A stretch of DNA of 32,000 bases from Deinococcus radiodurans R1 = ATCC 13939 = DSM 20539 (GTDB taxonomy: Bacteria > Deinococcota > Deinococci > Deinococcales > Deinococcaceae). The stretch lies in assembly GCF_000008565.1 (NCBI RefSeq), contig NC_001264.1, positions 60,533 to 92,532 on the forward strand. Reading direction: 5' to 3'. How positions within the stretch are numbered: position 1 is the first letter of the stretch; every line of letters begins with the position of its first letter. Positions 1 to 32,000 of the stretch are shown piece after piece. Position numbers and translations under genes: made by a program. The notes under the pieces are model-generated. The model saw only the letters and a program-made list of their open reading frames with translations. It was not told the origin of the DNA and did no database searches.

Positions 1-25
1 AGTTCAAGTCTCTCTGTCGCCACCA
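1..25 (+). tRNA. tRNA 3' end fragment (isotype not determinable)
   Basis: The window opens inside a tRNA. Visible parts are the T-loop TTCAAGT (3-9), T-stem 3' strand CTCTC (10-14), 7-nt acceptor 3' strand TGTCGCC (15-21), discriminator A (22) and encoded CCA (23-25). Confidence 0.6.
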
Positions 26-30
26 AGAAA

Positions 31-57
31 GACCCGCCTGGTGCGGGTCTTTTTGTT
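31..57 (+). terminator. rho-independent terminator after the tRNA
   Basis: Stem GACCCGC (31-37) pairs with GCGGGTC (43-49) around the loop CTGGT, followed by TTTTTGTT. Confidence 0.65.
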
Positions 58-98
58 ATGAAGTTTGCGAGCTGAGTACGGTGCAGGCAAAGAACCCC

Positions 99-587
99 TT
101 ACCCGCAGCTCCCAATCGCGCGGTAAGCGACCATGAAGCCTTTGACCGGGAAGGTTAGTGTCATTGAGGCCATGCCGTTGCGGTTGACGCGAACCACCAC
201 TTTCTTCTGGGTGCTGGCGAAGGTCCGGAAGAGTTCCGAGCTGTCGTACGAAAAATCGAGCACACTCAGATTGCCCGTCTTGTAATACTCGCGCAAGGTG
301 CCGTGAGCGTTTCGTAGACCTTGGTCGTCGGCGCGGAAGAAAAACAGCACCTTCTCACCCGCGCGGCTGCCCAGGCTCTCCTTGCTGTAAAAGCGGAAAG
401 TCGTCTTGCCGAGATCGCACACCAGGGCCATATAGGTCTTGCCGGTGGGGTCCTCGCTGGCGTCCACGAACACCATGCTGGCGTTGCCGTGGGTCAGGGC
501 GTCCTGAGCGAGTTTGTAGGACACCTGAGTGCCGGGAATGCTGCCCGCACTGGCAGAGGCGAAGAGGGCAGGGCAGGCGAACAGCAA
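99..587 (-). CDS. hypothetical protein, hydrophobic N-terminus (possible secreted protein or lipoprotein)
   Basis: 162-aa ORF with a TTG start 18 nt downstream of the TerD-HNH gene stop, on the same strand. The N-terminus LLFACPALFASASAG is signal-like. I recognise no family motif. Confidence 0.45.
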   Translation of the reverse strand: MLFACPALFASASAGSIPGTQVSYKLAQDALTHGNASMVFVDASEDPTGKTYMALVCDLGKTTFRFYSKESLGSRAGEKVLFFFRADDQGLRNAHGTLREYYKTGNLSVLDFSYDSSELFRTFASTQKKVVVRVNRNGMASMTLTFPVKGFMVAYRAIGSCG

Positions 588-605
588 AGTCTTTTTTATA
601 GGTTC

Positions 606-2345
606 CTAGATTCGGTTGCTCTTGGCCAGGTTGCAGCGTCGGCAGAGCAGTTGCAGGTTGCCGACGCTGCTCGCCCCGCCAAGGCTGTGGGGAATCACGT
701 GGTCAAACTCCAGATAATTGGTGTCGCCGCACTCCACACATTGGCCCTGATCGCGCTGCCACACCTCCAGTTTCACCTTCTGTGGAATGCTGCGGCTGGC
801 CTTCTCGCCCTGCGGCATCAGCAGCAGGCGCTTGTGAATACGTACCAGGGCTTCGAGCGTCGCGGCCAGGATGAGCGGCTGAGGCACGTCATGGTAGGTG
901 CCGCTGCCTTTTTTCACGCCCAGTTCCAGATTGATGCCATCTGGTCGCTGTTCGACGCGGAGCACCTTACCGTACTGGATATTCCAGCCCCCTTCACCGC
1001 TGCCCACGAAGTGAAGTTGGCGGTTGGTAAGGACGATTCGCCCTGTGATGTCTCGGGTCCGGGTGGCGGTGACGTGTCGGAAAGTCGCCGGCATTTCGAG
1101 GTGCGCCACCTCGCCCGCGTCCAGAATCAGGGTGCTGTCGATGGTCGACAGGTGGCCTTGCCGCAGGCGGCTGACGGTCCGCAGTTCGGCCACTCGGGCG
1201 CGCAGCGGACGCACCATCGGGTCCGGCATTTGCAGCAGTCCGACCAAGCGCTCGAACACCTCTTCCTCCTGCTCGCTGACCGCTCCATCGGACTGTGCAA
1301 TGGCCAGCGTGCGTTCCAGCAGGGAGAGCGCTTCCGGGCGCACGAACTCCAGAGCCGCTCTGGCGTCCAGGCGTTCGCGGTCAACGGTGCGCTGCAAATC
1401 TTCCCATTCGCGCAGCTCCAGAATTCCGTCCGCACAGGCCGCCAGAAAGCGCGTGCGGAAGTTCTGTAAGCTCGCCGCTTCCTCCTGTGCACAGGACTTG
1501 CACAGGCCCTGGGCATTGAGTCGGGCGCCCAGTCCCGGTTTTCGCCCGCAGCGTTGGCAACTATTGCGCTCCCGCCAGGGGTCCAGCGGCGCGGAGGTCA
1601 GCGGCAACCACACTTCGGGTCCGGTCGGGGCGGGCTGACCGAAAAGGGTGGTGAGGGTGGAAAGGGTTGCTTCCCAGTCCACCGCCGGGGCCGCTGGAAC
1701 TGTCGCCCCTATAAGCGGCGCGTCTTCGGCCACTTCGCCGCCGAACGATTGCAGCAGGGCCGCCAGTCCGCCGCTGAAGCCCTGAGCCACGCCCGCCACC
1801 CGCCACGCCCCCTGGTGACGGTACAGTTCCAGCAACATGACGGCCTGCTCGGTGCTGAACATGCCCGGCGTGAGCTCAAAGACGACTTCGCCGCCCTGAC
1901 CGTCCATCACCCGGCTGGTGCCGCTGCCCAGGTCGGCAAAGGTCTGGTCGTCACTGGTCGCGGCCAGCAGCAGACGGTGAATTCCCAGCGGCATCCGTTC
2001 CAGGTCCAGGGTAAATGTCTGCTGATTGAGGTCCAGGCGAATGGCCCCTTCCGGGCTGCTGGTCTGGTTGTAGAAGATGAAATACCGCTCGTCGGAGAGC
2101 TTGCGCTGCTCGTCCAGGCCGAAGACACTGATATCGACTTCTCCCATGCCCGCCAGCTCTGTCTGAAGCGTGAGCTGCGTGCCGCTGAGCACCTGCGCGA
2201 GCGGAAGGCGCTGACCTTTCTGAAGATGCTGAATCACTGTTCTTTTGCCTCCGGCGCCCATCGCCGCCAGCCATGCCGGGGCGTCCAGCGGCTCTCTGAC
2301 GCAACTTTTGTTTGACTGTCTTCCATCCCTAACCTGTGCACTCAA
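606..2345 (-). CDS. multidomain protein: TerD domain - zinc ribbon - TerB-like helical region - PH/GRAM-like domain - HNH endonuclease
   Basis: TerD-like N-terminus: LQKGQRLPL...DISVFGLDE...ERYFIFYNQ...FTLDLERMPLGIHRLLLAAT...GAWRVAGVAQGF. Zinc ribbon: CQRCG...CKSC. PH-like signature: GRIVLTNRQLHF. C-terminal HNH: CVECG...EFDHVIPHSLGG...NLQLLCRRCNLAK. An alternative start at Met29 is possible. Confidence 0.75.
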   Translation of the reverse strand: MSAQVRDGRQSNKSCVREPLDAPAWLAAMGAGGKRTVIQHLQKGQRLPLAQVLSGTQLTLQTELAGMGEVDISVFGLDEQRKLSDERYFIFYNQTSSPEGAIRLDLNQQTFTLDLERMPLGIHRLLLAATSDDQTFADLGSGTSRVMDGQGGEVVFELTPGMFSTEQAVMLLELYRHQGAWRVAGVAQGFSGGLAALLQSFGGEVAEDAPLIGATVPAAPAVDWEATLSTLTTLFGQPAPTGPEVWLPLTSAPLDPWRERNSCQRCGRKPGLGARLNAQGLCKSCAQEEAASLQNFRTRFLAACADGILELREWEDLQRTVDRERLDARAALEFVRPEALSLLERTLAIAQSDGAVSEQEEEVFERLVGLLQMPDPMVRPLRARVAELRTVSRLRQGHLSTIDSTLILDAGEVAHLEMPATFRHVTATRTRDITGRIVLTNRQLHFVGSGEGGWNIQYGKVLRVEQRPDGINLELGVKKGSGTYHDVPQPLILAATLEALVRIHKRLLLMPQGEKASRSIPQKVKLEVWQRDQGQCVECGDTNYLEFDHVIPHSLGGASSVGNLQLLCRRCNLAKSNRI

Positions 2346-2461
2346 CCATTCCCTGTCTTAGCCTTAGCCGATTCAGCGTCAAGAAGTTCGCTTCTATTGG
2401 AAACCGCTGTCAGAGAAGAAGAGGAGAACGGGAAGGCAGAGGGTCTTTTGCAGGACACACC

Positions 2462-2968
2462 TTACTTCACGCAGTAGTTGACCCAGGGAGCGGCGCCCGG
2501 CTGCCCGCTGCGTTGCAGGTGAACGGCGGTGAAAAAGTTGCCGTCCTTGGTCACACTCCGCACGAAAGTCGCGTCCAGCGGCCCAAAGCTCCTGATGGTG
2601 TTCCGCAGCAGCGTCTGGTTCTCACGGGTAAGCCAGGCGGCCACCGCGTTGCCACGCTCCGGGTTGATGTTGAAGCACTTGCTGGCAATGCGGGTCACGT
2701 TGGTGGCAAGCAGCTCGACCTCAGCGGCGCTCAGGCGGTCTTTGAAGGCAAAAACACCGACCCGGTTGAGCCGGCCCTGTGAGGTCTGGCCCATCGTGGC
2801 GACGCCGAGGGGAAGGTATTTGAGGTCACGAGCGCGCTTGCTGACCACAACGATGCCGTCTTCAACGCGGAGCTTGCCGCCGCTGCCCTGCATGTAGTCC
2901 TGGAGGGAGGTGGCGGCCTGGGCCGGACTCAGGGTGGCAAGGGCGAACAGCGGCAGCAATTTTTTCAT
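2462..2968 (-). CDS. secreted hypothetical protein
   Basis: 168-aa ORF with a classic signal peptide MKKLLPLFALATLSPAQA/A and a GGAGGA RBS 6 nt upstream of the ATG. Confidence 0.6.
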   Translation of the reverse strand: MKKLLPLFALATLSPAQAATSLQDYMQGSGGKLRVEDGIVVVSKRARDLKYLPLGVATMGQTSQGRLNRVGVFAFKDRLSAAEVELLATNVTRIASKCFNINPERGNAVAAWLTRENQTLLRNTIRSFGPLDATFVRSVTKDGNFFTAVHLQRSGQPGAAPWVNYCVK

Positions 2969-3289
2969 GGGTCGTTCCTCCGTCAGGGCGCGGAGACGGT
3001 CTTGCCGCCTTTAGACTTGTTGCAAGACATGGACTCTTCGCCTTTGACTTGTCGTGTACTTCGGCTTTAAAGCTTATCAAAGCGAAGTCGAGATTGAATC
3101 TGGAGGAATGATTTGCTGCCCGTCAGCTTCTATCTAGGTTCGCTCTAAGGTCAACAAAACCCACGACGAAGCTTGCGCGAACCTCCGCTCTCAATTTGCG
3201 CGGCGAGTGCTGCCGTCGGCGCGGAGACGAAAGATTGGAACTTGACACAGCATACGGCCCGTTTTGAGCGGGCTCACCGCGCACTGCTT

Positions 3290-3886
3290 TTACTCGTCCA
3301 TCGGAGGTGTCTCGCCCTGGGTCATCTCAGCCGTCTCTTCTTCCTTCGCCATACGCGCCACCACGCCCGCCAGCCAGTCGCGGTCGGCGCGGGTGAGGTG
3401 GTAGATACGGTCCAGGGCCAACCCGACCCCCGCCGTGCAGGGCAGGCGCATGGCTTCGTAGGCGGCCAGACGCTGCTCCAGTTCCTGCAAACGGGTCCGC
3501 AGCGCGGCCAGGGCCTCAGGCCGGGGCAGATGCTCGCTGAACATCACCGGGACATTGCCGGTCAGGATGAGGGGTTCCTCGGCGGCGAGCTGAGCGGCGA
3601 GCATGGCCTGAAACTTGTCCTGGCCGCCCGGGGTCAGGTGGTAGACCTTGCGGTTGGGCCGCTGGCCGTGCTGCTCCAGGCGGCTCGCGACCAGCCCGTG
3701 CTGCTCCAGCCGGTCGAGCAGTTGATAGGCCGTCGCCTTGTTGAGCCGGATGACGTTGTGCAGGGTATGCTCGATAAAGTCGTTGATCTCATAACCGTGC
3801 CGGTCCTGTTCGGTCAGCAACCCGAGCAGCAGCAGCACACGTTCGTCTTCCGGCAGCGGGGGAAGGGATGAAGATTCGGGTGACAT
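3290..3886 (-). CDS. PadR family transcriptional regulator
   Basis: The winged-helix segment LLLLGLLTEQDRHGYEINDFI...ATAYQLLDRLEQHGLV...KVYHLTPGG is typical of PadR. The gene is divergent from a hydrolase/MFS pair. Confidence 0.8.
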   Translation of the reverse strand: MSPESSSLPPLPEDERVLLLLGLLTEQDRHGYEINDFIEHTLHNVIRLNKATAYQLLDRLEQHGLVASRLEQHGQRPNRKVYHLTPGGQDKFQAMLAAQLAAEEPLILTGNVPVMFSEHLPRPEALAALRTRLQELEQRLAAYEAMRLPCTAGVGLALDRIYHLTRADRDWLAGVVARMAKEEETAEMTQGETPPMDE

Positions 3887-3901
3887 ATCCTCATTCTAAA
3901 T

Positions 3902-3917
3902 TAGTTAGTTTTGACTA
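3902..3917. promoter_or_regulatory. candidate PadR-type operator (TAGT-N8-ACTA)
   Basis: This inverted repeat is the only one in the AT-rich 67-bp divergent intergenic region, and it overlaps a TTGACT hexamer (3911-3916). It resembles the ATGT-N8-ACAT layout known for PadR operators. Confidence 0.25.
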
Positions 3918-3953
3918 TTGTGCTGGTGACTGATTTCAGAAGGAGATGATCCC

Positions 3954-4967
3954 ATGCAACGCCGACGTAACCGCCCCGCTTCTCGCCGCTCCTCTTCCAA
4001 ACGCCGCACTCTGTTTAGGGTCCTGGCCCTGGTCGGGGTGGCCGCCGCGCTCGTCGCCTGCGCTCCCGCTCTGCAACAGTCTCAGGCGGGCGGCGCCGCG
4101 ACCTCGCAGCTTCGCCCTGCCGTCAGCGGTGAGCAGCGGTTCCTGACCCTCCTCGGTTTCGGGCGCGTGGGCTACTACGCCGATACGCGCGGCAGTGGTC
4201 GCCCGCTGATTCTGACCCACGCCGTCAACGCCGCCGCGAGCGCCTACGAAGTCAAGCCGCTGTGGGACACCTACGCGGGCAAGCGTCCGGTGTACGCGCT
4301 GGAATGGCCCGGTTTCGGCCAGAGTGACCGTCCCGACGCCACCTACACCCCCGAGCTGATGTCGCAGGCGCTGCTCGCGCTGGTGGCCGAGCTGAATACC
4401 GACGTGGATGTGGTCGCCCTGTCGCTGGGCAGCGAATTTGCCGCCCGCGCCGCCTTGCAGGAACCGCGCATCCGCAGCCTCGTCCTCATCAGCCCCAGCG
4501 GTCTGGGTCAGCCCAAGGGGCCCTCGCAGCAGGCCACCTCTGACGACGGCGGCAAGGGCCTGTACAGCCGTCTGCGCCGCATTGACGACCTGCTCTACGG
4601 CACGTTGCGGACCCGGCCCAGCATCCACTACTTCCTCAGCCGCAGCTTCCGGGGGCCGGTGCCCGAAGAAGTCATCGACTACAGCATGGAAACGAGCCGG
4701 CAGCCGGGCGCCAAGTACGCGCCGGTGTACTTCGTGAGTGGCCGCCTCTTCGACCGCGACGGCTATCAGAACCTGTACCGCCCGCTCAAGACGCCCACGC
4801 TGGTGCTGTACGACCAAGACGGCTTCGTTTCGTTTGACCGCCTGCCGCTGTTTGCCCAGCAGCCGGGCGTGCGGGCCGCGCGTATCGCCGGTACCGACGG
4901 CCTGCCGCAGTGGGAAAAGCTGCCCGAGGTCAGGGCCGCCCTCGACGCCTTCTGGCAGGAGCAGTAA
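3954..4967 (+). CDS. alpha/beta hydrolase (secreted or lipoprotein)
   Basis: Signal/lipobox-like [13 protein letters not shown], an oxyanion region LILTHAV, and a nucleophile elbow [10 protein letters not shown]. The RBS GAAGGAG precedes the ATG. Confidence 0.75.
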
Positions 4968-5072
4968 CATCCGCTTCACCGGGCGGGAGCGTTCCCCCAG
5001 AAGAAGGGGCGCTCCCGCCGTTTGTTTTCTTTCTTGCCCGGCCCCCGCGCGCCCTGACCCCCCGAGGACCCT

Positions 5073-7004
5073 ATGACCCAAGCGCCCACCCCGCGTCCCG
5101 CTGCTGACCCGGCCCACTACATCAACTACGCCGAGCTGCTCGACCTGCGGACCAAGAAGTTCATCGTCTTCGGCGTACTGCTGGCGCTCTTTCTCAGTGC
5201 CCTCGACCAGACCATCGTCTCGGCGGCGTTGCCCCGCATCGTCAGCGAACTCAACGGCCTGAACCTGTATTCGTGGGTGACGACCGCCTACCTGCTCTCA
5301 AGCGCCGCGCTGGTACCCATCTACGGCAAACTCTCCGACCTCTACGGGCGCAAGCCGGTGCTGGTGTTTGGCATCGTGGTGTTTTTGATCGGTAGCGCCC
5401 TGTGCGGTCTGAGCGGCGAACCCTTTCTCGGCAACCTCTTCGGCAGCCCGATGATGCAACTCGTCGTGTTTCGCGGGCTGCAAGGCATCGGCGCGGCGGC
5501 GCTCGCCACCGTCGCGTTCGCCATCGTCGCCGACCTTTTCGAGCCGCGTGAGCGGGCCAAATACCAGGGTCTCTTCGGCGCCGTATTCGGCCTTTCGAGT
5601 GTGGTCGGGCCACTGCTCGGCGGCTTTTTGACCGACCAGTTGTCGTGGCGCTGGGTGTTCTATGTCAACGTGCCCATCGGCCTCGTCGCGCTCGCCGTCA
5701 TCTTTGCCAGGATGCCCCGGCTCGCCAGCGGGCTGAGGGGCTCGGTGGATTATCTGGGCGCCGTGCTTATCGTCATCTTTACCGTGCCGCTGCTGCTCGC
5801 GCTCACCTGGGGCGCCGACGGCACGGCGGGCTGGACCGACGCGAAGATGCTCGGCTTGTTCGGCACCTCGCTCGCCGCGCTGCTGGCCTTCATCTTCTGG
5901 GAGCGGCGGCATGAGAGCCCCATCGTGCCACTGACGCTCTTTGCCGACCCGACCATCGCCTGGACGATGACCTCGCGCTTTTTGCTGGGGGCTGGGTTCC
6001 TCGGCGCGGTGCTGTTTCTGACGCTGTATCTGGTCAACGTGGCGGGCTTCAGCGCGACCGGCGCCGGGCTCGCCACGCTGCCGCTGACGCTGGGCTTCGT
6101 CATCGGTGCCCAGGGATCGGGCCTGCTCGCCGCCCGCAGCGGACACTACAAGTCGCTGCTCGTCGGCGCGTATGTGGTGGCGGTGCTCGCCTTCTGGTGG
6201 CTCTCCACGGTGCAGGTGGACACGCCCTACGGCCTGCTTGCCGCGCGCATGTTCCTGGTGGGCCTGGGGCTGGGGCCGTCGGTGTCGCTCTTTACGCTCG
6301 CCGCCCAGAACGCGGTGGCGCCTTATCAAATAGGGGTGGTGACCTCGGTGGGCACCTTTTTCCAGCAGCTCGGCGGAACCATCGGCATTGCCCTCTTCGG
6401 CGCCATTTTGACCAGCAGCCTCAGCAGCCAGCTCAGCACCAACCTGGCCGCCGTGGTTCGCGACGCGCCGCCGCAGCTTCAGGCGCAGCTCCAGCAGTTC
6501 AGTCCGCAGGGCGGGGCGCGGCGCTCGCAGGGCAGCTTCGACGTGCAAAAGACCAAAGCCCAGGCCGCAGCCAGCGTCGCCAGCGCCTTTGACCGGCAGA
6601 CGGCCATCATTGAAGCCGCCGTGCGGAGCGGTGACCCGGCGCGCCTGAGTGCCTTGCAGAGTGATACTCGCCTGAGCCCCGAGGTGCGCGCCAACCTAGG
6701 CCGCATTCCCGCCGCGGCCATTCGCTCGCCGCAGGGCCAGGAGCAGGTCATCAGCGGCCTGCGCCGGGGGATACAGCCCGCCCGGCAGGCCGCCATCCGG
6801 CAAACCAAAGACACCATTGACGCGGTGGGCTTCGCCATTCGCACCAGTTTCGCCCACGCCATCGCGCAGATTTTCCGCGCCGGCATCGGGGTGATGGTGC
6901 TCGCGCTGCTCGCGGTGCTGATGCTGCCTGACCGCCGCCTCGACCTGCGCCGCCCGGCTCCGGCAGCTCCACCCGTCAGCGAGGGGCCGCCCAGCGAGGG
7001 CTGA
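5073..7004 (+). CDS. MFS transporter, DHA2 (EmrB/QacA-like, 14-TMS) family
   Basis: Motifs LDQTIVSAALPRI and GKLSDLYGRKP are present. There are many hydrophobic spans and a long hydrophilic insert before the last TM segment. Confidence 0.85.
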   Translation: MTQAPTPRPAADPAHYINYAELLDLRTKKFIVFGVLLALFLSALDQTIVSAALPRIVSELNGLNLYSWVTTAYLLSSAALVPIYGKLSDLYGRKPVLVFGIVVFLIGSALCGLSGEPFLGNLFGSPMMQLVVFRGLQGIGAAALATVAFAIVADLFEPRERAKYQGLFGAVFGLSSVVGPLLGGFLTDQLSWRWVFYVNVPIGLVALAVIFARMPRLASGLRGSVDYLGAVLIVIFTVPLLLALTWGADGTAGWTDAKMLGLFGTSLAALLAFIFWERRHESPIVPLTLFADPTIAWTMTSRFLLGAGFLGAVLFLTLYLVNVAGFSATGAGLATLPLTLGFVIGAQGSGLLAARSGHYKSLLVGAYVVAVLAFWWLSTVQVDTPYGLLAARMFLVGLGLGPSVSLFTLAAQNAVAPYQIGVVTSVGTFFQQLGGTIGIALFGAILTSSLSSQLSTNLAAVVRDAPPQLQAQLQQFSPQGGARRSQGSFDVQKTKAQAAASVASAFDRQTAIIEAAVRSGDPARLSALQSDTRLSPEVRANLGRIPAAAIRSPQGQEQVISGLRRGIQPARQAAIRQTKDTIDAVGFAIRTSFAHAIAQIFRAGIGVMVLALLAVLMLPDRRLDLRRPAPAAPPVSEGPPSEG

Positions 7005-7069
7005 GGGGTTCAGCCGCACTGCAACCAAGAAGCCAGCACTGAGCGGCGGAGCGCACTACCCTGAGGGGG

Positions 7070-7702
7070 ATGAGCACTCCGCCGCTGTTGCGTCCCGTGC
7101 GCCCCGACGACGAGGCCGCCGTGAGCGCGGTCGCCTACGCCACCGGGTTTTTCGGGGCGAGCGCCGCCCGCTATTTTCCGGCCCGCGAACTGTTCGGGCG
7201 GCTGTGGGTCACGCCCTACCTGCGCGGAATGCCGCCGTGCGGTTTCGTGGCGCAGCTCGGCGGGCAGACGGTGGGCTACATCATCGGATCGCCGTCCTGG
7301 GACACCTACGCCCGCGCCCTGCGGCGCACCGTGCCTCACTCGCTGTGGGAAGCGTGGCCGGCGCCGCAGGAGGTGGTGCCCAGCCTGCGCTTCTTGCTGC
7401 GCTCGGCCCGCTACGCCCTGCCGCACGCAGACGCGGCGCGCTACCCGGCCCACTTGCACCTCAACCTGCTGCCCGAGGCGCGGGGGCACCACCTCGGCGA
7501 GCAACTGCTGCTCACCTATCTGGACGAACTGCGTCGGCGCGGGGCGTGTGGCGTGCAGCTTTCCACCACCGAGGAAAATGTCGCCGCCGTGCACCTGTAC
7601 CGCAAAGCCGGGTTCACGGTCCTGAGCGAAGCCCGCACGCCGCTCTGGACGCCCTGGCTGGGCCGCCCGACCCGGCAGCTGGTGATGGGCCGCATCCTGT
7701 AA
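7070..7702 (+). CDS. GNAT family N-acetyltransferase
   Basis: An acetyl-CoA binding-type segment RGHHLGEQLLLTYLDELRRRG is followed by AVHLYRKAGF. Confidence 0.7.
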   Translation: MSTPPLLRPVRPDDEAAVSAVAYATGFFGASAARYFPARELFGRLWVTPYLRGMPPCGFVAQLGGQTVGYIIGSPSWDTYARALRRTVPHSLWEAWPAPQEVVPSLRFLLRSARYALPHADAARYPAHLHLNLLPEARGHHLGEQLLLTYLDELRRRGACGVQLSTTEENVAAVHLYRKAGFTVLSEARTPLWTPWLGRPTRQLVMGRIL

Positions 7703-7721
7703 CGGCACTGGCCGGGGGGCT

Positions 7722-8774
7722 TCAGGGCTGAAGCACGCCAAACCCGCTGTCCTCGGGGCCGACCTCGCCCGGCGGGGTGGTTTCCTCGGCGGGGGTGGGG
7801 TGCTCGGGGAGCGGGGCGGGCGAGAGCAGCTCGTTTTCGCGCACGAACGCCCGCATGAAGCGGCCCATCACGCGGGTCTGGGTCTGGTAGGTGTTCACCG
7901 CGCTCAGCTTGACCTGCTCCTGCTCGGGGGTCAGCGCCACCTTCTGCCAGGGCAAGCGGGCGGCGCGCGGCGGAAGCGTGAGCCCCAGCGTGGGGTGCAG
8001 GCCTTTGGGCAGCGGCCACTCCACCCCGCCGTGCACGACCCAGAAGCGCAGCCGGTCTTCCTGCTGCCGCTCGCCCATCAGCCGCAGGGCGATGTAGGAG
8101 AGCGTGTGGTGGTCGGCGTGAAAGTCCTGCGGCGCCGGCGCCAGCACCACATCGGGCTGCACCCGGTCGAGCACGCGGCGCAGGTCGGTTTCCAGATTGC
8201 GCCCGGTGAAGGCGTGGCCGGGTGTCAGCGCGCCCGTCACGTACACCCGGCTCGCCTGGGTGCGAGGGGCAGTAAACGGCGTCGCGTAGTTGGTGGTGAA
8301 CAGCCGGAACAGCCCTCCGTCGGGGTAGCCGAGCATGAAGGTGTGGTCGGCAGGCACGCCCAGCACCGCCGCCGCCCGCTCGGCCTCGCCTGCCCGCGTT
8401 TGCCCGAGCGCCCGCATGTTGTGGGGACGCGGTACGAGCACATGCTCGGTCAGGGCCGCGTCGAATTCGAAGCCGTCGCCCGCCGTCATCCAGGCGATAA
8501 AGACCTCGGCGCCCGCCGCCCGCGCCTGCTGCACGGTGCCGCCGCAGCACAGCGTCTCGTCGTCCGGGTGCGGCGCGAGCAGCAGCACCCGCTGCCCGGC
8601 GCGGAAGGGAGGCGTGCCTGCCAGCCTGGCGACCTGCCGCTCACCCCCGAACCAGCGGGCGACCAGCGGCGAATTGATCCAGGCCGCCAGCCCCAGGCCC
8701 ACCACGGCAATGACCACCCACCACCACTGCGCCGACCACGCCCGGCTGCCACTCCACCAACGTCCCTGCGCCAT
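7722..8774 (-). CDS. PIG-L (LmbE-like) family deacetylase with N-terminal membrane anchor
   Basis: Signature LLLAPHPDDETLCCGGT, an N-terminal TM segment WWWVVIAVVGLGLAAWI, and the later histidine motif HADHH. Confidence 0.75.
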   Translation of the reverse strand: MAQGRWWSGSRAWSAQWWWVVIAVVGLGLAAWINSPLVARWFGGERQVARLAGTPPFRAGQRVLLLAPHPDDETLCCGGTVQQARAAGAEVFIAWMTAGDGFEFDAALTEHVLVPRPHNMRALGQTRAGEAERAAAVLGVPADHTFMLGYPDGGLFRLFTTNYATPFTAPRTQASRVYVTGALTPGHAFTGRNLETDLRRVLDRVQPDVVLAPAPQDFHADHHTLSYIALRLMGERQQEDRLRFWVVHGGVEWPLPKGLHPTLGLTLPPRAARLPWQKVALTPEQEQVKLSAVNTYQTQTRVMGRFMRAFVRENELLSPAPLPEHPTPAEETTPPGEVGPEDSGFGVLQP

Positions 8775-8870
8775 CGCTCGCCTCCCCGGGGCAGCATAGC
8801 CGCAGCGGCGCCAGGGAACTGCCGGGCCGGGGAGGAGAAGGTGTTCGAGCCATCCGTTGGCCCCGTTTCC

Positions 8871-10325
8871 CTATCTCAACGCCGCCTCTACCGCCGCCTG
8901 AGCGTCGAGCACCTTCAGGCCGTCCACCTGCCGGGCACTTGCCAGCAGCCGGGCGCGGACCTGGGCGGCGCTGAGGCTGGGGTTGGCGCCCCACATCAGC
9001 GAGACCACGCCGCTGACGAGGGGGGCCGCCTCGCTCGTTCCGGCCCGCAGCGCGTAGCCGTTTTGCTCGGTGGTGTTCAGGGTCAGCAGGTCGTCGGGCC
9101 CCGACACCAGGCAACCGGCAGCGCTGCTGGTCACGCTGGCGCTGGTGCCCGCGTTGCCGCCCGGCGCGACGATATCGAGTTGCCGTGACCCGCTCGCGGC
9201 GCCGGGGCGAGCGCTGTAGCAGGCGAGGCGGTCCTCGCGGCCCAGCGCCCCCACGGCAATCACGTCGGGGTGACTCGCCGGAAAGTAGATGCCGTCGTTG
9301 CTGGTGTTGCCCGCCGCCGCGACCAGCACCGCCTGCCGCGCCGCCGCCGTAATCGCCTGATTGAGCGCCGGATCGCTGAGCTTGCCCGGAATGCCGAGGC
9401 TCATGTTGATGACCCGCGCCCCCTGCGCCGCCGCGTAGTTCAGCCCGCCGATGAGCGAGACGGTGGAGGCGCCGTCCTCGCCGAGCACCTTGACCGGCAG
9501 CAGAGTGCCGTGCCACAGCAGCCCGCTCAGGCCCAGGCCGTTGTCTGTAGTCGCCCCGATCAGCCCCGCGCTGCTGGTGCCGTGCCCGCGTCCCTGCGAA
9601 CTGTTCGCCGACACTTCCGGCGCGCCCACCGCGAAGCCGCCCTGGTTGTCGAAGGTGCAGCCCATCAGCAGCCGCCCCGTCAGGTCGAGGTGATTCTTGT
9701 CGGCCCCGGTGTCGAGCACCGCCGTCAGCACGCCGTTTTTGGAGCGGCCCGCCGCGTCGAGCGCCTGCCACGCCTCGTCCGCGCCGATGCGGGTCAGGTA
9801 GGACTGAACGTAGGTGCGGTCACCCACCCTCACGCCCCGGTTGCCGGGAAAGCCGGGGTCACTCGCGGCCAGTGAGGAGTAGCGGTAATTGGGCTGGGTG
9901 CGGAGCCCCGCGCCGCTCAGCCGCCCGGCAAAGGTGGCGTCCCTTTCCCCCGCCGGGGTGCGGGCCAGCAACAAGCCTTGGCCGACCTCCAGTGTGGAGA
10001 CGCCACTCAGCGCCGACACCGCCTGCGCCCTGAGGTTGCGGCCCGTAAACACCAGCACTTCGCCGGGCACGTGGGGCGCCTCCCAATTGACAGCCGCCCC
10101 ATCGTTCGCCGTTTCCCCTGCACCGCCTATCCCTGCCGCCGTGAAGTACAGGGCACTCGCCGGGCGACACGTTGCCGCGTCAGGCGCAGGCGTCGCCGAA
10201 CCGCCTGTGCCCGCCGGAGGCGTCTGGGGAGACTGAGAGCCGTTGGCTCCGCAGCCCGTGAGGGCCAGGCCGGCCAGCAGCGAAAGGGAAAGCAGACGCA
10301 CGATCTTCACATTCTCCTCATACAC
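8871..10325 (-). CDS. S8 (subtilisin) family serine peptidase, lipoprotein
   Basis: The catalytic triad contexts are AVLDTGAD, GHGTSSAG and GTSEAAPLVSG. The lipobox is LALTGC. Confidence 0.85.
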   Translation of the reverse strand: MYEENVKIVRLLSLSLLAGLALTGCGANGSQSPQTPPAGTGGSATPAPDAATCRPASALYFTAAGIGGAGETANDGAAVNWEAPHVPGEVLVFTGRNLRAQAVSALSGVSTLEVGQGLLLARTPAGERDATFAGRLSGAGLRTQPNYRYSSLAASDPGFPGNRGVRVGDRTYVQSYLTRIGADEAWQALDAAGRSKNGVLTAVLDTGADKNHLDLTGRLLMGCTFDNQGGFAVGAPEVSANSSQGRGHGTSSAGLIGATTDNGLGLSGLLWHGTLLPVKVLGEDGASTVSLIGGLNYAAAQGARVINMSLGIPGKLSDPALNQAITAAARQAVLVAAAGNTSNDGIYFPASHPDVIAVGALGREDRLACYSARPGAASGSRQLDIVAPGGNAGTSASVTSSAAGCLVSGPDDLLTLNTTEQNGYALRAGTSEAAPLVSGVVSLMWGANPSLSAAQVRARLLASARQVDGLKVLDAQAAVEAALR

Positions 10326-10552
10326 CGCCGCGCTGAGGGGGGCATGAGGCGCATTCTCGGTAAACCTACCCCTAAAGCGAAAAAAACAGTGCCTGGCGCG
10401 GAACTATCCCTTTTCTGACTGCTCGGGTCCTGGGGAAACGGCGTTTTGACGGCGAATTTTGAGGCCCTGGCCTTAATGAAGGCGTCCCAGAGGGGCTCTA
10501 TCCCCCTTTGCCCCCCTTCACAGCCGCAAAGAGATATGTCATGCTGCTCACC

Positions 10553-10921
10553 ATGACGAAAAAGTCTACCAAGGCCCCTGCCAAAAAGGCTGCTCCCGCC
10601 GCCAAAGCCGCCCCTGCCGCCAAGCGCGGCGCTGCCGCCGACAGCGGCAAGGTCGCCAAGACCCAGCTGGTCGAAATGGTGGCTGACCAGACCGGCCTGA
10701 CCAAGAAGCAGAGCGAAGAAGCCATCAGCTCCATGCTCGAGTGCGTGGTCAGCGCTCTGCAAAGCGGCAAGAGCGTCGGCCTGCCCGGCCTCGGCACCCT
10801 CTCGGTCAAGGAAACCGCCGCCCGCACCGGCGTGCGCCCCGGCACCAGCGAAAAGATCCAGATTCCCGCCGGCAAGAAGGTCGCATTCAAGGTCGCCAGC
10901 ACCCTCAAGGGCAACCTGTAA
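10553..10921 (+). CDS. hup: HU family DNA-binding protein with Lys/Ala/Pro-rich N-terminal extension
   Basis: [25 protein letters not shown] is followed by a canonical HU fold sequence (KTQLVEMVA...[38 protein letters not shown]). I chose the ATG at 10553, which gives 122 aa, over the upstream ORF-track start at 10508. Confidence 0.9.
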
Positions 10922-10940
10922 GCGGGTTCGTCCCTGACCG

Positions 10941-10969
10941 CTCCCTCCGGTGACGGGGGGAGTTTTTTT
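10941..10969 (+). terminator. rho-independent terminator after hup
   Basis: Stem CTCCCTCCG pairs with CGGGGGGAG (one G-U pair) around the loop GTGA, followed by TTTTTTT. Confidence 0.65.
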
Positions 10970-10987
10970 GGCTTTCTCGGTGGGGAG

Positions 10988-12109
10988 TTAGCGGGCCAGC
11001 CGCTCCCCGCCGACGTACACTTCCTGAACTTCCAAGTCGTCATTGAGCACCACCAGGTCGGCGCGCTTGCCCACCCGCAGTTCGCCCCGGTCCTCCAGCC
11101 CCAGCGAGCGGGCGGGGGCGAGGCTGAGCATCCGGCTCGCTTCAGGCAGGGGAACGCCCACTGACACAGCATTTTTCAGGGCCACGTCCATCGTCAGGAC
11201 GCTACCGGCCAGACTGCCGTTGGCCAGCGCTGCACGCCCCCCGGTGACGGTGACGGGCTGCCCGCCGAGTTCGCTCTCGCCGTCGCCTTGCCCGGCAGCG
11301 CGCATGGCGTCGGTGATGAGCAGGATGCGCTCCGAGGCCGCCGCGCGCGCGAGCAGGAAGCTCAGCGGGTGCAGGTGAAAGCCGTCGAGGATCATCTCGG
11401 CGAAGGCGTGCGGGTCGGCCAGCAGCGCCCCCGGCACCCCCGGTTCGCGGCCCTGAATGCCGCCCATCGCGTTGAAGAGGTGGGTGCCCGCCGTGCGCCC
11501 GCCCGCCGCGTGAACCGCCTGCAAGCACGCGCGCACGGTGTCCGCGTCCGCTGCCGTGTGCCCAATGCCCACGCGCACGCCGGCCTGCGCGAAGGTGAGT
11601 GCGGCGGCCAGGCCGCCCTCCACTTCGGGTGCCAGCGTGACGGCGCTCACCACGTCCAGCGCGAGCACTTCGGCCACCCGCTCAGGCGTCGGCGCCAGCG
11701 TGCAGGGTGGCTGGGCCCCAAGGCGCTGGGGGCTGATGAACGGCCCTTCGAGGTGCGCTCCGGGCACGTCGGCGCCGCCGGGCACGCCACCCGCGTCCAT
11801 CACCTCGCGCACGCCGCGCAGGGCCGCAAGCACCTTGTCCCAGGGATTGGTCATCGTGGTGGGCAGCAGGGTCGTCGTCCCATGCCGGGCGTGCAGCCGC
11901 GCCAGGGTGCGGACGCCCTCCGCGCCGTCCATCGCGTCGCCGCCGCCCCCGCCGTGGAGGTGGGTGTCCACGAAACCGGGGAGGATGAGTGGGCCGTTTA
12001 TCGGCCCCTCCTCCAGTGCCGTGATGTGGGTGCCGAAGTGCAGGGTGCCGGACACGAAAGAGCCGCCCGGCAACAGCAGGCGGCCACTCAGAGAAGAGGG
12101 GGAGGTCAT
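10988..12109 (-). CDS. nagA: N-acetylglucosamine-6-phosphate deacetylase
   Basis: The metal-binding motif GFVDTHLHGGGGGD and overall amidohydrolase features are present. The start was moved to the ATG at 12109 (MTSPSS...), which is preceded by GGGAGG. The 58-codon upstream extension in the ORF track overlaps scoB and looks spurious. Confidence 0.85.
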   Translation of the reverse strand: MTSPSSLSGRLLLPGGSFVSGTLHFGTHITALEEGPINGPLILPGFVDTHLHGGGGGDAMDGAEGVRTLARLHARHGTTTLLPTTMTNPWDKVLAALRGVREVMDAGGVPGGADVPGAHLEGPFISPQRLGAQPPCTLAPTPERVAEVLALDVVSAVTLAPEVEGGLAAALTFAQAGVRVGIGHTAADADTVRACLQAVHAAGGRTAGTHLFNAMGGIQGREPGVPGALLADPHAFAEMILDGFHLHPLSFLLARAAASERILLITDAMRAAGQGDGESELGGQPVTVTGGRAALANGSLAGSVLTMDVALKNAVSVGVPLPEASRMLSLAPARSLGLEDRGELRVGKRADLVVLNDDLEVQEVYVGGERLAR

Positions 12110-12123
12110 ACCTCCCAGTGTAA

Positions 12124-12753
12124 TTACTCGTGGATGTCGGCCCCAGTTTTCTGGCGCAGTTCGTCGAGGGTCACGCCCGGCGCGAGTTCGACTAGCTTCA
12201 GGCCCTGCGGCGTCACATCCAGCACCCCGAGGTCGGTGATGATACGGTCCACCACCCCCTGCCCCGTCAGCGGCAGGGTGCATTCACGCAAAATCTTATG
12301 TGCGTCCCCCTTCGCCACGTGCTCCATCAGCACCACCACCCGCTGCACCCCAGCCACCAGGTCCATCGCCCCGCCCATCCCCTTGACCATCTTGCCGGGA
12401 ATCATCCAGTTCGCGAGGTCGCCCGTCTCACTCACCTGCATCGCCCCCAGAATGGCGAGGTTGACGTGTCCGCCGCGAATCATCGCAAACGAATCGGCAC
12501 TCGAAAAAAAGCTTGCCCCCGGCAACGCCGTCACCGTCTGCTTCCCGGCATTGATGAGGTCGGGATCGACCTCATCCTCGGTCGGAAAAGGACCAATGCC
12601 GAGCAGTCCGTTTTCGGACTGCAACCACACGCTCATCCCCGCCGGGATGTGGTTGGCGACCAGCGTGGGCAAGCCGATGCCGAGGTTGACGTAGTACCCG
12701 TCTTGCAATTCCTGCGCGGCGCGGGCGGCCATCTCGTCTCTGGTCCAGGGCAT
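12124..12753 (-). CDS. scoB: 3-oxoacid CoA-transferase subunit B
   Basis: The N-terminus [30 protein letters not shown] and the SENG motif region (LQSENGLLG) are typical of subunit B. Confidence 0.9.
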
Positions 12754-13448
12754 TACTGCCTCACCGTCCTTTGTTCGATGCGTTTTTCAGGCGTGGCATT
12801 GACGACCACCCGCTGCACGAAGATGCCGGGGGTGTCGATGTGGTCAGGGTCGAGGTCACCGACCTCCACGATCTCTTCCACCTCGGCCACCGTGACTTTG
12901 CCGCAAGTTGCGGCCAGCGGATTGAAGTTCCGGGCGGTCTTGCGGTAGACGAGATTCCCGGCGCGGTCAGCCTTCCACGCCTTGACGAGCGCGAGGTCGG
13001 CGCGGATGCCGCGTTCCAGGATGTAGGTTTCGCCGTCGAAATCCTTGTGTTCCTTGCCCTCGGCGACGAGGGTGCCGACGCCCGTTTTGGTGTAGAAGCC
13101 GGGAATGCCGGCGCCGCCGGCGCGCATCCGCTCGGCGAGGGTGCCCTGGGGGGTGAACTCGAGTTCGAGTTCACCGGAAAGGTACTGCCGCTCGAACTCC
13201 TTGTTCTCGCCGACATAGCTCGAAATCATCTTGCGAATCTGACGGGTTTGCAGCAGTAGGCCCAGCCCCCAGCCGTCCACGCCCGCGTTGTTGCTGACGG
13301 CGGTCAGGTCTTTGGCGCCGCTGTCGCGCAGCGCGACGATGAGCTGCTCGGGAATGCCGCAGAGTCCGAAGCCCCCCACAGCGACGGTCTGCCCGTCGTG
13401 CACGATGTCCCTCAGCGCCTCAGCAGCACTTGGATATTCCTTATTCAT
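12753..13448 (-). CDS. scoA: 3-oxoacid CoA-transferase subunit A
   Basis: [17 protein letters not shown] and downstream conserved blocks are present. The stop overlaps the scoB start by 1 nt. Confidence 0.9.
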
Positions 13449-13473
13449 GGTGGGAACAGTGTAACGCAGCTTG

Positions 13474-13489
13474 CCTAACGGGCGTTAGG
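13474..13489. promoter_or_regulatory. 7-2-7 perfect palindrome CCTAACG-GG-CGTTAGG in the divergent scoA / MBL intergenic region
   Basis: The arms are exact reverse complements. The site is 26 bp upstream of the scoA start and about 43 bp upstream of the MBL gene start. Confidence 0.3.
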
Positions 13490-13531
13490 TTGCTGGGCAG
13501 GTCGGTAAATTTTTTCCTTTAGCCCCATATC

Positions 13532-15031
13532 GTGGCAACTCCGCATCGTGGCATCCTCTACACTCTCGCCATGCAAATGCAGAGTTTCGGCGCGGCCTGT
13601 ACCGTCACTGGCAGCATGCACCTGCTCACGCTGGGTGGGCGGCACCTGCTGGTGGACTGCGGGCTGTTTCAGGGCGGCGACGAGCTGGAGCGGCGCAATC
13701 GCGAGAGCTTTCCCTTCGAGCCGGCGAGCCTCGACGCGGTGCTGCTGACCCACGCGCACCTCGACCACGTGGGCCGGTTGCCGCTGCTGGTGCGGCTCGG
13801 CTACCGGGGGCCGGTGTACTGCACGCCGCCCACCGCCGCGCTCGCCGAAACGGTGCTGCTCGACTCGGCGCGCTTGCAGGTGGAAGGCTACCGCCAGGAC
13901 CTGCGCCGCGCCCGCCGTCAGGGCCGCGAGGACGAAGTGCCCCCGCCGCTCTACGACGAGGAAGACGTGCACCGCACGCTGGCGCTGCTGCGGCCTCAGC
14001 TCGAATTTGGCGAAACCGTGACCGTGGCGGGGGTGCGCGTCACGCCGCAGCGGGCTGGGCACATCCTCGGCAGCGCTTACCTGCTGCTCGAAGCGCCCGA
14101 GGGCCGACTGCTGATGTCGGGCGACCTCGGCAACCGGGAAAGCGGGCTGCAACTCGACTTCACGCCGCCGCCGGCAGTGGACGCCGTGGTCATCGAAACG
14201 ACCTACGCCAACCGCACCCACCGGGGCTGGGTCGAAACCCGCGCCGAGTTTGCCCAGGCCCTGCGCGACAGCGTGCGCCAGAACGGTAAAATCCTGATTC
14301 CCAGCTTCGCCATCGAGCGGGCGCAGACCATTCTGCACACCCTCAAGGAAATGATGGATTCCGGTGAGGTGCCGCGCATTCCGGTTTTCCTCGACTCGCC
14401 GATGGCGGCGCGGGCGACCAACGAGTATTTCGAGTACGGCGACGAACTTATTCCCCCGGTGCGCGAGGCCCTGCGAAATGGTGAAGACCCCTTCCGCCCC
14501 AGCACGCTGCACACCGTGACCACCAGCGCCGAGTCGCAGCGCCTCAACCGCTACGACGGCCCGGCCATCATCATGGCGGGCAACGGAATGATGACCGGCG
14601 GGCGCATCCAGCACCACCTCAAGCATCACCTCTGGAAGCCCTCGACCAGCCTGATTATCGTGTCCTACCAGTCGCCGAGCAGCCTCGGCGGGCGCATCGT
14701 GGCGGGGCAGGGCACCGTGCACCTGATGGGCGAGGACGTGGCGGTGCGCGCGCAGGTCCACACCATCGGCGGCTTTTCCGCCCACGCCGACCAGGACGAC
14801 CTGCTTGCTTTCCTCGACACCGCCGGCAAGCCGCATGTGTGGCTGGTTCACGGCGAGGTGAACGTGATGGACGCCTTCTTGCCGCTGCTGGCGGAGCGCG
14901 GCCTCAAGGGCGACATCGTGCCCGACCGCTCCCCGGTGGACCTGCTCGGCGCGGGCTTCAGCAGCGGGCGCCCGCCGGGACTCGTCGTGCCGCCGCAAAA
15001 CGGGAAGGGGCAGGGGGAAGGCGGGGAGTAA
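13532..15031 (+). CDS. MBL-fold metallo-hydrolase of the beta-CASP (RNA-metabolising, RNase J/CPSF-like) type
   Basis: The HAHLDH motif, later GDLG and FSAHAD motifs, and the size all fit beta-CASP proteins. The start could be the GTG at 13532 or the ATG at 13571. Confidence 0.8.
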
Positions 15032-15089
15032 CCGGCGGGTTTCAGTCTGCCCCATAGCCCACTGAAATGCTGCCCGGCAGACTGCGGGC

Positions 15090-15761
15090 ATGACTGAGCC
15101 CTCAGATTCTCTGACCGTCACCGACCTCGCCGCCGCCCGTGCCCTGCGCCAGCACGCCGGGTTCCTGGGCCTCTTTGCCGACCCGCGCTCGCCCACCCAG
15201 GCCGCGCGGGCGGTGGGCATGGCGCCCAACCTGGCGCACCACCACGCCCGGCAACTGGTCGGCTGCGGCCTGCTGTTCGAGCAGCGGCGCGAGGGAGGCC
15301 GGGTCTACTTCCAGCTTACGGCGCGCGAATTCCGGGTGCCGAGCGACCTGCTGCCTCCGGGCGAGGACGGCGGCAACGGTTCGGAGACGATGAGCAGCCT
15401 CAGCGCGGGCTTTCTGCGGGCCTATGAACGGTCCTGGGCGGCGATGCACGCGGGCGAGGAGGACGTGTTCACCTTCGGCACCCCCGAACGGCCCGCGCCG
15501 CTGGCCCTTACCCCGCCGGCCCAGGAGCCGGACGAGCCCTATCCCACCCACGCCGACGTGCTGACCTTGCGCCTCTCGCCTGAGCGTTACCGGCAACTCG
15601 CTGCCGACCTCAGCCGCCTGCTGACGGAGGCCGCTGCCGAGGGCGTCCGCGAGCAGGGGCAGGTCTGCACGCTGGCGGTGCTGGCCTTCGCGGAGCCGGG
15701 GGAGGCCGGGGTGCGGGGCATCACGCGCAATACCGATTCGTTTCTGGATGCGAGTCAGTAA
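15090..15761 (+). CDS. winged-helix (ArsR-like N-terminus) protein of unknown function
   Basis: The segment PTQAARAVGMAPNLAHHHARQLVGCGLLFEQRREGGRVYFQLT resembles an ArsR-type wHTH. I do not recognise the C-terminal half. Confidence 0.5.
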   Translation: MTEPSDSLTVTDLAAARALRQHAGFLGLFADPRSPTQAARAVGMAPNLAHHHARQLVGCGLLFEQRREGGRVYFQLTAREFRVPSDLLPPGEDGGNGSETMSSLSAGFLRAYERSWAAMHAGEEDVFTFGTPERPAPLALTPPAQEPDEPYPTHADVLTLRLSPERYRQLAADLSRLLTEAAAEGVREQGQVCTLAVLAFAEPGEAGVRGITRNTDSFLDASQ

Positions 15762-15771
15762 GGTCTCGTCC

Positions 15772-16149
15772 CTACTCGCGGGCGTGGTCCAGGGCGCTGC
15801 GAATCAGAGTGGTGACGTGCTCGTCGGCGAGGCGGTAGTACACTACCCGGCCCTCCTTGCGAAACGCCACCAGCCGTCCGGTCCGCAGTAGCCGGAGTTG
15901 ATGGCTCACGGCACTTTCGCTCAGGCCCACCACCGCCGCGAGGTCGCACACGCACAGCTCGGTGCGGCTCAGCGCGCTCAGGAGGTTGAGCCGCGTGGGG
16001 TCGCCCAGCAGCTTGAGGAAGGTTGTCGCGGCGGCAGTGTGCGCCTCGCCGGGAAGCGCCGCCCGCGCCTGGGCCACCGCTTCCGGGTGAACACAGTTGA
16101 TCTCGCAGACGTCGGTCGCCTCGGTGGGCTTTGAGTCCAGAACCGTCAC
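15772..16149 (-). CDS. cadC: ArsR/SmtB family metalloregulator, CadC-like
   Basis: An N-terminal Cys pair [11 protein letters not shown] and the alpha3 site ELCVCDL precede [25 protein letters not shown]. This closely mirrors my recollection of the pI258 CadC layout. Confidence 0.85.
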
Positions 16150-16413
16150 TGCGTTCCTTGCCTTTCCAGTGCGGCCAGCAACCGGGGCCGCTGCTCGTCG
16201 AAGGGCCCGTAGAACACCTGCTCGCCGATGATGGTCACGGGGGCAATCCGCACGCCGTCCGCCCGGCGCTGCATCTCGGCGAGGGCCGCTGGGTCGCCGC
16301 GCACGTTTCTGACGGTGGGGGTCAGACCCCGGCGCCGCAGGAGGGCTTGCACGGCCTCGCAGTCGGGGCAGTCGGGCACGGTGTAGACGGTGATGTCGGG
16401 GGCGGGGGAGCGT

Positions 16414-16421
<8 letters not shown>
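16146..16421 (-). CDS. glutaredoxin-like (NrdH-type) small redox protein
   Basis: 91 aa with [15 protein letters not shown] (a CPDC active site) and a thioredoxin-fold length. It overlaps both neighbours, by 8 nt and 4 nt. Confidence 0.7.
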
Positions 16422-18600
<2,179 letters not shown>

Positions 18601-18606
18601 GACTCA

Positions 18607-18634
18607 GTATATCTGAAGACCTGCTCAGATATAC
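18607..18634. promoter_or_regulatory. 10-8-10 perfect inverted repeat, candidate CadC/ArsR operator at the cadA promoter
   Basis: GTATATCTGA (18607-18616) and TCAGATATAC (18625-18634) are exact reverse complements. The repeat begins 7 nt upstream of the cadA ATG and contains a TATACT -10-like hexamer on the cadA strand. Confidence 0.5.
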
Positions 18635-18729
18635 AAACTTGGCAGAGTGAGGTGCTGGCTGATATGAATTTCGGTTGAATCGCGTAGTTTGGCGATTTAA
18701 TCCGAGCGGAGTGTGATGTTCTCTGATAC

Positions 18730-18765
18730 CTGTCACTCCCTGAAAGGTGCTAGATGTCAACGGAA
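18730..18765 (+). repeat. left-end module copy 1 (candidate transposase end-binding site)
   Basis: CTGTCACTCCCTGAAAGGTGCTAGATGTCAACGGAA shares ordered blocks (CTGT..CACT, CCCT, G.AAAG, TGTCAACG.AA) with copy 2 at 18880-18922. Confidence 0.4.
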
Positions 18766-18794
18766 CAACCGGAACCAAGCTCAACACAGTGGAA

Positions 18795-18830
18795 CCCTCA
18801 GCGAACGAATGCGTCTCTGAGGGGCTTTTC
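18795..18830 (+). terminator. terminator-like hairpin (orphan, + strand)
   Basis: CCCTCAG (18795-18801) pairs with CTGAGGG (18817-18823) across a 15-nt loop, followed by GCTTTTCT. No annotated + strand gene lies upstream. Confidence 0.3.
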
Positions 18831-18879
18831 TGATTCCGGGTGTTCCGGGTTCTGGCCTGAGTCCTGAAATCTGCCGGTT

Positions 18880-18922
18880 CTGTTTCACTGACCCTCCTGT
18901 AAAGAATTACGTGTCAACGAAA
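18880..18922 (+). repeat. left-end module copy 2 (candidate transposase end-binding site)
   Basis: CTGTTTCACTGACCCTCCTGTAAAGAATTACGTGTCAACGAAA is in direct orientation relative to copy 1, about 150 bp away. Confidence 0.4.
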
Positions 18923-18944
18923 AAGCCCCCGCACTGGCAGGGGC
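18920..18944 (-). terminator. weak rho-independent terminator after the repressor gene
   Basis: On the minus strand, GCCCC-loop(10)-GGGGC is followed by TTTTTCG. It lies about 20 nt downstream of the alternative-frame stop at 18963. Confidence 0.4.
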
Positions 18945-18985
18945 AGGGACTGGGGCAGAGGCTCAGGCGGTGGTGAGGTTGCCGA

Positions 18986-19708
18986 TCACCCGGACGACGC
19001 GTCCCACCAGGTGGGCGATACGGTCAGGGGCAATGATTGAGGTGTCAGGGTCCACGAAGTCCGGGTTGGCGCTGTCGAGGATGCCGCCGGGCCGCAGCGC
19101 TTTACGACGTGGCCGTCATCCTTCAGGCGGGCCACCACCGGGAAGTTGACCTCTCCCCCGACGCGCTGGTCCACGATGACCACGTCACCGTCGTGAATGG
19201 GGTGTCGGCCACCGGCCATGCTGTCACCGACCACGGTAAACGCGATCAGGTCACGATTTTCGGCAAACTGCCGCTCCACATAGACCACGTCACTGCTCTC
19301 CCAGAGCTGCTGCGGGCCTGCTCCCACCTGACCGGCGATGTAGACCGGGACCTGCTGCACGTCGAACATCAGATTGGCACCAGGGGCTTCAGGGTCGATC
19401 AGATAAAGCAGCTCGTGCGTGGGCTTGTCGAGCGCCACGGCGAGCTTGGTCAGGGTGTCGAAGCTGGGTTTAGTCCAGGTGCCGCTGGTGGTGGTACGGC
19501 CCCGTACAAGGTCATGGATGCTGGTACGCCCAATTCCGGCGTAGTCAGCGAAATCTTTGACGGTGGAGAGGTTGAGCTGCCGCATACGTTCTGCGATCAG
19601 GCCATTCAGTGGCCCTCTCGCCTTCGCCGCGCTGGTAGCAAGTGAGGTGCGTCCCATAGGGCTAACGTTAGCACTAGGATTCGCATTTGCGTATTGAAAT
19701 GTTCGCAT
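18986..19708 (-). CDS. prophage repressor, HTH_XRE + S24 (LexA/CI-type) autopeptidase; C-terminus apparently frameshifted
   Basis: HTH LSTVKDFADYAGIGRTSIHDLVRG, Ala-Gly cleavage context QVGAGPQ, Ser motif GDSMAGG and Lys motif VVKR. After VVKR the frame yields a non-S24 tail. The -1 frame yields a canonical S24 C-terminus that ends at 18963. Confidence 0.8.
   Translation of the reverse strand: MRTFQYANANPSANVSPMGRTSLATSAAKARGPLNGLIAERMRQLNLSTVKDFADYAGIGRTSIHDLVRGRTTTSGTWTKPSFDTLTKLAVALDKPTHELLYLIDPEAPGANLMFDVQQVPVYIAGQVGAGPQQLWESSDVVYVERQFAENRDLIAFTVVGDSMAGGRHPIHDGDVVIVDQRVGGEVNFPVVARLKDDGHVVKRCGPAASSTAPTRTSWTLTPQSLPLTVSPTWWDASSG
19680..19693. promoter_or_regulatory. operator O1 (TTCGCA-TT-TGCGTA)
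   Basis: A 14-bp palindrome with one arm mismatch. Its centre is exactly 22 bp from the centre of O2. Confidence 0.5.
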
Positions 19709-19722
19709 AAGCGAATTAGACT
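19694..19722 (+). promoter_or_regulatory. predicted early promoter Pe (TTGAAA-17-TAGACT)
   Basis: -35 at 19694-19699 and -10 at 19717-19722 with a 17-nt spacer, followed by the AAGGAGG RBS at 19732-19738. Confidence 0.45.
19702..19715. promoter_or_regulatory. operator O2 (TTCGCA-TA-AGCGAA)
   Basis: A 14-bp palindrome with one arm mismatch. It sits in the spacer of the predicted early promoter and covers the repressor ATG. Confidence 0.5.
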
Positions 19723-19743
19723 GAGTGCCTCAAGGAGGTGCAA
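19715..19743 (-). promoter_or_regulatory. predicted repressor promoter Pc (TTGCAC-17-TCTAAT), leaderless
   Basis: Read on the minus strand, the -35 is at 19743-19738 and the -10 at 19720-19715. The repressor ATG (19708) begins 7 nt after the -10 with no SD, implying a leaderless mRNA. The -10 overlaps the Pe -10 by 4 bp. Confidence 0.45.
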
Positions 19744-19744
19744 T

Positions 19745-20029
19745 CTGAGTGCCCTGAACACAAAACGGGTCGAAAGGCGAATGCGGCAGCTCAAGCTAAG
19801 TCGCTCACAGCTCGCTGACCGGGCCGGGATTTCTCGCGGCTACGTCAGCGATTTGCTCAATGGGAGGCGCGGGGGGCGACTGGGTGCCGATGTCATGTTG
19901 AATCTGGCAAAAGCACTCGAAGTGGAGCCTATTTTTTTCGCTTCCTCATTCGCAAATGCGAAACAAAAAAGCCGATCTGGTCGCATTTCTGGCCGGGAAG
20001 GGAGGGAAACGGGTGCCGCACATGAGTAA
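19745..20029 (+). CDS. Ner/Cro-like XRE-family HTH protein
   Basis: HTH LSRSQLADRAGISRGYVSDLLNG. The start is uncertain: either the CTG at 19745, 6 nt after AAGGAGG, or the ATG at 19781. The basic C-terminal tail overlaps the transposase start. Confidence 0.6.
   Translation: MSALNTKRVERRMRQLKLSRSQLADRAGISRGYVSDLLNGRRGGRLGADVMLNLAKALEVEPIFFASSFANAKQKSRSGRISGREGRETGAAHE
19949..19962. promoter_or_regulatory. operator O3 (TTCGCA-AA-TGCGAA, perfect arms)
   Basis: This is the third copy of the palindrome. It lies about 250 bp downstream of O1/O2 and about 50 bp upstream of the transposase start. Confidence 0.45.
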
Positions 20030-22151
20030 GAGCCGTGGGGCGCTGCTGAGCATGACCGAGTTGATGCGGCTCTACGACAAGTCCAAGCCGACCATCGAAC
20101 GCCAGCTTGCCAAGCTGCGGAAGACTGGCACGCCCGCCTACACAGAGAAAGTCTCGGAACGCCACAGCAAGGGGGGCGTGCTGGTGACCTACTACGACCC
20201 CACCACCCTGGGCTGGGAGGTGCCCTCAAGCTGTCTCCATCAAATTCTGGGTGATGGTGACAGCCCCCTGTCTCCATCACCTGTCTCCATCACGACCAGC
20301 AGTCTCCATCAACTCCCAAAACTGTCGGCACAGACGGTGGAAAGCGTCAGCAGTGACGGGGATGTTGCAGATCTGTCTCCATCACAAAACATGATGGTGA
20401 CAGCCCCCGGCTTCGACCCGGCGGCCATCCTGCTCACCCAGCACGGTGACCTCTCCGGTGGGACCTACACCGACACCGGGGACGCTCTGGAGAAACACCG
20501 GGAACTGTTGCCCGTCCTCCAGACCCCGGTGGGCAGCGCCGCCCGGTCCCAGGCCATCGAGCAGCTTGCCCAGCAGCGTGGCGTCAGCACCCGCACCATC
20601 CGCCGCGAGGTCGAGAAGGTCGAGCGCCGGGGCCTGGACGGGCTGAAGCGTCACAAGCGGGCCGATGCGGGCAGCTTCCGGCTTCCGCTGGAAACCCTGC
20701 AACTGGTGGTGTCTGCGCTGGTCAGCAACCCGCCCACCACGTCGGTGGCCTTCATTCACCGCACGCTGATCCGGGCTGTGCCGGACGCCATGACTCTTCC
20801 GCGTGGCAACGGGCGCACCATCACCGTGACTGCCGTGACGGTGGGCCGCGTCAAGCGCATGATGCTCGACCACCCGGTCATGCGCCTGCTGTTCGCCAAT
20901 GCCGATGACCGCAAGGAATTCCTGCGCTCCTACACCGGGCAGGTCGTGGCCCTGCACGCCAACGAGATGTGGCAGCTCGACATGACCCGCTGCGACGTGG
21001 AGGTCGTGGACCCGGAAACCGGGCGCATCTATCGCCCCCGCGTGCAGGCCGTGATCGACGTTTACAGCGGCTGCATCATGGGCATCGCCTTTTCCGAATC
21101 TGAGGACCAGACCCAGGCGGACCTTGCGCTGATGCGGGCACTGATGCGGAAGTCCGGCCCGCTGGCCGACCGTTACCCGCTGTTCGGGCTGCCCAAGCGG
21201 CTCTACATCGACAACGGCAAGACCTATTCCAGCGAGCACTTCCACCGGATTGCTGCCGGGCTGGGCATCGAAATCATTCACAGCCTGCCCCGTGTCTCGC
21301 ACACTCGCGGTGCGGTCGAGCGCTTCTTCGGAACCCTGCACGGACTGGAGCGGGCGATGGTCGGGTACGTCGGTCAGAACGCCGTGGACCGTTCCAGCGA
21401 GGAACTCAAGAAGCTGCGCGTGGCGACCCAGCGGTGGCTGGATACGGGCGTGGACCCCGGCCCCGGCAAACGCCACCAGACCATCCACGAATACCAGAAC
21501 AGCGTTCTGGCGTGGCTGATCGTCGAATACCACCAGCGCCTTGTGGACGGCAAGACCCGCCTGGAACACTTCCGCGAAACCGCGCCCGAATCCAGCCTGC
21601 TGGAACTGGACGCTGGAGAGCTGCTGCTGCTGTTCGCCCGCCGCACCAAGCGCGTGGTCAGGCCGGACGGCACCGTCAGCATCGGCAACGTGGCCTGGAC
21701 GATTCCGGGCGGAAAGCTGGCGCAGTACCGGGGACTGCCGGTGCTGGTGCTCGAAGACCAGTTCGCGCTGGGCGACGAACGCCGGGGCATCGTCTGGCAG
21801 GACGAACGCACCGGACGCCTGGAAATGCTCGGCACCGCCGTGCCCGCGCCCACCGTGGCAGCCAGCATCGCCGCCGGTGAGGAACGCCGCGCCCAGAAAG
21901 CACAAAAAGCTGCTGCCCTGCGGAGTGCCGACGAACTGGCCCGCGAGTACACCAACCCCGCGCTGATGGTGACCGAGCAGCTGCGCCGCGAACTGCCCGT
22001 GCAGGCCGTGACGCCGCTGCAACCTGCCGCCCGCGCCCAACTCAACCCCGAACCCCCGAAGCCCGATCTGGGCGACTTCGGGAAAGCGTTCCTGAAACCC
22101 GCTGACGACCTCGACGCGCTGCTGCGCCAGATCAAGGAGGAAAACGAGTGA
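20013..22151 (+). CDS. Mu-type DDE transposase (MuA-like; rve/D-D-35-E core)
   Basis: N-terminal HTH MTELMRLYDKSKPTIERQLAKLRKTG and a second HTH around GVSTRTIRREVEKVERRG. The catalytic contexts are WQLDMTRCD, LYIDNGKTYSS and GAVERFFGTL, with exactly 35 residues between the second D and the E. I chose the GTG at 20013, 6 nt after GGGAGGG; ORF-track 19956 or the ATG at 20022 are alternatives. Confidence 0.85.
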   Translation: MPHMSKSRGALLSMTELMRLYDKSKPTIERQLAKLRKTGTPAYTEKVSERHSKGGVLVTYYDPTTLGWEVPSSCLHQILGDGDSPLSPSPVSITTSSLHQLPKLSAQTVESVSSDGDVADLSPSQNMMVTAPGFDPAAILLTQHGDLSGGTYTDTGDALEKHRELLPVLQTPVGSAARSQAIEQLAQQRGVSTRTIRREVEKVERRGLDGLKRHKRADAGSFRLPLETLQLVVSALVSNPPTTSVAFIHRTLIRAVPDAMTLPRGNGRTITVTAVTVGRVKRMMLDHPVMRLLFANADDRKEFLRSYTGQVVALHANEMWQLDMTRCDVEVVDPETGRIYRPRVQAVIDVYSGCIMGIAFSESEDQTQADLALMRALMRKSGPLADRYPLFGLPKRLYIDNGKTYSSEHFHRIAAGLGIEIIHSLPRVSHTRGAVERFFGTLHGLERAMVGYVGQNAVDRSSEELKKLRVATQRWLDTGVDPGPGKRHQTIHEYQNSVLAWLIVEYHQRLVDGKTRLEHFRETAPESSLLELDAGELLLLFARRTKRVVRPDGTVSIGNVAWTIPGGKLAQYRGLPVLVLEDQFALGDERRGIVWQDERTGRLEMLGTAVPAPTVAASIAAGEERRAQKAQKAAALRSADELAREYTNPALMVTEQLRRELPVQAVTPLQPAARAQLNPEPPKPDLGDFGKAFLKPADDLDALLRQIKEENE
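20231..20408. repeat. array of seven 12-bp motifs CTGTCTCCATCA (5 direct, 2 inverted) inside the transposase ORF
   Basis: Direct copies are at 20231, 20268, 20281, 20300 (one mismatch) and 20373. Inverted copies TGATGGTGACAG are at 20252 and 20392, each extended to an identical 17-mer TGATGGTGACAGCCCCC. Confidence 0.85.
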
Positions 22152-22930
22152 CCCGAGGCAAGATTCTGGCTGAAACCATCATGCAGGAGGCGGTGGCCGC
22201 GCCCACCATCACCCTGCCGCCCGTGCAGCCCGCGCCGGAGCCTGCGGCCCCCACCATCCTCGGCACGCCCGCCGTGCGCCTGGTGGTCAACCGGATTGCC
22301 TACGCCGTCAAGCGGGGGAGCCCCCTGTGTATCGTGTCTGGTGAGCACGGCGCGGGCAAAACCACGGCGGCCACGCTCTACGCCAATTCCAACCCCCGCG
22401 CCCTCTACTGGCAGGCCCCACCGGAGTACAACGCCCGCGAGATCGTGGCGGACCTGTGCGACAAGCTGGGCATCCGCACCGGGGAAGCGTGGCGCGTGCG
22501 TACCAGCGTCCTAGTTTCCCACTTGCAGGAACACCCCCACACCGTGCTGATCGACGAGGCGCAGCGGCTCGATTACCGCGCCCTGGACATGATCAAGTAC
22601 GTCGCGGACACGGCAGGCGTGACCTTCGTGCTGCTCGGCTCGCCCTGGCTCGACCGGGTGATCGACCGTCACACCGACATCGCCAGCCGGGCGTGGGTTC
22701 GTGTGCGGGTCAAGCCGATCGAGCTGGACGCTTTTACTGCGCTGTACGAGCCGATGGGCTACAGCAAAAAGGTGCTGAAAGCCGTGCACGAGGTCACCAA
22801 GGGCGTGATGCGGTCCATCACTGCGCTGTTCGATCACCTCGACGAGGCCATCGCCGGGACGCCGGGCATGGCCCGCGCTGACCTGACGCCGGACCACGTT
22901 CGTGGCGTGGCCGATGAGGTGCTGTCGTGA
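22148..22930 (+). CDS. MuB-like AAA+ ATPase (transposition target-capture protein)
   Basis: Walker A SGEHGAGKTT and Walker B VLIDEAQRL. There is a GTGA start/stop overlap with the transposase and an AGGAGGA RBS. The position matches Mu B. Confidence 0.8.
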   Translation: MTRGKILAETIMQEAVAAPTITLPPVQPAPEPAAPTILGTPAVRLVVNRIAYAVKRGSPLCIVSGEHGAGKTTAATLYANSNPRALYWQAPPEYNAREIVADLCDKLGIRTGEAWRVRTSVLVSHLQEHPHTVLIDEAQRLDYRALDMIKYVADTAGVTFVLLGSPWLDRVIDRHTDIASRAWVRVRVKPIELDAFTALYEPMGYSKKVLKAVHEVTKGVMRSITALFDHLDEAIAGTPGMARADLTPDHVRGVADEVLS

Positions 22931-23355
22931 GCCGCCGCAAGCAGGACCTCAAGGTGGAAGGCAAGCGCCGCCGCGCCAGCGGTGAGGGCAGCAACAGCAA
23001 GCGGTTTGCCTTCGTGAAGATGCCGGACGGGCGCGAGGCGCGGATTCCCGCTGCCAAGGACGCGGGGACGTTTGTCTGCCTGGCGACGCCTGACGGGGGA
23101 TGGCCCGACCGCGCCGAAATCACGCTGCTCTACGACGTGACCCACCTGGTGGAAGGCAGCACCTTCCGCATCAAGGAAATGCGTCCCGGCCACGGTATGG
23201 GGCAGACCAAGACGGTGCGCGTCATTGAAACCGACTTCGAGATTGAACAGCACGAAGGCTGCTACGGGCAGGCCAAGCGGGCGCTGCTGTGCGTCCCGGT
23301 CCTGAGCGGCAAGGAAGCCAATGAACTGAGTGCCGACGACCTGGAGGTGAACTGA
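22927..23355 (+). CDS. hypothetical early protein (basic N-terminus)
   Basis: 142-aa ORF with a GTGA overlap with the upstream gene. No recognisable motif. Confidence 0.5.
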   Translation: MSRRKQDLKVEGKRRRASGEGSNSKRFAFVKMPDGREARIPAAKDAGTFVCLATPDGGWPDRAEITLLYDVTHLVEGSTFRIKEMRPGHGMGQTKTVRVIETDFEIEQHEGCYGQAKRALLCVPVLSGKEANELSADDLEVN

Positions 23356-23705
23356 TGCGCCTCCTGTCCGACGAGCGCCACCAGCACCTGGAGGCGGCGG
23401 CCCGCTGCTACAGCACCATGACCCGCCGCGCCCTCCTGGCCGTTCTGGCTGAGCGCTCCCCTGCCACCACGCTCGACATTCAACGGGCGTTCCCCGCGTT
23501 GTCCAACGAACAGCTCAGTCAGGACATCCGGCCACTGCTCAAGGCCGGACTGGTGAAGAGCCCGGGCCGCCTTGGCCGAGGCCGCCCGCACTTCTACTCG
23601 CTGACGCCGACGGGCATTCAGGCCCTGCGGGACCTGCATGACGAACTCTCAGCGCTCATCGCTGCTCTGCCTGTGGAGGCCCCCGATGACGAAACCCACG
23701 AATGA
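23355..23705 (+). CDS. winged-helix DNA-binding protein (MarR/ArsR-like)
   Basis: RRALLAVLAERSPATTLDIQRAF...LLKAGLVKSPGRLGRGRPHFYSLTPTG. A GGAGG RBS and a 1-nt TGATG overlap are present. Confidence 0.55.
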   Translation: MRLLSDERHQHLEAAARCYSTMTRRALLAVLAERSPATTLDIQRAFPALSNEQLSQDIRPLLKAGLVKSPGRLGRGRPHFYSLTPTGIQALRDLHDELSALIAALPVEAPDDETHE

Positions 23706-24105
23706 CCAGCTCCGGCAACTGCTCGACCTGCCGGACCAGATTCTCGCGGTCGAGAAGACCATCAACGGTCTGAAGTCCGACAAGGCCAAGGTCACCCGCG
23801 AACTCGACGCGCTGGAAGCCCGGCACCGCCTGCGTATCAGCAAGGAAGGCGGCTATACCAACGCCGACGACCGCAAGGCCGCGCTGATCGTCGCCTGTGA
23901 GGACGACGAGCTGTACAGCGCCAAGACCGAGCGCCTGGACAAGCTCAACGGCATGATCCGCTCGAAGGAAACCGAGCGGGACCACCTGCGCCGGACCCGC
24001 GCGGCCATCCAAGCGGGGGCCTACGCCTACATCGTCGCCAAGACCGAGGAACTGATGAAAGATCGGGACCTCATCACGGCCATCGGGTCGAGGCTACTGG
24101 CATGA
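23686..24105 (+). CDS. coiled-coil hypothetical early protein
   Basis: The ATG at 23686 lies 6 nt after GGAGG. The 139-aa product is rich in heptad-like charged helices and overlaps the previous gene by 20 nt. Confidence 0.45.
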   Translation: MTKPTNDQLRQLLDLPDQILAVEKTINGLKSDKAKVTRELDALEARHRLRISKEGGYTNADDRKAALIVACEDDELYSAKTERLDKLNGMIRSKETERDHLRRTRAAIQAGAYAYIVAKTEELMKDRDLITAIGSRLLA

Positions 24106-24380
24106 GCGGCCCCGACACCGTCACCACCGTCGAGGAGGCCCGCGCCGCCGGGCTTCTCTCCGGCCCCACGGTCGAGCAGGCGATGGACCGCGCCGTGCTG
24201 CTCGGCGAGGACTCCGGCGAGATCACCCTCTACCGGGACTGCGAGTGGTGGCACGCCTACCCGGTGGGCGGTCCCTGGAGCTGCACCGACAACGTCCCCA
24301 ACGCCTCGGCCCATAGCCCCCGCCTGGCGCTGGACCTGCTTCTGGCGCTGCCCGCTTTCCCCACGGAGGAACCCGCGTGA
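24102..24380 (+). CDS. hypothetical early protein
   Basis: 92-aa ORF with an ATGA overlap. Confidence 0.45.
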   Translation: MSGPDTVTTVEEARAAGLLSGPTVEQAMDRAVLLGEDSGEITLYRDCEWWHAYPVGGPWSCTDNVPNASAHSPRLALDLLLALPAFPTEEPA

Positions 24381-24727
24381 ACATCCTGCTGCTGATCGTC
24401 GTTCTGGCCCTGGCCTGCATTCTGCTGCTCGCCCTGGTCTCTGCCCGCCGCATCCTCGCGCCCCAGGCCGCCGCCTGGCGGGACTGCGCGGTGGAACGCG
24501 ACAGCGTGGTCACCCACGTCTACCACTCCACCTACACCAGCGACGACCTGGTGTGCGACGCCGACGACGCCATGCAGCGTGGTGACGTGGCCCGCGCCCG
24601 GCTGCTTCAGGACCTGGCCGAGGCGCAGAACGTGCGGGACCGCGTGCGGCTGGCCGAGGCTCGCTGGCAGCGCGAGCACCCGCCGGTGCGGGTCCGGCAG
24701 CACGGGGTGAGGGGGCTGGAAGCGTGA
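24377..24727 (+). CDS. membrane-anchored hypothetical early protein
   Basis: N-terminal TM segment NILLLIVVLALACILLLALVSA and a GTGA overlap. Confidence 0.5.
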   Translation: MNILLLIVVLALACILLLALVSARRILAPQAAAWRDCAVERDSVVTHVYHSTYTSDDLVCDADDAMQRGDVARARLLQDLAEAQNVRDRVRLAEARWQREHPPVRVRQHGVRGLEA

Positions 24728-24930
24728 GCGGGGGCAGTGTGCGGGAATATCTCCACAGGCTAGCCATGCGTCAAGACGTTGCCGATGAGAGCTTGCCCTT
24801 AGCCGAGCGTTTGAACAGTCTGCGCCCTGGTCTGCCTTGCTGCCTGTCGGACACGGGCGAATGCACGGGCGGCAGTCATTGCTGGGCCGACGAACCCGAC
24901 AACATCCCGGAAGGCTGGGGCGAACAATGA
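24724..24930 (+). CDS. small Cys-containing hypothetical protein
   Basis: 68 aa containing CCLSDTGECTGGSHC, with a GTGA overlap. This stretch is locally lower in GC. Confidence 0.4.
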   Translation: MSGGSVREYLHRLAMRQDVADESLPLAERLNSLRPGLPCCLSDTGECTGGSHCWADEPDNIPEGWGEQ

Positions 24931-25394
24931 CCGGCCCCAACATCTACGCCTACGCCACGGCCCGTGACCTGCTGGAGGCCATTCCCTGGTACGAGCGGGT
25001 CGAGTGTGACCTCGCCGCCATCTCCACCGCGTGGATGCGGCAGATGGGCCGGGCGTCCGGCACCTTCGACGTGCGCGGCCTGCCCTTCCCCGCTGTGAAC
25101 TTCAGCGCCGTCCACCTGATCCTCTCGCCGCTGGTGCGTGAGGAGAACGGCAAGCGCACCCTGCTGAAGTTCAAGCAGTGGCTCGAAGACAACGGCATCA
25201 CCCACATGCGAATCACCGGCAAGGGCAACTGGGAGCGGCAGCACGAGTACAGCCGCGACGGTGGGCGGAAGTGGGGCCGGATGCGGGTCCAGTCCGACGC
25301 GCCGCCGCAGCCCGCGCCCACGCAGGTGATCGAGCCGCCCGTGCCCCCGCCGCCGGTCCCCGTGACCGAGGACGACCTGTCCCTCTGGGACTGA
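24927..25394 (+). CDS. hypothetical early protein with Pro-rich C-terminus
   Basis: I chose the ATG at 24927 (ATGA overlap) over ORF-track 24837. 155 aa. Confidence 0.5.
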   Translation: MTGPNIYAYATARDLLEAIPWYERVECDLAAISTAWMRQMGRASGTFDVRGLPFPAVNFSAVHLILSPLVREENGKRTLLKFKQWLEDNGITHMRITGKGNWERQHEYSRDGGRKWGRMRVQSDAPPQPAPTQVIEPPVPPPPVPVTEDDLSLWD

Positions 25395-25406
25395 GGAGCT
25401 GACCCC

Positions 25407-25796
25407 GTGACCATCGACCTGGAACGCCGTGTCACCGCGCCCGATTTCACCACCGACCCGCTGGGCTACTTTGTCTGGCACCTCGAAACGCACCCGGACA
25501 TGTATCGCCAGTTCCGGCAGACGGCGGACGCCTACCGCGCCGGGGACCCGGCCCGACGCCTGAGCGCCGACATGATCTGCCACGTCCTGCGCTGGCAAAG
25601 CGTGGTCCATGCCGGTGACGACCTGTTCCAGGTCAACAACAACCTGACGGCGCTGTACGCCCGCCTCTACAAGAACGAACGGCCCGACGCCCGCATCAGC
25701 ACCCGCCCCTCCATGCTGGACGCGCTGTTACCTGACGAGCGGGACAGGTTGGCCGCCGCGTTCGCTCCCCTGAAGGAAGTGAAAGAAGATGCCTGA
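25407..25796 (+). CDS. hypothetical early protein
   Basis: GTG start preceded by GAGGAG. 129 aa. Confidence 0.5.
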   Translation: MTIDLERRVTAPDFTTDPLGYFVWHLETHPDMYRQFRQTADAYRAGDPARRLSADMICHVLRWQSVVHAGDDLFQVNNNLTALYARLYKNERPDARISTRPSMLDALLPDERDRLAAAFAPLKEVKEDA

Positions 25797-26001
25797 GCTG
25801 AACATCAAGTCCCCCGGTGAACTCGCTTACGACGGCTACCGGGACCACACCAGCGGCAAAACCTGGAACGGCTACCCCATGCCCATGTGGGCCGATCTGC
25901 CGCCCACCGTCCGCCATGCCTGGGAAGCCGGGGCGCAGGCCGTGCGCCGCGAGACGCTGGCCGAGGTCATCACGATGCTGAAGAAGGAAGTGCCCGCGTG
26001 A
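25789..26001 (+). CDS. hypothetical early protein
   Basis: 70 aa, with an 8-nt overlap with the upstream gene. Confidence 0.45.
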   Translation: MPELNIKSPGELAYDGYRDHTSGKTWNGYPMPMWADLPPTVRHAWEAGAQAVRRETLAEVITMLKKEVPA

Positions 26002-26249
26002 GCCAATTCCACCAAGTGCCACAGGCCGACATCTGGCCCGACACCTGTGCCCTGTGCGACAGCGACGTGCTGGAGCCGCTGACCTGCTACGTCTGCCACT
26101 GCTCGGTCTGCCTGGGCTGCTCGCAGACCGACCTCGCCGGGGACACCATCTGCGACGGGTGCGCCGCTGAAATGAACTTCTTCCTGGAGGTGCCCGATGT
26201 GCCCGAACTGCCCGATCACGGGCAAGCAGTCGTTTCACGGACGGGCTGA
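25998..26249 (+). CDS. Cys-rich putative zinc-binding protein
   Basis: GTGA-coupled GTG start at 25998. The 83-aa product contains CALC...CYVCHCSVCLGC...CDGC, which is 10 Cys in about 45 residues. Confidence 0.4.
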   Translation: MSQFHQVPQADIWPDTCALCDSDVLEPLTCYVCHCSVCLGCSQTDLAGDTICDGCAAEMNFFLEVPDVPELPDHGQAVVSRTG

Positions 26250-26427
26250 AGCACTGGAGCAGGCCCGGTTCATGGGGCAACTGTTCCGGGGCCGGGGCCT
26301 GCGCCCCCCTCACCGCCCGTACCTCTGCAACCACTGCGGCTACTGGCACCTGACCAAACGCGCCCGCTACGTCGATCAAGTCAGCCGCGCCCACCGCGTG
26401 GCCCTCAAACAACGGAGATTCCTATGA
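26197..26427 (+). CDS. zinc-ribbon protein (CxxC...CxxC)
   Basis: MCPNC...CNHCGYWHL with GGAGG 6 nt upstream of the ATG. It overlaps the previous ORF by 53 nt in another frame. Confidence 0.5.
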   Translation: MCPNCPITGKQSFHGRAEALEQARFMGQLFRGRGLRPPHRPYLCNHCGYWHLTKRARYVDQVSRAHRVALKQRRFL

Positions 26428-26954
26428 CGGACACCCGCCCTACCCTCCCCGCCTTCTCGCTCGACTACTCAGCCGGGACCTTCACCAACACCCTGACCGG
26501 CGAGCAGTTCACCGAGATCACCGCCGTTGTCCTCGCCCAGCGTGAAGGCCGCGTGCTGTGGCCGAGCAGCCTGAACCCCGACCCCCGCCCCGAGTGCGTG
26601 GACGGCAGCAAATACGGCCCCTGCCAGGAGTGCCGCTTTGCCGACTGGGGCGAGAACGGCGAGCCGCCCGTCTGCTCGGAGGAACTGACGCTGCTGCTGT
26701 GGCTGCCTGCCGACTTCCAGCTGGTCGAGCTGACCGCCCGCCGCTCGCAGGTCCGCGTCATCGAACAGTGGCTCGGCATGAAGGCGATGCTGAGCGGCAT
26801 CCTGCACGACCAGGAAGTGACCGTCAGCATGAAGCCGGGCGACGGCCTGCACCACCTGGTGCTGCTGCCGGGGCGGGGGCTGGAAGAGAAGGAAGTGGGC
26901 CGCATGAACGAACTGGTGGTCCGGGCAGAACGGTTCGGATTCGAGGGACTGTGA
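26424..26954 (+). CDS. hypothetical early protein with 4-Cys cluster
   Basis: 176 aa containing ECVDGSKYGPCQECRFADWGENGEPPVC, with an ATGA overlap. Confidence 0.55.
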   Translation: MTDTRPTLPAFSLDYSAGTFTNTLTGEQFTEITAVVLAQREGRVLWPSSLNPDPRPECVDGSKYGPCQECRFADWGENGEPPVCSEELTLLLWLPADFQLVELTARRSQVRVIEQWLGMKAMLSGILHDQEVTVSMKPGDGLHHLVLLPGRGLEEKEVGRMNELVVRAERFGFEGL

Positions 26955-27454
26955 TGGTGGCCTTCGACCTCAGCACGCTGGACGATGAACCGGAGTTTCA
27001 TCTGGACCAGCTTCTGGAGTTGCTCAGGCAGACGCCGGACGGCTTCACGACCCGGCGCTGGCAAGTCGGGGTCCTACTGGCCGATGACGGTGTGCAATAC
27101 GCACCGGGCTGGGAAGCGAACGCGCAAGGGTACGCCCCGCGCATCATTCCGGCCTACCGATGCGGGTTTCTCGAAGACGGTGACGGCAAGGTGCTGATGG
27201 TCATTACTGGGCGGGTGCAGGAAACCGAGGGAAAACTGACCCTGTCCACCCTCCAGCGGGTACGTCGCCCGGAGAAGGGCGAGCCGTACCTGGAAACTGT
27301 CTTCAGCTGCACGGTCACGCTGGGCGAACGGATGCCCTTCGAAAGCGACGAGTGGGAGAACCCCTGCTGTGGTCGGGCTGGCCTGGGAGAGAGCCGACAC
27401 CCTGGAACGGCAGCGCTGATCGCCTACCTGATGGCCTGGGGCGTGGTCAAGTGA
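26954..27454 (+). CDS. hypothetical early protein
   Basis: The ATG at 26954 overlaps the previous stop by 1 nt. 166 aa. ORF-track start 26558 is an upstream run-on. Confidence 0.5.
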   Translation: MVAFDLSTLDDEPEFHLDQLLELLRQTPDGFTTRRWQVGVLLADDGVQYAPGWEANAQGYAPRIIPAYRCGFLEDGDGKVLMVITGRVQETEGKLTLSTLQRVRRPEKGEPYLETVFSCTVTLGERMPFESDEWENPCCGRAGLGESRHPGTAALIAYLMAWGVVK

Positions 27455-27792
27455 GCGCCCGCACCGGCACCCGCCGCGCCGCCGTGCTGTTGGCGCTGAG
27501 TGGCAACCCCAGGAGCGTCTACAGCCTCGCCCGCACGACTGGGCTGAAGGAAAGCGCCGTGTCCGGCATCGTGGATGCCCTGAGCCGCACTGACCTCGCT
27601 GTGCAGCACCCCAGGGGCTGGACCCTCGGCACCGGGCCGCACGTCGCTGAGGCGCTCGCTCAGGCCCGTGCTACCGTGCAGGCATCCGCACAACCTGATC
27701 AGAGCGCAGTTTTCAGTGCTGCAAGCGACGGGGCGAGTCTCCCCGGTAGCCTGCCAGCATCCAGCCGTGTCACACGGGGACCTGATCGCTGA
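27451..27792 (+). CDS. winged-helix DNA-binding protein
   Basis: GTGA-coupled GTG start. RRAAVLLALSGNPRSVYSLARTTGLKESAVSGIVDALSRTDLAVQHPRGWTL resembles a MarR/ArsR-type wHTH. Confidence 0.5.
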   Translation: MSARTGTRRAAVLLALSGNPRSVYSLARTTGLKESAVSGIVDALSRTDLAVQHPRGWTLGTGPHVAEALAQARATVQASAQPDQSAVFSAASDGASLPGSLPASSRVTRGPDR

Positions 27793-28058
27793 TGGCCGGG
27801 CTGCCCTGTGACGTTTGCCAGGAGGAAACCATCGTGATTCCCCTCGGCACCGTGGGAGAGGACGCGGCTGGGATTCTCTTCTACAGGAGGTACAGGGTTT
27901 GCGTGAATCCGAACTGCGAACGCTACCGCCAGCGCCGCACGTCGCTGGAAGCGTATCTGCCAGAGGACGGCCCGCCGATCACGGTGGAGAGAGCACAACT
28001 GAATCCGTACCTTCCGCCCGAAAAAAGTTCCCATCCATCTCTGTTCGACGAGTTCTAG
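27792..28058 (+). CDS. Ogr/Delta-like zinc-finger protein (candidate late-gene activator)
   Basis: The CxxC-x27-CxxxxC layout with RYRVCVNPNC mirrors my recollection of the P2 Ogr motif RYHQCQNVNC. Confidence 0.5.
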   Translation: MAGLPCDVCQEETIVIPLGTVGEDAAGILFYRRYRVCVNPNCERYRQRRTSLEAYLPEDGPPITVERAQLNPYLPPEKSSHPSLFDEF

Positions 28059-28093
28059 GACTGGAGGAGCCCCCACAGGCTTCTCCAGTTGTT

Positions 28094-28429
28094 TTGGCTG
28101 ACCCGCCCGCCTGTCGCCCGGTCCGTGTCAACTGGCCGGTCCTGCTGATGCAGGCGCTGCGGTCCAGCCGCTGGCGTATCGCCCAGGTCGAGCTGGTGGG
28201 CGCCGTGGAGTGTGACTCACCCGCGCCCATCCGGGTCTTGAACGTCGGGGACGTGTACGAGGTCACCGACCGGGACTACCAGGCCGCCCTGCTGCTGCTT
28301 GGGCCGGAGGTGACGCAGCGGCTGCGCTGGGCTGTGCAGCGGGACGAGTGGCTGCTCACCGATCAGGGTCTGGCCGAGCAGCTCTGGCGGGTGCTGGCTG
28401 AGCGGGGATGGCTAAGAAAACCGACATGA
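28094..28429 (+). CDS. hypothetical protein (start uncertain)
   Basis: The open frame runs to 28429. Candidate starts are the TTG at 28094 or the ATG at 28148, and neither has a good SD. Confidence 0.35.
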   Translation: MADPPACRPVRVNWPVLLMQALRSSRWRIAQVELVGAVECDSPAPIRVLNVGDVYEVTDRDYQAALLLLGPEVTQRLRWAVQRDEWLLTDQGLAEQLWRVLAERGWLRKPT

Positions 28430-28568
28430 CGCAGAAGGGGATACACCCAGTGGGGGGGGTGCCAAATCGCGAAGTTCCAGATTCGTCACCCCGGGAGATT
28501 GCACTCTGGAGGTAGGTGCCTAATTCACCGATGACGCCTGGCCAGCGTGCATCACCTCGGAGCCTTAC

Positions 28569-28739
28569 ATGTCGAAGTTTGCTCAGTCCGAAACCCCCGT
28601 TCACATCGTTGATGCCGTCGATGACACGGTTGACGCTATCCAGTTCCTCGTCGCCAACGCCTCCAACAAGCAAGAGGTTGCTGTCGAGCTGATCCGCCTG
28701 CTGAGTGACCTTATCGAACGTGTGCTGAACGCGGAATAA
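28569..28739 (+). CDS. small acidic helical protein (56 aa), moron-like
   Basis: This ORF is not in the track because it is under 60 aa. It starts at an ATG 7 nt after GGAG and encodes MSKFAQSETPVHIVDAVDDTVDAIQFLVANASNKQEVAVELIRLLSDLIERVLNAE. A strong + strand terminator follows directly. The region is locally lower in GC. Confidence 0.4.
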   Translation: MSKFAQSETPVHIVDAVDDTVDAIQFLVANASNKQEVAVELIRLLSDLIERVLNAE

Positions 28740-28752
28740 ACAATCATCGCAA

Positions 28753-28782
28753 GGGGGGCGGCTGTGGCAGCCCCCCTTTTTT
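28753..28782 (+). terminator. strong rho-independent terminator (end of early/middle transcription)
   Basis: GGGGGGCGGC pairs with GCAGCCCCCC (one mismatch) around the loop TGTG, followed by TTTTTT. The T-run is on the + side only. Confidence 0.7.
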
Positions 28783-28791
28783 GGAGCCGAC

Positions 28792-29136
28792 ATGACCAAT
28801 CAGGAACAGCAATACGCCCGCCGCATGGCGCGGGGCACCCTGCTCACCCACCTTTACATCCTTCAGGACAAGGGCCTGTGCGACCCGGCCACGCCCCGCA
28901 CCGCCAACCGGCTGATGATCGACGGCCTGGGGGCCAACGGCCTGCTGCCGCCCGACGCCATGACGATCAACAGCCTGCAATGGCTGGAAGGGGCCGGGTA
29001 CATCGAGGTGGACTGGGCGATGGACGACCACACCCGGTTCGAGTCGGTGACCCTGACCCAGAAGGGCATCGACCTGTACGAGGACAAAAATGCCAGAAAG
29101 CGCGAACCCGGCATCCTGCTCCAGCCCCGGCGATGA
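28792..29136 (+). CDS. winged-helix-like protein (first late-region gene)
   Basis: GGAG lies 5 nt before the ATG. LTHLYILQDKG...INSLQWLEGAGYIEV...VTLTQKGIDLYE resembles a YjcQ/PadR-like wHTH. Confidence 0.45.
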   Translation: MTNQEQQYARRMARGTLLTHLYILQDKGLCDPATPRTANRLMIDGLGANGLLPPDAMTINSLQWLEGAGYIEVDWAMDDHTRFESVTLTQKGIDLYEDKNARKREPGILLQPRR

Positions 29137-29140
29137 ACCG

Positions 29141-29467
29141 ATGGAGCGCGAATTCAGAGACGTGGTCAGCCGCCTCAACGGGCTGTGCGCCACCGTCGAA
29201 CGCGAGTTTGGCGAGGTGAAAAGCGAGTTGCGACACGCCGAAAAGCAGAACGTCAATATCCTCGCCATGTTCGTCTCGGTGGTGGTCCTGGCCTGCGTGG
29301 CGCTGCTGCTCGCCGGGTACGCCGTGAGCACGGCCAACTCCAACCGCTCGCTGATCGTCGAACTCGTCCGGCAGTCGAACGAACAGGCGCAGCAGATCGA
29401 GCAGGCCGCGCAGCAGGTGGACCAGTTGCAGGAGGGGACGCCGGACACGGCCCCCCACAAACGGTAG
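29141..29467 (+). CDS. membrane protein with flanking coiled coils (lysis or morphogenesis accessory?)
   Basis: 108 aa from the ATG at 29141, with a central TM segment ILAMFVSVVVLACVALLLAGYAV. Its position is upstream of the small terminase. Confidence 0.45.
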   Translation: MEREFRDVVSRLNGLCATVEREFGEVKSELRHAEKQNVNILAMFVSVVVLACVALLLAGYAVSTANSNRSLIVELVRQSNEQAQQIEQAAQQVDQLQEGTPDTAPHKR

Positions 29468-29477
29468 GAGGGGCGAC

Positions 29478-30017
29478 GTGTCCGACCAATACGACTACAG
29501 CGCCCTGCTCCGGCCCAAGTGCAAGGTGTGCAGCTCGCAACTGCGCCAGGACATCGACCTGCGGCTGATGGGCAAGGAGACCGACGACGACGGCGAGCGC
29601 TACAGCTACGACCAGATCATCGACTGGGCAGCGGCGCACGGCCTGGTCATCAGCAAGGCGGGCCTGAGCCGTCACAAGTCCGACCACCTAATGCCGGACG
29701 TGCTGGGGGCCATTGAAGCGCAGCGCCAGGTCGAGGCGATTGCCCAGGCAACGGGGCAGACCCTCGGGATGGAGACGGCCTTCCTGAACATGCTGACCAA
29801 CAAGGCCATGCGGAAGCTGGGGGAGCAGGAACTCGCAGATGATGGGAAGTGGCTGGGCACCGTCGTGAGGGGCATCGAAGTGCTGCTCAAAGTCAAGAAG
29901 CAGGAAGTCGCCTTCAGCAAGGAGAAGCTCGAAGAGGCCAAGGGCAAACTCAGGACCAATGGCGTGTCTGAAGACACCATCCGCATGATGGACGAGCTGC
30001 TGGGCGTGAAGCGGTGA
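29478..30017 (+). CDS. Mu gp27-like (DUF3486-type) small terminase subunit
   Basis: GTG start after TAGGAGGGG. ISKAGLSRHKSDHL and the C-terminal KEKLEEAKGKLRTNGVSEDTIRMMDELLG resemble my recollection of Mu gp27. Its position is immediately before the large terminase. Confidence 0.65.
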   Translation: MSDQYDYSALLRPKCKVCSSQLRQDIDLRLMGKETDDDGERYSYDQIIDWAAAHGLVISKAGLSRHKSDHLMPDVLGAIEAQRQVEAIAQATGQTLGMETAFLNMLTNKAMRKLGEQELADDGKWLGTVVRGIEVLLKVKKQEVAFSKEKLEEAKGKLRTNGVSEDTIRMMDELLGVKR

Positions 30018-31390
30018 GCGCGGCTCAGCGGGGCTACTTCCTCGCCTATCAGGTGGCGTGGCTCAACGACGACAGCCGCCTGAAGATTGCCGAGAAGTCG
30101 CGGCGCATCGGCTGGACCTACACCCAGGCTTACGAGGACGTGCGGGACGCGGCCAAGGAAGGCGGCATGGACGTGTGGTTCAGCTCGGCTGACCTGACCG
30201 CCGCCCGTGAGTACATCCGCTACGTTCAGATGTGGGCACGGATTCTGAACGTGGTCGCCACCGACCTGGGCGAAGTGGTGCTCGAAGGCTCAGGCGAGAG
30301 TGCCATCAAAGCCTTCGTGGTGGCCTTCGCCAACGGCAAGCGCATCACCGCGCTGTCGAGCAACCCCAAGGGCTTCCGGTCCAAGGGGGGCAAGGTCGTG
30401 CTTGACGAGTTCGCCTTCCACGAAGACGCTGATGAACTCTGGCGGGCCGCCGCGCCGTCGGTGCTGTGGGGCTACCCCATTCGGGTCTTTTCCTCGCACA
30501 ACGGCAAGGACTGCCGCTTCTACCAGATGGTGCAGGAGGCGCAGCAGGCGGACAGCAAGTGGACGCTGCACTCGGTGACCATCGTGGACGCCATCCGTGA
30601 CGGACTGGTCGAGCGCATCATGAACCTGGACCGTCCGGCCACCGCTGCCGAGGTGGAAGCGTTCCTGGCCGAGTGTCGGGCCATTGCAGGCGACGACGAG
30701 ACGTTCCAGCAGGAATTCATGTGCAACCCCCTGGACGGGACGGCGGCCTACATCAGCCACGCGCTGTTCGATGCCAATGTCGCGGCTGAGGTGCCCGACC
30801 CCATCGTGATTCTGGGCAGCGAGATTCACGACATTCCCCTGCCCGACTACCGCCCTGCCCTGCAATTCAAGCGGGCAGGCGGTCAGCTCTACCTGGGCGT
30901 GGACATCGGGCGCAAACGCGACCTGACGGTGCTGTGGGTGTGGGAAAAGGTGGGAGACACGCTCTGGACTCGGGCCGTTGTCGAGCTGCACATCGTCAAG
31001 TTCCGTTATCAGTTTCGCTGGCTGGAGCATCTGCTGCCCATGACCACCCACGCCGAGATGGACGAAACGGGCCTGGGGGCGCAACTGGCCGAAGACGCCG
31101 AGGAAGATTTCGGCTCCGAGAAGGTCACGAAGGTGACGTTCAACGAGAAGGAAAAGAAAGACCTCGCCGTGGGCTTCAAGAACGCGCTGGAAGACAGCAG
31201 CCTGCGCCTGCCAGGGACAGCGGTGGTCCGGGCCGACTTCAAGAAAATTCGGCGCACCGTGTCACCCAGTGGCAACGTGCTGTTCAAGGGCGAGCGGGAC
31301 GCGGACGGCCACGCTGACCGCTTCTGGGCGGCGGCGCTGGGACGGCGGGCGAGTACCCGCGTCGTAGGCGGCGGCATCATCACGCTCTGA
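30014..31390 (+). CDS. phage terminase large subunit (Mu gp28-like)
   Basis: The N-terminal block YQVAWLNDDSRLKIAEKSRRIGWTY and Walker B-like VVLDEFAFHED are present, followed by a nuclease-half acidic block. There is a GTGA overlap with the small subunit. Confidence 0.8.
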   Translation: MSAAQRGYFLAYQVAWLNDDSRLKIAEKSRRIGWTYTQAYEDVRDAAKEGGMDVWFSSADLTAAREYIRYVQMWARILNVVATDLGEVVLEGSGESAIKAFVVAFANGKRITALSSNPKGFRSKGGKVVLDEFAFHEDADELWRAAAPSVLWGYPIRVFSSHNGKDCRFYQMVQEAQQADSKWTLHSVTIVDAIRDGLVERIMNLDRPATAAEVEAFLAECRAIAGDDETFQQEFMCNPLDGTAAYISHALFDANVAAEVPDPIVILGSEIHDIPLPDYRPALQFKRAGGQLYLGVDIGRKRDLTVLWVWEKVGDTLWTRAVVELHIVKFRYQFRWLEHLLPMTTHAEMDETGLGAQLAEDAEEDFGSEKVTKVTFNEKEKKDLAVGFKNALEDSSLRLPGTAVVRADFKKIRRTVSPSGNVLFKGERDADGHADRFWAAALGRRASTRVVGGGIITL

Positions 31391-31441
31391 AGGGGGCCAA
31401 ACTATGGACCTAAACATTCTGACGGCCCTCATCACGGGCCA

Positions 31442-31834
31442 GTGGCGCAGATTGCGGGCATTCGCCAGAACGAGGTGGACGCCCGCAACGCCATCAGCGG
31501 CTTGGGCCTGGAACAGATGATCGGCGAACTCTTCCCCGGTGTGGACGGTCAGCTGCTGACCGCCAACAAGGACGTGGTGAACCATCTTCAGCAAGGGGTC
31601 AACCGCTACGTGCGGGCGCTGACGCGGGGCACGCTGAACTGGGAATGGGACGGGGAGAACGACCCGCCTGACCTCAATCCTGGTGTACTGCTGAACATTG
31701 CAGGCCGGGACCTGGTGCAGGACGCCACCACCGACGCTCTGGTCACAGGCAAGTTCGCCTATTTTCCTTACATCGGCCCGGACAACCGGCGTGCGCCTGA
31801 ATACCTTGACCGGGTTCCTGTGGCCCATCTATGA
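31442..31834 (+). pseudogene. probable portal protein gene (Mu gp29 position), reading frame interrupted
   Basis: The call is by synteny only. The frame stops at 31834, but a protein-like frame (LNTLTGFLWPIYEAGDASEVQAVLQVTSYVVDGKTLFQVRRF...) continues in +1 to the window end. A good SD+ATG at 31404 is out of frame with 31442. Confidence 0.4.
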
Positions 31835-32000
31835 GGCCGGAGACGCGAGCGAGGTGCAGGCCGTCTTGCAAGTCACCAGCTATGTGGTAGACGGCAAGAC
31901 GCTCTTTCAGGTGCGCCGCTTCAGCTCTGGCATGATGGAAGTCTTCAAGGGCCTGGAAGACTGGCAGAAGTACGCCACCGGGCAGCGCGAAGAGTTCCCA

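Follow-up and report, generated by a model that had tools for sequence, protein, structure and literature searches.

The locus

The window (the whole 32-kb stretch of Deinococcus radiodurans DNA that was analysed, to which coordinates refer unless another locus is named) contains an element that belongs to the Mu-type transposable prophages. Divergent repressor and Ner/Cro genes lie by a left end that starts with TG and are followed by genes for a MuA-like transposase and a MuB-like AAA+ ATPase. Prophage genes were matched to rve (8.2e-10), PHROG 310 (3e-56), PHROG 296 (2.8e-29), an S24 repressor and an HTH_3 Cro-like protein; relatives carry Mu Gp27-like and terminase genes, and tail and lysis genes are present in locus L008. 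No match to the prophage was found among deposited phage genomes. The left end was placed at ~18712, where homology with the related locus L001 starts at TGTG.., and it bears candidate end-type repeats of the form TGTCAACG[GA]AA[CA]A. The right end was not located, the sole inverted match to the left-end region being a terminator-like GC hairpin (L008 38603-38620), and no recurrence of the candidate end repeats TGTCAACGNAA was found toward it. Because neither the right end nor end-site repeats there were found, this copy of the prophage may be defective. The repeats of the array described below break assemblies, as a run of N in L001 shows.

The transposase gene begins at an ATG (20022) that is also the RefSeq CDS start. 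Its product is 100% identical to a D. radiodurans protein and matches Pfam rve at aa 312-423 and PHROG 310 ('transposase') across aa 174-665. The AF2 model of its N-terminal domain (pLDDT 85.6) has a strand at 9, helices at 11-18 and 22-35 and a hairpin at 41-48/51-58, of which aa 22-35 (..KPTIERQLAKLRK..) form the predicted recognition helix and aa 41-58 the predicted beta-hairpin wing. Matches of this domain to HTH_5 and HTH_36 were weak, and its top 50 Foldseek hits were generic winged-helix proteins alone (E >= 0.03). Directly after the winged-helix domain, the DNA for a disordered and fast-evolving linker (aa 70-129) is overlain by an array of short sites. An earlier note, made from the letters of this DNA, had placed a low-complexity linker after an N-terminal HTH domain and before the transposase core; this is supported, the linker being disordered. 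The features are as follows.

20022..22151, plus strand: transposase gene, which holds the array; 709 aa from ATG 20022, DDE/rve core, Mu-like architecture
20022..20225, plus strand: coding sequence of the winged helix-turn-helix domain at the N-terminus (aa 1-68), which is proposed to read the array; AF2 model and HTH matches
20231..20242, plus strand: site 1, CTGTCTCCATCA; outer, less conserved, missing or re-oriented in distant relatives
20252..20263, minus strand: site 2, CTGTCACCATCA on that strand; opens the conserved six-site core
20268..20279, plus strand: site 3, CTGTCTCCATCA; site 2 +16 bp
20281..20292, plus strand: site 4, CTGTCTCCATCA; site 3 +13 bp
20300..20311, plus strand: site 5, CAGTCTCCATCA; site 4 +19 bp, closes cluster I
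20312..20372, no strand: inter-cluster spacer, 61 bp; sequence free, length fixed
20373..20384, plus strand: site 6, CTGTCTCCATCA; opens cluster II
20392..20403, minus strand: site 7, CTGTCACCATCA on that strand; site 6 +19 bp

Sequence and distribution of the sites

Seven copies of CTGTC-N-CCATCA lie at 20231-20403, in two clusters (sites 1-5 and sites 6-7) with the 61-bp spacer between them; the array begins 1,519 bp inside the left end and occupies a position 210-390 nt past the start codon, within the early transcript. Direct copies read CTGTCTCCATCA at 20231, 20268, 20281 and 20373, with the variant CAGTCTCCATCA at 20300, and the inverted form TGATGGTGACAG occurs at 20252 and 20392, both times within the same 17-mer, TGATGGTGACAGCCCCC. 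The coordinates and sequences that the earlier note gave for the seven copies all checked out; the inverted pairs it had described (12-9-12 and 12-7-12) are present, and its codon phases and peptides for the direct copies (CLHQ, LSPS, PVSI, SLHQ and LSPS) are correct. The two identical 17-mers are likewise translated differently, as GDGDSP and MMVTAP. Direct and inverted copies are not exact reverse complements of each other, since position 6 is T in the former and A in the latter; judged from relatives, this position is free to vary. The seven sites are spread over more than one face of the helix.

At up to two mismatches the window contains 10 matches to the motif, as against 2.1 +/- 1.5 in shuffled sequences (0/100 shuffles reached 10), so that the array is not due to chance. 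Seven of the 10 fall within 178 bp, and all matches with at most one mismatch to the exact 12-mer are confined to the array. The array is the top repeated-8-mer cluster of the entire window and also of the 46-kb locus L008. The earlier note had suggested a genome-wide count of the 12-mer; in the 60 kb of prophage and flanking DNA covered, no further copies were found outside the array, chance one-mismatch matches aside, and the flanking host DNA of L002, L006 and L007 had none. A dispersed small host repeat is thereby ruled out within the window, L008 and these flanks. Each locus had 5-8 copies inside its array and 0-3 stray matches with one mismatch over as much as 46 kb. The left-end region (18712-18990) contains no copy of the array motif at up to two mismatches.

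Comparison among related loci

The window was compared with 14 related loci whose transposases are 41-85% identical to its own at the amino acid level. An array was present at the same place in the gene in all 14, and 11 of them keep the six-site core of the window, with the orientations - + + + + - and a spacing of 16-13-19-73-19 bp. Across the spacer, the flanking sites start 73 bp apart in 12 loci, and this holds in relatives with as little as 46% aa identity. No array was found in the gene of more distant, short-linker relatives (34-53% identity; L012-L014, L016, L017, L020-L023); the repeat cluster of L022 is an end-type feature, located at its left end.

Within this constant geometry the motif itself differs between loci. 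Eleven distinct 12-mers occur among the 15 loci including the window, and in relatives the seven positions hold a different 12-mer, replaced at all of them together whichever of the three phases a copy is read in. The relatives L002 and L006 share the motif of the window. In L002 the motif bases differ from those of the window at 1 of 84 positions and the linker bases between them at 48 of 114 (p ~1e-13), and in L006 the corresponding figures are 0 of 84 and 50 of 114 (p ~1e-15). The linker between the motifs thus differs by 42-44% in these relatives, and even the DNA of their catalytic core is only ~80% identical. Since a single 12-mer is translated in three phases, a peptide repeat is excluded. 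These alignments show that the DNA, rather than the peptide, is the conserved object and is under DNA-level selection. The same had been claimed in the earlier note and is upheld by the concerted replacement of the 12-mer; in the alignment of related prophages, which it had also proposed, the place and geometry of the array were held and the linker peptide varied.

In 12 loci the copies within a locus were compared with one another. None differed at positions 7, 9, 11 and 12; differences were present at positions 8 and 10 in 2 of the 12 and at position 6 in 10, an information profile that looks like that of a protein site. The proteins P0005 and P0006 are 96-100% identical from ~aa 131 onward and 52-59% identical before it, with the joint directly after site 7. 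The winged-helix domain and the array are thus exchanged together, with a mosaic crossover between relatives just past site 7.

Co-variation of the motif with the N-terminal domain

The 12-mer class follows residues of the predicted recognition helix and wing. Residue 26 pairs with motif positions 7-8 as Glu with CC (5 classes), Lys with GG or GT (5 classes) and Asn with AT (1 class); the 12-mer of the window, CTGTCNCCATCA, belongs to the Glu26 class, with CC at these positions. Residue 28 pairs with position 9, Arg going with G in 6 of 7 classes (the rule is broken by L011) and Gln, His or Lys with A in 3 of 3. In the wing, KGGxLV pairs with CTGTC and TGAxKx with CACGC. Two independent minimal pairs were present, TIERQ/CCA versus TIKRQ/GGA and TIERR/CCG versus TIKRR/GGG. 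General amino acid-base preferences join Glu to C, Lys and Arg to G, and Asn and Gln to A; the pairings seen in the array classes match these, and the co-variation is therefore chemically sensible. A motif predicted blind from the helix and wing of P0024, CTGTCNCCG[C/A]CA, matched at 11 of 12 positions once the DNA was fetched.

From this co-variation we strongly infer that the N-terminal domain physically binds the 12-mers of the array. The earlier note had proposed that the array binds protein, with the transposase N-terminal domain as one possible reader; this gains indirect support, as the motif class follows the recognition helix and wing. The co-variation rests on few independent events, and the domain and array, lying only ~200 bp apart, are inherited together whatever their function.

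Proposed function of the array

Our favoured reading, to which we assign a probability of roughly 60% on the strength of the sequence comparisons and the analogy with Mu, is that the array consists of seven 12-bp sites for the transposase's own N-terminal domain and acts like the Mu enhancer (IAS). Transposase molecules would dock on the array through their N-terminal winged-helix domains (aa 1-68) and be brought together with transposase bound at the two phage ends; the joining of docked and end-bound molecules would then aid assembly of the transposition complex, as the IAS/E element does in Mu. Such an IAS-like action, also put forward in the earlier note, is plausible by comparison with Mu, and a stimulation of transposition by the array is suggested by that analogy only. 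Points against the favoured reading are the few independent events behind the co-variation, the exception L011, the lack of detected homology to MuA I-alpha or MuR, the absence of an array from the gene of distant short-linker relatives, the possibly defective state of this copy and the spread of the sites over more than one face of the helix.

The main rival keeps the same binder and gives it another job: the N-terminal domain could act as a roadblock that throttles transcription of the early operon (autoregulation), or as a tether that confers cis preference. An enhancer and an autoregulatory site cannot be told apart by sequence alone, and all of the evidence for the N-terminal domain as reader counts equally for both. 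The location of the array, in the early transcript and right after the coding sequence of the domain, would suit co-translational capture as well as a roadblock. The N-terminal DNA-binding parts of IS transposases, such as IS1 InsA and IS911 OrfA, are known autoregulators. Seven sites in a strict two-cluster geometry, with a spacer whose length is fixed down to 46% identity, nevertheless exceed what a roadblock needs, and the array lies away from the sole promoter-like site (19694-19722). We consider an autoregulatory or tethering role to have perhaps a minor share of the likelihood. The two roles are compatible, the Mu E element itself overlapping an operator region (PMC3145075).

That a different protein binds the array, be it the repressor, the Cro/Ner-like protein, another phage HTH protein or a host factor, appears improbable. 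Several HTH proteins are encoded nearby, and the Mu enhancer overlaps operators (PMC3145075). The CI-like repressor, the Cro/Ner-like protein and the HTH_20 protein were compared as binders. The repressor and Cro operators are palindromes of their own, TTCGCAnnTGCGAA at 19680, 19702 and 19949, and they differ with repressor/Cro type (TTCGCA.. versus TCCGCA..). One immunity type (X) is found in the window and L009 and the other (Y) in L002, L005, L006 and L007, so that repressor/Cro type sorts independently of the 12-mer class. A role of the array as a secondary operator for these two proteins was accordingly rejected; the earlier note had raised the secondary-operator idea, which fails on both the separate palindromes and the uncoupled types. 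The HTH_20 protein (23355-23705) was rejected as well: the window and L006 have the motif in common, but their HTH_20 proteins are only 19% identical. A host factor would leave unexplained why 11 motif variants occur among close hosts and phages and track a phage residue.

Two readings in which the sites act in expression of the gene are less probable still. In one, the inverted copies form hairpins in mRNA or single-stranded DNA that control translation, pausing or stability. The 195-nt RNA of the region does fold well (-73.4 kcal/mol against -55.3 +/- 4.5 in shuffled sequences, z = -4.0), with predicted pairing of site 2 with site 3 and of site 1 with site 7, and inverted neighbours are retained in the 12 core loci. 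Sites 4 and 5, however, are direct copies without partners, and inverted neighbours differ from each other by 1.21 as against 1.17 for any other pair of copies. As inverted neighbours are no more alike than other pairs, there is no selection for complementarity beyond the copying of the motif. Variable positions 2-6 are also uncompensated (U.U at position 6 in the window, for example), and the motif co-varies sensibly with residues of a DNA-binding helix, so selection for an RNA hairpin was rejected.

In the other, an ATG-ATG-GTG at 20391 would start an N-terminally truncated transposase in dependence on the occupancy of site 7. These codons are in frame, the product would be without the winged-helix domain, and leaderless translation is common in Deinococcus; the inhibitor protein of Tn5 is such a truncated transposase. 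The ATGs are, on the other hand, the plain text of the inverted motif (TGATGG), and other motif classes are without them, the codons reading TTG GCG GTG in L005 and GTG ATC CAG in L009. On reading the sequence upstream of 20391 no Shine-Dalgarno sequence was seen, and no promoter-like site was found near it. An internal promoter or start at 20391 was rejected on these grounds, and the earlier note's suggestion of such a start found no support; we regard it as very unlikely. A functionless by-product, whether a dispersed host repeat, slippage or duplication in a tolerant linker, or a peptide repeat, can be given almost no weight: a disordered, fast-evolving linker would tolerate junk, but neither the 60 kb of D. 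radiodurans DNA nor the relatives' flanking sequences contain another copy, the motif bases are far better conserved than the catalytic core DNA, the geometry persists over deep divergence with the motif replaced in concert, and the three reading phases rule out a peptide repeat.

Building on the enhancer reading, we tentatively put forward, as a possibility less likely than not to hold, that the Deinococcus Mu-like phages carry a portable and self-contained specificity cassette. It would consist of the winged helix and an array overprinted on the linker codons, with a two-residue code (26 and 28 reading bases 7-9), at least 11 classes and an invariant geometry. A newly made domain would meet its sites no more than ~200 bp from the DNA that encodes it, and would thereby acquire a cis-preference. 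Class diversity could stop co-resident or competing phages from activating or poisoning each other's transposition, and might in this way serve as a second 'immunity' layer apart from the repressor.

In the literature searched, the transposition enhancer has been described in detail for phage Mu only, and no description of this array or of any in-ORF enhancer was found. The array, unexpectedly located within the ORF of the transposase, offers a concrete enhancer candidate for an entire clade of Deinococcus phages. Its 11 motif classes form a natural series of domain-site pairs on one fixed geometry and a ready-made candidate specificity code, with Glu, Lys or Asn at residue 26 and Arg or Gln at residue 28. 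It also illustrates clearly how a cis-acting DNA code sets the sequence of a protein linker: the peptide LSPS/PVSI/SLHQ exists only because the DNA must read CTGTCTCCATCA, and this bears on how low-complexity linkers in mobile-element proteins are interpreted.

Comparison with known systems

The closest parallel is with Mu, whose enhancer is internal and lies ~1 kb from the left end, in an AT-rich intergenic operator region where it partly overlaps the c repressor operators (PMC3145075). Both the Mu IAS/E element and the array are internal clusters of transposase sites (putative ones here) that are unlike the end sites and lie ~1-1.5 kb from the left end, and both comprise two site clusters with a spacer between them (PMC3145075, PMC5977238). 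As with MuA I-alpha, the proposed reader is the extreme N-terminal domain, apart from the end-binding and DDE domains, and in both elements a MuB-like ATPase is encoded next door (PMC3145075, PMC5977238). The array differs in lying within the transposase ORF and apart from the operators, whereas the Mu enhancer is intergenic and overlaps them (PMC3145075). The repressor in the window is an S24 protein of the CI/LexA type and has no relation to the N-terminal domain. In Mu, by contrast, the DNA-binding domain of the c repressor is homologous to MuA I-alpha. The Mu enhancer clusters flank a bend (IHF) site; no IHF-type site was identified in the 61-bp spacer of the window, a stretch that is not conserved in sequence.

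The sequence, profile and structure comparisons made did not detect homology between the N-terminal domain and MuA I-alpha or MuR. PF02316 (HTH_Tnp_Mu_1) matched none of 26 members, a PDB profile search (HMMER) with the domain returned no MuA or MuR chain at E values up to 10, and hhalign gave probabilities of 4.3% for MuA aa 1-81 and 0.7% for MuR. The order of elements in the AF2 model (strand, two helices, beta-hairpin) resembles what we take to be that of MuA I-alpha, and serves as a lead only.

IS1 InsA and IS911 OrfA are similar in that an N-terminal HTH module of a transposase recognises, or in the window would recognise, sites on its own element. Their sites are terminal inverted repeats that overlap the promoter, unlike the array motif, which is absent from the left end and lies inside the CDS in a fixed seven-site geometry. 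Repeat arrays of the iteron and centromere type, such as the iterons of plasmid Rep proteins and R1 parC/ParR, likewise have multiple short direct and inverted sites in two clusters, and there too the binder-site pair diversifies into specificity classes. The array differs from these in being inside an ORF on an element that replicates by transposition, and no replication-initiator or partition genes lie beside it, its neighbours being the repressor, Cro, transposase and MuB-like ATPase genes. Regulatory sites embedded in coding DNA are known from lac O2 inside lacZ, where an ORF doubles as DNA that a protein recognises, as is proposed here. Operators of the lac O2 type are single auxiliary sites, whereas the window has seven sites, placed on the codons of a disordered linker and read in three phases, and in arrays of this type, unlike lac O2, every change of site specificity brings a change of the linker peptide.

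Prophage context and gene content

Window bases 18700-24000 matched NZ_OV024759.1, a 412-kb D. radiodurans replicon, at 100%, and the window transposase was 100% identical to a D. radiodurans protein. A 46 kb stretch of this replicon was used as the D. radiodurans locus (L008; window coordinate = L008 coordinate + 14152). The element hosting the array is a Mu-like prophage, which goes by the name RadMu in the literature. Its left end was placed at ~18712, since homology to a 97%-identical relative (L001) begins there, at TGTG.. (TGTGATG..). The following genes were recognized:

18986-19708, minus strand: CI/LexA-type repressor (S24 peptidase and HTH_3)
19694-20029: Cro/Ner-like HTH protein
20022-22151: transposase (rve, 8.2e-10; PHROG 310, 3e-56 over aa 174-665)
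22148-22930: MuB-like AAA+ ATPase (PHROG 296, 2.8e-29)

Genes for terminase, tape-measure, tail and lysis follow downstream in L008. Near the left end, at 18754 and 18911, stand two TGTCAACG[GA]AA[CA]A repeats, candidate end-type sites of the transposase. No right end matching this left end was found in L008; truncation of the D. radiodurans copy, or divergence of its right end beyond recognition, may be the reason. On the right side of the prophage region, outside the window, L008 carries MmeI-like type IIL restriction-modification and methyltransferase genes (38739-41467), either phage cargo or host DNA. A 263-bp copy of the left end alone (window 18711-18973, 97.7% identical) lies in unannotated DNA of D. 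wulumuqiensis (NZ_CP031163.1, 612909-613171) and may represent a relic or another element's end. In a Mu-like prophage of 34% identity from a metagenome (L022), six GTGCGGACA repeats were present at the left end (2750-2925), and coliphage Mu begins with the same 11 nt as its terminal sequence, TGTATTGATTC.

The array in the window and in related loci

The earlier note had reported seven copies of a 12-bp motif (sites 1-7, 20231-20403) inside the transposase gene; all were confirmed, with the same positions, codon phases and peptides. At up to 2 mismatches the window contained 10 matches, compared to 2.1 ± 1.5 expected (0 of 100 shuffles reached 10), and every match within 1 mismatch of the exact 12-mer fell inside the 178-bp array. 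No other cluster of repeated 8-mers in the 32-kb window, or in the 46-kb L008, was as strong. Motif position 6 departs from exact reverse complementarity in the inverted copies, and the site is therefore written CTGTC-N-CCATCA. CCCCC (GCCCCC) follows the inverted copies at window 20252-20268 and 20392-20408, and also in L010 (10234-10251 and ~10377-10394), a distant relative with a different motif; the site at inverted copies may thus extend a few bases on this side. In L001, which is metagenome-assembled, a run of N (~5770-5780, aligned to window 20217-20284) lies exactly over sites 1-4, the assembly apparently having been broken by the repeats.

DNA of fourteen related loci (41-85% aa identity) was compared. 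All fourteen carried an array at the equivalent place in the gene, starting 204-264 nt past the start codon, and each motif class had its own 12-mer:

Motif classes and the loci carrying them
CTGTCNCCATCA: window, L002, L006
CTGTCNCCGCCA: L005
CACGCNCCATCA: L007, L101
CACGCNGGATCA: L009
C[TA][GC]TCNCCGTCA: L097
CTGNNACCGACA: L010 (same phage as viral contig L003)
CTGNNNGGGACA: L098
TGCGGAGTATCA: L011
ACTTTAGGGTCA: L099
ACCAGAGGGTCA: L015
TTCAGAATGTCA: L018

The motif was restricted to the array in every locus (60 kb scanned for D. radiodurans). Twelve loci including the window share a six-site core (- + + + + -, start-to-start 16, 13, 19, 73 and 19 bp), with site 1 and extra sites past site 7 varying between loci; L015 and L018 have different geometries. 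When the copies of one locus are compared, positions 7, 9, 11 and 12 are invariant; variation is seen at positions 8 and 10 in 2 of 12 loci and at position 6 in 10 of 12. The in-gene array was absent from more distant relatives with short linkers.

Constraint on DNA, peptide and RNA

The earlier proposal that the DNA rather than the peptide is conserved held. Relatives with the same motif, L002 (85% aa identity) and L006 (D. kurensis, 77%), differed from the window at 1/84 and 0/84 motif bases, compared to 48/114 and 50/114 linker bases between copies (Fisher p 4e-13 and 3e-15), and catalytic-core DNA identity was just ~80%. The motif is thus more conserved than the enzyme core, across three reading phases, so the constraint acts on nucleic acid. 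Among the twelve loci with the six-site core, its geometry was kept despite unalignable linker peptides and protein identity down to 46%.

That the array acts as RNA is unlikely. The region folds at -73.4 kcal/mol (z = -4.0), but the same is expected of any set of inverted repeats; sites 4 and 5 lack partners, inverted neighbours resemble each other no more closely than other pairs of copies do (1.21 vs 1.17 differences), and variable positions show no compensation. The suggested internal start at 20391 was not borne out: ATG-ATG-GTG is the inverted motif's own text, replaced by TTG GCG GTG or GTG ATC CAG in other classes, and no Shine-Dalgarno sequence was read before it. Within 19500-20700 a single promoter-like site was found, between the repressor and Cro genes (19694-19722).

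Co-variation with the transposase N-terminal domain

The array spans transposase aa 70-129. For aa 1-68, AlphaFold2 (26-sequence alignment, pLDDT 85.6) predicts a strand, helices at 11-18 and 22-35 and a beta-hairpin (41-48/51-58), and on this model the domain is a winged helix-turn-helix. The full-length model shows no secondary structure over aa 77-130 (pLDDT ~30); it has helical domains again from aa 133, and its catalytic fold begins at ~aa 316. The DNA array thus matches a disordered linker almost exactly, as anticipated by the earlier placement of a linker between an N-terminal HTH domain and the remaining transposase.

The recognition helix (T24-I25-E26-R27-Q28 in the window) varies with the motif. 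Residue 26 pairs with positions 7-8 as Glu/CC in five classes, Lys/GG or GT in five and Asn/AT in one; residue 28 pairs with position 9 as Arg/G in 6 of 7 classes (exception L011) and as Gln, His or Lys/A in 3 of 3. Two independent minimal pairs occur, one in the 72-85% clade (TIERQ/CCA vs TIKRQ/GGA) and one in 50% relatives (TIERR/CCG vs TIKRR/GGG). The wing pairs with the motif 5' half (KGGxLV/CTGTC, TGAxKx/CACGC), R27 is nearly invariant, and the 3'-terminal CA is invariant in all classes. Amino acid-base preferences generally run Glu-C, Lys/Arg-G and Asn/Gln-A, with which the pairings aligned here agree. For P0024, a transposase 46% identical to the window's, CTGTCNCCG[C/A]CA was predicted from helix and wing before the DNA was obtained; the observed motif, C[TA][GC]TCNCCGTCA, was as predicted at 11 of 12 positions. 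By sequence comparison the motif follows the N-terminal domain, although the independent specificity switches are few.

Transposases P0005 (L101) and P0006 (L009) share 96-100% identity over everything from ~aa 131 to the C-terminus, against 52-59% in the part before it. The DNA joint lies directly after site 7 (aligned to ~window 20404-20420), and the divergent block covers the repressor N-terminus, Cro, winged helix and array; winged helix and array therefore move as one unit, here with the immunity genes. Domain and array lie just 200 bp apart and would be inherited together in any case, so linkage carries no weight for binding; what supports it is a code that makes chemical sense and has switched repeatedly.

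Other candidate binders

The array had also been suggested as a secondary operator, a role that does not fit the repressor and Cro. By protein type these fall into X (window, L001, L009) and Y (L002, L005, L006, L007), which cut across motif classes, and they have their own palindromes elsewhere. Type X has three TTCGCAnnTGCGAA palindromes, probably the operators of the immunity module:

19680-19693 and 19702-19715: palindromes 22 bp apart, between the repressor and Cro genes
19949-19962: palindrome between the Cro and transposase genes

Of the type Y loci, L002, L005 and L006 have TCCGCAnnTGCGGA palindromes at the corresponding positions, and none turned up in L007. The result doubles as a positive control for the co-variation approach. 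As a binder, the HTH_20 protein (23355-23705) was rejected, being just 19% identical between window and L006 despite their common motif.

Comparison with phage Mu

The array very probably consists of sites for the transposase's own N-terminal domain. In the fuller reading, to which we give a probability of roughly 0.6, the domain bound there would also provide enhancer-like help in assembling the transposition complex. The Mu enhancer (IAS/E) lies ~1 kb from the left end and is contacted by one part of the MuA N-terminal domain, the ends by another (PMC3145075; PMC5977238). By analogy the Deinococcus array may work like the Mu enhancer; it is not placed in that family because, unlike the Mu enhancer, it lies inside an ORF and apart from the operators, the prophage repressor is unrelated to the N-terminal domain, and homology of that domain to MuA I-alpha (the enhancer-reading domain) or the Mu repressor MuR was undetectable by every method tried. 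The likeness lies in position (1.5 kb from the left end), in a layout of two clusters, in sites unlike the candidate end repeats at 18754 and 18911, and in a presumed reader at the extreme N-terminus of the transposase.
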